Assembly: GCA_026391215.1 (NCBI GenBank)
Contig: JAPLDX010000056.1
Span: 107,452-171,451, forward strand
DNA length: 64,000 bases
Source: Bacteroidia bacterium
Lineage (GTDB): Bacteria > Bacteroidota > Bacteroidia > Bacteroidales > VadinHA17
Direction of reading: 5' to 3'
This document shows positions 1 to 64,000 of this stretch, one piece after another (within the stretch, counting starts at the first letter, position 1; every line of letters starts with the position of its first letter). Below the pieces are notes generated by a model. It had not been told where the DNA came from and made no database searches. It saw only the letters and a program-made list of their open reading frames with translations. The translations under genes were made by a program, and so were the position numbers.

Positions 1-1665
1 GGTTCTGTTAAACAGACTGTTGAAGGCCTTGACAATTTCGAGATATTCAGCATATCACCGGCCGGAGACAATATTTACTTCACGAAAAGGGTAAAGCTCG
101 ATCTGACCGCTAACGAGAAATACAATTTGCCAAAGGCCAAAGTAAGAATAATAGACAATCTGATGTACCGTCACTGGAATTCATGGAGCGATTATTCATA
201 CAGCCATATTTTTGTCGCGTCCTTCAACGGGAAAAGCGTTTCAGGTGAAAAAGACATAATGGACGGTCAGAAATTCGAGTCACCTCTTTCTCCATATTTT
301 GATGAGGGTGAAATCTCATGGAGTCCCGACGGTAAATACATTGCCTATACAACAAAGAGACTTCGTGGTAAAGAGGATGCCCGGAGTACTAATTCAGACA
401 TCATACTTTATGAAGTCTCTTCAGGAAAAGAAATAAATATCTCTGAAGGGAACAGAGGTTATGACAGGTCTCCTGTCTTTTCACCCGATGGAGCAAAAAT
501 TGCTTATCAAAGCATGGAAAGAGACGGGTATGAGGCTGATCTTGACAGGCTTATGGTCTATGATATTAATACTAAAAACCGTACCTGGGTAACGAAAGGC
601 TGGGAATTTGATGTACAAAATATCAACTGGGCAGATGAACAGAATATTTATTTTATCTGTGAATATCTGGGAACTTCACAGGTTTTTAAAACAAACCTCA
701 GCATTAAAGGTGTTGACCGTGTTACAGAAGGCAATCATGGACTCGGTTCTTTGCAAATGGAATCAGGGAAAATTGCAGCATCAATGATGTCATTTTCGCT
801 GGCGATGGAAGTTGCTGCTATTGATATGAATACCGGTGAAGTAAAACAGATCAGTGGAATAAACAAAGCCATCTATGAATCCATAAAGATGGGGAAAGCG
901 GAAGAGAAATATGTCAAGACCTCGGATGGCAAGGATCTCCAGATGTGGATTATCTTTCCTCCTGATTTCGATCCTGCAAAAAAATACCCGGCTCTTCTTT
1001 TCTGCAATGGAGGACCCCAGAGCTCACTAAGTCCTTTTTGGTCATATCGCTGGAATATGCAGATGATGGCTGCAAAAGGATATATTGTATATGCTCCAAA
1101 CCGAAGAGGCGTTGTCGGATTCGGTCAGGCCTGGAAAGAACAGATCTCACAAGATTATGGCGGAAAAAATATGCAGGATTATCTTGATGCCACAGATGCT
1201 ATGGCAAAGGAACCATATGTTGATTCTCAGCGTATGGGAGCTGTTGGAGCAAGCTATGGCGGATATTCTGTTTTCTATCTGGCCGGGATCCACGGAGGAA
1301 GATTCAAGGTATTCATCTCACATTGCGGCGTTTTCAATTTTATCAGTGAATATGGTTCCACTGAAGAACTGTGGTTCAATGACTTTGATTACGGCGGCCC
1401 TTACTGGGAATTGCCGGAGAGCTATAAGTATTCACCACATCTGCTGGTTGATAACTGGGATACACCTATCCTGATCATCACCGGTGCAAACGATTTCAGG
1501 ATCCCTTATACTCAGAGCATGGAGGCATTCACTGCAGCACAGCTTCACAATATCCCCAGCAGGTTTCTCTTTTTTGAAGACGAGTCGCATTGGGTTCTTA
1601 AACCACAGAATTCAATTATATGGCAGAATGAATTCTTCAGCTGGCTGGAGACGTATTTAAAGTAG
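1..1665 (+). CDS. S9 family (prolyl oligopeptidase/dipeptidyl-peptidase-like) serine peptidase, 5'-truncated by the window edge
   Basis: Frame is open from base 1; WSPDG/FSPDG beta-propeller repeats; GGPQ, nucleophile GASYGG, NDFRI (Asp) and ESHWV (His) motifs. Confidence 0.93.
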   Translation, partial: GSVKQTVEGLDNFEIFSISPAGDNIYFTKRVKLDLTANEKYNLPKAKVRIIDNLMYRHWNSWSDYSYSHIFVASFNGKSVSGEKDIMDGQKFESPLSPYFDEGEISWSPDGKYIAYTTKRLRGKEDARSTNSDIILYEVSSGKEINISEGNRGYDRSPVFSPDGAKIAYQSMERDGYEADLDRLMVYDINTKNRTWVTKGWEFDVQNINWADEQNIYFICEYLGTSQVFKTNLSIKGVDRVTEGNHGLGSLQMESGKIAASMMSFSLAMEVAAIDMNTGEVKQISGINKAIYESIKMGKAEEKYVKTSDGKDLQMWIIFPPDFDPAKKYPALLFCNGGPQSSLSPFWSYRWNMQMMAAKGYIVYAPNRRGVVGFGQAWKEQISQDYGGKNMQDYLDATDAMAKEPYVDSQRMGAVGASYGGYSVFYLAGIHGGRFKVFISHCGVFNFISEYGSTEELWFNDFDYGGPYWELPESYKYSPHLLVDNWDTPILIITGANDFRIPYTQSMEAFTAAQLHNIPSRFLFFEDESHWVLKPQNSIIWQNEFFSWLETYLK

Positions 1666-1684
1666 AATCAAGCAACATATGCAA

Positions 1685-1733
1685 TGCTGGGCGTAGTTTG
1701 CTCTGCTGGGCGTAGTTTGAAACTACGCCCAGC
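1685..1733. repeat. REP-like palindrome with a duplicated left arm, between convergent genes
   Basis: GCTGGGCGTAGTTT-G-AAACTACGCCCAGC (14-bp perfect arms, 1705-1733); TGCTGGGCGTAGTTTG is directly repeated at 1685 and 1704. Confidence 0.8.
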
Positions 1734-1757
1734 CAGATCCCATCCAGATTTGTACAA

Positions 1758-2690
1758 TTAACCTTTTAGCAATTCAATAACTTTCGCTGATTTCTCCTCA
1801 ATTGGCAGTTCACCGTCAATCCAGTGGATTGAGGTGCCTTTGCGCTCCATTCCCCTGAACCAGGTCATCTGCCTTTTTGCATACTGATGTATTGCGGTCT
1901 CAAGGTTTTTGACCATCTCCTTATAACCGAGCTTCCCTGTAAGGTATAGTGTAATGTACTTATATTCAAGGCCATAATAAATAAGTATCTCTTTTTTTAC
2001 TCCGCTGTCAAGCAATTTTTTTACTTCATCGGCCATCCCGTCATCAAGCCTCTTTTTCAGTCTTTCTGTAATTCTTCTTCGTCTTGTTTCCCTGTCGAAC
2101 ATAATGCCGGCAATGAGAGGTTTAAGGTCAGGAAATTGGTTTTGTTTCTCAGATTTTGTCCTGTTGAACTGCTCAATCTCAATAGCTCTTATTACCCTCT
2201 TTTTTGTATCAATATCAGTTGTGTTATGAAGATTCTTATAGGTCGAAAGTATCCCTATGAGTTCTTCTAAAGTTTTCTTCTCCAGCCTGGTCCTCAGACC
2301 ACTGTCAGGCGGTACTTCATACATCCTATATCCCGTTACTATGCTATCAATATACATGCCCGATCCTCCGCATACGACTGGAAAAACATCACGCTTTTTC
2401 ATATCGTCATAGACTATTTTAAAATCACGCTGAAACTCAAAGACGTTGTATTTATAACCGGGATCTGCAATATCAATAAGATGAAAAGGCACTGCCTTAT
2501 CTTTGACTGTATACTCTGAATAATCCTTTCCTGTTCCCAGGTTCATTCCCCTGTATACCTGGCGCGAATCAGCACTTATTATCTCTCCGCCAAGCCGTGC
2601 CGCTACGGCAGCTGCAAGGGAAGTCTTGCCCGATGCAGTGGTCCCTGTAATTACCAGCAGATCATATCCATTCTTTGGTCTGGATGTCAT
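1758..2690 (-). CDS. miaA: tRNA (adenosine(37)-N6)-dimethylallyltransferase
   Basis: GTTASGKT P-loop, EIISADSRQVYRGM, GGSGMY, YAKRQMTWFR; start placed at ATG 2690 to avoid overlap with smpB. Confidence 0.95.
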   Translation of the reverse strand: MTSRPKNGYDLLVITGTTASGKTSLAAAVAARLGGEIISADSRQVYRGMNLGTGKDYSEYTVKDKAVPFHLIDIADPGYKYNVFEFQRDFKIVYDDMKKRDVFPVVCGGSGMYIDSIVTGYRMYEVPPDSGLRTRLEKKTLEELIGILSTYKNLHNTTDIDTKKRVIRAIEIEQFNRTKSEKQNQFPDLKPLIAGIMFDRETRRRRITERLKKRLDDGMADEVKKLLDSGVKKEILIYYGLEYKYITLYLTGKLGYKEMVKNLETAIHQYAKRQMTWFRGMERKGTSIHWIDGELPIEEKSAKVIELLKG

Positions 2691-2762
2691 AGTGGCTACT
2701 ATTTTACCTAAACAGCAAGTTACCATAAAATTATTAATTTTGACGGTCACGTTTCTGTTTTT

Positions 2763-3206
2763 ATGGATATTGTAATTAAGAATAAGAAGGCATCGCATGA
2801 TTACGAGTTCCTTGAGAAATTCGTTGCAGGAATAAAACTCACAGGGACAGAAATCAAATCTATCCGGCTTGGTAAAGCTGCTCTTGCAGATTCATATTGT
2901 TTCTTCAGCGGGGGGGAGCTTTTTATCAGGGGCATGCATATTGCTGAATACTGGTGGGGGAACCTTAATAATCATGATCCGCTGAGGGAACGGAAGCTCC
3001 TTCTTAATAAACGTGAGCTGAAACGAATTGAAAGAAAGGTCAAGGAAACGGGTCTGACAATTATCGTCACTAAAGTCTTCATCAATGAAAGGGGTCTTGC
3101 AAAGGCGGAGATTGCCATTTCGAAGGGCAAGAAGGAATATGATAAGCGCCAGACAATCAAGAAGAAAGATTCAGACAGGGAGCTTGACAGGATCCGGAAG
3201 AAATGA
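2763..3206 (+). CDS. smpB: SsrA-binding protein
   Basis: NKKASHDY, AGIKLTGTEIKSIR, RERKLLL, KGKKEYDKR motifs. Confidence 0.98.
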   Translation: MDIVIKNKKASHDYEFLEKFVAGIKLTGTEIKSIRLGKAALADSYCFFSGGELFIRGMHIAEYWWGNLNNHDPLRERKLLLNKRELKRIERKVKETGLTIIVTKVFINERGLAKAEIAISKGKKEYDKRQTIKKKDSDRELDRIRKK

Positions 3207-3219
3207 TTTTTTAGGGATC

Positions 3220-3281
3220 ATAAACCACCCCGTCCCGACGCTTTGGTCGGGACACCCCTCCTTTAAAAAGGAGGGGAAAGT
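3220..3281 (+). repeat. Double-hairpin repeat, copy A1
   Basis: ATAAACCACCCC-GTCCCGAC(gctttg)GTCGGGAC-A-CCCCTCCTTT(aa)AAAGGAGGGG-AAAGT; identical to 3745-3806. Confidence 0.97.
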
Positions 3282-3299
3282 ATAATTGTTTTAAACTCG

Positions 3300-3356
3300 T
3301 TTCTCCTCCTTTTCAAAGGAGGAGTACCCCGCCTGTGGCGGGGGGAGGTGGTTTAT
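3300..3356 (-). repeat. Double-hairpin repeat, inverted variant B
   Basis: Reverse complement reads ATAAACCACCTCC-CCCCGCC(aca)GGCGGGG-TA-CTCCTCCTTT(ga)AAAGGAGGAG-AAA; same leader and two stems as copy A. Confidence 0.92.
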
Positions 3357-3715
3357 AGAGTAAGATTATCCATTATTATATTAATGACAAATTCAGGTTC
3401 CTGAAAAACAAATCGATTCTCAAATCTTATAACTTTAAAACCTTTTTCTTCAAGTATCCTATCTCTTTTTTCATCTCTCTGAATTTCTATATAATCACCA
3501 TGAAGATTCCCATCAAGTTCAATAATCAGCCTATCAGAAGAACAATAAAAATCAACGATAAAATTCTCCAGGCTATGTTGTCTTCTGAATTTCTTGCCTT
3601 TTAATTGTTTGTTTTTAAGCATATTCCATAGTACTGCTTCTGCAGAGGTAGATCGATTTCTCAACTTCTTCCTAATAGGCTTGAGTTCGGTTTTATTTGA
3701 AGAATATCTGGACAT
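3353..3715 (-). CDS. DUF559 / Vsr-like (very-short-patch-repair superfamily) endonuclease
   Basis: LRNRSTSAEAVLW, KFRRQH, IVDFYC, IIELDG..H, D..RD..L...GFKVIRF.N motifs; ATG 3715 preferred over TTG 3730. Confidence 0.92.
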   Translation of the reverse strand: MSRYSSNKTELKPIRKKLRNRSTSAEAVLWNMLKNKQLKGKKFRRQHSLENFIVDFYCSSDRLIIELDGNLHGDYIEIQRDEKRDRILEEKGFKVIRFENRFVFQEPEFVINIIMDNLTL

Positions 3716-3744
3716 ATTATAGAAATACAAGTGAAACTTACAAT

Positions 3745-3806
3745 ATAAACCACCCCGTCCCGACGCTTTGGTCGGGACACCCCTCCTTTAAAAAGGAGGG
3801 GAAAGT
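3745..3806 (+). repeat. Double-hairpin repeat, copy A2
   Basis: 62/62 identical to 3220-3281 by direct reading. Confidence 0.97.
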
Positions 3807-3870
3807 TTAATAATTATAATTCTATTTAAAAGCGAAACAAATTCTATAGGTAATAGTCCCTCTTCCTATA

Positions 3871-4596
3871 TTAGAAGTTCGGGCTGAGGAGATATCTTGA
3901 GTAGAATTTAACAATTGTATCAACAGCCTCCTTTGAAGTATCAACGATAGTGAAGATGTTGAGGTCATCCGCTGATATGTTATGTTCTTCGGCCAGCATT
4001 TCCTCTTTAATCCAATCCATCAATCCCTTCCAGTATTTTTTACCAACAAGAATAATCGGGAATTTACCGATTTTCCTGGTCTGTATAAGGGTGATTGCCT
4101 CAAAGAGCTCATCAAATGTTCCGAATCCTCCCGGGAGCACGATAAATCCCTGAGCATATTTCATGAACATTACCTTCCTTACAAAGAAATGGTCAAAAGT
4201 AATGAGCTTGTCAGCATCAATATATGAGTTAGGCCGCTGCTCAAAAGGCAGGTCAATATTAATACCTACTGACTTCCCGTTGCCTCGTTTGGCGCCTTTA
4301 TTTGCAGCCTCCATAATACCGGGTCCGCCTCCGGTAATAATCCCATAACCATTCTGGACAAGCCTGAAAGCAATATCCTCGGCAAGGCGGTAATATTTAT
4401 CATTATGATGTGTTCTTGCAGATCCAAAAATTGATACGCATGGCCCTATACGTGAAAGTTTTTCAAAACCTTCAACCAGCTCGGAAATTATTTTAAAAAC
4501 TCTCCAGGAATCTGTGGTATGGATCTCATGCCATGTTTTTTCTTCGAAGGCGTCTTTTGTCAATTCTATCTGTGAAGGTTTATCCTTTTTGCCCAT
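3871..4596 (-). CDS. LOG-family Rossmann-fold nucleotide phosphoribohydrolase (TIGR00730-like)
   Basis: FGSAR, TGGGPGIMEAAN, FFVRK, PGGFGTFDE motifs. Confidence 0.92.
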   Translation of the reverse strand: MGKKDKPSQIELTKDAFEEKTWHEIHTTDSWRVFKIISELVEGFEKLSRIGPCVSIFGSARTHHNDKYYRLAEDIAFRLVQNGYGIITGGGPGIMEAANKGAKRGNGKSVGINIDLPFEQRPNSYIDADKLITFDHFFVRKVMFMKYAQGFIVLPGGFGTFDELFEAITLIQTRKIGKFPIILVGKKYWKGLMDWIKEEMLAEEHNISADDLNIFTIVDTSKEAVDTIVKFYSRYLLSPNF

Positions 4597-4635
4597 GGTA
4601 AAAAAGTTTTTTGTATTTCAAATATAATTAATTTC

Positions 4636-7455
4636 TTATGCCTTCAGCTCCGGTTTAAGGAATATTCCTGTATAGCTGTCTTCAAATTCAGCCAGTTGCT
4701 CAGGTGATCCCGAAAATACAAGATTGCCACCTTCCTTACCGCCCTCTTTTCCAAGGTCAATAATATAGTCGGCCATCTTGATCACATCCATATTATGTTC
4801 AATCACGATAACCGTATTTCCCCTGTCTACAAGCCGGTTAAGCACATCCAGCAACACCCTTACATCTTCAAAATGGAGTCCGGTAGTCGGTTCATCAAGG
4901 ATATAAAGTGTTTTTCCGGTATCACGGCGGGCAAGTTCTGTGGCAAGCTTTACACGCTGAGCTTCTCCTCCCGAGAGCGTTGTTGATTGCTGTCCCAGTG
5001 TAATATATCCGAGTCCGACATCCTTCAGGGTTTTGATCTTATGATAGATAGAGGGAACATTGGCGAAAAATTCAACAGCCATATTTACTGTCATATCGAG
5101 GACATCGCTGATAGATTTCCCCTTATATTTTACTTCCAGTGTCTCCCGGTTGTAACGCTTGCCATTGCATTCACTGCAATGAACGTAAACATCAGGGAGG
5201 AAATTCATTTCAATAGTTTTCACACCGGCACCTTCACATCCCTCACATCTTCCTCCTTTTACATTAAATGAAAACCTTCCTGCTCCAAATCCGCGGATCT
5301 TTGCCTCGGTTGTCTGTTCAAAAAGCTTTCTGATATCAGTAAAAACACCTGTATAAGTCGCCGGATTTGATCTGGGAGTTTTCCCTATAGGCGATTGGCT
5401 GACTTCTATCACTTTATCAAGATGTTCAAGCCCTGCTATCTCCCTGTAAGGCAGAGGCGTTTTTCCGGAGTTATGGAAACGTCTTGCAAGCGCAGGATGA
5501 AGTGTCTGGTTTATCAGGGAGGATTTACCGCTTCCCGAGACCCCTGTCACACAGATGAATGTACCGAGGGGTAAGACGACATCCACATTATTAAGGTTGT
5601 GCCCTGAAGCCCCTGTCATTACAAGGGATTTTCCGTTGCCGGTCCTTCGCTGTTCCGGAATATGGAATTTATTCCTGTTATTCAGAAATCCTGAAGTAAG
5701 TGTATCGCTGCTTTTAATTTCATCCGGTTTCCCCTCAGCCACTATAAGTCCTCCGTGAAGTCCCGCGCCTGGTCCCATATCTATTATATGATCGGCCGAC
5801 AGGATCATTTCCCTGTCGTGCTCAACGACAATCACTGAATTACCGGAATCCCTCAACTGCTTCAAGGCACGTATCAGGCGCCTGTTATCCCTCTGGTGAA
5901 GCCCTATGCTTGGTTCATCAAGTATATAAAGAACGTTAACCAGCTGTGAGCCAATCTGGGTGGCCAGCCTGATCCTCTGACTTTCGCCTCCTGAAAGGGT
6001 TCTGGCTCCCCTGTTAAGGGAAAGATAGTCAAGGCCCACTTCCAGGAGGAAACCAAGCCTTGCCCTTATCTCCTTAAGAATTTCTGCGGCTATCTGTTTC
6101 TGTTTTCCGGTAAGCTTATCCTCAACATTTTCAAGGAATACTGATAATTCCCTGATATCCATTGCTGACAGCTCACCGATATTCTTGCCTGCTATCCTGA
6201 AGAATAATGATTCTTTTTTTAGTCTTGTCCCATTGCATTCCGGGCAAACATTATATTGAATATATTGGTCTTTCAGCCTTGTCCCATTCTTCTTCCCGTT
6301 CATCGCCTCAAGGTTGCCAACAAAATTGACCACCCCTTCAAATGTCAGAAAATAATTTGATGTCATTCCCAGGGGAGTATTCGATAGCTTAAGAACCTCA
6401 TCTGAGCCATAGAGAACCTTGTTCAGGGCGTCTTCAGGTATATCACTTAGCGGTGTGTCAAGAGTGAAGCCGTTCTTCTCGGCTATTGCCTCTATCTGCC
6501 AGAATATCCAGACATTCCTGTATTTACCGAGAGGTTCAATACCTCCTTTTCTGATGCTGAGGCTCCTGTCGGGAATAAGCTTCTTTTCATCAATACTTGA
6601 TATTTCTCCAAGACCGTTGCAATGCGGGCACGCACCCTGCGGTGAGTTAAAGGAGAATGTATGAGGAGCAGGATCATTATATGAAATCCCTGTAACCGGA
6701 CACATAAGATGGCGGCTGAAAAATCTGGGTTCATTGCTTTCACTTTCCAGAACCATCATTACTCCGTCACCCTGGTCAAGAGCCAACTGGACAGATTCCA
6801 TGAGCCTTTTATCGGTTATATCGCCCACTCTGAATTTATCAATGACAATCTCAATAAAATGGGTCTTATAACGATCCAACTTCATCCCGGGCTGGAGCTC
6901 CCTTATTTCATTGTTGATACGGACATGTAAAAATCCTTTTCTTCTCAGCTGTTCAAACAGTTCTTTATAATGTCCTTTCCTCCCTTTAACCACAGGCGCC
7001 AGAATATATACCTTTTTACCTGTAAAACGGTTCTTTACTAGTCCAATGATCTGATCATCAGTGTATTTGACCATCTTTTCACCTGAGGCATGAGAGTAAG
7101 CGTCAGCCGCCCTTGCATACATTAATCTCAGGAAATCATATATTTCAGTTATAGTACCAACAGTAGAGCGGGGATTTTTATTTGTCGTTTTCTGCTCGAT
7201 GGAAATAACCGGGCTCAAACCCGTAATTTTATCGACATCGGGGCGTTCCATTCCTCCAAGGAACTGCCGTGCATAGGAAGAGAGGGTCTCCATATAACGG
7301 CGCTGGCCCTCAGCATATATTGTATCAAAAGCGAGAGATGATTTTCCGCTCCCGCTTAATCCGGTAATAACCACCAGTTTGTTTCGCGGGATCGTTACAT
7401 CTATATCCTTAAGATTATGGACCCTGGCACCGAGGACTCTTATTTCTTCACTCAT
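4636..7455 (-). CDS. uvrA: Excinuclease ABC subunit A
   Basis: Two Walker A motifs ([16 protein letters not shown]), two LSGGE signatures, Zn-finger CxxC pairs. Confidence 0.99.
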
Positions 7456-7478
7456 CTTGACCCTCCACCATGATCTTA

Positions 7479-8438
7479 TCAGCTTTCAGGTTCCGGCTTT
7501 TCTGTATTTCTCATACCTTCTTCCGGGATCCTGATTATATATTCCTTACTGGGTTTTGGTGTCAGATAAGGCTTCCTGAGCCATGGATTCAGTAGTTTAA
7601 GCATCTTATAGTTTGTGCCGAACTGCTCGGCAAACTTCGAAAAATTTGCGATTGCAGTATCAACTTTTACTTCCCGGCATTTCAGCTCTGGATACAGCTC
7701 ATTCTCTTCAATGACGAATCCGTAGCTGGATGGATCTGATATGACAAGCTTATAGGCAACAGCCCTGAAAATATACCTGGCGGTCTCTTCTGACAACAGG
7801 AGATCATAATAATTGTTTTGTCCCTGAATTTCAATCTGTTCATCGATTGCAGCTCTCCCTCCGTTATATGATGCAGCTGCAAGCGTCCAGTTTCCGTATC
7901 TTTCATATGATTTCCTGAAATAGTCGCAAGCGAATTGAGTCGACTTTTCAACATCATAACGCTCGTCTATTACGGAGTTGATTTCCATTCCCTGCTCTAT
8001 GCCCGTTGCCTGCATGATCTGCCAGAAACCGGTAGCTCCGGCCGGTGATATCATATTACTGTATTCGCTTTCAGCTGCTGCCAGATACTTGAAATCATCC
8101 GGTATATCATTCTTCCTGAGTATCTTCTCAATTACAGGGAGATAACGGTTTGCCCTTTTGATTATAAGTATTGTTGAGGAATGGCGGTATGCGCTTGTAA
8201 GAATTTCTCGTTCCAGGCTTTCCCGTGTATCGAAATTTTCAAGCGGCATCTTTTCACCTGCAAAGGTCACAGTTTCGGGTAGCTTGTAAGGCTTGTTCAA
8301 ATAGGTTGTATCTGCCTGGCCCTTCAGTTGTGAAGAATTTCCTGATCCCTTAAAGCTCTGTGTGACTGAAAGAACAATAATTACTATTCCAGCCAGGATC
8401 AGGGCTGCAAGAATTGTTTTCCTGTTAAAATATATCAT
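7479..8438 (-). CDS. Lytic murein transglycosylase (SLT domain, MltD-like)
   Basis: AAAESE catalytic Glu, [22 protein letters not shown]; N-terminal membrane anchor. Confidence 0.9.
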
Positions 8439-8466
8439 TAATATCGGGGTATTTAGAAATAATGTG

Positions 8467-8474
8467 CAAAGGTA
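8467..8474 (-). promoter_or_regulatory. Bacteroidota housekeeping promoter -7 box (TACCTTTG)
   Basis: Matches TAnnTTTG about 30 nt upstream of the transglycosylase-uvrA-LOG run. Confidence 0.6.
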
Positions 8475-8546
8475 ATATTTTTATACCTGATAAATAATTT
8501 CAGGATATCCAAAATGAAAAAGAATCTCAATCTGATCCGGGAAATT

Positions 8547-9857
8547 TCAGAATTTGTAGGAAATACCCGAGAAGACGCCGAATGAATACGGATGGATTCT
8601 CATACCGGGTATATCATTGAAAGGATTGATATAATATCTGAATGTTGGTTCGAGGTTCAGAGAAAGGTTATTGGAAAAATTGTATTCCATACCCATTCCC
8701 AGGGAACTGCTGAATGTAATCAGATTCATTCCATCAGTTGTTCCAATATCTTTTCTGCTGCCACCTTTTGAAGCATAAACTGAATTATTAACCAGCAGGT
8801 TTGATGATAATCCTCCTATAATGTTAAAATCCAGAGCCTTGTCAACAATTTTATATCTCAGGATGACCGGCAGTTCAAGATAGTTGAAGCTCTGACGGAT
8901 TGAATTGTCAAGGTATGTAAGACCTGCCTTTTCCGCATCAAATATATTGATATTGTAGTCGGTCCGGATTCTGTCAGCAGACAGACCATCGGTAAGAAAG
9001 ATATCAGTATTGTTGGTCAGCACTGTTCCGTTCGAGGTAAGCACTTCAAAGGTAGGGTTCCCTTTTGTGTAAAAGAACTGTTCAAAACCGCTATAAGCTG
9101 AAATACCTGACAGCTCTTTCCCGATTGATGAATAGTAAAAACCTGATTGTATGCTGAATCTCTTACTGATCTTATAAGCTAAAGTAACACCACCGGAATA
9201 TGAAACTACCATCTGCTCAGAAGACATCGCCTGTGAAACAGCTTCATTTTCCCCTGAACTGAACCGTGACTGATAGGTTGGTGAAAGCAATGCGGAAATT
9301 GACCATCTGTTGAGCTGTTTTCGGCTTGTATTATCCAGAGCATCTAATGAGTTCTCTTCTTTAATATCTATGTAACCCGTTTTGCCATAATTCAAAGCCA
9401 GCGGACCTGCAGATCTGGCTGTATTATCTGCCAGTTTACCTGATCCCGGGTCACTTTCAAAATCTCTTACAGTAGCAATAATATTGGAGGTATTGACTGG
9501 AGTAACAACCTGATTTCCCTGAAGGGAGGTTCTGGAATAAAGCTGCTGGTTTTGTGAAATTTCATTATCAGCACGATTAACGTAAGCGAGTATCTGCGAA
9601 GGGGCAACAGATTCCGGATTAAGTGCGATAACAGGATTTTCGAGATTTGACGATATCTCCATGCTGTATTTGTATGCTACAATTCCCAGTGAAACTATAA
9701 CGGCGAATGTAGCTGCAGCTCTCAGAATAACTAACGGCCTCTGCTTCTTCCTGATCACAGGTTGAATATTACTCCATACATCCTGTGGAGGAAGCACTTC
9801 ATAATCTTTCAGCCCGTTCCTGAAAACAATGTCAATATTTACCCCTCTGTCATCCAT
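8547..9857 (-). CDS. Putative anti-sigma factor with C-terminal outer-membrane beta-barrel
   Basis: N-terminal D..FR..L...E..PP..VW..I segment, one TM helix, polar linker, amphipathic beta-strands ending GISYKF; overlaps the 3' end of an ECF sigma gene. Confidence 0.7.
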   Translation of the reverse strand: MDDRGVNIDIVFRNGLKDYEVLPPQDVWSNIQPVIRKKQRPLVILRAAATFAVIVSLGIVAYKYSMEISSNLENPVIALNPESVAPSQILAYVNRADNEISQNQQLYSRTSLQGNQVVTPVNTSNIIATVRDFESDPGSGKLADNTARSAGPLALNYGKTGYIDIKEENSLDALDNTSRKQLNRWSISALLSPTYQSRFSSGENEAVSQAMSSEQMVVSYSGGVTLAYKISKRFSIQSGFYYSSIGKELSGISAYSGFEQFFYTKGNPTFEVLTSNGTVLTNNTDIFLTDGLSADRIRTDYNINIFDAEKAGLTYLDNSIRQSFNYLELPVILRYKIVDKALDFNIIGGLSSNLLVNNSVYASKGGSRKDIGTTDGMNLITFSSSLGMGMEYNFSNNLSLNLEPTFRYYINPFNDIPGMRIHPYSFGVFSGISYKF

Positions 9858-10410
9858 TCAACAATTTCTTCTTATGTCCTGTATATGATCCCACTCTCCT
9901 CTGGAGAATTGCTCTCGCGCGGGAGAGGTTCGACTTTGAGGTTCCCTCTGATATATTAACCATCTTGCTTATCTCCTTATGTGAATAGCCTTCAATTGCA
10001 AAAAGGTTAAATACCATTCTGTATTTCGGAGGGAGTTCCCTGATAATTTCCAGAAGATCAACAGCCTGGAGACCTGAATAATCTTCGTTATCCGGATCAG
10101 CATCCAGTTCAGGGATATCGTCAATATCGTCAACCCTGTACAGGTTGTGCCTGGCCCTGTATTTTTCCAGTGCCGTATTGACTATTATCCTGCGGATCCA
10201 ACCTTCAAAGGAACCCTCGTACTTGTAGTTAGCAAGATTTTCAAAGATCTTTATAAATCCCTCCTGCAAGATATCCCTCGCCTCTTCATCGTTGCCTGAA
10301 TACTGAAGGCACACAGCATACAGCCTTGCCGCATGCCGTCTGTACAGAAGCTCCTGATCTCTTCTGTCACCTTTAAGACAACCGCTGATGATATTTTTAA
10401 TCTCTGACAA
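9850..10410 (-). CDS. ECF RNA polymerase sigma-70 factor
   Basis: DILQEGFIKIF, SFEGWIRRI, region 4 LPPKYRMVFNLFAIEGYSHKEI...GTSKSNLSRAR. Confidence 0.95.
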   Translation of the reverse strand: MSEIKNIISGCLKGDRRDQELLYRRHAARLYAVCLQYSGNDEEARDILQEGFIKIFENLANYKYEGSFEGWIRRIIVNTALEKYRARHNLYRVDDIDDIPELDADPDNEDYSGLQAVDLLEIIRELPPKYRMVFNLFAIEGYSHKEISKMVNISEGTSKSNLSRARAILQRRVGSYTGHKKKLLNG

Positions 10411-10514
10411 AGCTTTATGGACCTATAAGAGTATAAAAATACAAAGAAATTGTCTTAAAACCCAAAATTCAGGTATAAGATTGATGAATAAACCCTTAAA
10501 AAGGTTGCTTTTTG

Positions 10515-11906
10515 TTATAAATGAATCACCTCCCCGTAGGCTGCTGCCGCAGCCTCCATTATTGCTTCCGACATTGTAGGATGGGGATGAACAGCTTTTA
10601 TTATCTCATGGGCCGTAGTTTCAAGCTTCCTGGCAACGACGATCTCTGAGATCATCTCCGTCACATTTGCTCCTATCATATGAGCTCCGAGCAATTCTCC
10701 ATATTCAGCATCGAATATAAGCTTAATAAAGCCATCCTTTGAACCTGATGCGCTGGCTTTACCTGAGGCGGTAAACGGGAATTTTCCGACCTTTAGCTCA
10801 TATCCTGCCTCCCTGGCAGCGGCTTCTGTAAGGCCAACCGATGCAATTTCCGGATTTGTATAGGTACAGGCCGGAACATTCTTATAATCGAGCGGCTCCA
10901 CATTTATTCCCGCCATCTTTTCAACACAGGTTATCCCCTCGGCTGATGCGACATGGGCCAATGCCGGACCATGAACAATATCTCCTATGGCAAATAAACC
11001 CGGAACTGAGGTGCGGTAGTATTCATCAACCGTCACTTTCCCTTCGTCGGTCTTAACTCCGGCTTTTTCAAGTCCAATACCTTCAATATTAGTGGTGATG
11101 CCGACAGCTGACAGAACTATATCTGCCTCCGTCGTCTCAATACCCTTAGGTGTCTTTATTGTCACCAGACATTTCTCCTTTGAGGTATCAACAGATTCCA
11201 CTGATGAACCTGTCATGATCTTCATCCTAAGCTTTTTAAATGACCGTTCAAGCTGTTTCGATACCTCTTCATCCTCATTCGGGACTAACCGCGGAAGGAA
11301 CTCAACCAGCGTCACTTCCGTTCCTATGGCCTGGTAGAAATTAGCAAATTCACTTCCAATTGCACCGGAACCAACAACAACCATTGAGGCTGGCTGTTTC
11401 GAAAGAGTCATTGCCTCCCGGTAACCGATGATCTTTTTACCGTCCTGTTTCAGGTTCGGCAGCTCTTTGGACCGTGCACCTGTAGCCAGAATTATGTTCT
11501 TTGCACCCAGGCTTGTTTTTTTGCCCTCTGCATCTTCAACTTCAACGGAATTATTCCCGGATAAGCGTCCAAATCCCCAGATATGTGTTATGTTATTTTT
11601 CTTAAAGAGAAACTGAATCCCCTTGCTCATACCATCAGCAACACTACGGCTGCGTGCAATGATTGCTCCGAAATCAGCTTTCACTTGCCCTCCCACTGTG
11701 ATACCGTAATCTGATGCATGATTCAGATATTCGAATACCCGGGCACTCTTCAACAGGGATTTCGTCGGTATACATCCCCAGTTGAGGCAGATGCCTCCCA
11801 GTTCAGCTTTCTCAATAACTGCAACCTTCATTTTCAATTGCGAAGCCCTTATTGCTGCTACATAGCCACCCGGGCCGCTTCCTATTACTACAAGATCGTA
11901 ATCCAT
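10515..11906 (-). CDS. lpdA: Dihydrolipoyl dehydrogenase
   Basis: GSGPGG FAD motif, GGICLNWGCIPTK redox disulfide, HPHPTMSE. Confidence 0.97.
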   Translation of the reverse strand: MDYDLVVIGSGPGGYVAAIRASQLKMKVAVIEKAELGGICLNWGCIPTKSLLKSARVFEYLNHASDYGITVGGQVKADFGAIIARSRSVADGMSKGIQFLFKKNNITHIWGFGRLSGNNSVEVEDAEGKKTSLGAKNIILATGARSKELPNLKQDGKKIIGYREAMTLSKQPASMVVVGSGAIGSEFANFYQAIGTEVTLVEFLPRLVPNEDEEVSKQLERSFKKLRMKIMTGSSVESVDTSKEKCLVTIKTPKGIETTEADIVLSAVGITTNIEGIGLEKAGVKTDEGKVTVDEYYRTSVPGLFAIGDIVHGPALAHVASAEGITCVEKMAGINVEPLDYKNVPACTYTNPEIASVGLTEAAAREAGYELKVGKFPFTASGKASASGSKDGFIKLIFDAEYGELLGAHMIGANVTEMISEIVVARKLETTAHEIIKAVHPHPTMSEAIMEAAAAAYGEVIHL

Positions 11907-11910
11907 ATTT

Positions 11911-11988
11911 GTTATTAGTTATTAGTTATTTGTCATTGGTTATCAGTGATTTATCTTCCACGTCTTGTGTCGTGCGTCGTGCATCTTT
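11911..11988. repeat. Two short heptamer tandem arrays overlapping the 3' end of the permease gene
   Basis: GTTATTA GTTATTA GTTATTT GTCATTG GTTATCA GTGATTT (11911-11952) and CGTCTTG TGTCGTG CGTCGTG CATCTTT (11961-11988). Confidence 0.7.
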
Positions 11989-12801
11989 CTTACCACTCCT
12001 GATCATCTGATAAATAATCTTTACAATAGCCCATATTAATACAAGGGTAAAGATGATTGTTGCCCCAACCGGTATTCCTGCATAATAGGAGATCACATAA
12101 CCAGCAGCTATCCCGACAAATCCAGAAAGGATTGACCAGACAATTATTCTGGAATAGACCCTGGTGAAAATCATAGCTATATTGGGAGGAATGGTCAGCA
12201 GTGAAAGTACAAGGATGACGCCGGCCATTCTTATATTCAATACGATTGTAAGTGCAATCAGGGCTGTTGTAATATATTTAAAGGTATTTACATAAGGCGA
12301 ATAGGTTCTTGCAAATGACTCATCGTAAGAGATATAGAGGATTGTACGGTAGAAAATGCTGAAGTATAGAATCAGGATCACTGACATGATCCCGAGTGCA
12401 ATGATATCGGCATTGGTGACTGTAAGGATGCTGCCAAAAAGATAGCTCATTAGGTTGGGAGAATAACCGGGAGTAAGATATATGAAGATAATTCCTATTG
12501 CCATTCCGAAAGCCCAAAGTATGCCAATAGCCGAATCTTCCCTGATCTTTTGTTTTATAGACATGTATTCTACTCCAAGGGCTGAAAGTATCCCGAAAAT
12601 TGCAGCTCCGACCACCGGATTGAATCCGGCAAAATAACCGATGCCTATTCCTCCGAAAGAAGCATGTGTGATCCCTCCGCTGAGAAAGACCATCCTTCTG
12701 GAGACAATATATGTCCCTGCAAGCCCCGCTGTTATGCTGGCAAATACCGCTCCAAGCAGCCCTTTAATGATAAAATCATATTGAAAAATACTGCCTTCCA
12801 A
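11926..12801 (-). CDS. znuB: Zn/Mn ABC transporter permease (ZnuB-like)
   Basis: Multi-TM; GITHASFGG, EDSAIG, YLFGSIL motifs of the ABC-3 family. Confidence 0.9.
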   Translation of the reverse strand: MEGSIFQYDFIIKGLLGAVFASITAGLAGTYIVSRRMVFLSGGITHASFGGIGIGYFAGFNPVVGAAIFGILSALGVEYMSIKQKIREDSAIGILWAFGMAIGIIFIYLTPGYSPNLMSYLFGSILTVTNADIIALGIMSVILILYFSIFYRTILYISYDESFARTYSPYVNTFKYITTALIALTIVLNIRMAGVILVLSLLTIPPNIAMIFTRVYSRIIVWSILSGFVGIAAGYVISYYAGIPVGATIIFTLVLIWAIVKIIYQMIRSGKKDARRTTQDVEDKSLITNDK

Positions 12802-13548
12802 TCAATTGTGAGTTTTAAGTACTGTATGAGGAACCTCTCCATGAGTGATAAGCTGAATGGGACACCCATAAGCAAGAAGCTGTTCATTGGTTATCTCTGA
12901 CGATGGATGATAATGAAGTCCCATATTGACACATGCATATGATTTCACATGAGATGAGATCATTCCTATATCATGAGATACCATCAGGATTGCCATGCGC
13001 TTGTTCAGGTCGCGTAACTTATCATAAAAATCCTTTTCAAAATTTGAATCGACAAAATTGCCAGGCTCATCAAGAAGCAGCAATTTAGGATCGCCTATTA
13101 TTGCCCGGCCAAGAAAAACCCTCTGCAGCTGCCCTCCTGACAATTCATTCAACGATGACCGGGCCATCCTGGAAAGTCCAAGCTCCCCGATTACCTCTGC
13201 TGCCCTTTTCTTATCGGATGATGACATTCTCGAAATGATCTTTTTGCGTATCATCATCCCTGAAAGTATAACATCCGTGACCGTCAGCGGGTAGCTAACA
13301 TCTCCGGTGGATATCTGGGGCAGGTAACCGATGCTCTTACCGTCAACAAGATCTTTATTAAAAACCAGTTCCCCGCTGACCGGCTTAACTAATCCCAATA
13401 TCACTTTAAGAAGCGTTGTCTTTCCTCCTCCGTTCGGGCCAATCACCCCTATGAAATCGCTTTCATTTACACTGAAATTGACATCCCGGAGCGCGAAACC
13501 GGAACCATAAGAAACTGAAACAGAATGCATTTCAAACAGGCACGACAT
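12802..13548 (-). CDS. znuC: Zn/Mn ABC transporter ATP-binding protein
   Basis: GPNGGGKT, LSGGQLQRV, LLLDEP, VSHD. Confidence 0.9.
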   Translation of the reverse strand: MSCLFEMHSVSVSYGSGFALRDVNFSVNESDFIGVIGPNGGGKTTLLKVILGLVKPVSGELVFNKDLVDGKSIGYLPQISTGDVSYPLTVTDVILSGMMIRKKIISRMSSSDKKRAAEVIGELGLSRMARSSLNELSGGQLQRVFLGRAIIGDPKLLLLDEPGNFVDSNFEKDFYDKLRDLNKRMAILMVSHDIGMISSHVKSYACVNMGLHYHPSSEITNEQLLAYGCPIQLITHGEVPHTVLKTHN

Positions 13549-13552
13549 GACT

Positions 13553-14419
13553 TTAATTTTCAGTAAAACTCTTATGCAATTCGGTAATTATTTCCTCTGT
13601 TGTTGTCAGCCACTTTTCCGACAGCGGATCAATGACTGTAATTGTAGCGCCAATCTCTGTTGCTATTGCCCTGGCATTCCTGCTGTCATATTCTTTCTGA
13701 ACAAAGATCGTTGAAATATTTTCTTCCCTGGCCAGATCGATCAGCTCTTTCAGTCTGGAAGGCGGGGGTTCTTTTCCTTCGTACTCCACAGGAACTTCAA
13801 CAAGGCCGTAATCCCTTGCCAGGTATCCAAGATTGGGGTGATAAATCATAAATGATCTCCCTTTATCTCCCTGGAAGAGAGACGTGGCCATGCTGTCAAT
13901 CCCGGTGATCTTTGAAAAAAGTATATTGTAATTTGACTCATATTTCTGCTTTTGGGCAGGATTAAGGCTGCAAAGAAGATCTTTTACCGATGAAGCCATA
14001 ATTTTTGCACATTTAGGTGATACCCAGTAATGAGGATCAGCTCCCTCCTCATGACCGTCTTCATGCTGATGCCCTAAAGTTATCAGATTGATCTTATTAC
14101 CAAGGGATATCTTTATCATTGTTTTATTGATCTCATAAAACCTGTCAAGCCATGTTTCTTCAAATCCCAGGAATCCATTGCTTATATAGGCTTCTGATCT
14201 CCGCAGTTTGCTTATCTGCTCCGGATATGGTTCATAAATATGGGGATTGGATCCTGGGGGAACCATAATGTTAACCGTGAAATCATCACCTGCTATCTCC
14301 TCAATAAAATATTTATATGGCGCAATGCTTACGGTGATCATACCCTTTTCGGTTCCGGAAGGGTCATGCCTGCATGAAATGATACCAATCAGCAAAATAA
14401 TTGTAAACCACTTTTTCAT
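13553..14419 (-). CDS. znuA: Zn/Mn ABC transporter substrate-binding lipoprotein
   Basis: Lipobox IISC, NPHIYEP, His-rich loop HQHEDGHEE, DPHYW; start at ATG 14419. Confidence 0.9.
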   Translation of the reverse strand: MKKWFTIILLIGIISCRHDPSGTEKGMITVSIAPYKYFIEEIAGDDFTVNIMVPPGSNPHIYEPYPEQISKLRRSEAYISNGFLGFEETWLDRFYEINKTMIKISLGNKINLITLGHQHEDGHEEGADPHYWVSPKCAKIMASSVKDLLCSLNPAQKQKYESNYNILFSKITGIDSMATSLFQGDKGRSFMIYHPNLGYLARDYGLVEVPVEYEGKEPPPSRLKELIDLAREENISTIFVQKEYDSRNARAIATEIGATITVIDPLSEKWLTTTEEIITELHKSFTEN

Positions 14420-14533
14420 AACATTGAAAATTCCCGGGGGCATACAAATTTAACATATAACAGAACAAAAGGTTTATGTGTTGCAAATAAAATAATATAC
14501 ACTATTTTTGAGTATGATAACTGGTACGGCCGG

Positions 14534-15028
14534 ATGAAGAATAAAGGAGAGATACTTGCAGCAATCCTGCGAGATTTTAAAAACTGCTATTTTTTCCTCC
14601 ATAACACAAAAGAATTCGCTGTCGTTGAAAAGATAATGAATGAAGGATTCATTTTTGAGAGCCAGCTGCCTCATTCTACAGACCGTATCAATCCCAACGA
14701 ACCAATAGAGGTTACATATTTCCTTTTTCAGCGGAAGGATTACGGATTATATACCATAATTATTGCCATTCCGAAATCCACGTATGAAATCTATTCGGAT
14801 GTATCAAACAAGAATGATACAGGGATAGAGGAAGTTATGACCATTACTGATCCATATTATGGTGATAATGACGAATTGATCTATACGACTTCGCCAAAAC
14901 ATATCCTTGGCTATTTTAACATCCGGACTGCGGAGTTCTTCAGTAATAAGAACTGGGACCCTTCATTCAACAATAATCTTTTAAGGCCGCCGGCGAAGAG
15001 ACCGGCAAAACCCGATAAGCTTCTCTGA
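14534..15028 (+). CDS. Hypothetical protein (possible ADP-ribosyltransferase-like fold)
   Basis: 164-aa ORF filling the gap between genes; LHNT...I...GF pattern only. Confidence 0.6.
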   Translation: MKNKGEILAAILRDFKNCYFFLHNTKEFAVVEKIMNEGFIFESQLPHSTDRINPNEPIEVTYFLFQRKDYGLYTIIIAIPKSTYEIYSDVSNKNDTGIEEVMTITDPYYGDNDELIYTTSPKHILGYFNIRTAEFFSNKNWDPSFNNNLLRPPAKRPAKPDKLL

Positions 15029-15073
15029 TCTTATTGTACCTTAGGAACGTTTAGACCTTTTTATTGCTATTAC

Positions 15074-15112
15074 AAAAAAAAATGAGGCCGTCCCCCTTAT
15101 ACGGCCTCATTT
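15074..15112 (-). terminator. Intrinsic terminator
   Basis: AAATGAGGCCGT...ACGGCCTCATTT stem followed by a U-tract on the minus strand. Confidence 0.8.
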
Positions 15113-15125
15113 CCAGGAATGATAT

Positions 15126-15842
15126 CTAGTATGTCTTGAGCGATATCGTAAAGAATCCCGTTGCTTTTGAAGAGCTTATTTCAAATTTCCATGCACCTGT
15201 CTTATCCTGATTTTCCGTTTCGGAGATATTAAATGATTTCCTCCAGTGCAGGTTGCCGAATTCATCGATTATGATATCCGAATAGGTTTTACCGTTCGGC
15301 ATTATGATCTTAATTTGTATTTCACCTGATTTACAGTCGCCATTAACTGACATTTCGACTGAATTTATCGTAGTTTCCACATCAAAAGTATAGTCACGGG
15401 AAAAAGTTGTTTCTTTTACAGACTTTGAGAAATCCCATGAAGTTCTTTCAGAATCACCCATGTCAAATGGATTTGAATGAGAGAAGATATCAACTCCGGG
15501 AGCAACAATATAAGACTCACCATTATTATAATATGACCTATTTCTTCCAAGATCTTCATAGATCCTGAAAGCCTTGCGGAAATCGGTCGAATCATTCCAT
15601 TGTAACTTGTAATTTTTCATGGCTTCATCGATCTCAATTTTCTGTTCCTCGAAAACCTTCTGCAATTCCTCCTGGGCTTTCTTCTGTTCCGCCATGGCTT
15701 TCTTCTGCTCTTTTATGGCTTCCTGGATTTGTAATTCCTTTTCCTTCTCCTCGCTGGACTTTTCCTGGGCATTTATCCCCTGGAAAGAAGTACCGACAAT
15801 AAGCAGGAAAATCATCGATAATATTAAACTGCTCTTTTTCAT
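15126..15842 (-). CDS. Secreted hypothetical protein with coiled coil and C-terminal beta-rich domain
   Basis: Sec signal peptide MKKSSLIL...INA-QE; E/K/Q-rich coiled coil; start at ATG 15842. Confidence 0.75.
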   Translation of the reverse strand: MKKSSLILSMIFLLIVGTSFQGINAQEKSSEEKEKELQIQEAIKEQKKAMAEQKKAQEELQKVFEEQKIEIDEAMKNYKLQWNDSTDFRKAFRIYEDLGRNRSYYNNGESYIVAPGVDIFSHSNPFDMGDSERTSWDFSKSVKETTFSRDYTFDVETTINSVEMSVNGDCKSGEIQIKIIMPNGKTYSDIIIDEFGNLHWRKSFNISETENQDKTGAWKFEISSSKATGFFTISLKTY

Positions 15843-15871
15843 GACTGCCTGAGTTTTATTATTTATCAATT

Positions 15872-15879
15872 CAAAGATA
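15872..15879 (-). promoter_or_regulatory. -7 promoter box (TATCTTTG)
   Basis: TAnnTTTG 30 nt upstream of ATG 15842. Confidence 0.6.
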
Positions 15880-15901
15880 GTACCACAAACAACCCGATTC
15901 T

Positions 15902-15930
15902 GTTAATGAAGGGTTAATGCAGAGTTAATG
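15902..15930. promoter_or_regulatory. Three GTTAATG direct repeats at 11-bp period, candidate OmpR/PhoB-family binding site
   Basis: GTTAATG at 15902, 15913 and 15924, in the divergent gap upstream of a histidine kinase/OmpR-type pair. Confidence 0.7.
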
Positions 15931-15993
15931 TTTTGAATGGTACATCAGCCTATTGACAAAAATTGAATACTTTTGATGAGAAAACTGAAATAT

Positions 15994-17382
15994 ATGCAAA
16001 AAAGGAATACCGTTCTGATATTGGCAGTTTTTTCAATTCTGATCCTCATAACATCCCAGATTATAATAATCAGGGGCGTATGGAAACAGAATGACGAACT
16101 GCTTAAATTAAGATACCGGACGCTTTCCCAGGAAGCTGTTGCATCGATGAGAGGAAGGCCATCTGTTGCTTATGATACGGTTTCCAGGCTTCTTGATGAT
16201 TACAGCAGCAAGAAAATTAAGGAGCTCAGGGAAATCACGGATTCTGCAAAGCTTGCAGAAAAGAAAAAAGACATTCTGACATACGTTACAGTTTTATTAA
16301 ATAAGGAACAGGACTTTTCAGACATACTTTCTTCATATTTTGAGGAAAATGGATTTGAAAAGAATTTCAATCATATTATTTCGATAAACAACCTGGAGTT
16401 TATTGATGTTGACACATTCCTGATCTACGGGGATCGGTCCTTTGTAAACCGTAGGCCCGGCAGCAGGCAAAAGATGCCTTCAGCGCTGAAGGAGACAAAG
16501 TCAAGTATCCTGGTAAACAGACAGTGGATTGGTGGTAATAATTATATAATGAATTTTGAATACTCCATCGATTTCTCGGATAAAAGGAGAATGATCCTGC
16601 AGGAAATTGCCTGGACTCTGACAATGAGCATCTTCAGCATACTAATAGTAGCGATATTATTTCTTTACACGTACCGCAACCTTATGGAAGAGAAGAGGTT
16701 ATCCAATCTTAAGACCGACTTCATTAATAATATGACCCACGAGCTGAAAACCCCACTTGCAACAATTACAGTAGCAGGCAAAACCCTTGAAATGGAACAG
16801 ATCAGGGCCGATGATTCAAAGATCCTTGAAACAGCGAAGCTCATCGGAAAACAGAGCGTTCATCTCAATCAGCTCATCAACATGATCCTTGAAATAAGCA
16901 TGTGGGAAAGAACTCAGTTCCAGCTCGATAAGAAAAAAGTTGATATTGAAGAGGTGATGAATGATATTGTAAGCAGCTTCAGCGCAGGCTGCCGTGATTG
17001 TGCTTCATTAAGCCAGAAGTACTGCTTCAACGGAGTAAAAGCGGATATCGATCTTGTATATTTCACCACACTGATAAATAACCTCCTTTCAAATGCAGTG
17101 AAATATTCTGATAAAGAACCTGCCATTGATATCGAAGGAAATGCTGAAGATAATAACATCTGCATTAAGATCGCCGATAATGGCATCGGTATAAACAGGA
17201 CTGATCAGAAGCACATATTTGATAAGTTCTACCGCGCCTCTTCAGGTAATATACATAAGTATAAAGGACTGGGATTAGGGCTTTATTATGTCAAGAAAAT
17301 TGCAGTGGCTCACGGCGGAGATGTAACTGTGAGCAGTAAACCGGGAAAAGGTAGTATATTTACGATAACAATACCTTATTAA
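15994..17382 (+). CDS. Sensor histidine kinase (RprX-like)
   Basis: Two TM helices, FINNMTHELKTP H-box, NLLSNAVKY, DNGIG, GLGLGL; ATG 15994 chosen because a TACTTTTG box lies at 15968-15975. Confidence 0.93.
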   Translation: MQKRNTVLILAVFSILILITSQIIIIRGVWKQNDELLKLRYRTLSQEAVASMRGRPSVAYDTVSRLLDDYSSKKIKELREITDSAKLAEKKKDILTYVTVLLNKEQDFSDILSSYFEENGFEKNFNHIISINNLEFIDVDTFLIYGDRSFVNRRPGSRQKMPSALKETKSSILVNRQWIGGNNYIMNFEYSIDFSDKRRMILQEIAWTLTMSIFSILIVAILFLYTYRNLMEEKRLSNLKTDFINNMTHELKTPLATITVAGKTLEMEQIRADDSKILETAKLIGKQSVHLNQLINMILEISMWERTQFQLDKKKVDIEEVMNDIVSSFSAGCRDCASLSQKYCFNGVKADIDLVYFTTLINNLLSNAVKYSDKEPAIDIEGNAEDNNICIKIADNGIGINRTDQKHIFDKFYRASSGNIHKYKGLGLGLYYVKKIAVAHGGDVTVSSKPGKGSIFTITIPY

Positions 17383-17399
17383 AATATTAACAAGGGGTT

Positions 17400-18083
17400 A
17401 TGAAAGTATTATTAGCAGAAGACGACAGGGATTTCGGAAATATTTTGTCGCAATATGTGACCATGAACGGTTTTGATGTAATACTCGCCCGTGATGGCAA
17501 TGAAGCATGGGAAAAGTTTAACCAGGAAAAACCAGACATTTGTGTGCTTGATGTAATGATGCCGGAAATGGATGGATTTACTCTCGGGGAAAAGATAAAA
17601 AAGGCGCAACCCGGAGTACCAGTAATTTTCCTGACAGCTAAAAGTCTGAAGGAAGATATTGTCAGGGGACTAAAGATAGGGGCTGATGATTATATTACAA
17701 AACCCTTTGATCCGGAAGTGCTGATACTCAGGATCAACAATATTCTAAAACGGACTTATTCATCAACAAATGATGAATATAAAATTTCAAATACCGTTCT
17801 TAAATTCAATACTCTTGAGCTTATCTGCGGTAATACAAAGGAAAAGCTCACCCTTAAGGAAGCCCTGCTTCTGAAGTATTTCATAATCAACAAGAATAAA
17901 ATTCTTGCAAGAGAAGATATCCTGACAGAAATCTGGGGGGAAGATGATTATTTCCTTGGCAGAAGCATGGACGTATTTATCAGCAGGCTAAGAAAATACA
18001 TTTCTGAAGATAAAAACCTGGATATCAGGACTGTCAGGGGGACGGGTTTTATGCTCGAAGAGCTGAACAAGGAAGAAATATAA
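17400..18083 (+). CDS. OmpR/PhoB-family response regulator (RprY-like)
   Basis: AEDD, LDVMMP, FLTAK, ADDYITKPF, winged-helix RSMDVFISRLRK, TVRGTGF. Confidence 0.95.
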   Translation: MKVLLAEDDRDFGNILSQYVTMNGFDVILARDGNEAWEKFNQEKPDICVLDVMMPEMDGFTLGEKIKKAQPGVPVIFLTAKSLKEDIVRGLKIGADDYITKPFDPEVLILRINNILKRTYSSTNDEYKISNTVLKFNTLELICGNTKEKLTLKEALLLKYFIINKNKILAREDILTEIWGEDDYFLGRSMDVFISRLRKYISEDKNLDIRTVRGTGFMLEELNKEEI

Positions 18084-18102
18084 AACACATTAAGGTTTCA
18101 TA

Positions 18103-18217
18103 TACTCACCCCCCAACCCCCTCTCTGCTAAAGCAAAGAGGGGGAGCTAAATAGCTGTATATAAATAAGTTGTCCCCCTCCTTGCTTCAGCAGGGAGGGG
18201 GACAAAGGGGGTGGGTA
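18103..18217. repeat. Orphan REP doublet (REPIN-like inverted pair of hairpin repeats)
   Basis: Left TACTCACCCCCCAACCCCCTCTCTGCTAAAGCAAAGAGGGGGA; right reverse complement TACCCACCCCCTTTGTCCCCCTCCCTGCTGAAGCAAGGAGGGGGA; AT-rich spacer; between convergent genes. Confidence 0.85.
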
Positions 18218-18230
18218 CCTGTGAAAAAAA

Positions 18231-19328
18231 TTATTTACCTAAGATCTCTTTTACCTTATTATACAGGTCTTCTCCCCTCAGGTTCCTGGCAATAATGGTT
18301 CCGTTCTCATCGAGAAGAAAATTTGCAGGTATTGCATTTACTGCATATAGTTTTGCAGCAGCATTGTTCCAATACTGAAGGTCGGAAACATGTGTCCACG
18401 TCAGTTTATCATCAGCGATAGCCTTTAACCAGGCTTCTTTTTCCCTGTCGAGTGATACTCCGAAAACATAAAATCCTTTTTTGCTGAACTCCTTGTACAC
18501 TTTTACCACATTAGGGTTCTCCTGACGGCAAGGATTGCACCATGCAGCCCAGAAATCAACAAGAAGAAGCTTTGCACCTACTTTTGAATAAAGGGCAACG
18601 GGATTACCATCAACATCATTTAGCGTAAAATCGGGAGCTTTTTGTCCTACTGCCACTGCCTTCATAACCTGAGCTCTTGCCAGAAGGTCTTTTGCCACAG
18701 GGGTTTTAGCAACATTGGTATCCATGGCACTGATGGCTTCTTCAATTTCAACAGCTTCCATATCATAGCTCAGACTCTTCAAAATTGAAGGTGATACATA
18801 TGATGAGGGATTATTTTTTACAAAATCTTTTTCCAGCTGTGTCATCTCATTCTGGATTACCTCTGCTTCTTTTTCAAGCCGGGCTACCTCTTCTGTGTTA
18901 TTTGCCTGAGTGGCAGACTGGTATTCGGTATAAAGGTTTGAGTATTTTTCGTTTAAAGGCTTATTGGATTCAATGAAGGCCTGGTATTCATCCTGGGTTT
19001 TTGATCCGCTGACTTTTGCATAGCTCAGTGAATCCAGCTTCCCTGAAATTGCAATATCTGTGTTCTCAAGATAAAAGGAAAGCCTTTCCCGGCTGCTGGC
19101 TGCAACAAGATATACCATTTCCGGGAACTCAACTGCACCCGTCATTTTAAAGATCCCTTTTTTGGAGATTGCCGAATCAAGGTTTATAAAAGCGCCGGCT
19201 TCTCTTTTCTGAAGAAAAAAGTTCACACTATCGGAATCCTGAATGTTCCCAGTTACAACAAATTTTGGTTCTGAACTGCAGCCATTTATTATGAGCACTG
19301 CGAAAACCAGGTAAATGATCTTTTTCAT
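18231..19328 (-). CDS. TlpA/AhpC-TSA family thiol-disulfide oxidoreductase lipoprotein (DUF4369-like N-terminus)
   Basis: Lipobox INGC, DFWAAWCNPCR, AIPANFLLD. Confidence 0.92.
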   Translation of the reverse strand: MKKIIYLVFAVLIINGCSSEPKFVVTGNIQDSDSVNFFLQKREAGAFINLDSAISKKGIFKMTGAVEFPEMVYLVAASSRERLSFYLENTDIAISGKLDSLSYAKVSGSKTQDEYQAFIESNKPLNEKYSNLYTEYQSATQANNTEEVARLEKEAEVIQNEMTQLEKDFVKNNPSSYVSPSILKSLSYDMEAVEIEEAISAMDTNVAKTPVAKDLLARAQVMKAVAVGQKAPDFTLNDVDGNPVALYSKVGAKLLLVDFWAAWCNPCRQENPNVVKVYKEFSKKGFYVFGVSLDREKEAWLKAIADDKLTWTHVSDLQYWNNAAAKLYAVNAIPANFLLDENGTIIARNLRGEDLYNKVKEILGK

Positions 19329-19404
19329 ATTAAATAGTTTTAATTATTTCTCAGATATATAATTTTTCAAATCGCGCAAAGGTATCAATTATCATAAATC
19401 CAAA

Positions 19405-20493
19405 TCACCTTTTAAGGTATTTTTCAATTAAATAAAGAGCAGCCCTGTATGATGTAATTTTACCCTTACGCAGCATATTCTCCAGACGTGGCTTGATTAT
19501 TTTTACATCCTCATTATTATAAAATGAATTATTCAGGTATTCGAGTATTGTATCGTGCATTATTATAACAGCCTGATGCTTCCTGCGTTCATCCCAGTAA
19601 CCGCTACTCTTTGTAAAAGCGGCATATTCCATTATATTATTCCACAGTTCTTCTATTCCGGCATTTTCTATTGCAGAACATGTCATTACCTTCGGTTTCC
19701 ATCCTGAGGGGGGTATAGGATACATTTGGAGAGCATTCTGAAATGAGATCCTGGCTCCTTCCGCAGCAACCCGGTTAAGCCTGTCAGCCTTGGTAATTGC
19801 TATTTCATCAGCCATTTCTATAATGCCGCGTTTTATCCCCTGGAGCTCATCTCCAGCACCGGCAACCATCAATAAGAGGAAAAAGTCGACCATAGAATGG
19901 ACAGAAGTTTCGGATTGCCCCACTCCCACAGTTTCCACGATGACAGTATCAAAACCAGCTGCCTCGCATAATATAATTGTCTCTCTTGTCTTCCTTGCCA
20001 CTCCGCCGAGCGTACCAGCTGAAGGTGAAGGCCTTATGAAGGCATTGGGATGTGTGCTGAGCTTTTCCATTCTTGTCTTATCACCAAGGATGCTCCCTTT
20101 TGTCTTTTCGCTGCTTGGATCAATTGCCAGAACAGCAAGCTTATGTCCCTGCCCGGTGACATATAATCCGAAAGATTCAATGAATGTGCTTTTACCTGCT
20201 CCCGGAATCCCTGTTATTCCGATTCTAATTGAATTACCGCTGTATGGAAGGCATTTTTCTATGATAGCCTGTATGGTATTGTAGTGCTTTGGCAACAAGC
20301 TCTCTGTTAGGGTGATCGCCCTGCTAAGGATAGTTCTGTTTCCAGACAGGATGCCCGATACGTATTCATCAACCGAATATTTTTTTCTTCCCTTCTTTCC
20401 TTTTCCTTTCAGAACATCAGGATTAATGCTGGGAGGCTGCTCTATGCCCTTCTGAACCTTCAGCGCACTGTCATATTTTAATTTTTCTTCCAT
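19405..20493 (-). CDS. meaB: Methylmalonyl-CoA mutase-associated GTPase
   Basis: GITGIPGAGKS, AIDPSS, GSILGDKTRM, VETVGVGQSE, GDELQGIKRG; start at ATG 20493. Confidence 0.95.
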   Translation of the reverse strand: MEEKLKYDSALKVQKGIEQPPSINPDVLKGKGKKGRKKYSVDEYVSGILSGNRTILSRAITLTESLLPKHYNTIQAIIEKCLPYSGNSIRIGITGIPGAGKSTFIESFGLYVTGQGHKLAVLAIDPSSEKTKGSILGDKTRMEKLSTHPNAFIRPSPSAGTLGGVARKTRETIILCEAAGFDTVIVETVGVGQSETSVHSMVDFFLLLMVAGAGDELQGIKRGIIEMADEIAITKADRLNRVAAEGARISFQNALQMYPIPPSGWKPKVMTCSAIENAGIEELWNNIMEYAAFTKSSGYWDERRKHQAVIIMHDTILEYLNNSFYNNEDVKIIKPRLENMLRKGKITSYRAALYLIEKYLKR

Positions 20494-20587
20494 TCGTGGA
20501 ACTAATAACTCACAAAAATAATAAAAGGGCGCCATATTATTGATTGACACCCTCTTAATTAAATATATTTAACTTAACGGTAAAGAT

Positions 20588-21679
20588 CTACTTTACTGCG
20601 GCTGCCTGTTCGACAGTTGCATTCAGCATCAATATTACCTCGGAATTTTTCGGATCGTTGGAATAAACATAGATAGCCTTGGTAACTTTCCCGCTATAGC
20701 TTCCTGAATTGAATACGGCTTTAATTGAGCTCGACCCACCGGGTTTGATGCCAACGCCCTGTTGCCCCTGTAAGACTGCAGTGCATCCGCAAGTTGATCT
20801 GACATGTCTAATTATCAGGTCTGATTTGCCTTCATTGGTGAATTTAAACTCTACCTCTCTGGCTGTAGCACCGGGTATTGTTCCAAGCTCAACGGTTGTT
20901 GCAGCCAGCTTGAAAACCGGGGCATTCTCCATTTCCTCCCTGGTCATTGAGGAGAAATCCTCAACCAGGTTTGCTGATACATAATAATACACATTCTCCT
21001 GAACAACATCGTTAAGCACTATTTTTACCATATCGCTTACATTTCCCCAGCCACCGTTCTTTGTAGCATCATAGGTTCCCTCGATGATTCCTTTCTGTCC
21101 CGGTTTAAGGGTTTCAGGATTGGCTTTAATGGAGAGATGTGCAGGGAGGTTGTCAAACCCTATTTTGACAGGCTCCTTGGATATATTAATAAGCTGCATA
21201 ACCCGTATTTTCTTCTCGGTTTTTTTGACATTCGTAAAGGCAAGATGATTGCTTTCAAATCTCACTGCACCAACAGGAAACGTAAAAATCTCCTCAATGG
21301 TTTTCTCCCGGGGTATCACTTCACCTTTTATGACAAACACGACTACCTCCGGCTTGGAATTCGTATAAACTGAGAGAGTTTTGTTAAATCGACCGGGGCG
21401 GTCTTTCGGATCATAAATTGCAGTTATTATCCCTTCTTCTCCTGCCGGGATGGGTTGTCGTGTCCATTCAGGCTGGGTACAACCGCATGATGCCACAACA
21501 TTCTGGATCACCAGAGGCGAATTACCGGTGTTGAAAACATGAAAATTATAGGTCTGCTTTCCGGCTTCCTCCTTAAACGTTCCAAAATCATGTTCACTTT
21601 CTGTCAACTTCATTACCGGCTGAGAAACGGCTGAGACACTGATAATCACCATTGATATAAACAAAAAAAGCTTTTTCAT
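20588..21679 (-). CDS. DUF1573 multi-Ig-domain secreted protein
   Basis: Signal peptide; two (S/T)CGCT motifs in repeated Ig-like modules. Confidence 0.85.
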   Translation of the reverse strand: MKKLFLFISMVIISVSAVSQPVMKLTESEHDFGTFKEEAGKQTYNFHVFNTGNSPLVIQNVVASCGCTQPEWTRQPIPAGEEGIITAIYDPKDRPGRFNKTLSVYTNSKPEVVVFVIKGEVIPREKTIEEIFTFPVGAVRFESNHLAFTNVKKTEKKIRVMQLINISKEPVKIGFDNLPAHLSIKANPETLKPGQKGIIEGTYDATKNGGWGNVSDMVKIVLNDVVQENVYYYVSANLVEDFSSMTREEMENAPVFKLAATTVELGTIPGATAREVEFKFTNEGKSDLIIRHVRSTCGCTAVLQGQQGVGIKPGGSSSIKAVFNSGSYSGKVTKAIYVYSNDPKNSEVILMLNATVEQAAAVK

Positions 21680-21946
21680 TCTATATTAAAATTATAGTTA
21701 AAACATAATAAATCCAATAATAACCCGGTTTTTACATAAACAATTCCTGATGGGAATTGGTTGCATGAGGTAATACAAAAACCGGACCGGAAAATCAATG
21801 AACCTCTTTTACCGAACAAAAATAACAAACTTTAACCTTTTTGAATATTTTAAACCATAATATCATTAGTTTTGTCGCTCAATCCGGATCATTTGGAATA
21901 AATTTTGCTGCCTGAGAATCCGGATTGCCGCATGAGGATATAGAGA

Positions 21947-24900
21947 ATGATAAGCGCTCGCAGACTGATAATCATTATTATAGCCTGTATCTTTTACTTA
22001 GATGCCGGAGGTCAGTTCTATAACGGCCACCAGATGACCTTTGGCAAGAATAAAGTACAGTACTATGATTATTACTGGATGTACTACAGGTTTGATGATT
22101 TTGACTGCTATTTCAATGAATTCGGGCGCGACCTGGCCCAGTATACAGCAGATTATGCAACAAAGAAGCTTGAAGAAATTGAGGATTTCTTTGACTATTC
22201 TCTCGAAAAAAGGCTGGTATTCATCATCTATAATAAAAATGCTGAATACAAGCAATCCAATATCGGACTGGTTACCTCTGATGAAGACAGCTATAATACA
22301 GGTGGGTTCAGCAGGATAATAGAAAATAAGGTAATGCTCTATTATGAAGGTGATCATGTTGCCTTTCAAAAACAAATAGCTGCTTCAATTACAGAGGTGA
22401 TTATCAACGAGATGCTATATAACGCCGATGTTAAGGACAGGATAACCAGCTCTTCCCTGATCACTCTGCCCAACTGGTTTATCAAGGGACTCATTAATTA
22501 TGTATCATACGGATGGGACTATGAAGCAGAAAACAGGGTTAAAGATGGCTTTAAATCAAGGAAATATAGAAACATAAACAACCTGGAGTATGAGGATGCA
22601 CTCTATGCAGGACTCTCCTTCTGGCGGTTCATTGGTCAACAGTACGGAGATGCTCTTATACCCAATATTATTTACCTGACAAAGGTTTACAAGCATATTG
22701 ATGACGGATTTCTCTATGTAATCGGGAAGGATCTGAAAGATCTCCTTAAAGAATGGAAAGAGTATTATGCAAACGAATACTCTGCTGACAAAAGCCTTCC
22801 GGGTTATGACGAAAATACGGTCCGCAGATCAAAAAAAGAACAGATCTATCAGACGGTTAAATTAAGTCCTGACGGACAATATATAGCCTATGTCACTAAC
22901 GACTGGGGAAGAAAAAGGATATGGCTGTATGATCAGAATACTGAAAAGATGAAGGTTGTTTTCAAGGCTGAGCCGAAATATGAACAGGTCGTTGATAAGA
23001 CTTATCCCATGATTGCCTGGCATCCAAGCGGGAAGATACTCACCATAGTTAACGAAGAAAAAGCCGGACTGGTCATGTATTTTTACAGGATCACAGAGAG
23101 ATCAACTGAACAGAGGAATCTTCTCTATTTTGACAAGATCCTTGATTTTTCATATTCGCCTGACGGATCAAGGCTTATATTTTCTGCGGTGAAAGATGGT
23201 GTGACAGATCTCTATGTACACACAATTGCCTCCGGGACCAATGAGCAGATCACAAGGGATATTGCCGATGATCTTAATCCCTCTTTTCTGGATGATCATC
23301 CTGATGAAATTATCTTTTCATCAAACAGGTTGTCGGATACCCTTACAAACAGTGCAGATCCGTTTGAAAAAGTCTCATTGACATTTGATCTTTTCACATA
23401 CAATATTTCGGGCAACAGCAAAATACTTACCAGGCTCTCCGAAGGCAAATATACCGACAGGTTTTCACCATCAGGGATTGCCCCGGACAAGTTTGCATAC
23501 ATTGGAGATGGGAATGGTGTACTTAACAGATACACAGCTACTTTTGACAGTGCAATAAGTTATATTGACACTACTACTCATTACAGATATTTTATAAATT
23601 CTCTCCCTGTTACAAATTATGACAGAAATATTCTTGATCAGTCGGTGAGAAACGGGTCGGATATGTATGGGGAGGTACTTTTCAGCAAGGGCAGGTATCT
23701 TGTGAGGAAAGTAAATACGAGCAGTTCGGTTCCTATACCCGAAAATGAGATTACCGTAAGTACTTTCCGCAAGGAAAAGGAGAGGCTGCTGCATAAAGCT
23801 GACAGTGTAAATCAGCTGAGGCAATGGCTCGTTGCCGAAGATAAAAAACGAAGGGATACTCTTACAAAGCCGCTATATGAGTATTATATAAAAAATGAAC
23901 CCATTGATATAACCCATTATATCTTTGAGAAGGAAAAGCAGAACTATTATGAGCAGCTCTGGAGAAAAGATTACATGGATATTGACCTTGATACCGGGGA
24001 GCTTGCCCTTCCTCTGCTAAGGATATATGAAACTTCCTTTTATAACAATTATATTGCTAACCAGATTGATTTCACCTTTCTGAATAACTCGTACCAGGTT
24101 TACAGCGGAGGAGCCCCATATTTCAATCCCGGGCTGAATGTCCTTAACAGAATCGGAGTTATTGATCTTTTCGAGAATTACAGGATTACAGGGGGATTCA
24201 GATTTTCGGGCAATTTCGATAGCAATGAATATCTGGTCAGTGTTGAGAATCTTAAGGGAAAATTCGATAAACAGCTGATTTTTCACAGGCTGGCATTCTT
24301 CAGTGAAAGTGATTCCGGCGATTATTTCAAATCACATACGCATAACCTGTACCTGTCATTATCCAAGCCATTTACCCCTGTTTTTGCCCTTAAAGGAACT
24401 CTTGCATACAGGTACGACAGGCATGTATATCTGCCCACCGATCTTGCATCTCTGAGCAATGAAAATTTCTCTCGCCACTGGGTCAGCCTGAAAGGAGAAG
24501 TTATTTATGACAATACAAGGAAGAGAAGCATAAATATATATTACGGCACAAGATTCAAGGTTTTTGGTGAATACTACAAAGAACTTACGTATGATAAATC
24601 GGATATGATAGTCATAGGTGCTGATTTCCGGAAATATACCAAAATACACAGGGAGCTTATCTGGGCAAACAGGATTGCAGCCAGCACTTCATACGGTCCC
24701 ACAAAGCTTGTTTATTACCTGGGAGGTGTTGACAACTGGATGGGATATCTTTTCAGTAAATATGCCATGTTCGATAATACAATTCCAGTCAATCCAAATA
24801 TAAACTATGGTTTTCAGACACTTGCCACAAACCTGAGGGGATTCAGCCAGAATATCAGGAATGGAAATAATTTCGCACTGATCAACAGTGAAATAAGATG

Positions 24901-25225
24901 GCCTGTTATAAGGTATTTTGCCGGTCATCCTCTTCGTTCCAACTTACTGAACAGCATTCAGATAGTTGCCTTCGGCGATATCGGTACAGCCTGGACTGGC
25001 AGATCACCCTGGTCGGGTGAAAATGCCTGGGATAATGAAATTTTTGTCAACGGCCCTGTTAAAGTAATACTCGATTCCAACAGGGAACCCATTGTGGCAG
25101 GATTCGGAGCAGGAGCACGTGCCCAGGTGCTTGGTTATTTTGTCAGGGCGGACTGGGCATGGGGAATAGAGAATAATTATATTCTGCCAAGGATATTCTA
25201 CCTGTCCTTTAGCCTCGACTTTTGA
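21947..25225 (+). CDS. Outer-membrane protein: degenerate peptidase-like domain, PD40/TolB-like propeller and Omp85-like barrel
   Basis: Signal peptide, FGKNKVQY, SPDG repeats, LRGF loop motif, C-terminal FYLSFSLDF. Confidence 0.75.
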   Translation: MISARRLIIIIIACIFYLDAGGQFYNGHQMTFGKNKVQYYDYYWMYYRFDDFDCYFNEFGRDLAQYTADYATKKLEEIEDFFDYSLEKRLVFIIYNKNAEYKQSNIGLVTSDEDSYNTGGFSRIIENKVMLYYEGDHVAFQKQIAASITEVIINEMLYNADVKDRITSSSLITLPNWFIKGLINYVSYGWDYEAENRVKDGFKSRKYRNINNLEYEDALYAGLSFWRFIGQQYGDALIPNIIYLTKVYKHIDDGFLYVIGKDLKDLLKEWKEYYANEYSADKSLPGYDENTVRRSKKEQIYQTVKLSPDGQYIAYVTNDWGRKRIWLYDQNTEKMKVVFKAEPKYEQVVDKTYPMIAWHPSGKILTIVNEEKAGLVMYFYRITERSTEQRNLLYFDKILDFSYSPDGSRLIFSAVKDGVTDLYVHTIASGTNEQITRDIADDLNPSFLDDHPDEIIFSSNRLSDTLTNSADPFEKVSLTFDLFTYNISGNSKILTRLSEGKYTDRFSPSGIAPDKFAYIGDGNGVLNRYTATFDSAISYIDTTTHYRYFINSLPVTNYDRNILDQSVRNGSDMYGEVLFSKGRYLVRKVNTSSSVPIPENEITVSTFRKEKERLLHKADSVNQLRQWLVAEDKKRRDTLTKPLYEYYIKNEPIDITHYIFEKEKQNYYEQLWRKDYMDIDLDTGELALPLLRIYETSFYNNYIANQIDFTFLNNSYQVYSGGAPYFNPGLNVLNRIGVIDLFENYRITGGFRFSGNFDSNEYLVSVENLKGKFDKQLIFHRLAFFSESDSGDYFKSHTHNLYLSLSKPFTPVFALKGTLAYRYDRHVYLPTDLASLSNENFSRHWVSLKGEVIYDNTRKRSINIYYGTRFKVFGEYYKELTYDKSDMIVIGADFRKYTKIHRELIWANRIAASTSYGPTKLVYYLGGVDNWMGYLFSKYAMFDNTIPVNPNINYGFQTLATNLRGFSQNIRNGNNFALINSEIRWPVIRYFAGHPLRSNLLNSIQIVAFGDIGTAWTGRSPWSGENAWDNEIFVNGPVKVILDSNREPIVAGFGAGARAQVLGYFVRADWAWGIENNYILPRIFYLSFSLDF

Positions 25226-25367
25226 TAACTCACTGGATTTAACCGTTTTGCGATGGTTTTTTAAATCAGTTATGAATATTGCATATTTCCCTTTGAATTT
25301 TTTTAATTGAGAAAATTTGGGTAGTTTTGTACGATTACCGTAATTTATTAAACTAAAAATAAAAGAA

Positions 25368-25538
25368 ATGGCTTACAAAATCAGCGAAGATTGCACTGCA
25401 TGCGGAACATGTATTGATGAGTGTCCCGTTGAGGCTATATCTGAGGGCGACATCTATAAGATCAATCCTGATATTTGCACCGATTGTGGTGCCTGTGCAG
25501 ATGTCTGCCCTGTAGAGGCAATCCATCCTGCAGAATAA
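25368..25538 (+). CDS. 2[4Fe-4S] ferredoxin, 56 aa (not in the ORF track)
   Basis: MAYKISEDCTACGTCIDECPVEAISEGDIYKINPDICTDCGACADVCPVEAIHPAE; two CxxCxxCxxxCP motifs; TAGTTTTG box at 25322. Confidence 0.97.
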   Translation: MAYKISEDCTACGTCIDECPVEAISEGDIYKINPDICTDCGACADVCPVEAIHPAE

Positions 25539-25558
25539 TGCAATCTGAAAGAAAAAGT

Positions 25559-25587
25559 AAGGCTGTTGGGAACAACGGCCTTTTTTT
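25559..25587 (+). terminator. Intrinsic terminator
   Basis: AAGGCTGTTG-ggaa-CAACGGCCTT followed by a T-tract. Confidence 0.8.
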
Positions 25588-26608
25588 ATTTTGGATCATA
25601 CTTTGCTGCTTCAAGAAGGCCCTGAATATCAGTATTATCCATCATCTCTCCAAGACTTGTATTTCTGTTTCTCATCATATATGATTCAACGATCCTGAAG
25701 CCAAGCCAGGTTGAAGCTCTTCCCGGTGATTCATACGTAAAATAGGTGGTAAAAGGAGCTTCGCCTGTAAGCTTCTTTATCGTAAATTGATCCGGACTGA
25801 AAAGCAGATCCTTCTCAATAAGATATTGCCACATCTGATTTTCATTATTCATACAGAATTTCATCTGATCTGATGAAAATCCGAAAAGAATGGTATCACT
25901 AATTTCAGGTATCATACATTTTTCAAAGTATCTGAGCTTACCCTCATGTATCATTTCCGTCATGACATTATCCGCTGCATATCCCATTGAAGCAAAATCC
26001 CATTCCGAAGCACCCCATCCGTATATACAGTCGGGAACAATATTCCAGGAGTTCATCCTGGCAGAAATATATCTGTATATCTGAAGCTGCTGATAATATT
26101 CACAATCCCTTCCAAGATACCTGTCAAGCCCTATGCCGATAACAGAATCACCGATAATAAGACTGTTATTGAATCCTGTTATGCAGGTATATACTGCCGG
26201 GATATCCGCCCCTGGGAAATACCATTTAAAATGTCGAAAAGCATCTTCCATATCATCTTCTATATCCGTGACGTCAGGATAAAGCTGCATAACAGCTCCA
26301 TACACCTCATTATTAAGCTTGTCAGTGCAAAAGCTCACAAGAAAATCACCGAATAAGGAATCATTTACATTGCCTGAATTAATGACATAACTGAAAAGCT
26401 GAAGGAAGCTGTTATACTTTTCCTTCAGGCCAGGAATTATTGAAGGCACTTCAGCAGGATCCACTGTGAAGAGATCCTTTTCAAGCCTGACGATCTCGAT
26501 GTTTGCAGAAACTGAGGAGATATTTATCCTGTATGGATTCTTTTTGCAGGATGATAGTCCTGTAATCAATAATATTATGAAAAGGAGGCCAGTAAAACGG
26601 ATCCGCAT
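25586..26608 (-). CDS. GldB-like lipoprotein
   Basis: Lipobox LSSC; IGLDRYLG, MIHEGKLRY, EAPFT, SPGRASTWLGFRIVESYM as recalled for GldB. Confidence 0.8.
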   Translation of the reverse strand: MRIRFTGLLFIILLITGLSSCKKNPYRINISSVSANIEIVRLEKDLFTVDPAEVPSIIPGLKEKYNSFLQLFSYVINSGNVNDSLFGDFLVSFCTDKLNNEVYGAVMQLYPDVTDIEDDMEDAFRHFKWYFPGADIPAVYTCITGFNNSLIIGDSVIGIGLDRYLGRDCEYYQQLQIYRYISARMNSWNIVPDCIYGWGASEWDFASMGYAADNVMTEMIHEGKLRYFEKCMIPEISDTILFGFSSDQMKFCMNNENQMWQYLIEKDLLFSPDQFTIKKLTGEAPFTTYFTYESPGRASTWLGFRIVESYMMRNRNTSLGEMMDNTDIQGLLEAAKYDPK

Positions 26609-26735
26609 AGCAAACTTATTTATGATCCCAAAAGTAAATACTTTTCTCCTTTACGGCAACTGCTCCCAACTTCAATTTTTATTTGTTAATTTTACTGCTC
26701 TTTTGAATAGCTAAATTATTTAAACGATAAAAACA

Positions 26736-27431
26736 ATGAAATCACTCAAGACAGTAAGCAACAAACAGATTTCAATTGTATGCTTAATGGTATTTTTCTT
26801 ATCCCCTACCAGAATGTTTGCACAGGAGAGAATAAGTATAGGAGTGCACTTTGATCCGTTGATAAGCTGGTTTGGTTCCGATATTGGTGCCGTAAAGAAT
26901 GATGGTGCCAGACCAGGCATTAATGCAGGACTCACATTCAATATACCATTCAGCCCAAATTATTCCTTTTCAACAGGTCTGAACCTGATCAATGCAGCCG
27001 GGCGACTTGTTTGCAAGGATGATACACAGCTTGAACTGGTAAATACTGAGACTGTCCTGGCTAATGAACCGGTTATTTATAAGATCCAGTATGTTGCCCT
27101 GCCCATGGGATTGAAGCTGGAGACAAACCAGATAGGGTACCTTACATTTTTTTCTGATGTTGGACTGGATCCCAAAGTCAGAATTAGCGGAAAAGCAGAT
27201 ATTCCATCACTTGAGATTGAAGGGGAAAAAGCAACATCGGAACTGAAGCTGTTTAACCTTTCATATCACATTATGGCAGGAATTGAATACTCGCTGGGAG
27301 GAAATACTTCAGCAGTACTCGGGATCGGCTTTGAGAACAACTTTCTGGATGTGACCAAGGATAATGGGACACAACCTGTTGACAAAGTGACACACAGACT
27401 TGTATCTATGAGGCTTGGAATCAACTTCTAA
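26736..27431 (+). CDS. Outer-membrane beta-barrel protein (porin/PorT-like family)
   Basis: Signal peptide, QYVALPMGLK strand, terminal RLGINF. Confidence 0.8.
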   Translation: MKSLKTVSNKQISIVCLMVFFLSPTRMFAQERISIGVHFDPLISWFGSDIGAVKNDGARPGINAGLTFNIPFSPNYSFSTGLNLINAAGRLVCKDDTQLELVNTETVLANEPVIYKIQYVALPMGLKLETNQIGYLTFFSDVGLDPKVRISGKADIPSLEIEGEKATSELKLFNLSYHIMAGIEYSLGGNTSAVLGIGFENNFLDVTKDNGTQPVDKVTHRLVSMRLGINF

Positions 27432-27440
27432 CTGAAATCA

Positions 27441-29093
27441 ATGAAGATAACAGTTGCACAGCTGAATTACCATATCGGCAATTTTGACGGTAACAGGGAT
27501 CTTATTTGCAGCGCCATACGTAAAGCAAAGAGTGAAGGATCCGAACTTATAGTTTTCTCGGAACTCTGCGTCCCCGGGTATCCTCCTCTCGATCTGCTTG
27601 ACCGTCTTGATTTCATAGAAAAATGCAACCGGACTGTTGAAGAAATCTCAAATGAATGCAAAGGAATAGTGGCAATAGTAGGATCGCCAACTGTCAATAA
27701 AAACCCTCAGGGGAAAAAACTTTTCAATTCAGCACTTGTACTGTCTGAAGGCAGGATAATCTTTTCTGCCAATAAAGCTCTCCTCCCCACTTATGATATC
27801 TTTGATGAATACAGGTATTTTGAACCAGGAAAAAGCTTTTCTATATTCCCTTTCAAGGGATTAAAGCTTGCCGTTACAATTTGTGAGGATCTGTGGGATG
27901 AACAATCATTTGATAATGAATTTGAGAAGAAAAGGCTCTATACTTTATCCCCGATGGAAGAGCTGGTAAAATATGATCCGGATATCATTATAAATATTTC
28001 AGCATCACCGTTCTCTTATTCAAAAATTGATTCAAAAGCTGACATTTTCAAAGCCAAAGCAGCAAAGTATGATATCCCTGTAATCAATGTGAATCAGACA
28101 GGCGCAAATTCCGAGCTGATTTTTGATGGAGCCTCCATGATTGTCAGCAGCAAAGGTGAGATTATCAGAAGATTGCCCTTCTTTGAGGAATCTGTTGAAA
28201 CAATTTCTTCAGAAGAAATATCTGACGCGGTCATTTCAGAAGGCAAGGGAAGCCCTGATCACATTGAACTGATCTATAAAGCTCTTGTAACCGGGATCCG
28301 TGATTACTTTGCCAAAACAAATTTCAAATCTGCAATACTCGGCCTTTCAGGCGGTATAGATTCGTCATTATGTCTTTGTCTGGCAGCGGAGGCACTTGGA
28401 AATACGAATGTAAGAGCTTTACTGATGCCATCAAGATATTCATCGGAACACTCTGTTAAAGATGCTGTTGCACTTGCTGAAAACCTTGGAATACACTATG
28501 ACATCATCAACATTGAAAAACCGTTCCGAGCATTTGAGGAAGATCTTGAACCCCTGTTCAAAGGGAGGCGGCCTGATGTTACCGAAGAAAATATCCAGGC
28601 CAGGATCAGGGCTGTTCTGCTTATGGCAGTATCCAACAAATCAGGCAGCATTCTTCTGAATACTTCCAACAAGAGCGAAGCTGCAGTAGGCTATGGTACT
28701 CTGTACGGAGATATGGCAGGTGGATTGGCTGTGCTGGGCGATGTCTATAAAACAGATATATACCGCCTTGCAGATTACGTGAACAGAGACCGGGAAATTA
28801 TTCCGCTGAATACTATCAGGAAACCGCCTTCCGCTGAGCTGAGACCGGATCAGATTGATACGGATTCTCTCCCTGAATATAAGATACTGGACTCAATACT
28901 TTACCAGTATATTGAACTTCAGAAGCCTGCGGAAAGGATCTCAGGCGAAGGTATTGACGCGGCAGCAATTGAAAAGGTCATAAGGATGATAAACAGCAAT
29001 GAATATAAAAGATACCAGGCCCCTCCAATTCTCAGAATATCATCAAAATCCTTCGGCCCCGGAAGGAGAATGCCACTGGTAGCTAAGTACTGA
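27441..29093 (+). CDS. nadE: Glutamine-dependent NAD+ synthetase
   Basis: Nitrilase domain (E, K, TICEDLW) plus GLSGGIDS, ENIQARIR, NKSE, PPSAELRP. Confidence 0.97.
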   Translation: MKITVAQLNYHIGNFDGNRDLICSAIRKAKSEGSELIVFSELCVPGYPPLDLLDRLDFIEKCNRTVEEISNECKGIVAIVGSPTVNKNPQGKKLFNSALVLSEGRIIFSANKALLPTYDIFDEYRYFEPGKSFSIFPFKGLKLAVTICEDLWDEQSFDNEFEKKRLYTLSPMEELVKYDPDIIINISASPFSYSKIDSKADIFKAKAAKYDIPVINVNQTGANSELIFDGASMIVSSKGEIIRRLPFFEESVETISSEEISDAVISEGKGSPDHIELIYKALVTGIRDYFAKTNFKSAILGLSGGIDSSLCLCLAAEALGNTNVRALLMPSRYSSEHSVKDAVALAENLGIHYDIINIEKPFRAFEEDLEPLFKGRRPDVTEENIQARIRAVLLMAVSNKSGSILLNTSNKSEAAVGYGTLYGDMAGGLAVLGDVYKTDIYRLADYVNRDREIIPLNTIRKPPSAELRPDQIDTDSLPEYKILDSILYQYIELQKPAERISGEGIDAAAIEKVIRMINSNEYKRYQAPPILRISSKSFGPGRRMPLVAKY

Positions 29094-31545
29094 AAAAAAC
29101 TCTTTTTACCCTGCCGGGGATTGAGGTAAGTATCTCATAAGGGATGGTTCCGCATTTTTCGGACAGCTCGTCGATCCTGATATTTTCACCGAAGATCTCA
29201 GCCTCATCGCCTTCTTCAGCTTTCAGACCGGTAATGTCAGCCATACACATATCCATGCATATATTTCCAATTATTGACACCCTGGTTTTTCTGATAAAAA
29301 GGGATCCGTTCCTGTTGCCGAGCCTTCTGTTAAGACCATCAGCATAGCCCACAGGAAAGATGGCAACAGTCCGTTCCATATCTGACACATCAGCACATCC
29401 ATATCCGACAGGCTCTCCTGCCGGAATCTTCTTTATTTGAGAAATCCTTGTCTTAAAGCGTCCTGCCGGCTTCAGGTTCAGTCCTTCAAAGCTGCCGACA
29501 CCATAAATGCCTATGCCCGGCCGTACCATATCAAACTGGTATTTAGGAAAACGCACGATACCCGAGGAATTGCAGATATGTTTGAGGAACTGGTATCCTG
29601 TCGCTGTCCTGATTTTTTCAGCAGCTTCAATGAATATTTCTGCCTGGCGATTAGTGAAGCTGTCAAACCGGGGATCGTCGCTCGCGGCAAAATGAGAAAA
29701 AACCGATACTATTTTCAGGGATTCAAGAGATCTGATAAGTAATGCCAGCTCCTCAATATCATCAGGCAGGAAGCCAAGCCTGTGCATCCCGCTGTCGATC
29801 TTGATATGGACAGGGTAATGAATCAGTCCGTGTTTAGAGGCAACCTCCGAAAATTTCTTAAGAGATTCGAAGTTGTATATCTCAGGTTCCAGATCATACC
29901 TGATCATTAGTTCTGCCGATGAGCTTTCAGGATTCATTACCATAACAGGCAGAGTAACTCCTGCATTTCTCAGTTCAACTCCTTCATCGGCATAAGCAAC
30001 ACCGAGATAACTTACACGTTGGAACTCAAGTAATCCTGCAATCTCAGCAGGACCTGCCCCGTATGCAAAAGCCTTTACCATCGCCATAATGCGCGTTCCG
30101 GGATCAAGGTATTGCCTGAATTCGTTGAGGTTATGCACTATAGCATCCAAATTCACCTCAAGAACAGTCTGATGTACCTGCTGTTCAAGGAGTTTCCCTA
30201 TTCTTTCGAACTCAAATTTTCGGGCTCCTTTCAGAAGAATTATCTCGCTATGGAACTGATCAGGATTAAAGCGATGTACAAATTCATCAGTGGAATAATA
30301 GAATACTGCATCTTGTGCAAAAAACGAGCTGTTCCTTGCAAGCGCAGGGCCGATTCCTATGAATTTGTATAGCCCGTTTTTCTTTACCAGATCCGCCACC
30401 CCGCTGTACAACTCCTTTTCGTCCCTTCCGCTTTGAACAAAATCTGAGAGAATAAGTGTGGCTTTCCTGTTATTCTGCCCCTTCAGGTATTCAATAGCCA
30501 TTCCAAGAGAGCCAGGATCCGAATTATAATAATCTTCAACAAGCTGGCTGTTGTTGATGCCTGCTTTAATTTCCATCCTCATGGCTACTGATAACAGGTT
30601 GCCCATTCCTTTTTTGATAATCTCCGGATCTTTCCCCATCGACAGACATACTGCTGCGACAGTAATTGCATTTTCCGTTGAAGCCCGGTCATTGAATGGA
30701 ATAACGAAATCATATGTTTTCCCCTGGTAACTAGTTTCAAGTTTTGTCCCACTTCCGGGCAATGAACTCTTTTTTACAAAGATTGATGCATGTGCATTTT
30801 CACATGACCAATCTATGAGTTTCTTCCCCTTTAGTGACCGGTCATTCATTACCAGCTTGTGAATAATTTTTTGGTCACTGCAATAAATTATCATTGAGGC
30901 ATTTGCAAAAAGCTTAAGCTTCTCCCCTGCTTTTGCGGTGATATCAGGGAAGCTCTCACTATGGGCATCACCTATATTTGTAATCACCCCTATCTCAGGA
31001 TCAATAATTTTCCGGAGGTTTTCCATTTCACCGGGCTGTGATATTCCGGCTTCAAATATTCCGATGGTATACCTGTCATCCAGTTTCAGTATCGACAACG
31101 GCACTCCGATTTGGGAATTATAGCTTTTTGGACTTCTAATAACCGCTGCTGAAAGCCCAAGTATATCTGCAAGCCATTCCTTTACTATAGTTTTCCCTGT
31201 ACTGCCGGTAACTGCGATTACAGTGGACTTAAATAATTTTCGGTGATAAGCTGCAAGAAGCTGAAGTGCAGTAACTGTATTTTCCGTCTGAATGAAAGCT
31301 GCATCAAGATAAATGCTCATATCTCCCGGCACTCTCTCAACAACAAATACCCTGATCCCTTTTTTATAAAGCGAATCAATAAATAAATGCCCGTCATGGT
31401 TCTTACCATGTAGTGCAAAGAATGCAAGTCCTTCTGCAACGCTGAACCGGCGGCTGTCAGTAAGAATATCCGAAACTTCCAGACCAGGATTTATAGTTAG
31501 GGTTCCGTTGACTATCCGGGCAATATCTGAAGCAGTATATCTCAT
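29083..31545 (-). CDS. alr: Bifunctional MurF-like ligase / alanine racemase
   Basis: AVTGSTGKT Mur domain; [11 protein letters not shown] lysine, [19 protein letters not shown]. Confidence 0.93.
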
Positions 31546-32129
31546 TTGTCTTTTCCTATAGATTTATTATAACAAGTTCTGCAGAGCGGTTCATACTTAT
31601 CCTTTTCACCCAGTACTACAACCTGTTCCTCTGCCGATTTTCTGAATGAATACTGGGCAAGGTTGCCGCATCTCATGCATATTGCATGAACTTTGGTGAC
31701 AAATTCGGCAATAGCAAGAAGACCAGGCATCGGGCCAAAGGGATTCCCCAGAAAATCCATATCAAGTCCTGCGATTACTATCCTTATACCGTTATCAGCC
31801 AGCTTATTACAGACATCGATTATCGTATTGTCAAAAAACTGTGCTTCGTCAATGCCTACCACATCCACATCTCCGGCCAGCAATAAAATTGCAGAGGCAT
31901 TGTCTACAGGAGTGGACAATATTGATTTTTCGTCGTGAGAAACTACCCTTGATTCAGAATATCGATTATCAAGAGACGGTTTGAATATCTCAACTTTCAG
32001 ACTGGCAAACTGGGCTCTGCGCAATCTGCGTATGAGCTCTTCTGTCTTACCGGAGAACATTGAACCGGTAATAACTTCTATTGATCCCCTTTTACCGGTC
32101 GCTCTGACTGAATTCTCAAGAAAATCCAT
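31542..32129 (-). CDS. tdk: Thymidine kinase
   Basis: [25 protein letters not shown] and CRTC Zn motifs. Confidence 0.97.
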
Positions 32130-32247
32130 TTTTAATTAATCTCTGCTGTTATGTACCATTTTGTAATTATATCCCGTTTCGACTTGTGGAATATTACTTA
32201 CTTTTGCAAAATAAGAAAATTGGTTTGTTTTATTAACATTAAAAGAT

Positions 32248-32847
32248 ATGGATTTCAACGCAACCGTTGATTTAATTCTAAAAGACCTTAATGAAGCACG
32301 GGAAATTATTGATGATCTTAAAAATTATCCGGGTGTGCCAGAGCTGCAGGTCGAACTGGCAAAATCAAAATGCAAGAGTGCAGGGGATGTGATCGCTCTT
32401 CTCAAGAAACGTAAGCCATATGAGGAGGTTAGCTCGAAACCTGAGACTCCACGGACAGCTCCTGTCATTGAAGAGAAAGTGTCCGACAACATCCCGGATA
32501 AACCTGCCGGGTCTGCCATTCTTGCTGACACATTCGGCCTTACTGACGGAATAAATGAGAAGATGGGAAGCATGAGAGCCGATGATAATGTTTCTGAAAT
32601 CATGAAGGCAAAACCTTTAAGTAATCTCGCTGATGCAATAGGTGTAAATGATAAGTTCCTTTTCATCAGGGAACTGTTTAAAGGGAGTCCGGAATCATAT
32701 AATCAGGCTATTGCCAATCTCGATAGGGCTGTGAGTTTTACTGAAGCGAGGGAAGTCCTGAGGAGACTTACCGGTGATAAAAAGGAAACTGAAGTTGCAA
32801 AACAGCTTCTTGAAATGGTAAAGCGCAAATTCCCCTTTGATGAGTAA
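32248..32847 (+). CDS. Conserved hypothetical protein
   Basis: ORF coupled to rsmI; C-terminal IGVNDKFLFIRELF motif recalled from Bacteroidota; TACTTTTG box at 32199. Confidence 0.75.
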   Translation: MDFNATVDLILKDLNEAREIIDDLKNYPGVPELQVELAKSKCKSAGDVIALLKKRKPYEEVSSKPETPRTAPVIEEKVSDNIPDKPAGSAILADTFGLTDGINEKMGSMRADDNVSEIMKAKPLSNLADAIGVNDKFLFIRELFKGSPESYNQAIANLDRAVSFTEAREVLRRLTGDKKETEVAKQLLEMVKRKFPFDE

Positions 32848-33514
32848 GCTGATCCTTGTCCCAACTCCAATCGGCAATCTCAAGGATATCACTTACCGGG
32901 CTGTAGAAACACTTGAAAATGCTGATCTTATCCTTGCTGAAGATACACGTCATGCTTCAAAGCTGCTTAACCACTATAACATACGATCTGCGTTGCAGTC
33001 ACACCATATGTTCAATGAGCATAAGAGTGTGGAATCCATCTGTTCCAGGATCCTTTCAGGAACAACAATTGCCCTGATAACTGATGCCGGCACTCCCGGT
33101 ATTTCTGATCCGGGATTCCTGCTGGTAAGATCATGTCTTGAAAAAGGTATCCCCGTTGAAACCCTTCCGGGTCCTACTGCCCTGATACCGGCAATTGTGA
33201 ATTCCGGACTGCCCTGTGACAGGTTCTGCTTTGAAGGATTTCTCCCTGCGAAAAAGGGAAGGAATAAAAGGCTTACAGGGCTTGAGGAAGAGACAAGGAC
33301 AATGGTATTTTATGAATCCCCGTACCGGCTAGTAAAAACTCTTGATGAGATGGCTCAGCATTTCAGAAGTGACAGGGAAGCATGTGTCTCAAGAGAGATC
33401 AGTAAAATATATGAAGAGAATTTGAGAGGCACATTGTCTTATCTTTCAGATCATTACAAGACTAAACCGCCAAAAGGTGAAATAGTGATTGTAGTGGCAG
33501 GAAAGAAAGATTAA
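32840..33514 (+). CDS. rsmI: 16S rRNA (cytidine(1402)-2'-O)-methyltransferase
   Basis: PTPIGNLKDIT, AEDTR, DAGTPGISDPG, YESPYR. Confidence 0.97.
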   Translation: MSKLILVPTPIGNLKDITYRAVETLENADLILAEDTRHASKLLNHYNIRSALQSHHMFNEHKSVESICSRILSGTTIALITDAGTPGISDPGFLLVRSCLEKGIPVETLPGPTALIPAIVNSGLPCDRFCFEGFLPAKKGRNKRLTGLEEETRTMVFYESPYRLVKTLDEMAQHFRSDREACVSREISKIYEENLRGTLSYLSDHYKTKPPKGEIVIVVAGKKD

Positions 33515-33526
33515 TCCGACCCTGAG

Positions 33527-36220
33527 ATGAAACGAATTGTACTGCTATTTACTATTTCACTGGTTGCAACATTCCTTTCGCATGCCCAGGTACTTAAAGG
33601 GAGGATCACCAATGAATCGGGTGAAGCAATACAATATGCAACAGTATATATACAGGAGCTTAAGCAGGGAACGACGGCCAATACAAAAGGTGATTATGAG
33701 ATAAAGCTGCCGGCCGGCAAATACATGGTGACATACCAGAGCCTTGGATATTCTCCTGTTTTCTATGATATTACAATTCCAAGTCAGACAATAACCAGAA
33801 ATGTAACCCTGCCTCTCCAGTACTATGAAATCCCGGAAGTAAGGATTACAGCTTCCGGGGAAGATCCTGCATACGGAATTATGAGAAAAGCCATCGGCAT
33901 GGCTCCCTATTACCTGAATAACATTAGTTACTATAAAGCAGATGTCTACCTTAAAGGGAACCTTATTTTCAATAAGATACCGAAGATAATGCAGAAGGCG
34001 ATGAAAATGGAATCTTCTGACGAAGATGGATCAACAACCAGTACCAGGATCAAAGAGGGTGACGTATTTATAATGGAATCATATAATGAGATTGAATTCA
34101 CTGCTCCCGATAAATATGTGCAGAAGGTAATTTCTATAAACAGTACTTTCCCCGACGAGGGTAATGATATATCGCCAATGGATATTATCAATGCCAGCTT
34201 TTATCAGCCGTTCATTGCAGATTTAGCTATTTCCCCGCTTTCTCCACAGGCTTTTTCGCATTATAAATTCAAATACCTGGGAGCAACGCCTCAGGGAAAT
34301 AACATAATAAATAAAATACAGGTCATCCCAAAAATAAAAAGCCAGCAGCTCTTTGAAGGTACGATTTATATCATAGAAGATCTCTGGTGTCTTTACAGTG
34401 TTGATCTCACAAATGAAAACATAGCCGGAACCATTAATGTCCAGCAATTATATATTCCCGTACAGGATGATATATGGATGCCTGTAAGTCATAAATTTAA
34501 AGTCAATCTTGAAATTGTTGGTATCAGGGCAGATGCAGGTTACGGCAGTTCAGTCAAGTATACCGAAGTCAGGCTAAATACTTCACTGAGAAAGCCGGAA
34601 TCGATAGATGTAGACTATTTCGGGAAACAGGTCTCTCCTCAACCCGTACAGGATTTGCCTGTTAACAAAAACCAGGAAAAGATCGGGGAGATCCTGGAAA
34701 AGGGTGAACTGACAAACCGTGATATGGTAAAGCTTACCCGACTGATGGAAGAAGAATCTGAAAATGCTCTGCCCGACAGTATCAGGAACAGTCTGGAGAT
34801 CAAGGACAATACAATTACCACTGTTGAAAAGGATGCAAATAAGAAAGACAGCACCTATTGGGCAGAGATAAGGCCTATCCCCCTCTCCGAAATCGAAATT
34901 AAAAGCATCAGGGTACGTGACAGTATAAAACTGGAATCATCCCTTCAGGAGTTGAAAACCGACACTCTGGTTGCAGGTGAAGAAAAGAAGAAAAGCAAAT
35001 TCATTAGTACACTTAATGATATCGGATTCGGACATAGATGGTCCGATACAACAGGATTCAGCTTTACATTTGGAGGGCTGCTCGACCTTGAAAATATGAG
35101 TTTCAATACTGTCGATGGCTTTATTTACGGCATTGATTTCCGACTCTCAAAGAGCTGGAAGAATAAAACTTCGCTTTCACTCTACCCAAATTTTTGGTAT
35201 GCTTTCAATCGCGAGAGCCTCATGTGGAGATTAAACGGAAATTATACTTATGACAGGAGCAGGCAGAAACAGTTTTTCTTCAGGGCAGGAATGGCAAGCA
35301 GGGATATTGGCACAGGGGGAAGCATAAATACTTTAGTAAATTCTGTTTCGTCATTGTTTTTTGAAGAAAACTACCTTAAACTTTTCGAAAATGATTATGT
35401 TGCTGTCGGCCACAGGAGCAGGATCTCAACCGGAATAAATCTTGAAATGACTGCCGAATATGACAAAAGAACGGCGCTTGACAATTCAACCTCATTCTCA
35501 TTCATCAAATCATCGCATGGATATTCAGATAATGTTCCTGATAATTATTACCTGTCGGATGAAGCAGATTCAACATATGCATTGCGCGACCAGAAGCATT
35601 TTGAATTTGTAACAAATATTACATTTACTCCCAGGCAGAAATACAGAATTATTGATAGTACAAAAGTCCCATGGGGTTCTGACTGGCCGACTTTTGTCCT
35701 TACATGGAAGCATGGAATAAATGAATTCCCTGAATTATTAAACAGCTACAAGCACTTTGATATGATCAGGTTAGAGGCATCCAAACATCATGATCTGGGG
35801 GCATTCAGCGAATTCACATGGAGAGTCAGGGCAGGTGGATTCCTGAATAAGAAGAACCTGACCTTTTATGATTTTTTCCATTATAATGCCCAGCCCCTGC
35901 CCGTTCTTCTGGACAATTACGAGGATGCATTCAGGCTTCCTGCATATTATTCCCTGAGCTCTCCTGATTTTTACGGTGAAGCCCATATCAAATACACAAC
36001 ACCATACCTGCTGCTAAAATACCTCCCCGGCCTGAGCAAAACACTGATGCGCGAAAATCTGAGTGTTTCATGGCTCGGTTCAAAATTCCACCACAGCTAT
36101 ACCGAAATAGGTTATAGTATAAGTGAACTGCTCCTCCTGGGCGAACTTGGTGTTTATGCCGGATTTGAAAACCTAAAGTACAAAAGCATCGGAGTCAGGC
36201 TCGTACTGAGGCTGAATTAA
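33527..36220 (+). CDS. CarboxypepD_reg-like domain plus DUF5686-like outer-membrane protein
   Basis: Signal peptide, N-terminal prealbumin-like domain (GTTANTKG..I...SLGY), EDPAYGIMRKAI, SPLS....HYKF, beta-strand C-terminus. Confidence 0.8.
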   Translation: MKRIVLLFTISLVATFLSHAQVLKGRITNESGEAIQYATVYIQELKQGTTANTKGDYEIKLPAGKYMVTYQSLGYSPVFYDITIPSQTITRNVTLPLQYYEIPEVRITASGEDPAYGIMRKAIGMAPYYLNNISYYKADVYLKGNLIFNKIPKIMQKAMKMESSDEDGSTTSTRIKEGDVFIMESYNEIEFTAPDKYVQKVISINSTFPDEGNDISPMDIINASFYQPFIADLAISPLSPQAFSHYKFKYLGATPQGNNIINKIQVIPKIKSQQLFEGTIYIIEDLWCLYSVDLTNENIAGTINVQQLYIPVQDDIWMPVSHKFKVNLEIVGIRADAGYGSSVKYTEVRLNTSLRKPESIDVDYFGKQVSPQPVQDLPVNKNQEKIGEILEKGELTNRDMVKLTRLMEEESENALPDSIRNSLEIKDNTITTVEKDANKKDSTYWAEIRPIPLSEIEIKSIRVRDSIKLESSLQELKTDTLVAGEEKKKSKFISTLNDIGFGHRWSDTTGFSFTFGGLLDLENMSFNTVDGFIYGIDFRLSKSWKNKTSLSLYPNFWYAFNRESLMWRLNGNYTYDRSRQKQFFFRAGMASRDIGTGGSINTLVNSVSSLFFEENYLKLFENDYVAVGHRSRISTGINLEMTAEYDKRTALDNSTSFSFIKSSHGYSDNVPDNYYLSDEADSTYALRDQKHFEFVTNITFTPRQKYRIIDSTKVPWGSDWPTFVLTWKHGINEFPELLNSYKHFDMIRLEASKHHDLGAFSEFTWRVRAGGFLNKKNLTFYDFFHYNAQPLPVLLDNYEDAFRLPAYYSLSSPDFYGEAHIKYTTPYLLLKYLPGLSKTLMRENLSVSWLGSKFHHSYTEIGYSISELLLLGELGVYAGFENLKYKSIGVRLVLRLN

Positions 36221-36234
36221 GGTTCCTCTTCAGA

Positions 36235-37755
36235 TCATGCAAAGGGAGGCTCTTCGTGATTGTCAAATTCATTATCGAATTTCCCGCTCACGTTCCGGAG
36301 ATTATCATGATTCATCTTAGAACCAAGTATTATGCTTTGAGTTCCTCCTGGTTCAGGGCTGGCGTCCATGTCAAACTCATCAATATCGACAAACTGAGCC
36401 TTCTCCTCCCGGAATCTGAGTTTTACATCGTCGACAGGACCGTTACGGTTTTTCGCGAGGATGATTTCAGCAATACCCTTTGTTGATGATCCGTCGTCAA
36501 AAGCCGGTATACCGAATTTTTCCTGGCGGTGAATAAATACGACCATATCTGCGTCCTGCTCAATAGCGCCTGATTCGCGAAGGTCAGAAAGAAGAGGACG
36601 CTTGGTACCGCCTCTCATTTCCACGGACCTGTTTAGCTGGGAAAGTGCAATTATAGGCACATTAAGCTCCTTGGCAATACTCTTCAGCGACCGGGATATG
36701 TTGCTCACTTCCTGTTCCCGGCTTCCGGCATTCTCAGGACCAGTCATCAGCTGAAGATAGTCCACAATAACAAGATCCAGCTTATGTTGAGCCATCAGGC
36801 GGCGGCATTTTGCCCTGAGCTCAAAAATTGATATTGCCGGAGTATCATCAATAAATATCGGAGCCTGAACAAGTTTTTTGATCCTGGTATCAAGCTGTTT
36901 CCATTCTTCTTCTGAAAGCCGTCCATTCCTGATCTTATCTCCAGGGATATCGGTTTCTGCAATTATGAGCCTGTTAACCAGCTGTATAGATGACATTTCA
37001 CAGGAAAATATTGCGACTTTTTTACCATGATCAATTGACATGTTCCGGGCCATTGAAAGTGCAAGGGCTGTTTTTCCCATTGACGGACGTGCAGCAATGA
37101 TTATCAGTTCTGATTTCTGCCATCCTGATGTCAGCCTGTCAAGCCTGGTAAATCCTGAAGGTATTCCTACCAGCGCATCTTCTCTTTTTCCTGCCTCCTC
37201 AATCTCCTTAATTGCTTCCTTGATAACCATATTGATCGGAGAGACTTCTCTCTTGATGTTGCCCTCTGCAATCTGGAACAATGCGTTTTCAGAGAAATCC
37301 AGCAGATCAGTAACATCAATTGAGTCATCAAACGACCTGGTTTGAATCTCAGATGATACCCTTATCAGCTCACGCTGAATATATTTCTGCGCCACAATCC
37401 TGGCATGATAATCAACATTCGCTGCCGAAACAACCTTTGAAGTAAGCTGCGTAAGATAAACCGGGCCGCCTACACTTTCAAGCTCATGATGATTGCTTAA
37501 TTCTTCGGTGACAGTATAAAGATCGACAGGATATTCCCTCAATGACAGATCTGAGATCGCCTTGAATATTTTCCTATGGGCATCCTTATAAAAACTTTCA
37601 GGCTTCAATATATCCAGTATGGTGATCACTGCTTCTTTTTCAAGCATTATCGCCCCCAGTACAGCCTCTTCCATATCTATAGCTTGTGGCGGGACCTTTC
37701 CGAAATCCGGTAATTGTGTTACGGTCATCCTGCTACCCGTTGTTTGTTTTGCCAT
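36235..37755 (-). CDS. dnaB: Replicative DNA helicase
   Basis: AARPSMGKT, IVDYLQLM, ALSQLNR, DLRESGAIEQDAD, AKNRNG. Confidence 0.98.
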   Translation of the reverse strand: MAKQTTGSRMTVTQLPDFGKVPPQAIDMEEAVLGAIMLEKEAVITILDILKPESFYKDAHRKIFKAISDLSLREYPVDLYTVTEELSNHHELESVGGPVYLTQLTSKVVSAANVDYHARIVAQKYIQRELIRVSSEIQTRSFDDSIDVTDLLDFSENALFQIAEGNIKREVSPINMVIKEAIKEIEEAGKREDALVGIPSGFTRLDRLTSGWQKSELIIIAARPSMGKTALALSMARNMSIDHGKKVAIFSCEMSSIQLVNRLIIAETDIPGDKIRNGRLSEEEWKQLDTRIKKLVQAPIFIDDTPAISIFELRAKCRRLMAQHKLDLVIVDYLQLMTGPENAGSREQEVSNISRSLKSIAKELNVPIIALSQLNRSVEMRGGTKRPLLSDLRESGAIEQDADMVVFIHRQEKFGIPAFDDGSSTKGIAEIILAKNRNGPVDDVKLRFREEKAQFVDIDEFDMDASPEPGGTQSIILGSKMNHDNLRNVSGKFDNEFDNHEEPPFA

Positions 37756-37962
37756 TTGTTATATTACTGATTTATTGATATTTAAGAGGGGACGAACGTT
37801 TTTTCCCCGGCAGTTTCAAAGGTATGAATAAGCCGATTTAATAATAGCAGCAAACAGCGTTTATTACAAACAACCAGTGTTAAGAACTTGTTGAAAAGCT
37901 AAAAGAGATCAGTATTACCCAAATTTCAAATCTAATGGTATTTTTACATCAAATGCCGGAAT

Positions 37963-38781
37963 ATGATTTCATTCCCGAAAGCTAAGATAAACCTGGGACT
38001 AAGGATCCTGGAAAAGCGTCCTGATAATTTTCATGATATTGAAACTGTCTTTTATCCTGTCGCTTTATCTGATGCTCTCGAATTTGTTGCATTACCCGGA
38101 AAAGTCAATGAGGATGAACTGGTCATTACCGGTATTAACATCCGGACACGTCCTGAAAAAAACCTGGTTATCAGGGCGATACGAAGACTAAGAACAATTT
38201 ATCCTGTTCCTCAACTCAAAATACATCTGCACAAAGCAATACCAACGGGTGCAGGACTCGGAGGCGGATCTTCGGATGCAGCATGCATTCTGAAAAGCAT
38301 AAACAAATGTTTCAGGTTTTCAATGACGGACATTGAACTGTTGAATATTGCACTGGAACTTGGAAGTGATTGTCCGTTCTTTCTGGATCCTGTTCCTTCA
38401 GTAGGTACAGGTCGCGGCGAAATATTAAAACATATCTCTCCGGTTCTGGAGGGATATCATATTGTACTCCTTAATCCGGGCTTCCTTATAAGTACAAAGG
38501 AAGCATATCACAACTGTCGTCCGGAGAAGAGGGACATAAGTCTCGAGCAGCTGATTGGCAGTCCGGTTTCTGCCTGGAAAAAATCGATAATCAATGATTT
38601 TGAGGATTTTGTTTTCAAGGTCTATCCGCTGGTCGGCGAACTTAAAAAAGCCCTGTACAAATCAGGAGCCATTTTCAGTTCAATGACAGGAAGCGGATCA
38701 AGTGTATATGGGATCTATGAGGGGAAGCCGAAGATCACGGACAGGTTGAAAAAGTATCTTATCTATGAAGGGATCCTATGA
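37963..38781 (+). CDS. ispE: 4-diphosphocytidyl-2-C-methyl-D-erythritol kinase
   Basis: AKINLGL, KAIPTGAGLGGGSSDAA, LGSDCPFF, MTGSGS. Confidence 0.96.
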   Translation: MISFPKAKINLGLRILEKRPDNFHDIETVFYPVALSDALEFVALPGKVNEDELVITGINIRTRPEKNLVIRAIRRLRTIYPVPQLKIHLHKAIPTGAGLGGGSSDAACILKSINKCFRFSMTDIELLNIALELGSDCPFFLDPVPSVGTGRGEILKHISPVLEGYHIVLLNPGFLISTKEAYHNCRPEKRDISLEQLIGSPVSAWKKSIINDFEDFVFKVYPLVGELKKALYKSGAIFSSMTGSGSSVYGIYEGKPKITDRLKKYLIYEGIL

Positions 38782-38783
38782 TC

Positions 38784-39101
38784 TTATTCCATCTCGAGCA
38801 GAACCATTCCTTTTGATACTTTATCTCCCTTACTCACCAGTATTTTTTTCACTTTACCGTCCACTTTGCATTTCAGATGATTCTGCATCTTCATTGCATC
38901 AAGTATCATAAGGTCATCACCCTTCCTGACTGACTGATCCGGTTTTACAAGGATATCCAGGACAGTTCCCGGAATAAAGCTCAGTATCAGATGCGGATCG
39001 GCTGGCTTATAAGGCTGCCTATTCCTGAATTTACTGCTTAGCCTTGTTTTATATAAGCCTGTTAGTAAGTTAAGGATCTCCATATTTTCAAACTGCTTCA
39101 T
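38784..39101 (-). CDS. Biotin carboxyl carrier protein
   Basis: DAMKMQN biotinylation motif in a biotinyl/lipoyl domain. Confidence 0.9.
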   Translation of the reverse strand: MKQFENMEILNLLTGLYKTRLSSKFRNRQPYKPADPHLILSFIPGTVLDILVKPDQSVRKGDDLMILDAMKMQNHLKCKVDGKVKKILVSKGDKVSKGMVLLEME

Positions 39102-39134
39102 GCTGATTATTATAATGTTCCTCTCTTCTGAAAA

Positions 39135-40679
39135 TCAAAATGGAGGGAGTCCGTGTTTCTTGGCAGGCATCTGAATTAGTTTATTTTCAGATATTGTCAG
39201 TGAATGCAACAGGAATTTCCTCGTCTCAGTCGGTTCTATAACTGCATCGACATATCCGCGGGAAGCTGCAACATAAGGATTTGCAAATTTCTCCTTATAC
39301 TCTTCAACTTTTTGTTTCCTTGTGCCATCCGGATCATCAGATGACATAATCTCCTTCCTGAAGATAATGTTTGCAGCGCCTTCCGGGCCCATAACTGCTA
39401 TCTCTGCTGCAGGCCATGCAAATACAAAGTCAGCCCTGAGATGGCGTGAAGACATTGCAATATATCCTCCGCCGTAAGCCTTCCTCAGAATAACTGTTAT
39501 TTTCGGGACAGTTGCTTCGCTGTATGCATAAAGAACCTTTGCGCCATGCCGAATTACTCCTGCATGCTCCTGATCAACACCGGGCATGTATCCCGGGAGA
39601 TCAACAAGAGTTACAATAGGAATGTTAAAGGCATCACAATAACGTATGAACCTGGCTGCCTTATCTGAAGAATCAACATCAAGAACTCCTGCCATTTCAA
39701 GCGGCTGATTTGCAACAAATCCGGTTGTTTTCCCATTCATCCTGCCAAAGCCTATCACTATATTCCTGGCATAATGTTCCATTATCTCAAAGAAATCCGA
39801 ATTATCGACAACAGCACAGATAACATCCTTCACATCATACGGTAAAGTTGGATCATCAGGAACAATCTTTTCAATATCGAATTCAGGTCTTGGTTCTCCA
39901 GGATCAAACGCCCTCGCTTTTCTTTCGTTATTCCATGGAATGAAAGTTATAAGTTTCTTGATTTGCTCAAAACACTCATCCTCGGTCATGGCAAAGAAAT
40001 GTGCATTACCGGTTATTTCACTATGAATCCGTGCCCCGCCCAGGTCTTCCATCGATATTTCTTCGCCGAGAACTGTTTTTATCACTTCCGGCCCTGTGAT
40101 GAACATCTTCGATATATTGTCGACAACGAAAACAAAATCGGTGAGGGCAGGTGAATAGACTGCTCCGCCTGCACAGGGACCAAGTATTACCGATATCTGC
40201 GGGATCACACCGCTGGAAATAGTGTTTCGGAAAAAGATCTCGCCATAGCCGGCCAGTGAATTGACTCCCTCCTGTATCCTGGCTCCGCCCGAGTCGTTAA
40301 TGCCGATAAGCGGCATTCTCATTTTCAGGGCATGATCCATGATTTTTGTAATTTTCCTTGAATGCATTAATCCCAGTGATCCGCCTGCAACAGTGAAATC
40401 CTGTGCAAAGATTGCCACCGGAGCGCCGTAAATAGTCCCTGAACCAATAATTACACCATCGCTGGCAAGTATTTTCTTATCCATATCAAAATCCCGGGCG
40501 TCATGCTCTACAAAAAGATCATATTCATTGAAAGAATCCTCATCGAGAAGAGCCATGATACGCTCACGCGCAGTTCTCTTCCCCATAGCTTTCTGCTTTT
40601 CAATAGCCTGTTCTCCCCCTCCAAGCAAAAGCTTTTCCCTCTTATCGTGCAATTCTTTAATTTTTTTATTAAGTGCCAT
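39135..40679 (-). CDS. Acyl-CoA carboxylase carboxyltransferase subunit (PccB/MmdA-like)
   Basis: DFTVAGGSLG, DSGGARIQEG, GPCAGGAVY, RKAYGG, KKHGLPPF. Confidence 0.95.
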   Translation of the reverse strand: MALNKKIKELHDKREKLLLGGGEQAIEKQKAMGKRTARERIMALLDEDSFNEYDLFVEHDARDFDMDKKILASDGVIIGSGTIYGAPVAIFAQDFTVAGGSLGLMHSRKITKIMDHALKMRMPLIGINDSGGARIQEGVNSLAGYGEIFFRNTISSGVIPQISVILGPCAGGAVYSPALTDFVFVVDNISKMFITGPEVIKTVLGEEISMEDLGGARIHSEITGNAHFFAMTEDECFEQIKKLITFIPWNNERKARAFDPGEPRPEFDIEKIVPDDPTLPYDVKDVICAVVDNSDFFEIMEHYARNIVIGFGRMNGKTTGFVANQPLEMAGVLDVDSSDKAARFIRYCDAFNIPIVTLVDLPGYMPGVDQEHAGVIRHGAKVLYAYSEATVPKITVILRKAYGGGYIAMSSRHLRADFVFAWPAAEIAVMGPEGAANIIFRKEIMSSDDPDGTRKQKVEEYKEKFANPYVAASRGYVDAVIEPTETRKFLLHSLTISENKLIQMPAKKHGLPPF

Positions 40680-40756
40680 ATAATGATGGTTTTATAATTA
40701 TTTCCTGTCTGACAGGTCAGGGGTACAAGTTTAAATAAAATGTGTGATTAAAAAAA

Positions 40757-41854
40757 CTATTTCGGAGCCAATTTATAGAGTACCAGTGCAATGACAATAT
40801 ATATAAGATTGGGTATCCACATTGCCAGCATTGGGTCAAGGTTCCCCTTGATAGAAAACTGAGATGCAAACTGCAGGAATAGTATATATGAGAAACTAAG
40901 TGCAAGACCTATTCCGATACTCATGCCTATTCCTCCCCTGATCCTTTTTGAGGAAAGAGACACTCCTATCAACGTAAGAATAAAAACAGCAAAGGGGTGT
41001 GCATACCGCCGGTGCTTTTCAATAAGGAAAACTTTAAGCTCATCTGATCCCTGAAGCTTAAGCAGATCAATATAATCATTCAGCTCACTGAATGTCATTG
41101 TGCCTGTAAATCCCGGATCTCGTGAAAAATCACTCGGACTTATGGTGAGGGTTGTATCCACCTTTATTCCCCTGGTCACAACTTCTTCATTACCATCTAT
41201 TTCTCTTAAAATATAATTGGCAGCTATCCATTTTGAAGATACAGAATCCCATAGTACAGATGGAGAAGAGAGCTTGGAAACAAGCTTCCCGTTTTCATTG
41301 AACTTCTCTATTGTGAAATTGCGACCCCGTAAATATATCGGGCTGTATGATTCCATATAGACATAGATGTTTTTATACACCTGCCTGTGAATATTCTCAA
41401 CATTTACTTTCCTCCATTGGGGACGGTAATATTTATCTTCAAAATCCATTCTTTCCAGGGTTGTCTGGGGAATCACAAAATTGGTGAGATAGAATATAAA
41501 TACTGCAATTACCAGCGACGACAGGAAATATGGCCACATCATCCTCCTGAAGCTCATCCCGCTGTTCAGGATGGCAATGATCTCCGTATTGACTGCCATT
41601 CGTGAAGTGAAAAAGATCACTGCAATAAAAACAAAAAGAGGGGCAAACAGAGTGGCAAAATATGGAATGAAATTGAAATAATAGTCGAATATAACAGCTT
41701 TCCATGGTGCCGATTTTTCCATGAAGTTGTCGATCTTCTCCGCAAGGTCAAATACAACGGCAATGGTCATGATCAGGACAAGACAGAAGAAGAAAGTACC
41801 CAGGAATTTTCTGATGATATACCTGTCGATTATTTTCAGCCTCAGAGAATTCAT
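40757..41854 (-). CDS. LptF/LptG family LPS export permease
   Basis: IIDRYI, TEIIAILNSGMS, 6-TM pattern, MWIPN; ATG 41854 overlaps the tgt stop (ATGA). Confidence 0.9.
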   Translation of the reverse strand: MNSLRLKIIDRYIIRKFLGTFFFCLVLIMTIAVVFDLAEKIDNFMEKSAPWKAVIFDYYFNFIPYFATLFAPLFVFIAVIFFTSRMAVNTEIIAILNSGMSFRRMMWPYFLSSLVIAVFIFYLTNFVIPQTTLERMDFEDKYYRPQWRKVNVENIHRQVYKNIYVYMESYSPIYLRGRNFTIEKFNENGKLVSKLSSPSVLWDSVSSKWIAANYILREIDGNEEVVTRGIKVDTTLTISPSDFSRDPGFTGTMTFSELNDYIDLLKLQGSDELKVFLIEKHRRYAHPFAVFILTLIGVSLSSKRIRGGIGMSIGIGLALSFSYILFLQFASQFSIKGNLDPMLAMWIPNLIYIVIALVLYKLAPK

Positions 41855-42978
41855 AAGCGTTCTGAAAGTATTCTTATCATTGACTCTTTCCATATTTTGA
41901 AATTCCCTTTTACTATTTGTTCCCTGGCTTCTCTGACCAGACTCATATAAAACGCAAGATTATGAATACTTGATATCTCTGATCCCAGTATTTCTCCCGA
42001 AATAATAAGATGTCTCAGGTAGGCTTTGGAATATTTCAGACTTACCGTTGAAGGACCTGCGGGATCAATCGGACTGAAATCATTGCTCCACCTGTTATTC
42101 TTTATGTTTATTATCCCCTGTGATGTAAACAGCATCCCATTGCGGCCATTGCGCGTGGGCATGACACAGTCAAACATATCAACTCCCCTGTCAATTGCTT
42201 CCAGGATATTGACAGGGGTTCCGACACCCATAAGATATCTCGGCTTATCCTCAGGCAGGATACCATTGACAATTTCTATTGTTCTGTACATCTCTTCGGC
42301 AGGTTCTCCAACGGATAATCCGCCTATTGCATTTCCAGCCATTCCTGCTTTGGCTGCTTTCTCAGCCGAAATCTTTCTCAGGTCATCAAATATCCCTCCC
42401 TGTACTATCGGGAAAAGGAACTGTTCATAATCCCATAAAGGATCTGTGTTTCTGAACTGTTCCACTGCCCTCTCCAGCCAGTGATGTGTAAGTGCAACGG
42501 ACTTTTTAGCATATTCATAATCGCATGGGAACGGAGCGCATTCATCAAGCACCATCATTATGTCGGAGCCTATAATCCTCTGAATATCAATTGTATTTTC
42601 CGGAGTAAAAGTATGTTCTGATCCATCAATATGCGATTTAAAGACCGCCCCCTTGTCAATAAGCTTCCTGTTGCCGGCAAGGGAAAAAACCTGGTAACCC
42701 CCGCTGTCAGTGAGAATTGGCAGCTCCCATGACATGAACTTATGAAGCCCTCCTGCAGCCTTGATTATGGAGGTTCCCGGACGAAGATAAAGGTGATATG
42801 TGTTGGCCAGGATGATCTTTGCCTTTATATCCTCCTTAAGATCACGCTGGAGTATGCCCTTGACAGTTCCTCCTGTGCCTACCGGCATGAATATCGGAGT
42901 TGGAATGTCCCCGTGGTGAGTCGATAAAAAGCCTGCTCTTGCTTTTGTTTCCTTGTCCCTGCTCTCTATCCTGAACAT
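41851..42978 (-). CDS. tgt: tRNA-guanine transglycosylase
   Basis: TPIFMPVGT, NTYHL, TDSGGYQVFSL, DMFDCVMPTRNGR. Confidence 0.97.
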   Translation of the reverse strand: MFRIESRDKETKARAGFLSTHHGDIPTPIFMPVGTGGTVKGILQRDLKEDIKAKIILANTYHLYLRPGTSIIKAAGGLHKFMSWELPILTDSGGYQVFSLAGNRKLIDKGAVFKSHIDGSEHTFTPENTIDIQRIIGSDIMMVLDECAPFPCDYEYAKKSVALTHHWLERAVEQFRNTDPLWDYEQFLFPIVQGGIFDDLRKISAEKAAKAGMAGNAIGGLSVGEPAEEMYRTIEIVNGILPEDKPRYLMGVGTPVNILEAIDRGVDMFDCVMPTRNGRNGMLFTSQGIINIKNNRWSNDFSPIDPAGPSTVSLKYSKAYLRHLIISGEILGSEISSIHNLAFYMSLVREAREQIVKGNFKIWKESMIRILSERL

Positions 42979-43077
42979 AATACCGGGTTATTTCTGGCAG
43001 CACAAATGTAATTCATCCGTTCGGGCTGTGGAAATTATCATCATTTTTTTTCACCATTCCGATTATCTTAATTAATA

Positions 43078-44232
43078 TTGCGGCGGTATTACGAAAGTCA
43101 GATGATGTTCCGTGACAATCCGTTTTTATTGATAGTTTTCATACTATTAGCTCTATCCGCTGCGATACAGCTTTTCTATTACCTGTACTTTTATCTTGCT
43201 GTAATTCTCTATAAACACGCTAACCCGGCAACTGACAGGAAGCCTGTCTCAGTAATCATCTGTGCAAGGAATGAATCAGCTAACCTTGAAAAATTTCTGC
43301 CTGCAGTGCTTGAACAGGATTATCCTGAATATGAAGTAATAGTTGTTAACGACTGTTCTGAAGATGATTCTTATGATGTGCTCGGGAAATATCTTCAGCA
43401 ATATCCGCATTTAAAGATATCCAATGTTAATAAGGATCCAAAATTTACTCACAATAAGAAGTTTGCCCAATTCATCGGTATTAAGGCAGCCACAAATGAT
43501 ATGCTCCTTTTTACGGATGCGGATTGCAAGCCTGTGTCTGACAGATGGATCGAAGGAATGGCATCTCATTTTGACGGTAAGACTGATTTTGTTCTCGGTT
43601 ACGGCGGATATCTTACAGGGAAAGGATTTTTAAATAGATATATAAGGTACGACACTCTGGCTATCGCTATGCAATATCTCGGGATGGCTATCCGTGGAAT
43701 CCCTTATATGGGTGTCGGACGTAACCTGGCGTACAGGCGCTCTTTGTTTTTTGACAAGAAGGGATTCGGATCCCACAATCGTGTAATTTCAGGAGATGAT
43801 GATCTTTTTGTCAACTCAAATGCCGGCAAGAGCAATACAAGTGTTGAATTCAGGGGAAGTACGCATACAAGATCAATTCCGACTTCCTCATTTGCAGACT
43901 GGATGAAACAGAAGAAAAGACACTTGAGTACAGCTCCCTATTACAAACTGTCAGACAAGGTTCTTCTAATCACTGAACCCTTTACCCGTGTACTTTTTTA
44001 TGCTTCATTTTTTGTACTGATATCTTACCTTTTTCTGTGGCAGTATGTATTGATAATCTTTGGCTTAAGACTTGTAACGCATATAACCGTGCTGGCGCTT
44101 GGACAGAAGAAGCTGAATGAACCGGGGCTTGCAGTATATTCATTATTTTTTGATATCTTTTCACCGGTAATAAACGCAACTGTTTATTTAAGCAATATAT
44201 TGACCAGATCGGGTAAGAACTTATGGAAATAA
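43078..44232 (+). CDS. Family 2 glycosyltransferase, membrane-bound
   Basis: VIICARNE, FTDADC, GRNLAYRR, GDDDLF, QKKRH (QxxRW-like); start uncertain (TTG 43078 or ATG 43102). Confidence 0.9.
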   Translation: MRRYYESQMMFRDNPFLLIVFILLALSAAIQLFYYLYFYLAVILYKHANPATDRKPVSVIICARNESANLEKFLPAVLEQDYPEYEVIVVNDCSEDDSYDVLGKYLQQYPHLKISNVNKDPKFTHNKKFAQFIGIKAATNDMLLFTDADCKPVSDRWIEGMASHFDGKTDFVLGYGGYLTGKGFLNRYIRYDTLAIAMQYLGMAIRGIPYMGVGRNLAYRRSLFFDKKGFGSHNRVISGDDDLFVNSNAGKSNTSVEFRGSTHTRSIPTSSFADWMKQKKRHLSTAPYYKLSDKVLLITEPFTRVLFYASFFVLISYLFLWQYVLIIFGLRLVTHITVLALGQKKLNEPGLAVYSLFFDIFSPVINATVYLSNILTRSGKNLWK

Positions 44233-44819
44233 ACCAGGGTCTGTCGGACAAGGCAAAGAGTGATCTTTTGATGGTTGATGAGGCGAAAAAGGGCAATGAA
44301 AAAGCTTTCGCCGGCCTTATGAACCGGTACAGGGATTCCATTTACTATATGCTGCTCAAGATGGTAAACAACCCATCCGATGCCGAAGACCTGACGATTG
44401 AGGCTTTCGGCAAAGCCTTCAGAAACATTGATTCATATACACCCCGCTATGCTTTTAGCACCTGGCTCTTCATGATTGCAACCAATAATTGCATAGACTT
44501 TGTACGGAAAAAGCAATCTTCTCCTGTCCCATTCGACCAGGGAAATGAAGGTATGGATAACATCACAAGCAATATTCAGTCCGATCTTCCTGATCCTGAA
44601 GAAACGCTAATCAATGACCAGAAAATTGCGATACTGAGGAAGATAGTCAATCAGTTAAAATCACCATACAAGGAAATTATTGAACTTAGATATTACAAGG
44701 AATATTCCTATGAAGAGATCGCATCTGAACTCAATATGCCCATAGGAACTGTCAAAGCCCAGCTATACAGGGCAAAAACATTGTTATACAACATCTTCAT
44801 AAAAACTGGCAACCGGTAA
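44223..44819 (+). CDS. ECF RNA polymerase sigma-70 factor
   Basis: DAEDLTIEAFGKAF, FSTWLFMIATN, YSYEEIA...GTVKAQLYRA. Confidence 0.95.
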   Translation: MEINQGLSDKAKSDLLMVDEAKKGNEKAFAGLMNRYRDSIYYMLLKMVNNPSDAEDLTIEAFGKAFRNIDSYTPRYAFSTWLFMIATNNCIDFVRKKQSSPVPFDQGNEGMDNITSNIQSDLPDPEETLINDQKIAILRKIVNQLKSPYKEIIELRYYKEYSYEEIASELNMPIGTVKAQLYRAKTLLYNIFIKTGNR

Positions 44820-45442
44820 TGACGGATAACATATTCCGATATTTCCCTTCATTTTCTGCTGTTCAGAAGGAAAAAATATCCCTGCTAAAACCCATTTATG
44901 CAAAGTGGAACAGCATGATAAACCTGATCTCCAGAAAAGACATTGATAATTTCTTCATTCATCATGTGCTTCATTCACTTTCAATTGCAAAGGTCATCAC
45001 TTTCATTCCAGGCACACGGATCCTTGATGTCGGCACAGGAGGAGGATTTCCTGGAATACCTCTTGCAATAATGTTTCCAGGATCTGAATTCACTCTCCTC
45101 GATTCTATAGCCAAAAAAATAAAAGTAGTCTCTGCAGTTGCTGAAGAGCTTAAGCTGGAAAATGTAAAAACAGTAAGAAAAAGAGCTGAGGAAGAAGAAG
45201 AAAAATACGACTTTATTATCGGAAGGGCAGTCACCAGCTTACCGCAGTTTGAAGGACTTGTCTCAAAAAATATCTTAAAATCAGGCTGCAATACATTAAG
45301 AAACGGGATTATATACCTGAAAGGAGGTGACCTGGATGAGGAGACTTCTATGTTCAGGGACAGGGTTACTATATGGAATATCGGAGTGTTTTTTGATGAA
45401 CCTTTCTTTGAAACAAAAAAGATTGTCCATCTGTCTGTCTGA
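44819..45442 (+). CDS. rsmG: 16S rRNA (guanine(527)-N7)-methyltransferase
   Basis: WNSMINLISR, HVLHSL, LDVGTGGGFPGIPLA, RAV, LKG. Confidence 0.96.
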   Translation: MTDNIFRYFPSFSAVQKEKISLLKPIYAKWNSMINLISRKDIDNFFIHHVLHSLSIAKVITFIPGTRILDVGTGGGFPGIPLAIMFPGSEFTLLDSIAKKIKVVSAVAEELKLENVKTVRKRAEEEEEKYDFIIGRAVTSLPQFEGLVSKNILKSGCNTLRNGIIYLKGGDLDEETSMFRDRVTIWNIGVFFDEPFFETKKIVHLSV

Positions 45443-45490
45443 TTATTCCGAAAAAAAAATCAAGCCCGGCTTTTAAATTAAAAAAAACGC

Positions 45491-45498
45491 TATATTTG
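45491..45498 (+). promoter_or_regulatory. -7 promoter box (TATATTTG) for rpmH
   Basis: TAnnTTTG consensus about 45 nt upstream of the rpmH start. Confidence 0.7.
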
Positions 45499-45541
45499 CG
45501 GTCTGAAATAAAAAGTGTACTTACATTAAATCAATACACAG

Positions 45542-45700
45542 ATGAAAAGGACATATCAGCCATCACGAAGGAAAAGGGCAAACAAGCATGGATTCAGGGA
45601 AAGAATGTCCACATCCAATGGAAGAAGGGTGCTTGCTTCACGCAGGGCAAAAGGGAGAAAGAAGCTTTCAGTAACCCCCGAGCTCAAATTAAAAGGATAA
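45542..45700 (+). CDS. rpmH: 50S ribosomal protein L34 (not in the ORF track)
   Basis: [52 protein letters not shown]. Confidence 0.99.
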
Positions 45701-45722
45701 CACAAGTTTAAGATAGAAGTGC

Positions 45723-45749
45723 AAAGGTGCCATTCAAGGCACCTTTTTT
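45723..45749 (+). terminator. Intrinsic terminator of rpmH
   Basis: AAAGGTGCC-attcaa-GGCACCTTTTTT. Confidence 0.85.
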
Positions 45750-45777
45750 GTTAATTTTACAGCAACCGGCAATCAGA

Positions 45778-46878
45778 ATGAACGAACTTCTTGATTATAT
45801 TAATGATCCTGATATCAGGAAAATAGCAGGTAAAATAATTGCTGATACCAGGATCTCTCCCGAGGATGGTCTGCTTCTTTTTACAAAAGCCGGACTGCCT
45901 CTTCTCGGAATGCTGACAGGGATTGTCAGAAGGAGAAAAAACAACGGTTTTGCATACTATATCCGTAATTTCCATATTGAGCCGACGAACAAATGCGTCT
46001 ATAACTGCCGCTTTTGCTCTTATCATAAATCTTCTTCGGATCCTGATAGCTGGGAATACAGCCATGAGCAAATGCTTGAAATAGTCATGAAGTTCAATGA
46101 TAAAGAAGTAAGTGAAGCTCATATAGTCGGAGGCGTACATCCTTCTTACGATCTTCACTACTATGGCAGCCTGATAAAAAAAATAAGACAGCTGAGACCT
46201 TCGCTTCATATCAAAGCATTCTCTGCACCTGAGCTGGATTATATGATAAAATTGACCGGTATGACAGTTGAGGAGGGCTTGTACAGGCTGAAAGAGTATG
46301 GCCTTGATTCAATTCCCGGAGGAGGTGCTGAGATTTTTGATGAAAAGCTCAGGGCTGAAATATGCAATGAAAAAACATCCTCCGAATCATGGCTTTCTAT
46401 TCATGAAACAGCACATAAGCTGGGAATACCATCCAATGCTACAATGCTTTACGGACACTTTGAGACATATGCACACAGGATAGACCATATGGAAAGGCTA
46501 CGTAAGCTTCAGGACAGAACCGGAGGATTCAATGCCTTTATTCCCCTGAAATTCAAAAAGGCAAACAACAGTATGTCGTACCTCGGCGAGGTTAGCATTA
46601 TTGAAGACTTGCGCAATTATGCAGTCTCGAGGATCTATCTGGATAACATTCAACACATTAAAGCTTACTGGCCCATGACAGGAAAGGCAGCTGCTCAGCT
46701 CAGCCTTTCTTTCGGTGCTGATGATCTTGACGGGACAATTGATGATACTACCAGGATCTATTCGATGGCCGGGGCTGAGGAACAGAATCCTGTTATGACA
46801 ACCGATGAAATATGCAAGCTGATAGCTGATGCCGGCTTTGAACCAGTTGAAAGAGATTCACTGTATAACAGGATTTAA
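45778..46878 (+). CDS. mqnE: Aminofutalosine synthase (radical SAM, MqnE/CofH family)
   Basis: CVYNCRFC, HIVGG, PGGGAEIF, NATMLYGH, HIKAYW, FGADDLDGT, IYSMAG, PVERDSLY; the GTG at 45727 lies inside the terminator, so ATG 45778 is used. Confidence 0.85.
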   Translation: MNELLDYINDPDIRKIAGKIIADTRISPEDGLLLFTKAGLPLLGMLTGIVRRRKNNGFAYYIRNFHIEPTNKCVYNCRFCSYHKSSSDPDSWEYSHEQMLEIVMKFNDKEVSEAHIVGGVHPSYDLHYYGSLIKKIRQLRPSLHIKAFSAPELDYMIKLTGMTVEEGLYRLKEYGLDSIPGGGAEIFDEKLRAEICNEKTSSESWLSIHETAHKLGIPSNATMLYGHFETYAHRIDHMERLRKLQDRTGGFNAFIPLKFKKANNSMSYLGEVSIIEDLRNYAVSRIYLDNIQHIKAYWPMTGKAAAQLSLSFGADDLDGTIDDTTRIYSMAGAEEQNPVMTTDEICKLIADAGFEPVERDSLYNRI

Positions 46879-46933
46879 TTAATGATAATTTTATCAATAC
46901 ATTTGCGTTATCACTAATGTACATTTTGCCTGT

Positions 46934-47788
46934 ATGAGCTTTAAAAAATTCATTTTCAGCAAAGTATTCCTGAAAAACCTTGGCCTGGCATTTTTAATTG
47001 CTGTTGGCGCACTCATTCTATTGCTTTTATGGCTTAATATTTATACCAGGCATGGTCAGTCCAGAACAGTACCTGATTTTGTGGGACTCAATAAAGAAGA
47101 GACTGCAGCTCTTGCCAAAAAGAGCAAAATGAAATACCAGATTCTTGATTCTGTTTACACTTCTGTTGTTCCGCGCGGGTGTGTGGCAGAACAGAATCCC
47201 AAACCGGGTTTTAAGGTAAAGAAATGGCGTAACATTGTATTGACTATCAACGCTTACCGTCCGGAGATGGTGGCTGTGCCTGATCTTATTGATCTCCCTC
47301 TGCGGCAGGCAATTGCTCTCATTCAGGATGCCGGGCTGGAAATGGGTGAACTCAGGTATAAATCCAACCTTTCAGTAAATTTAGTACTCGGTCAGCAAAT
47401 TAATGGAAAAGATACTGAACCGGGAGATTCCATCCAGAAAGGCAGTATGATTGATCTGGTACTCGGCAAAGGACTCAGTAAACAGAAAACTGCAGTTCCC
47501 GATCTCATGGGTATGCATCTTGAACCAGCTAAGAACAGGATTCTGGGAGCATCTCTTAACCTGGGGACATTTACCTATGATAATACAATCCTTTCAGGTG
47601 ATGACAGCCTGAACGCGTTTGTTTATAAGCAGAACCCGGAATATGAGGATGACGCTACATTACAGCTTGGCGATTTAATTTATTTGTGGCTGACGGTGGA
47701 TTCCCTCAGATTACCAGTAGATTCTTCTTTGATTGTTTTGCCTGATACAGTGCTCCCTGCCGGAATCCGGCCCGGAACAACTATTTAA
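46934..47788 (+). CDS. PASTA domain-containing membrane protein
   Basis: TM helix, YTRHG, three VPD-initiated PASTA repeats; TACATTTG box at 46898. Confidence 0.9.
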   Translation: MSFKKFIFSKVFLKNLGLAFLIAVGALILLLLWLNIYTRHGQSRTVPDFVGLNKEETAALAKKSKMKYQILDSVYTSVVPRGCVAEQNPKPGFKVKKWRNIVLTINAYRPEMVAVPDLIDLPLRQAIALIQDAGLEMGELRYKSNLSVNLVLGQQINGKDTEPGDSIQKGSMIDLVLGKGLSKQKTAVPDLMGMHLEPAKNRILGASLNLGTFTYDNTILSGDDSLNAFVYKQNPEYEDDATLQLGDLIYLWLTVDSLRLPVDSSLIVLPDTVLPAGIRPGTTI

Positions 47789-47793
47789 TCCTG

Positions 47794-49644
47794 ATGTTCA
47801 AGAAGGTATTCTTAAATATCATTTTATCGTGTTTGTGCATAGGATTAGCTAAAGGCCAGGAAATTGTAACAGGCCTTCAGACAAATCTCCTTCTGAAAAA
47901 TGCTGGTCCTGTTTATACTGAATCAAAGTCACTTGAAGAAGATACTCTTGAGCTTCCTTTCTTTGATGATTTTTCAGGTCAGCATATTTTCCCTGACAGT
48001 AAAAAATGGTCTGATAATTTTGTATTTGTAAACGACACATACAGCGATAAGCAAATAACCACAGGAATTGCCACCTTTGATGCGCTTAACAGTACGGGGA
48101 GGCTATATGAAACGGCTTCTTCCATAGTTTTTGAAGCTGACCATCTTACATCACATCCTTTAAATCTTAACTTTCCTTCAACTGACAACATCTGGTTAAG
48201 CTTCCATTTCCAGCCGGGAGGGCTTGCAGATATGCCCGAGGAAAACGACAGCCTCACCCTCCAGTTTTTTGCTCCCGCCGAAAGTAAATGGTATTCAGTA
48301 TGGAACAGCCCGGGAAACAATTACGCTGATTTCAAGGCAGTTATAATTAAGATAGATCAGGCAAGGTTCCTGAAAAAAGGATTCAGATTCCGCTTCACTA
48401 ACTATGCAAGTCTCAGTGCAAATCTTATTGATCCTTCAATCGTCAGCAACTGTGACCAGTGGAATATTGACTATGTGCTTCTTGATAAAAACAGGAATTC
48501 CGGTGATACAGTATATGCTGATGTGGCTTTCAGGTATCCGCTCAGGTCGCTCCTTAATTCACATGAGGCAATGCCATGGAAGCAATTTATTGAGATCTAT
48601 TACCAGGAAATGGGTTCAACGATTCCTATTCATTACCGTAACAACGATATCATTGAAAGGAATGTAACAAGAAAATTTCAGGTATGGGATGTTTATGACA
48701 ATGCTCTTTCAGGTAGCTTTTCAGCCGGAGCAACAAATATCTCTCCGCTTACCAGTGTTGATTATGACGCTTCAAATACTTATACCTTCATTAGCAACAG
48801 AAGCGACTCTGCATTATTCAAAATAACATGCTGGCTTATGACAGATGATTTTGATCCCAAAGAAAATGATACGCTAGTATATTACCAGCACTTCGGTAAC
48901 TACTTTGCATTTGATGACGGATCGGCAGAAAGCGGCTATGGAGTTAATGGCCTGGGATCAAGAAATGCCATGGTGGCGTACAGGTTCAAGTCATTTATCG
49001 AGGACACATTAAGAGCAGTAAGTATCTGCTTCAACGATAGTTACATGAATTCAAATCTGAGATCATTTGACCTGATGGTATGGGATAATTCAGATGGTCA
49101 CCCCGGAAATGTTCTTTATACACTTGAGGAGATTATGGTCGAACAGGGAGATGAAATAAACGGATTTCATACCTATATTCTGCCTTCAGGAGTGGCAGTT
49201 AACAATACTTTCTATATAGGATGGAGACAGCGGTCAGAGACTTTCATGAATGCAGGGATTGATATCAACACACCTCATAACGGGAAACAGTATTATTGGA
49301 TAAACGGCAACTGGAATCTTTCCCAGATAACAGGCAGCCTAATGATCAGACCGATTGTGGGCCCTTCGCTTTCCACCTCCGTCAATGATATAATTTACAA
49401 TGATAAAAACATCCTTCATTTCTGGCCAAATCCGGCAAGAGACTATATTACAATAGATCCGGGAGACTCACGGTTTTCAGAACTGGTATATATCTCCATA
49501 TACGATCTTCAGGGGCGCCGTCTGATAAATGTTCCATACAGCGATAAAATAGATATATCATCCCTGAATGAAGGTTTATACATTATTACAGCAAGCCGGA
49601 ATGGAATACCAGCAGGGTACAGTCGTCTTGTAAAAACCAGGTAG
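47794..49644 (+). CDS. Secreted protein with T9SS type A C-terminal sorting domain
   Basis: Signal peptide, LPFFDDFS, FAFDDGSAE; C-terminal WPNPA..I....I.IYDLQGR...GLYII...RLVK. Confidence 0.85.
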   Translation: MFKKVFLNIILSCLCIGLAKGQEIVTGLQTNLLLKNAGPVYTESKSLEEDTLELPFFDDFSGQHIFPDSKKWSDNFVFVNDTYSDKQITTGIATFDALNSTGRLYETASSIVFEADHLTSHPLNLNFPSTDNIWLSFHFQPGGLADMPEENDSLTLQFFAPAESKWYSVWNSPGNNYADFKAVIIKIDQARFLKKGFRFRFTNYASLSANLIDPSIVSNCDQWNIDYVLLDKNRNSGDTVYADVAFRYPLRSLLNSHEAMPWKQFIEIYYQEMGSTIPIHYRNNDIIERNVTRKFQVWDVYDNALSGSFSAGATNISPLTSVDYDASNTYTFISNRSDSALFKITCWLMTDDFDPKENDTLVYYQHFGNYFAFDDGSAESGYGVNGLGSRNAMVAYRFKSFIEDTLRAVSICFNDSYMNSNLRSFDLMVWDNSDGHPGNVLYTLEEIMVEQGDEINGFHTYILPSGVAVNNTFYIGWRQRSETFMNAGIDINTPHNGKQYYWINGNWNLSQITGSLMIRPIVGPSLSTSVNDIIYNDKNILHFWPNPARDYITIDPGDSRFSELVYISIYDLQGRRLINVPYSDKIDISSLNEGLYIITASRNGIPAGYSRLVKTR

Positions 49645-49650
49645 TTAATA

Positions 49651-50682
49651 ATGGATGAAGAGGAATTAGTTGAGCAGCAGGAACTTTTTGAACATCACAG
49701 GTTCAGGATTGATCCGGGACAAACGATGCTCAGGATTGACAAATTCCTCTTTGACAGGATAGAAAATATTTCGAGAACACGTATCCAGAATGCAGCCAAT
49801 GCCGGCAACATTCTCGTTAATAATAATCCTGTCAAGCCAAATTACAAGGTTAAGCCAAATGACATTATACAGATCCTTCTCCCGAATCCGCCAAGAGAAA
49901 CTGAGATTATACCGGAAAATATTCCAGTTAATATTATATATGAGGATGAAGATGTTGTGGTTGTAAATAAGGATCCCGGAATGGTTGTGCATCCGGCTTA
50001 CGGTAATTATACAGGTACACTGGTCAATGCATTAATGTGGCACTTTAAGGATCTTCCGCTTTTTCAGACAGGAGAGCTCAGACCGGGGCTTGTTCACAGA
50101 ATAGATAAAGATACATCGGGCATCCTCGTAATAGCAAAAAACGAATTTGCACTTAACAGGCTTTCAAGGCAGTTCTATGAACGCACAACCGACAGAAAAT
50201 ATATTGCTCTGGTTTGGGGTGTACCGGATCCACGGGAAGGTACAATAAAGAATAATATCGGGAGGAGTGTCTGCAACAGGAAGGTAATGCAGGTATTCCC
50301 GGACGGAAGCAAAGGGAAAACAGCAGTGACCCATTATAAGATCGTTGAGGATCTTGGTTATATTTCAATGGTTGAATGCAAGCTTGAAACAGGACGCACA
50401 CACCAGATAAGGGTACATTTCAGCTATATTAAACATCCTCTGTTCAATGATGATGAATATGGAGGGGACAGGATACTAAAGGGGACCACATTCAGCAGAT
50501 ACCAGCAATTCATAAGGAATTGTTTTAAGATCCTGCCAAGACAGGCTCTTCATGCAAAATCTCTGGCTTTCAATCATCCGGTCTCAGGGAAACGCCTTTT
50601 CTTCGATTCAGAGCTCCCTGGTGATATGAAACAGGTTATCGAAAAATGGAGAATATATATTTCTGGAAGAGAAAAAAATTAA
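49651..50682 (+). CDS. rluD: RluA/RluD-family 23S rRNA pseudouridine synthase
   Basis: S4 domain, VNKDPGMVVHP, HRIDKDTSG, LETGRTHQIRVH, QALHA. Confidence 0.93.
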   Translation: MDEEELVEQQELFEHHRFRIDPGQTMLRIDKFLFDRIENISRTRIQNAANAGNILVNNNPVKPNYKVKPNDIIQILLPNPPRETEIIPENIPVNIIYEDEDVVVVNKDPGMVVHPAYGNYTGTLVNALMWHFKDLPLFQTGELRPGLVHRIDKDTSGILVIAKNEFALNRLSRQFYERTTDRKYIALVWGVPDPREGTIKNNIGRSVCNRKVMQVFPDGSKGKTAVTHYKIVEDLGYISMVECKLETGRTHQIRVHFSYIKHPLFNDDEYGGDRILKGTTFSRYQQFIRNCFKILPRQALHAKSLAFNHPVSGKRLFFDSELPGDMKQVIEKWRIYISGREKN

Positions 50683-50776
50683 CCGCAAAGATCGCAGAGG
50701 ATTGCAAAGGTCGCAAAGGAAACTGAAGAAGTCTTCTTTGCGTGCTTTGCGCCTGCTTAGCGTACTTTGCGGTTAA
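50679..50776. repeat. Miniature inverted-repeat element with internal CGCAAAG subrepeats
   Basis: 12-bp perfect terminal inverted repeat TTAACCGCAAAG...CTTTGCGGTTAA; four (C)GCA(A/G)AG units on the left and four CTT(T/A)GCG units on the right. Confidence 0.85.
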
Positions 50777-50790
50777 ATTACCTTATTCTT

Positions 50791-51597
50791 TTACCAGCTT
50801 CCGCCGGCGCCGCCGCCTCCGAAGCTGCCACCGCCAAAGCCTCCGAAACCTCCTCCTCCGCCGCCTCCGGAAAATCCGCCCCAGCTGCCACCATGACTGC
50901 CACGTCCGGAATTCATCATGGACAGCAGGAGCCAGAGAGGCAATCCTTTACCGCTTATATGTCTCTGGTTCTTCCCACCCTTACTCCGCATGGATATAAT
51001 CATAATAATGATTATTACTATGATGATAAAAGGAACCAGGCCATTAAAATCATCCTTGCCTTTTTTGCCATACTGATCTGCTGTGAATTCTCCACTCGCC
51101 AGAGCCATCAGGGTTGTCGTAGCTTTATCAAGGCCTCCATAGTAATCCCCGTTGCGGAATGCCGGAAGTATCTCATCATCAATTATTTCTTCACATAAAA
51201 GATCAGGAATAACCCCCTCAAGACCATAACCTGGTGCAATAAATACCTGTCCTGATGAAGATTCGGTTTTGGATTTGACGAGTACCAGCACACCATTATT
51301 AAGACCTTTTTGTCCGATTCCCCATTTTTCAGCAAGGCGAAAGGTATAATCAGATCTGTCATATCCGCCAAGATCCTCAACTATCACTATTGCTATCTGG
51401 GTGGAAGTAGTATCATTATATGCAACCAGCTTATTTTCAAGCGTTCTGACCTCGTTGCTGTTCAGCACTCCTGCAAAATCATTCACAAGACGCGGAGGAT
51501 AAGGTTTTTCAGGTATATCCTGTGCAGTCAGTATCCCCTCCGACAGTATGATCAGGAAAAGAATACGTGATATTGATGAAATTATATTCCTCATCAT
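50791..51597 (-). CDS. TPM domain protein with TM helix and Gly-rich tail (YgcG-like)
   Basis: VNDFAGVL, WGIGQKG..NGVL, GYGLEG..PD, GGGSFGGGGAGGSW. Confidence 0.92.
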   Translation of the reverse strand: MMRNIISSISRILFLIILSEGILTAQDIPEKPYPPRLVNDFAGVLNSNEVRTLENKLVAYNDTTSTQIAIVIVEDLGGYDRSDYTFRLAEKWGIGQKGLNNGVLVLVKSKTESSSGQVFIAPGYGLEGVIPDLLCEEIIDDEILPAFRNGDYYGGLDKATTTLMALASGEFTADQYGKKGKDDFNGLVPFIIIVIIIIMIISMRSKGGKNQRHISGKGLPLWLLLSMMNSGRGSHGGSWGGFSGGGGGGGFGGFGGGSFGGGGAGGSW

Positions 51598-52043
51598 CCT
51601 ATTACTGTATCGTCAAATGAAATGTCGTCAGGCAGCTCGTTGACATCATCCTTATGATATGGGAAATGTGATTTTAGCTGCAGACCGGCCATGAGTATTC
51701 CTTTAGTAAGACCTTCTGCAAATTTCTCCTCCCGGAAATGCTTTTCCATTATATCTTTTATGTTGTCCCAGAAATTTTCAGGCACTTTTGAATTTATTCC
51801 ATGATCCCCGATCACGGCAAATTTTCTGTTGTCCACAGCAAGGTAAAATAAGACGCCATTCCTTTCAGCGGTTTTATCCATCTTTATCTTCTTAAAGATC
51901 CATGCTGCCCTGTCAAGGACATCCCCGTCAATATGGGTTTCAATATGTACCCTTATCTCTCCGGAAGTCATATTTTCAGCTTCTTTTATAGCTGAAAGTA
52001 TGTCAGCCTGCTGCTCTTTTGTAAAAAACGATGGGGCCTTCAT
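51594..52043 (-). CDS. TPM domain protein
   Basis: AE..TSGEIRVHIE, T.ERNGVLFYLA, GD.GI, NELPD. Confidence 0.9.
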   Translation of the reverse strand: MKAPSFFTKEQQADILSAIKEAENMTSGEIRVHIETHIDGDVLDRAAWIFKKIKMDKTAERNGVLFYLAVDNRKFAVIGDHGINSKVPENFWDNIKDIMEKHFREEKFAEGLTKGILMAGLQLKSHFPYHKDDVNELPDDISFDDTVIG

Positions 52044-52064
52044 TGAATTTGATAAGGTAAAATA

Positions 52065-52667
52065 TCAGAATTTAACTTCAGGTGCCTTGTCAGCCCCCTC
52101 CATCGATTCAAAATAGGGACGGGCCGTAAATCCGAACATGCCTGCAATGAAATTTTGCGGGAATCTCTTTATGTACACATTGAAAGTCTGAGCAACCTCG
52201 TTGAATTTTCTTCTTTCAACTGATATCCTGTTTTCAGTACCTTCAAGTTCAACCTGAAGATCCCTGAAGTTCTGTGTAGCTTTAAGTTCAGGATATTTCT
52301 CAACCACAACCATAAGCCTTGAAAGTGCTGAACTCAGTTCTCCCTGGGCTTGCACAAACTGCTGCATGTTTTCAGCCGTCATCTTAGTCGGATCCAGTGT
52401 TATCTGGGTTGCCTTTGCCCTGGCTTCAATTACCTGTGTAAGAGTCTCCTGCTCAAATGCCGCAGCTCCTTTTACAGTGTTGACAAAATTCGGAATGAGG
52501 TCAGCCCTGCGCTGATATTGTGTCTCAACATTGCCCCACTGGCTTGTAACAACTTCCTGATATGTAACCATCTGATTATAAACCTTTGTACCCCAGATTA
52601 CTACACCCAGAACAATAAGTCCCAGGAACGCAACTATAATGATCGTAAGCAAACAACCTTTTTTCAT
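52065..52667 (-). CDS. lemA: LemA family protein
   Basis: QYQRRADLIPN, EKYPELKA, ELEGTENRISVERR. Confidence 0.95.
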   Translation of the reverse strand: MKKGCLLTIIIVAFLGLIVLGVVIWGTKVYNQMVTYQEVVTSQWGNVETQYQRRADLIPNFVNTVKGAAAFEQETLTQVIEARAKATQITLDPTKMTAENMQQFVQAQGELSSALSRLMVVVEKYPELKATQNFRDLQVELEGTENRISVERRKFNEVAQTFNVYIKRFPQNFIAGMFGFTARPYFESMEGADKAPEVKF

Positions 52668-52739
52668 TTTTTGACTTTTTAAAATTTTAACAAAGGTAAT
52701 ATATTAACTACATTTGATCATTAAAATCTATTATTCTTG

Positions 52740-53711
52740 ATGAGAACGATTGCAATTGCAGCCGGGGGTGATTCCTCTGAATATGAGATCTCGGTAAAGA
52801 GCGCTGAGCAGGTAAGTAAATCACTCTCAGACCGTTACATGGTCTATATAATCATGATAAGGGGCGTAAACTGGTATTGGGAAGATGAGAAGGGTCGCTA
52901 CCATTCTATCGATAAGAACGATTTTACTCTTAATGTTGATGATTCAAAAATCAGATTTGACGCTGTCTTCATTGCCATACACGGATCTCCCGGCGAGAAT
53001 GGCCTGCTGCAGGGCTATTTTGATATGCTGAAGATCCCATACACAAGCTGCGGAGCTTTTTGTTCGGCTCTCACATTCAACAAGCAGGCATGTAAGATGT
53101 CCCTGAAAGAATATAAGATACCAATGGCTGATGCAATCCTGGTGAGGAAGGGTGACCAGATTGACCCTGCAAAAATAATCAGCCGTACAGGATTACCCTG
53201 TTTTGTAAAGCCAAATGACAGCGGATCAAGTTTTGGTGTAACAAAGGTCAGTGAAGAGGGAAAGCTGTTATCTGCCATCGAAACTGCATTCAGTGAAAGC
53301 GATGAAGTCCTGATTGAGGTCTTCATGAAAGGGAGGGAAGTAGCCTGCGGTGTTGTAAAAACAGGTAATAAGACACTGGTATTGCCTGTTACTGAGATAA
53401 TCAGCAAAAATGAATTCTTTGATTACGAAGCCAAATATACCCCGGGAAAGTCAGACGAAGTTACTCCGGCTGATATGCCTCGTTCTATTACCGGCAAGAT
53501 CCAGGAATTAAGTTCAAGGATTTACGGTCTTCTTGGTTGTAAAGGAATTGTAAGGGTTGACTTTATCATAATCGACAATAAACCATTCTTCCTGGAAATC
53601 AATACGGTACCAGGGATGACTGAAGAGAGTATAATTCCGGCACAGGTAAAAGCTGCAGGAATTAGACTCGAAGATCTTTACTCGTCGGTAATCGAGGATA
53701 TCTTAAAATAG
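52740..53711 (+). CDS. ddl: D-alanine--D-alanine ligase
   Basis: GGDSSEYEIS, IHGSPGENG, VKPNDSGSS, FDYEAKY, LEINTVPGMT. Confidence 0.96.
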   Translation: MRTIAIAAGGDSSEYEISVKSAEQVSKSLSDRYMVYIIMIRGVNWYWEDEKGRYHSIDKNDFTLNVDDSKIRFDAVFIAIHGSPGENGLLQGYFDMLKIPYTSCGAFCSALTFNKQACKMSLKEYKIPMADAILVRKGDQIDPAKIISRTGLPCFVKPNDSGSSFGVTKVSEEGKLLSAIETAFSESDEVLIEVFMKGREVACGVVKTGNKTLVLPVTEIISKNEFFDYEAKYTPGKSDEVTPADMPRSITGKIQELSSRIYGLLGCKGIVRVDFIIIDNKPFFLEINTVPGMTEESIIPAQVKAAGIRLEDLYSSVIEDILK

Positions 53712-53715
53712 CGCT

Positions 53716-55110
53716 TTATTTCCCTTTAGCTTTCTCCAGGGCGCTCGTGGTGGTATAATATTTTGTGAGCATCCCGGGAACTTCCCATTCCGGCAGCTTC
53801 CCTGCCTTCAGGTATTCAAGAAACCTGGCGGTTACCTGTCCGAAATGCTCTTCATGAGTTGTTCTGTATTTACCAGGAATAATAATTTTAAGTACATTAT
53901 TAACCAGCTCTGCCTGAAGAGTGTCATATGGAAGTGTTCCCAGAACAGCTTTCAACTTTGATGTGAAATCGTTCATATCTGTTCCCTTTATCTTCTCCAC
54001 ATATAGTGTGGGAAGGTAGCCTTCCTCAGCGCCCTGTCTGATCACAAGATCACAGCCGGTGCCGTGCATGACCGAATAATGAGTATCACCTCCTCCCGGA
54101 GGGGCTTGATAATTCCAGGTGACGGATACTTTGGCCCAGATGCCTTTAAGCTGGTAGATCATTTCACCATTTGAAAAAACATACAACTTTCCATTCTTTA
54201 CGTCCTTCTGAAGATATTCCGGAAATTCATCAAGACCGGTCACTTCTTTAAACTGCTTCTTTGAAATGACTGTCGGCCATCGTTTTGCATCCGTCATAAC
54301 TACATCGTCAGGATCAAGTATCTGTTCCGGGAAGCATTCCCATTGAATAAGATCGACCAGGTGAGTTGTAACATCGACTATGCCCTCGCCCTGCTGTTCA
54401 ACATCAAAGAACCATGCCGGACGAAGCAAGGAAGTACCGGAGACGATCTTTGAAAAATGGTGCACACTGATTTTTGATACTGCCGGATCTTCCCTGGTGC
54501 CGGGTATCAGCTTGCCAAAGATTTCTTCATTCATGGATAAAAGCTTTTGAAGTATAGTCGTCACCTCATATCTTTCCGTCATGATATCATAAAGGAGTAC
54601 CCCTTTATCCTCTGCCATTATAAATGCCTGCTCCAGCTTTAGAAAAGCTTCCGGAGAGATGATCATCGGCTTATCGGCCAGCACATTAAGTCCGGCATTC
54701 AGGGATTTCAAAATGTATTCATCTTTTCTCCTGTTATTCCCTGATATTACGACAACATTCCCGGGTTTTTCCTCGAGCATTCTTTCCAGGAAATCCGGTC
54801 CTGTATAAATAATCTCCTTCCAGGCAGTCGGATCAACCGTACGGGTATTGTAAGATTTGATCCTTTCAATATGTTGCAGGTAATCAGGACCTTCCGGAGC
54901 ATACACATGTACTTCCGGAGAAACCTGATCGTACATTATTTTCTGGACCAGGGCAGCATGGAAATGACCCGGGTCGACAGTCATCAGATGAACCGGATAA
55001 CTCTTTTCCATAGAATCCTGTGATTTGCCGTCAGATTGCTTTTTTGATTTTCCTGACCCGCATGAGGTCAGGATAAGTACCGGGAGAATTAATAAAAGGG
55101 CGTTCTTCAT
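53716..55110 (-). CDS. Putative oxidoreductase lipoprotein (Gfo/Idh/MocA-like)
   Basis: Lipobox LTSC; DPGHFHAALVQK, VLADKPM, QQGEGIVDVTTHLVD. Confidence 0.75.
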   Translation of the reverse strand: MKNALLLILPVLILTSCGSGKSKKQSDGKSQDSMEKSYPVHLMTVDPGHFHAALVQKIMYDQVSPEVHVYAPEGPDYLQHIERIKSYNTRTVDPTAWKEIIYTGPDFLERMLEEKPGNVVVISGNNRRKDEYILKSLNAGLNVLADKPMIISPEAFLKLEQAFIMAEDKGVLLYDIMTERYEVTTILQKLLSMNEEIFGKLIPGTREDPAVSKISVHHFSKIVSGTSLLRPAWFFDVEQQGEGIVDVTTHLVDLIQWECFPEQILDPDDVVMTDAKRWPTVISKKQFKEVTGLDEFPEYLQKDVKNGKLYVFSNGEMIYQLKGIWAKVSVTWNYQAPPGGGDTHYSVMHGTGCDLVIRQGAEEGYLPTLYVEKIKGTDMNDFTSKLKAVLGTLPYDTLQAELVNNVLKIIIPGKYRTTHEEHFGQVTARFLEYLKAGKLPEWEVPGMLTKYYTTTSALEKAKGK

Positions 55111-55121
55111 TATCAGATACT

Positions 55122-56156
55122 TTATGAATACTTTTTTACTGCCCTGATAAAGGAGTTGATATTTGCATCTCTTACATCAGGAGACATTCCACCACCTGCC
55201 GACCAGATGATCCTGTCATGGTTACTGATCTCACCTACGGCTTTCTTAATTGCCTCTTCAACCTGTCTGGGTGTCCCGGCTGCCATCACATCTCTCGGAG
55301 GAATATTTCCAACCAGCACGACCTCAGAACCTGCAAGCTCCCTGATCTGTCCCATGGAATGATTATAAGAGAAATTGAACATATTCACTCCCATTTCCTT
55401 AAGGTTCCTGGCTGTTATCAGGCCATCAGCATCATTATGCAGGAAACGTACTTTTGCACCTGTGACTTCATATATCTTTTTGAAATAAGGTATCACAAAT
55501 TCCTTAAATTCAGTTTCGCCTACAAATCCAATAATATCGTCAAGTATCAATACCCCGTCAATTGACGGGAAGCATTCTCTCTGCCATTTGAGCCAGTCGC
55601 AGATAAAATCAGTGACTTTTTTCAGAATTCTGTGTGAACCCTCCGGGTCGAGTGCAAGAGCCATCATGAACTCAGTTGTACCCATAAGAAAACTGGAAAT
55701 ATTAAGAGGCCCCCTTGCAACAGCAAACCTGATCTGATGATCAGCGTCCTTTATTGCTTTTTCATTGTTCTTCAACCTGCTTATCATAAAGGGCAGCAGT
55801 CCGTCGGTCCTGACATTTGGTTGTGGCAGCGAATCGGCACCCCCGGTACCTGAAAGAATTCTTTCGGCATGAGGAAGGTTTTCCTCAAGGAAGATCATCC
55901 TTGATCCGAATGCAGAAGGCTCAGTACACATACCATATTCTGACCAGAAACCCGGCATGAACCATACTTCAGGAAAAGAGTTGACTGCTTTCAGATTTGA
56001 TTTCAGCCAGAGTTCATCCGAGGAATAGTAATCAATTATGGAAATTCCATACCAGCCCGGTATCCAGGGACTGTCAATAATAAATCCTGTTGGCTGATAA
56101 TTTAATTTCTTTCCATCAATCAGCCTGATCAGGTCATCCCATGAAGAGTTGCGCAT
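55122..56156 (-). CDS. Uroporphyrinogen decarboxylase / MtaA-CmuA superfamily protein
   Basis: RGPLNISSFLMG, LDD..G.V....F.EF..PY, LVGNIPP, GTP..V TIM-barrel pattern. Confidence 0.8.
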   Translation of the reverse strand: MRNSSWDDLIRLIDGKKLNYQPTGFIIDSPWIPGWYGISIIDYYSSDELWLKSNLKAVNSFPEVWFMPGFWSEYGMCTEPSAFGSRMIFLEENLPHAERILSGTGGADSLPQPNVRTDGLLPFMISRLKNNEKAIKDADHQIRFAVARGPLNISSFLMGTTEFMMALALDPEGSHRILKKVTDFICDWLKWQRECFPSIDGVLILDDIIGFVGETEFKEFVIPYFKKIYEVTGAKVRFLHNDADGLITARNLKEMGVNMFNFSYNHSMGQIRELAGSEVVLVGNIPPRDVMAAGTPRQVEEAIKKAVGEISNHDRIIWSAGGGMSPDVRDANINSFIRAVKKYS

Positions 56157-56253
56157 AGTAAAAACAATAAATATATGTCAGAAAAATATAAACGAATAAA
56201 TTTGACAGTTAATTTATTCAAAAAAAATTAATTACGCCTTATTTTCTCCGGTT

Positions 56254-59139
56254 TTATGATTTTAATGTATCCATCCTGTATGAATCTATAGGATCACAGG
56301 TACATACAAGATTGCGATCACCATACCCGTCATCGATACGGCCGACTGTTGGCCAGAATTTGTTCTCAATGATCCATTTAACAGGGAATGCAGCTTTCTG
56401 ACGGTCATATTTATGGTTCCATTCAATAGCAGTTACAACCCTGACGGTATGGGGAGCATTATGAAGCACATTATCTTCTCTGTCAGCAATACCATCTTTT
56501 ATCTCCTGTATCTCATGAAAAATGGATTTCATAGCTGCTATGAATTTATCCAGCTCCTGAAGTGATTCAGATTCAGTTGGTTCCACCATCAATGTCCCGT
56601 GCACAGGAAATGACAGCGTTGGTGCATGGAAGCCGTAATCCATCAGCCTCTTGGCAATATCGGATTCTGTGATCCCAACCTCTGCTTTAAAATTCCTGCA
56701 ATCAAGGATCATTTCATGAGCGACAAATCCTGTCGTTCCTGTATAAAGAGTTTTATACCAGTCTTTCAGTGAAGCGGCGATATAATTTGCATTCAAAATA
56801 GCAATTTTTGTTGCTTCTGTAAGACCGTCCGGTCCCATCATCAGAACATAGGCGTGAGATATGGTGAGTACATGAGCGCTCCCGAAAGGAGCTGCTGCAA
56901 CAGCTGTAGTACCATGACTTCCGCCTGTATTTACATGCGGGTGCGATGGCAGGAATTCAGCCAGCCTGTCATTGGTAAGGATCGGTCCCATTCCCGGTCC
57001 ACCGCCTCCATGAGGTATTGCAAAGGTCTTGTGAAGGTTAAGATGACACACATCGGCCCCTATAAATCCGGGACTGGTAAGCCCTACCTGGGCATTCATG
57101 TTTGCACCATCCATATATACAAGGCCGCCGCATGCATGTACAATCTCAGATATTTCAGTCACTGCTTCTTCAAAAACACCATGTGTTGAAGGATAGGTTA
57201 TCATTAAGGCAGCCAGCTTTTCCTTATTCTCTTCAGCCTTTTTCTTCAGATCACCAACGTTAATATTCCCCTTTTCATCGCATTCAACAACAACAACCTG
57301 CATACCTGCCATCACTGCGCTTGCCGGGTTTGTACCATGGGCCGAGGAAGGAATAAGTACAACGTTCCTTTGAGCTTCACCCCTGCTGTGATGATATTCC
57401 CTTATCACCATAAGTCCGGCATACTCACCGGCAGCCCCTGAATTTGGCTGAAATGAAACTGCTGAAAAACCTGTTATTTCCTTTAACGCCTCACCCAGCT
57501 CATCCATCAGCTGATAATATCCCTGAGCCTGATCTTTCGGAACAAACGGGTGGATATTGGCAAATTCCGGCCAGCTCATTGCAAACATTGAGGTTGCAGG
57601 ATTCAGCTTCATTGTACATGAGCCAAGAGATATCATGCTGTGAGTCAGAGATATATCTTTTCTCTCCAGCATTTTTATATACCGCATCATTTCTGTTTCG
57701 CTGTGATACCGGTTAAAAGTTGAGGCTTTAAGAAATTGTGAATTTCTCAGGAATTTTTCATCAATGCATTTACAGTCATAATAGGAATTTACAGGTTTAA
57801 ATTCTTTACCTGCTGCCTTTGCAAAGACCTCAATAATATTGCTGATCTCAGCGAAAGAAGTTATCTCATCGGTGCTGATGCTGACAGAATTCTCATCAGG
57901 GTAAAAGAAGTTCATACCTGCAGCTTCTGAAAGTTTTTTAATCTCTTTGGAGGATTTGTCCTCCGGTAATTGAACTTTGATTGTGTCAAAAAAACCTTTA
58001 TTTATCTGATTATACCCGAGTTTTTTAAGTGAATGGCATAATGTACAGGCTGATTTATGGATATGTGTTGCAATTTTTTTCAACCCTTCCGGACCATGGT
58101 ACAAGGCATACATACTACTCATGGTTGCAAGGAGTGCCTGTGCCGTGCAGATATTTGATGTAGCCCTCTCCCTTTTGATATGCTGCTCTCTTGTCTGAAG
58201 CGCCATTCTTAATGCAGCATTTCCCTGTGCATCAACTGACACTCCGATGATCCGTCCCGGCATGCTTCGTTTCAGCTCATCTCTTGTTGCAAAGTAGCCT
58301 GCATGAGGCCCTCCGAAGCTCATTGGCAGTCCAAACCGCTGGTTTGAGCCGACAACGATATCTGCGCCCCATTCTCCGGGAGGAGTAAGTATCACCAGGC
58401 TCATCAGGTCAGCTGCCACGCCCACCAGGGCTCCCGCAGCATGAGCCTTTCCGGTAAACTCCTGATAATCCTTTATTTGTCCCGATGCAGCCGGATATTG
58501 AACAAAGCCTCCAAAAACCATTTCATTGAACACAGCTTCATTATATTTGCCAATAATGAGCTCAATGCCCAGCGGCTTTGATCTTGTCTTGATCACGTCC
58601 AGAGTCTGAAGGAAAACATCCTCATCAACAAAGAATTTATTTGCCCCGGTTTTTACTGCTGCCCGCGACCGTGCGTTAAACATCATGATCATTGCCTCTG
58701 CGGCTGCCGTCGCTTCGTCGAGCAATGAAGCATTTGCTATCTGCATACCGGTAATTTCAATCACCATTGTCTGATAATTCAGGAGAGCTTCAAGCCTCCC
58801 TTGCGAAACTTCAGCCTGGTAAGGAGTATAGGATGTGTACCATGCAGGATTCTCAAGGACATTCCTGATAACAACTGATAACTGTGCCACACCGTAATAA
58901 CCCTGGCCTATAAATGAGCGGAACATTTTATTCCTGGCGCCAAGAGCCCTGATATGTTTAAGATATTCATATTCGCTCATGGCCTCTGGCAGCTTCAGGG
59001 GTTTCTTAAGCCTTATCTTCTGAGGGATTGTCTTGTCAATCAGCTGATCGAGGGAATCTACTCCGATAACCTTTATCATCTGAGGTAATTCATGGTCGCG
59101 CGGACCGTTATGACGGGTAACAAATTTATCTGATGCCAT
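56254..59139 (-). CDS. gcvP: Glycine dehydrogenase (decarboxylating), glycine cleavage P protein
   Basis: YTPYQAEVSQGRLE, REQHIKRERATSNICT, LGSCTMK, HLNLHKTF PLP lysine. Confidence 0.98.
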   Translation of the reverse strand: MASDKFVTRHNGPRDHELPQMIKVIGVDSLDQLIDKTIPQKIRLKKPLKLPEAMSEYEYLKHIRALGARNKMFRSFIGQGYYGVAQLSVVIRNVLENPAWYTSYTPYQAEVSQGRLEALLNYQTMVIEITGMQIANASLLDEATAAAEAMIMMFNARSRAAVKTGANKFFVDEDVFLQTLDVIKTRSKPLGIELIIGKYNEAVFNEMVFGGFVQYPAASGQIKDYQEFTGKAHAAGALVGVAADLMSLVILTPPGEWGADIVVGSNQRFGLPMSFGGPHAGYFATRDELKRSMPGRIIGVSVDAQGNAALRMALQTREQHIKRERATSNICTAQALLATMSSMYALYHGPEGLKKIATHIHKSACTLCHSLKKLGYNQINKGFFDTIKVQLPEDKSSKEIKKLSEAAGMNFFYPDENSVSISTDEITSFAEISNIIEVFAKAAGKEFKPVNSYYDCKCIDEKFLRNSQFLKASTFNRYHSETEMMRYIKMLERKDISLTHSMISLGSCTMKLNPATSMFAMSWPEFANIHPFVPKDQAQGYYQLMDELGEALKEITGFSAVSFQPNSGAAGEYAGLMVIREYHHSRGEAQRNVVLIPSSAHGTNPASAVMAGMQVVVVECDEKGNINVGDLKKKAEENKEKLAALMITYPSTHGVFEEAVTEISEIVHACGGLVYMDGANMNAQVGLTSPGFIGADVCHLNLHKTFAIPHGGGGPGMGPILTNDRLAEFLPSHPHVNTGGSHGTTAVAAAPFGSAHVLTISHAYVLMMGPDGLTEATKIAILNANYIAASLKDWYKTLYTGTTGFVAHEMILDCRNFKAEVGITESDIAKRLMDYGFHAPTLSFPVHGTLMVEPTESESLQELDKFIAAMKSIFHEIQEIKDGIADREDNVLHNAPHTVRVVTAIEWNHKYDRQKAAFPVKWIIENKFWPTVGRIDDGYGDRNLVCTCDPIDSYRMDTLKS

Positions 59140-59168
59140 ATATTAAGTTTTTCATTGTTATGATATTA

Positions 59169-59807
59169 TCATTTTCTGAAATAAGGATTGCTTTTCATTT
59201 CCATTCCAATAGTGGTCGCCTCTCCGTGACCCGGATAAACAACAGTTTCAGGAGGAAGAACAAATAATTTGCTTTGAATGCTGTCAATAAGCATACTGTG
59301 ATCTCCTCCCGGAATGTCTGTTTTCCCTATGCTGCCTGAGAAAAGAGCATCACCCGTAAAAATGGCTCCATTATTTTTGCTGTAGAATGCCAGGCTCCCC
59401 GGGGCATGACCCGGTATATGCAATGCCACAAGGATTTCTGATCCGAATGATACCGTTTGTCCGTCAGTTATAAATCCTGCCGGTTCAGGCGGACTATCCA
59501 TTGTCAGGCCAAAGAACTGAGAATACAGTACTGCATTGGTCCTGTTCATTTTTTCTTCTGAGTGGCAGTAAGCGCCAAGATTATATTTTTTAAGGAACAT
59601 TCCGTTGCCGAAAATGTGATCGAGATGACAATGAGTATTCAGAAGCAGTACCGGCTCAAGCTTCTTCCCCATAATAAAATCCGTGAGTATTTTAAATTCA
59701 TTTTCATCATAGCAGCCGCAATCGATCACTGCACATTTACCTGATTGATCTGCAAGTATATATGTATTAACCTTAATGGGTGAAAAGACAATCTTATGAA
59801 TTTCCAT
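59169..59807 (-). CDS. MBL-fold metallo-hydrolase (glyoxalase II/YcbL-like)
   Basis: THCHLDH, PGHAPG, TGDALF, YPGHG. Confidence 0.93.
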   Translation of the reverse strand: MEIHKIVFSPIKVNTYILADQSGKCAVIDCGCYDENEFKILTDFIMGKKLEPVLLLNTHCHLDHIFGNGMFLKKYNLGAYCHSEEKMNRTNAVLYSQFFGLTMDSPPEPAGFITDGQTVSFGSEILVALHIPGHAPGSLAFYSKNNGAIFTGDALFSGSIGKTDIPGGDHSMLIDSIQSKLFVLPPETVVYPGHGEATTIGMEMKSNPYFRK

Positions 59808-59815
59808 GAAACATT

Positions 59816-60478
59816 TTATTTGTTGACTGTTCCCCTGAGCATTGGTACAAAAACAAAGTATCCATGAGATGAATAATCAAAGTCATTTTCTCCTTTTCTC
59901 TGCACAACTGTCATTACCTGCGCACCTCCTTCGTCTACCGGGACGACGAGCCGTCCTCCTGTCTTAAGCTGTTTAAGAAGGACACCCGGGATTTCCGAAG
60001 CGGCTGCTGTAATTATGATCCCGTCAAATGGCCCGTAATGAGGCTTCCCTTCATAACCGTCGTCATAAAAAAAATCAGCAGCATACCCCAGGGATGCCAA
60101 TGTCACCTGCGCTTTAAGATACAGTTCTCTGAACCGTTCTATTGTATAAACCCTGGCACCCATTTCGGCAAGTATAGCTGCCTGGTAGCCAGATCCGGTT
60201 CCTATTTCAAGTATCTTATCCCTTCTTTTTACCTTCAGTAAGGCGGTCATGACCGCGACAGTATAAGGTTGAGAGATAGTCTGTCCTGATGTGATAGGAA
60301 ATGCCTTGTCGATATAGGCATGATTCAGAAATGCAGGATCCATGAAAACATGCCTCGGAACCGTCCCGATGGCTCTCAGCACCTCTTCATCGCTAATGCC
60401 TTTCTTCCTGAGATCATCGACCAGCTTTTTTCTTTTGCCCCTGGCTTCAAAAGAGTCTCCTGTGAGGTCATTTTTCAT
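59816..60478 (-). CDS. pcm: Protein-L-isoaspartate O-methyltransferase
   Basis: VPRHVF, QTISQPYTVA, LEIGTGSGYQAA, FVPM; start at ATG 60478. Confidence 0.95.
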   Translation of the reverse strand: MKNDLTGDSFEARGKRKKLVDDLRKKGISDEEVLRAIGTVPRHVFMDPAFLNHAYIDKAFPITSGQTISQPYTVAVMTALLKVKRRDKILEIGTGSGYQAAILAEMGARVYTIERFRELYLKAQVTLASLGYAADFFYDDGYEGKPHYGPFDGIIITAAASEIPGVLLKQLKTGGRLVVPVDEGGAQVMTVVQRKGENDFDYSSHGYFVFVPMLRGTVNK

Positions 60479-60511
60479 ATTCTTTGTAAAAGACAAAAAT
60501 ATGAAAATAGT

Positions 60512-61081
60512 TCAACCGGATACAGAAATCAAGTCATACGTTGATAAAATTTTATAAACGGGACCAGTCTGTTTGAGGATACTCTCATAAAGGATCACTT
60601 CTTTCACAGGAACTTTTTGAAAATCAGTTTTGCTGTATTTTTCAAGAGCAATCTTCAGCATATCCGGATCCTTCACAAATTTAATGCGTCCGAGAGTGAG
60701 GTGAGGTTTGAAAGGACGATCTTCAATTTTGAATCCTGCATCCTTCAATCGTTTCATTATGAGATCATTAAGCCGGGCCAGATTTTCAGAATCCTCTATT
60801 CCTGTCCATATTACCCGCGGATCCCGGAAATTTTTAAAAACACCCGTTCCGGACAATCTGAAACTGAACTCGCCAAAACCTGAACAGCTCTGACTGACTG
60901 CAATGCCTGCCGCTTTTATTCTCTCATCATCTGTATCCCCAAGGAAGGCCAGAGTAAGATGCATGTTGGAAGGATCAACCCATGTAATTCTATCATTAGC
61001 AAGATTGGATCTGAGTGAGGAGATCATTCTGATCAGAACAGCATCCGGTTCAATTTTTACAGCTATAAATATTCTTTTCAT
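60512..61081 (-). CDS. thpR: RNA 2',3'-cyclic phosphodiesterase (2H phosphoesterase)
   Basis: RIFIA, two HLTL motifs, YES.L...GPVY. Confidence 0.93.
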   Translation of the reverse strand: MKRIFIAVKIEPDAVLIRMISSLRSNLANDRITWVDPSNMHLTLAFLGDTDDERIKAAGIAVSQSCSGFGEFSFRLSGTGVFKNFRDPRVIWTGIEDSENLARLNDLIMKRLKDAGFKIEDRPFKPHLTLGRIKFVKDPDMLKIALEKYSKTDFQKVPVKEVILYESILKQTGPVYKILSTYDLISVSG

Positions 61082-61105
61082 TGTTTGATCAGATATATCA
61101 GTGGA

Positions 61106-61729
61106 TCAAAGCAAGCCGGCCTGAATATCCTGGATAATAAGTTCAATCAGTATATCTTCTCCATAAGGATCGTACTCCGACTTAAGGTTAGTTCCAAAAA
61201 TCTTAGCTATCCCCTGCCAGAAGGCAGCATTGATCCCGCCGCGGTACTGGCGTATCAGATCATACGAAGTATTATATGTCTCCCTGTAAATAAGCTTAAG
61301 AAGCAACTTACCCTGGGTAATTGTCATATCTCTTACATCGTCCTCATATTCGCCGAAAACATCCTTCTCCACACTCCTTAAATACATTCTCCGCTCCTTA
61401 TCATCATTTATTCTTGCAAGCTCAGCATTCACTTTCGATAGCCTTTCCCTGACAATCATGGCATATGGATAAACCTTTTTCAGGTTATAAATAAGCCTCT
61501 GGTATTTTTTGAATTGTGATTGTTCCCTCCTGGCACTGCCTTTCAGACGTCCGACAACTGCAACTTCCTTGATTTCAATTTCTGGAAGAGTTTCTCCATT
61601 TCTCTCTACTTTCTGCAACAGGTAGATTCGGTCAGGGATTGAGTCATTTCTGAGCTTCGCTGTATCAACCTGTCCAGATAAACTGATTGAAATAAAGAAC
61701 ATGAGAAGTATTGCAGTGCTTTTTTTCAC
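61106..61729 (-). CDS. DUF4294-like secreted protein
   Basis: Signal peptide; KKVYPYA, QGKLLLKLIYRET, FWQGIAKIFG, YDP. Confidence 0.82.
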   Translation of the reverse strand: MKKSTAILLMFFISISLSGQVDTAKLRNDSIPDRIYLLQKVERNGETLPEIEIKEVAVVGRLKGSARREQSQFKKYQRLIYNLKKVYPYAMIVRERLSKVNAELARINDDKERRMYLRSVEKDVFGEYEDDVRDMTITQGKLLLKLIYRETYNTSYDLIRQYRGGINAAFWQGIAKIFGTNLKSEYDPYGEDILIELIIQDIQAGLL

Positions 61730-61787
61730 AACAGATTGTTTTTACAAAAGTACCAAATATTAATCCTCATTCAATAACCTTTGACTG

Positions 61788-61803
61788 TGCCAAAATTGTG
61801 CCA
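61788..61803 (-). promoter_or_regulatory. Candidate sigma54 (-24/-12) promoter
   Basis: Minus strand TGGCACAATTTTGGCA has the GG-N10-GC spacing; lies upstream of the DUF4294-thpR-pcm-MBL-gcvP run. Confidence 0.45.
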
Positions 61804-61873
61804 GAGATCAATATAAATCCCATCAATCCTTTTATGTTAACCCGGTAAAAGGTACATTTGGGAAAAATCAGTC

Positions 61874-62494
61874 ATGGCTCTGAAGGTTGAAGATATTGAG
61901 GATCCTTCAAAATACCGGCAGATACTCTCAATCTCATACAATAACCTTATTGACTTTGTTCTTGATTACCTGAGACGGAAATCCGGACTTATGATTTTTT
62001 TCTGGTCAGTCTGTATAATCTTTTTTGGAATCGCACTTACAATAAGGATAGATATTTTGGGATATTATCCGCTTAAGAACATTTTATTACATTCAATGCT
62101 CGGACTGGTCATTTTCCCGATCCTGATCATACCCTTGCATGAGGTACTGCATATCATTCCGTTTTTCCTCGCCGGTGCAAAGGATATCAGGGTTGGCATG
62201 AATCTTAAGCAATATATTTTCTACGTTACTGCACACAGACATGTCGCAACTTCAGGACAATTCAAGGTTGTTGCACTCATCCCTTTCATCCTTGTAACTC
62301 TCGTTCTTCTTTTTCTCATATTATTTTTGCCTGGCTTATGGAAATGGAGCTTGTCGGTGCTCCTCTTCGTCCATACAACAATGTGTGCCGGTGATTTCGC
62401 GCTTCTGAATTTTTACTGGCTGAACAGGAGAAAAAAGATTTACACATGGGATGATGCAGATGAGAAAATGGCTTATTTTTATGAAGAAATCTAA
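61874..62494 (+). CDS. DUF3267-like membrane zinc metalloprotease
   Basis: TM helices, HEVLH (HExxH), ALIPF, AGDF. Confidence 0.8.
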   Translation: MALKVEDIEDPSKYRQILSISYNNLIDFVLDYLRRKSGLMIFFWSVCIIFFGIALTIRIDILGYYPLKNILLHSMLGLVIFPILIIPLHEVLHIIPFFLAGAKDIRVGMNLKQYIFYVTAHRHVATSGQFKVVALIPFILVTLVLLFLILFLPGLWKWSLSVLLFVHTTMCAGDFALLNFYWLNRRKKIYTWDDADEKMAYFYEEI

Positions 62495-62502
62495 GATCAA
62501 AA

Positions 62503-62593
62503 TTAACCACGGGGTTTCACAGAGTTAAAACGGAGTTACACGGAATAATTAACAGTGAAACTCACTTTCACCTCCGTGTTACTCTGTGGTTAA
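62503..62593. repeat. Miniature inverted-repeat element with CAC(A/G)GAG subrepeats
   Basis: TTAACCAC...GTGGTTAA termini; left CACGGGG/CACAGAG/AACGGAG/CACGGAA units, right CTCCGTG/CTCTGTG units. Confidence 0.75.
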
Positions 62594-62623
62594 GAATAAA
62601 AAGTTTAAATAATACCTTCAATA

Positions 62624-63691
62624 ATGAAAAAACTGATAATCATTGTTTTACTATTAGGTTCAACGGTTGTTCTTACTTACAGCCAGAAGAAGATTGTGAA
62701 CTTGCCTGATCTTCCGGGGTATGTTACACTTAAGTGCGATTTTCATCTTCATACAGTATTTTCGGACGGGAATATCTGGCCTACAATGAGGATTGCTGAA
62801 GCCTATCGCAACGGGCTTGATGCAATATCCATAACTGACCATATTGAGTACTCTCCCAAGAAAGATTATATACCAATTGATCATAATGCCGCATGGAAAA
62901 TCACGCAGAATGCGGCAAAGGAAGCAAATCTTATACTTGTCCATGGTGCAGAGATCACCCGCGATATGCCTCCCGGACATTTTAATGCCCTGTTCATTAA
63001 TGATGCATCTGCCCTGGTAAAGGACTCAGTAATTGATGTCGTTGAGGAAGCAATAAGGCAGGGAGCATTTATCCAGTGGAATCATCCCGGATGGAACGCA
63101 CAGCAACCTGATGGCATTCCAAGGATGTACGATATTCACTATAAGCTCATTGAAAAAGGATGGCTCCATGGAATTGAATTCTTTAACGACAGCGAGTATT
63201 ATCCTCTTGTTTTGACCTTCTGCAGAAAATATAATCTCGCCGTTATGGGAAACAGTGATAATCACTGGGTGATAAGTGAAGATTATCAACAGCCGGAAAA
63301 TACAAACCGGCCCATGACACTGGTCTTTGCAAAGGAAAGAACCCATGATTCTCTGAAAGAGGCTATGTTTGCAGGACGTACATTAGTATATTTCAAGGAC
63401 ATGCTTGCAGGGAAAGAGGAATATGCTAAACCCTTTTTCTATCAGTGCATTTCAGTTGGCAAGGTTTTCCACCAGAGCGACAATAACATCTATTTTGAAG
63501 TGACGAATAAATCAGATATCCCTTTTTACCTGGTAAATGGTGCAGCACCTGCTCCTGAATACATTACGCTGGCTGCCAATTCAGTCACCAGAATTGTTGT
63601 AAGCAAAAAAGTTACTTCGCCGCTCCTCTATGATGTAAGAAATGTACTTACAGGTGAAAATGAGGTGCTGAAAGTGGAATTGAAATATTAG
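62624..63691 (+). CDS. PHP-domain phosphoesterase, secreted
   Basis: Signal peptide; DFHLHTVFSDG, ITDH, GHFNALF, WNHPGW, GNSDNH. Confidence 0.9.
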   Translation: MKKLIIIVLLLGSTVVLTYSQKKIVNLPDLPGYVTLKCDFHLHTVFSDGNIWPTMRIAEAYRNGLDAISITDHIEYSPKKDYIPIDHNAAWKITQNAAKEANLILVHGAEITRDMPPGHFNALFINDASALVKDSVIDVVEEAIRQGAFIQWNHPGWNAQQPDGIPRMYDIHYKLIEKGWLHGIEFFNDSEYYPLVLTFCRKYNLAVMGNSDNHWVISEDYQQPENTNRPMTLVFAKERTHDSLKEAMFAGRTLVYFKDMLAGKEEYAKPFFYQCISVGKVFHQSDNNIYFEVTNKSDIPFYLVNGAAPAPEYITLAANSVTRIVVSKKVTSPLLYDVRNVLTGENEVLKVELKY

Positions 63692-63692
63692 T

Positions 63693-64000
63693 TTAAAATC
63701 TTTCCTTCGCCAGTTTCAGAACATCATCTTCTCTTACAACAGGACGGATCCGGAATCTGTGCAAGGTCGATATTCAGGTTAACAAAATCATGCGGCTTAA
63801 CGTCAACAGTATGCGTATTTGCGCTCTTTGCATCGGGCCGGTACTGTGACAATTTCCCGGGAGATTCAAAATCGTCATGGACATAATTCATTGCAGTAAA
63901 GCAGAATACCGGATCTCCGCTCACCAGGATACCTGTTCCATTATCATCAGTCAGTGTTAGCCAGCGAGTATCGGTTTTATACCCGTTTTCCTGTGGTCGT
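63693..64000 (-). pseudogene. C-terminal end of a GH2 beta-galactosidase (small-chain domain) with an apparent frameshifting deletion; 5' part lies outside the window
   Basis: RPQENGYKTDTRWLTL...HTVDVKPHDFVNLNIDLAQ, then the expected MGVGGDxSWG motif is absent and the FRIRPV...KERF* tail continues in another frame. Confidence 0.65.

What the first reader, a model, noticed from the sequence alone, without database searches (positions are those of the whole stretch)
3220..3806. DUF559 endonuclease bracketed by REP-like double-hairpin repeats: candidate nuclease-driven REP/REPIN-type selfish system
Seen: a ~120-aa intact DUF559/Vsr-like nuclease gene, much more AT-rich than its neighbours (15/60 and 16/60 GC in two counted lines), sits between convergent core genes smpB and LOG. 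It is enclosed by two 100% identical 62-bp direct repeats (3220-3281, 3745-3806) plus an inverted variant (3300-3356). The copies on either side of the gene point their ATAAAC ends at it, like terminal inverted repeats, and A1+B form a head-out doublet with an 18-nt AT spacer. Established: single gene plus flanking palindromic repeats plus doublets is the layout of RAYT-REPIN systems, but those use an HUH tyrosine transposase. DUF559 proteins are usually annotated only as putative or repair nucleases. Inference: the nuclease recognises or nicks these hairpins and spreads the repeats and itself. Perfect identity of A1 and A2 suggests recent activity, and recombination between them would excise the gene and leave one repeat.
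Basis: partly seen in the sequence, partly recalled or inferred. Interest (0 to 1): 0.9.

Follow-up and report, generated by a model that had tools for sequence, protein, structure and literature searches.

The report
Nuclease gene framed by triplex-forming repeats
A small Vsr-like (DUF559) nuclease gene sits between inverted copies of a hairpin-plus-triplex DNA repeat, the same pairing recurs in distant bacteria including E. coli K-12, and it points to a candidate enzyme behind an orphan repeat family (BoxC/PIT/triplex motifs).

Summary
Window 3220-3281 and 3745-3806 are 62/62 identical, 3300-3356 is an inverted variant, and an intact 120-aa DUF559 ORF lies between them.

Each repeat is more than two hairpins. 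The purine arm of hairpin 2 recurs after hairpin 1 as a mirror copy. That is the layout of a class II purine-motif intrastrand triplex, the known BoxC/PIT/TM_ECO repeat class (Holder 2015, PMC4666352).

All 9 DUF559 genes of this genome have such units beside them. A strict finder finds units on both sides of 37 of 74 homologues elsewhere, against 0 of 133 shifted controls. Five of 5 cyanobacterial plasmid copies have units nearby. In E. coli K-12 the single DUF559 gene, ycjD, lies 168 bp from TM_ECO no. 9.

The genome holds 209 units against 9 when shuffled, mostly as gene-less doublets, plus one internally deleted element. Fifteen of 18 congeners lack the gene at the smpB-LOG junction.

Best reading: a selfish nuclease/repeat system analogous to RAYT-REPIN, with a PD-(D/E)XK nuclease and triplex-capable ends. 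The link is shown; cleavage and mobility are inferred. Against it: E. coli Sakai has 15 units and no DUF559, copies are diverged, and no target duplication or excision joint was seen.

The parts
3220..3281 (-). Unit A1. Its G-rich strand is the minus strand. On the plus strand it reads: outer tail ATAAACCACCCC (3220-3231); hairpin 1 (3232-3253); hairpin 2 (3255-3276); AAAGT (3277-3281). On the G-rich strand the order is pyrimidine arm, loop, purine arm AAAGGAGGGG, hairpin 1, mirror tail GGGGTGGTTT.
   Evidence: 62/62 identical to 3745-3806; two hairpins, z -4.7; strict finder: stem 9, linker 23, mirror 9. Absent from the sister genome G001 at this place.
3282..3299 (.). 18-nt AT-rich spacer between the hairpin-2 ends of A1 and B. 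A1 + spacer + B form a gene-less doublet.
   Evidence: doublet fold -45 kcal/mol, z -8.6. A doublet of the same build without a gene lies at G000:C128 about 31130-31260.
3300..3356 (+). Unit B, with its G-rich strand on plus. Hairpin 2 is CTCCTCCTTT/AAAGGAGGAG, hairpin 1 is CCCCGCC/GGCGGGG, and the mirror tail is GAGGTGGTTT. Its end overlaps the stop of the DUF559 ORF.
   Evidence: The arm and the tail co-vary relative to unit A (read).
3353..3715 (-). DUF559 (Vsr-like PD-(D/E)XK) nuclease gene, 120 aa from ATG 3715 (alternative TTG at 3730). Residues invariant across the 7 aligned paralogues include D55, E66, D68 and H72.
   Evidence: Pfam PF04480 E=7e-33. Alignment with 6 paralogues. Closest solved sequence 3HRL, E=8e-16. 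Model pLDDT 76.5; fold matches 3hrl, I-Bth0305I 3r3p and Vsr 1vsr.
3745..3806 (-). Unit A2, identical to A1, lying 29 nt upstream of the ATG of the DUF559 gene. Its mirror tail faces the gene.
   Evidence: An A-type unit lies in the same position in G003 and in L054, L056, L062 and L079.
2763..3206 (+). smpB, the left border of the insertion site.
   Evidence: Pfam SmpB E=8e-55. In 12 of 18 congeners its stop lies 1-20 nt from the stop of the LOG gene.
3871..4596 (-). LOG / lysine-decarboxylase-like gene, the right border of the insertion site.
   Evidence: Pfam PF03641 E=5e-34.
18104..18216 (.). Gene-less doublet of a sister family (outer end GGGGGTGRGTAC). The unit at 18104-18144 has its G-strand on minus; a 28-nt AT-rich spacer follows; the unit at 18173-18216 has its G-strand on plus.
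   Evidence: stems 10 and 11, linker 3, mirror 10 and 11; family census.

Best explanation
The locus is one member of a widespread class of selfish elements. Such an element is a small DUF559 (Vsr-like PD-(D/E)XK) nuclease gene framed by inverted copies of a structured repeat unit.

On its G-rich strand each unit reads: pyrimidine arm, loop, purine arm, linker, G/T/A tail. The tail mirrors the purine arm. As single-stranded DNA the unit can therefore fold into a hairpin whose purine arm is covered by the tail. That is a class II purine-motif intrastrand triplex with G.GC, T.AT and A.AT triads. In the window's family the linker carries a second, hypervariable hairpin.

Gene-less inverted doublets of the same units (about 113-140 bp) are the MITE/REPIN-like derivatives of the gene-bearing elements (about 570-600 bp).

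Proposed mechanism (inferred): the nuclease recognises the folded or extruded unit of its own family and nicks it. Host recombination or repair synthesis then copies units, doublets and the gene into new or homologous places. This would explain the absence of target duplications, the concerted evolution of the two A units, and the instability reported at such repeats.

Shown: the structure rule, the gene-repeat linkage across phyla, the deletion derivative, and presence/absence at the site. Inferred: binding, cleavage and the copying route.
For: (1) Linkage in this genome.
- All 9 PF04480 loci have GC-rich units within about 30-120 bp. All 8 with both flanks visible have them on both sides, inverted.
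- A strict finder gives 209 units, against 9 in a block-shuffled genome.
- A random 400-bp interval has units within 150 bp on both sides in 0.015% of trials. For DUF559 genes the figure is 5 of 8.
- All 4 strict inverted pairs with 400-600 bp spacers hold a DUF559 ORF. The other spacers cluster at 23-30 nt and 43-50 nt.

(2) Specificity. Four protein clades go with four unit families in one genome. The 7 RAYT/IS200-like genes are flanked by unrelated REP families.

(3) Generality.
- 50 of 74 loci from other genomes exceed the 95th percentile of shifted controls for flank inverted repeats.
- Strict units lie on both sides in 37 of 74 loci, against 0 of 133 controls. In congeners the figures are 11 of 27 against 0 of 52.
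- 13 of 15 genes in Patescibacteria, Fraserbacteria, Ignavibacteriaceae and a gammaproteobacterial MAG have a unit nearby.
- 5 of 5 cyanobacterial plasmid copies have units nearby.
- E. coli K-12: the single PF04480 gene ycjD (1351407-1351760) lies 168 bp from TM_ECO no. 9 (1351204-1351239). That is one of 18 loci in 4.64 Mb, a chance of about 0.003 by my arithmetic.

(4) Structure rule.
- 93 of 118 units obey the mirror rule at 4 variable positions, against a mean of 32.9 and a maximum of 49 in 2000 shuffled pairings.
- In other genomes, 131 of 327 asymmetric hairpins have the mirror copy downstream, against 12 upstream. More than 20 distinct co-varying pairs occur.
- Holder et al. report that the E. 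coli motif forms a stable triplex in vitro by CD and NMR (PMC4666352, abstract and section 20).

(5) Element biology.
- C128:9197-9474 is an internally deleted copy of the C111-type element.
- Pseudogenes and fragments occur: C29 has an in-frame TGA, and a remnant lies at C125:16040-16207.
- Copy number is 0-9 per genome among 41 congeners.
- DUF559 hit counts correlate with counts of a proxy unit pattern (Spearman 0.47).
- The site is empty in 15 of 18 congeners. At least 2 gains or losses are forced on the SmpB+LOG tree.
- A1 is absent in sister G001 yet 100% identical to A2.

(6) Fold. The nearest solved relatives include the homing endonuclease I-Bth0305I and the R2 retrotransposon endonuclease domain.
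Against: - No biochemical or genetic test exists. A 120-aa nuclease has no strand-transfer domain.
- No target-site duplication in 14 pairs.
- No contig joins across the element in 4 metagenome runs (contigs only).
- Copies are diverged: doublets are 70-93% identical and two gene-bearing copies 89%. Nothing shows current activity apart from A1=A2.
- Units persist without the gene. E. coli Sakai has 15 TM_ECO and 0 PF04480 hits. Eight congeners without a DUF559 hit have a median of 25.5 proxy hits, against 40 in the rest, not significant.
- The strict finder sees no unit at 12 of 27 congener loci and 19 of 74 other loci. Some of these are finder misses, such as the short stems at C125.
- The 80 foreign loci were the best matches to the window's protein, so they over-represent its subfamily.
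- The geometry is not uniform. In most G000 families the gene lies between the hairpin ends. In the window's subfamily it lies between the mirror-tail ends.
- Holder et al. saw no triplex in duplex DNA or by in vivo DMS footprinting, and cite earlier work in which PIT elements had no in vivo effect (PMC4666352, sections 3 and 20).
- A Caulobacter DUF559 protein (VsrA) behaves as a methylation-linked Vsr-like nuclease (PMC12907096, passages).
Confidence: 0.6

Rival explanations
1. Homing only. DUF559 is a free-standing homing-type endonuclease gene that invades pre-existing triplex-repeat doublets. It uses them as multi-copy landing sites and homology arms. The repeats themselves arise and spread by another route, such as replication slippage, an unknown enzyme, or host recombination.
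For: - The fold is nearest to I-Bth0305I among characterised enzymes. There is a weak PADLOC 'homing endonuclease' hit, E 0.0056.
- No target duplication.
- About 55 nt of the host gene's 3' end are repeated on both sides of the C125 element, and a second decayed copy lies behind a neighbouring paralogue. About 45 nt of the ycjD tail are duplicated.
- Units persist where the gene is missing.
- The same smpB-LOG site is filled in separate lineages.
Against: - In the window's subfamily the gene lies outside the doublet.
- Each protein clade keeps its own unit family on both sides, which fits a cognate enzyme-site pair equally well.
- An internally deleted element grades into doublets. This makes the doublets derivatives rather than older targets.
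- No other candidate enzyme is linked to the units. RAYTs have their own REPs.
Confidence: 0.2
2. Host-side repair or structure-processing nuclease. DUF559 proteins are Vsr-like enzymes that act on T:G mismatches, or remove hairpin and triplex obstacles. The repeats gather around the gene for reasons unrelated to its mobility.
For: - Homology to Vsr.
- Caulobacter VsrA carries a DUF559 domain and causes an SOS response when a cytosine methyltransferase is missing (PMC12907096, passages).
- The hairpin of the GTAC family has a conserved T.G pair.
- ycjD is conserved across E. coli phylogroups A, B1 and C (PMC12817139, passages).
Against: - 0-9 copies per genome among congeners, with pseudogenes and fragments.
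- 3 copies in genomes of about 0.5-0.7 Mb.
- Presence/absence at one junction.
- Matched inverted units on both sides and a deletion derivative.
- The genes beside the window's copy are smpB and LOG, not a methyltransferase.
Confidence: 0.1
3. The repeats are ordinary REPs mobilised by the genome's RAYT/IS200-like transposases, or simple terminators or insulators. Their position next to DUF559 is chance.
For: - The genome has 7 Y1_Tnp hits.
- The locus lies between convergent genes, where REPs and terminators collect.
Against: - The RAYT-like genes are flanked by five other REP families and by none of the C-run/G-run units.
- No terminator-like site in 3100-3950. Holder et al. cite earlier work showing no promoter or terminator activity for PIT elements (PMC4666352, sections 3 and 20).
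- The mirror tail has no role in a terminator.
- Linkage statistics.
Confidence: 0.04

Closest known systems
BoxC / PIT elements / TM_ECO intrastrand triplex motifs (E. coli and other bacteria; Holder et al. 2015, PMC4666352; Hoyne/Maher 2000 as cited there)
   Same: - Same order of blocks on one strand: pyrimidine arm, loop, purine arm, short loop, mirror G-rich block (class II purine motif).
- Nearly the same sequence in some families. Units CCCCTCTCC..GGAGAGGGG TT GGGGTGAGG from other genomes (L090, L096) resemble E. coli CCCTCTCCC..GGGAGAGGG CCG GGGTGAGGG.
- Many copies per genome, often as inverted pairs of two subtypes.
- Loci are prone to rearrangement.
   Different: - The published work found no linked mobility gene. 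[quoted passage not shown] Here a DUF559 gene is the recurrent cargo or neighbour.
- The window's family carries a whole hairpin in the second loop (linker 20-23 nt). That exceeds the 1-6 nt loops of the ITxF search (section 15), so that search would miss it.
- That work, as far as I read it, did not mention Bacteroidetes (0 occurrences).
REPIN-RAYT systems (Bertels and Rainey 2011, PMC3116915, search listing and abstract only)
   Same: - A single associated gene flanked by inverted structured repeats.
- Tens to hundreds of gene-less inverted doublets with a short spacer.
- Family-specific pairing of gene and repeat.
- Repeats can outlive the gene.
   Different: - The enzyme is a PD-(D/E)XK Vsr-like nuclease, not an HUH Y1 transposase.
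- The unit has a mirror third block, not just a palindrome with a tetranucleotide tag.
- DUF559 genes are multi-copy (0-9) and often pseudogenised. Per the abstract of the bioRxiv preprint 10.1101/119735 (search listing), RAYTs are typically single-copy.
- This genome holds classical RAYT-REP sets side by side with the DUF559 sets.
Vsr-fold homing endonuclease I-Bth0305I (PDB 3r3p) and free-standing homing endonuclease genes
   Same: - Same fold (Foldseek E 3e-5, TM 0.62-0.75).
- A small nuclease-only selfish gene.
- No target duplication.
- Flank duplication reminiscent of co-conversion.
   Different: - Not in an intron or intein.
- Framed by structured inverted repeats that exist in large excess without the gene.
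- 18-20% identity only.
MITEs and their parent insertion sequences
   Same: Terminal inverted repeats, an internal-deletion series (581 bp, then 285 bp, then about 115 bp), and an AT-rich core.
   Different: No DDE, HUH, serine or tyrosine recombinase in the parent. No target-site duplication.
Vsr very-short-patch repair endonuclease / Caulobacter VsrA
   Same: Homologous catalytic core. VsrA carries a DUF559 domain.
   Different: No methyltransferase partner next to the window's gene. The multi-copy, patchy and repeat-framed distribution does not fit a housekeeping repair gene.

Membership tests
Pfam DUF559 (PF04480), Vsr-like PD-(D/E)XK nucleases | Match to the family profile above the curated cut-off over most of its length | tested here: met
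   113 bits against a 20.6 cut-off, profile positions 6-108 of 109. 3HRL at E 8e-16.
Pfam DUF559 (PF04480), Vsr-like PD-(D/E)XK nucleases | Vsr-type fold with conserved acidic and His residues | tested here: met
   Model pLDDT 76.5. Foldseek gives 3hrl 2e-6, 3r3p 3e-5, 1vsr 3.5e-3. D55, E66, D68 and H72 are invariant in 7 paralogues. Calling these the active-site residues rests on recalled knowledge of the fold, not on a call.
Pfam DUF559 (PF04480), Vsr-like PD-(D/E)XK nucleases | Nuclease activity | not testable with these tools
Class II purine-motif intrastrand triplex repeats (BoxC/PIT/TM_ECO) | 5' pyrimidine arm, then a complementary purine arm, then a 3' block that mirrors the purine arm (G to G; A to A or T) | tested here: met
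   Units A and B mirror 10 of 10 positions (read; strict finder). 93 of 118 units in the genome. 131 of 327 hairpins in other genomes, against 12 upstream.
Class II purine-motif intrastrand triplex repeats (BoxC/PIT/TM_ECO) | Short loops (1-6 nt in ITxF; N3 in the TM_ECO consensus) | tested here: not met
   For the window's family the second loop is 20-23 nt and holds hairpin 1. The feature is met for the sister families, where linkers of 2-4 nt dominate. So the window's unit is a variant, not a strict TM_ECO member.
Class II purine-motif intrastrand triplex repeats (BoxC/PIT/TM_ECO) | Actual triplex formation | not testable with these tools
   ViennaRNA folds only the hairpins. In vitro triplex formation is published for the E. 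coli motif alone (PMC4666352).
REPIN-RAYT system | Associated gene is an HUH Y1 (IS200-like) transposase | tested here: not met
   The gene is DUF559. The genome's Y1_Tnp genes carry other repeats.
REPIN-RAYT system | Gene flanked by inverted repeats that also occur as many gene-less doublets | tested here: met
MITE with autonomous parent | Short elements share both ends with a longer gene-bearing element | tested here: met
   C128 element against C111 element: the left 82 nt are 90% identical, and the right 159 nt are 71% identical including the ORF tail. 19 doublets align end to end and not beyond.
MITE with autonomous parent | Target-site duplication and a known transposase class | tested here: not met
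   No duplication in 14 pairs. The cargo is a nuclease only.
Homing endonuclease gene | Presence/absence at one conserved site, nuclease-only cargo | tested here: met
Homing endonuclease gene | Cleavage of the empty allele and repair-mediated copying | not testable with these tools
   Needs an experiment.
Intrinsic terminator | GC hairpin followed by a T run | tested here: not met
   0 sites in 3100-3950.
Rfam RNA families | Match at gathering score | tested here: not met
   Best hit 30.9 bits against a gathering score of 90, a miRNA hairpin look-alike.

The most novel reading that the evidence does not exclude
DUF559 proteins are structure-specific nucleases whose natural substrates are intrastrand purine-motif triplex/hairpin units. 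Together with those units they form a previously unrecognised, phylum-spanning class of mobile DNA. Its ends are defined by a three-stranded fold rather than by a transposase-binding sequence. The class includes E. coli ycjD and BoxC. It would explain both the origin of BoxC/PIT/TM repeats and the genomic instability reported around them.
Probability: 0.4. Interest if true: 0.95.

Novelty: new variant of a known kind. Interest (0 to 1): 0.85.

Why it matters
Two long-standing orphans would explain each other.

BoxC/PIT/TM_ECO repeats have been known in E. coli since the 1990s. They form triplexes in vitro and mark unstable loci. The most detailed study I read found no associated mobility function (PMC4666352).

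DUF559 is a very widespread small nuclease family. It has 0-9 copies per genome in this genus. No function is known beyond 'Vsr-like'.

A specific, cross-phylum linkage makes both questions testable in E. coli K-12, with ycjD and about 25 BoxC units. If the nuclease reads a triplex fold, it would be a natural protein-triplex recognition system. It would also be a selfish-DNA route that needs neither a transposase nor an intron.

For annotation, it gives a rule for recognising these elements and their gene-less derivatives in Bacteroidota, Patescibacteria, Cyanobacteriota and Pseudomonadota.

Tried and rejected
- Excision or circle evidence. One search for runs found no holder on record as RNA. 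Four DNA runs were laid and are Logan contigs only. The contigs break at the repeats and none joins across the element. In X6 part of the gene has no cover while the flanks do. None of this counts for or against excision or expression.
- Target-site duplications. Sought by eye in 14 pairs of the GTAC family; none found.
- Empty sites for the C111 and C125 elements. The C111 flanks are not syntenic in congeners. The C125 element lies in a tandem array of paralogous permease genes that blurs orthology.
- First mirror-rule control. My 'direct repeat' rule over all purine runs gave 198 against 175 sites and did not discriminate, because A-rich low-complexity runs pass both rules. I replaced it with the unit-restricted tests.
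- Built-in reversed-pattern control. It is not a valid control here, because the units are mirror-symmetric.
- Perfect-stem hairpin census. It missed the imperfect stems and was dropped.
- Rfam: nothing at gathering score.
- PADLOC: only weak partial hits, DpdF 2.9e-5 and HEase 0.0056.
- NCBIfam: NF007294 below its cut-off, 66 against 218 bits.
- Phages: 1 record with a relative.
- Literature. Searches: 'DUF559' (25 papers); 'intramolecular triplex' with 'repetitive extragenic palindromic'; REPIN/RAYT/Bacteroidetes; 'ycjD' (21 papers); 'intrastrand triplex'/BoxC/'PIT elements'/'triplex motif'; Vsr/'miniature inverted'/triplex/REPIN/'homing endonuclease'. None showed a paper linking DUF559 to these repeats. 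The library lacks most subscription journals, and the supplements were closed. Holder's supplementary tables of flanking genes may bear on this.
- Not done: a whole-database protein search, a complex prediction, and a formal protein/repeat co-phylogeny.
Full report
THE LOCUS

Between the convergent genes smpB (2763-3206, +) and a LOG-family gene (3871-4596, -) lie 664 bp. They hold, in order:
- unit A1 (3220-3281);
- an 18-nt AT-rich spacer;
- unit B (3300-3356, inverted relative to A1);
- a DUF559 ORF on the minus strand (3353-3715; 120 aa from ATG);
- unit A2 (3745-3806).

A1 and A2 are identical at 62 of 62 positions, and no shuffle of the window gives a match. The ORF matches Pfam DUF559 at E 7e-33 and the solved DUF559 protein 3HRL at E 8e-16. 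A model (pLDDT 76.5) has the Vsr fold. Its nearest chains are 3hrl, the homing endonuclease I-Bth0305I (3r3p), Vsr (1vsr), and more distantly the endonuclease domain of R2 retrotransposons. D55, E66, D68 and H72 are invariant among seven paralogues. The gene has 31-34% GC against 38-46% in its neighbours.

WHAT THE REPEAT UNIT IS

As single-stranded DNA each unit folds into two hairpins (about -18 kcal/mol, z about -4.7). There is also a third element.

Read on the G-rich strand, unit A is:
- pyrimidine arm CCCCTCCTTT;
- loop;
- purine arm AAAGGAGGGG;
- T, then hairpin 1;
- tail GGGGTGGTTT.

The tail is the mirror image of the purine arm, with G opposite G and T opposite A. Unit B has arm AAAGGAGGAG and tail GAGGTGGTTT, so arm and tail co-vary.

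The rule holds generally. In this genome I defined 118 units without using the rule at the four variable positions next to the G runs. Of these, 93 obey it at all four. Shuffled pairing gives a mean of 32.9 and a maximum of 49 in 2000 trials. The main exception type (GGGA/AGAG) has 10 members.

I then examined the flanks of DUF559 genes from other genomes. There, 131 of 327 asymmetric pyrimidine/purine hairpins have the mirror copy within 50 nt downstream, against 12 upstream. More than 20 different co-varying sequence pairs occur. Watson-Crick pairing cannot explain a mirror relation. An antiparallel purine-motif triple helix (G.GC, T.AT, A.AT) can.

This is a known class, the 'class II purine-motif intrastrand triplex'. 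In E. coli it has been described as BoxC, then as PIT elements, then as TM_ECO. The consensus is CCCTCNCCC N3-6 GGGNGAGGG N3 GGGNGAGGG. By the authors' account it forms a stable triplex in vitro by CD and NMR (Holder et al. 2015, PMC4666352; I read the abstract, sections 12, 15, 16 and 20, and passages).

The window's family differs in one respect. It has a complete and highly variable hairpin in the second loop. Of 73 distinct long linkers, 36 hold a perfect stem of at least 5 bp, against 105 of 1460 shuffles.

THE GENE-REPEAT LINKAGE IN THIS GENOME

The genome (3.39 Mb, 41% GC, 135 contigs) has nine PF04480 hits. All nine have such units within about 30-120 bp. The eight with both flanks visible have them on both sides in inverted orientation.

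A strict finder counts 209 units, against 9 in a block-shuffled genome. A random 400-bp interval has units within 150 bp on both sides in 0.015% of trials and on at least one side in 1.9%. The same finder sees 5 of 8 DUF559 genes flanked on both sides and 8 of 9 on at least one side.

Inverted pairs have spacers of 23-30 nt or 43-50 nt, which are the gene-less doublets. Otherwise the spacers are 421-552 nt, and all four of those hold a DUF559 ORF.

Four protein clades go with four unit families:
- C16, C111, C29 and C3 go with outer ends GGGGGTGRGTAC (72 such motifs).
- C109 and C64 go with GGGG[AT]GAGG ends.
- C125 and C88 go with C7/G7 hairpins.
- The window's gene goes with the double-hairpin family. 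That family has one further gene-less doublet on contig C128.

The genome also has seven RAYT/IS200-like genes. Their flanks carry five unrelated REP families.

THE LINKAGE ELSEWHERE

I examined the best 80, which over-represent the window's subfamily.
- Of 74 loci with usable flanks, 50 exceed the 95th percentile of shifted controls for a flank inverted repeat.
- The strict finder sees units on both sides in 37 of these 74 loci and on at least one side in 55. Shifted controls give 0 of 133 and 13 of 133.
- In 27 loci from congeners the counts are 11 and 15, against 0 and 1 of 52 controls.
- A relaxed finder sees a unit within 250 bp of 13 of 15 DUF559 genes in five genomes of other lineages. 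These include a Minisyncoccia genome of about 0.5 Mb, where all 3 copies are framed by inverted units.
- Five of five cyanobacterial plasmid copies have units within 150 bp. A Photobacterium copy has an array on one side only.

E. coli K-12 gives the clearest single case. It has exactly one PF04480 gene, ycjD (1351407-1351760, minus strand). TM_ECO no. 9 of Holder's Table 1 lies at 1351204-1351239, which is 168 bp beyond the ycjD stop. The stop itself lies in a degenerate unit, and about 45 nt of the ORF tail are duplicated in between. With 18 TM loci in 4.64 Mb, the chance of such proximity is about 0.003 by my arithmetic.

[quoted passage not shown] They also found no consensus in flanking genes.

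A separate paper reports where ycjD sits. It occupies the fabI-sapF interval in phylogroups A, B1 and C and in two further sequence types. Other lineages carry the eefRABCD operon in that interval (PMC12817139, passages).

SIGNS OF A SELFISH, ONCE-MOBILE ELEMENT

- The C128:9197-9474 element shares both ends with the C111 element, and it keeps the last about 110 nt of the ORF. It lacks the middle, so it is an internal deletion derivative.
- Nineteen doublets of that family align to one another from end to end, spacer included, but not into the flanks.
- C29 carries an in-frame TGA, and a remnant lies at C125:16040-16207.
- Among 41 congeners the number of DUF559 hits ranges from 0 to 9, with several interrupted copies. 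It correlates with the count of a proxy unit pattern (Spearman 0.47, nominal p 0.002; kin are not independent).
- At the smpB-LOG junction, 15 of 18 congeners have no DUF559. Twelve of them have only 1-20 nt between the two stops. G003 has the gene with one A-type unit. G001 has unit B and a gene remnant. One congener has an unrelated 765-bp insert.
- On an SmpB+LOG tree the four carriers need three changes. Two of these are forced by well-supported branches. G003's sister G005 (support 100/95) has an empty site.
- A1 is missing in G001, the sister of the window's genome, yet is identical to A2.
- In related loci the two A copies are also identical or nearly so (L056 identical). In L054 they differ at three core positions, and the two that lie in hairpin 1 compensate each other. 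Meanwhile hairpin 1 differs completely between species. That is concerted evolution, meaning repeated copying between the units of one locus.

GEOMETRY

In most families of this genome the mirror tails are outermost and the gene lies between the hairpin ends. In the window's subfamily the gene lies between the mirror-tail ends, and a doublet (B, spacer, A) follows. This order is kept in homologues from Bacteroidales, Flavobacteriaceae and Chitinophagales. The units upstream and downstream of the gene are of two different types. The same holds for the two members of E. coli's inverted pairs (types A and B in Holder's Table 1).

MECHANISM

What is shown is a specific, ancient and repeated linkage between a nuclease family and a structured repeat, with the anatomy of an autonomous element and its miniature derivatives.

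What I infer is that the nuclease recognises the folded or extruded unit and nicks it. Host recombination or repair synthesis would then do the copying. This would fit four observations:
- the absence of target duplications;
- the duplicated flank segments at C125 and ycjD;
- the concerted evolution of the A units;
- the published instability of TM loci.

EVIDENCE AGAINST, OR MISSING

- There is no assay, and a 120-aa nuclease has no strand-transfer domain.
- No excision joint was seen, though only contigs could be laid.
- Copies are 70-93% identical, so there has been no recent burst.
- E. coli counts of TM_ECO units (at most 1 mismatch) and PF04480 hits are: K-12 25 and 1; 55989 34 and 1; IHE3034 2 and 0; CFT073 2 and 0; Sakai 15 and 0. 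Units therefore persist without the gene, and these five strains give at most one or two independent contrasts.
- Eight congeners without DUF559 still have proxy hits.
- A sizeable minority of loci shows no strict unit.
- Holder et al. saw no triplex in duplex DNA or by DMS footprinting in vivo.
- A Caulobacter DUF559 protein behaves like a methylation-linked Vsr (PMC12907096, passages).

VERDICT

The repeat class itself is already described. What I could not find in print, in six searches of the held library, is the link to DUF559 and the element anatomy.

I rate it a new variant of a known kind, namely a selfish repeat family with a cognate enzyme. The interest is high because the hypothesis can be tested directly in E. 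coli K-12.

Noticed in passing
G000 contigs C31:312-656, C101:10667-11005, C119:58523-58864, C100:45544-45885, C57:21299-21541, C62:7196-7420, C93:6-143: Seven RAYT/IS200-like (Y1_Tnp) hits. I read the flanks of six of them (C93 not read). Five of those six have their own REP family on the flanks, for example AACCGCTCCGCGGT, CCGTCAGCTGAAGCTGACGG, GATCCTCTACGAGGATC, GGCTCTTTCAGAGCC, GCGAAGTTNCAAACTTCGC. So classical RAYT-REP sets coexist with the DUF559 sets in one genome.
   Followed up: partly
L062 (JADGEA010000560.1, whole 1021-bp contig): The contig reads as unit B, spacer, unit A, DUF559 gene, unit B, spacer, unit A, then the start of the gene again. That is a tandem or circular permutation with a period of about 550 bp. 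It could be a tandem array, a circle, or an assembly artefact of a multi-copy element.
   Followed up: no
L209 (CP101712.1 34715-36417) and L211 (CP101716.1 14545-16247), Synechocystis sp. B12 plasmids; also L210, L212: The DUF559 elements lie beside DUF1156 genes (L209, L210, L212) or a BREX PglX methyltransferase gene (L211). In L209 the sequence on both sides looks like coding sequence of one interrupted DUF1156 gene.
   Followed up: no
G000:C125:18582-19226 and C125:15820-16325: The C125 DUF559 element lies at the 3' end of a permease gene in a tandem array of paralogues. About 55 nt of that gene's end (..NPVEALRYE stop) recur in diverged form just beyond the element. A second, internally deleted copy sits behind the preceding paralogue.
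   Followed up: partly
L158 3230-3440 (E. coli K-12, between ycjD and fabI): About 45 nt of the ycjD 3' end are duplicated about 70 nt downstream of the stop, before TM_ECO no. 9. The ycjD stop codon lies in a degenerate CCCTCTCCC..GAGGGGG hairpin.
   Followed up: partly
whole G000: The most frequent 11-mers (GATTATGATAA, 81 copies; TGGGGTGATTA and TGGGGCGATTA, about 55 each) join into a motif that would translate as W-G-D-Y-D-N-D-G. This is probably a repeated calcium-binding or FG-GAP-like protein motif rather than a DNA element. That reading is recalled, not tested.
   Followed up: no
window 3236-3302 and 3772-3838, runs X4 and X6: Summed contig depth over the units is 250-310, against 10-20 over the flanking genes. 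Loose ends show the same hairpin 2 joined to other hairpin-1 sequences. So the unit family is multi-copy across organisms of these sediment communities.
   Followed up: no
GTAC-family units of G000: The hairpin CCCCCTCYTTGC / GCAGRGAGGGGG keeps a T.G pair at one position on the G-rich strand, which would be a C.A mismatch on the other strand. Vsr enzymes act at T:G mismatches. This is a possible recognition feature and is untested.
   Followed up: no
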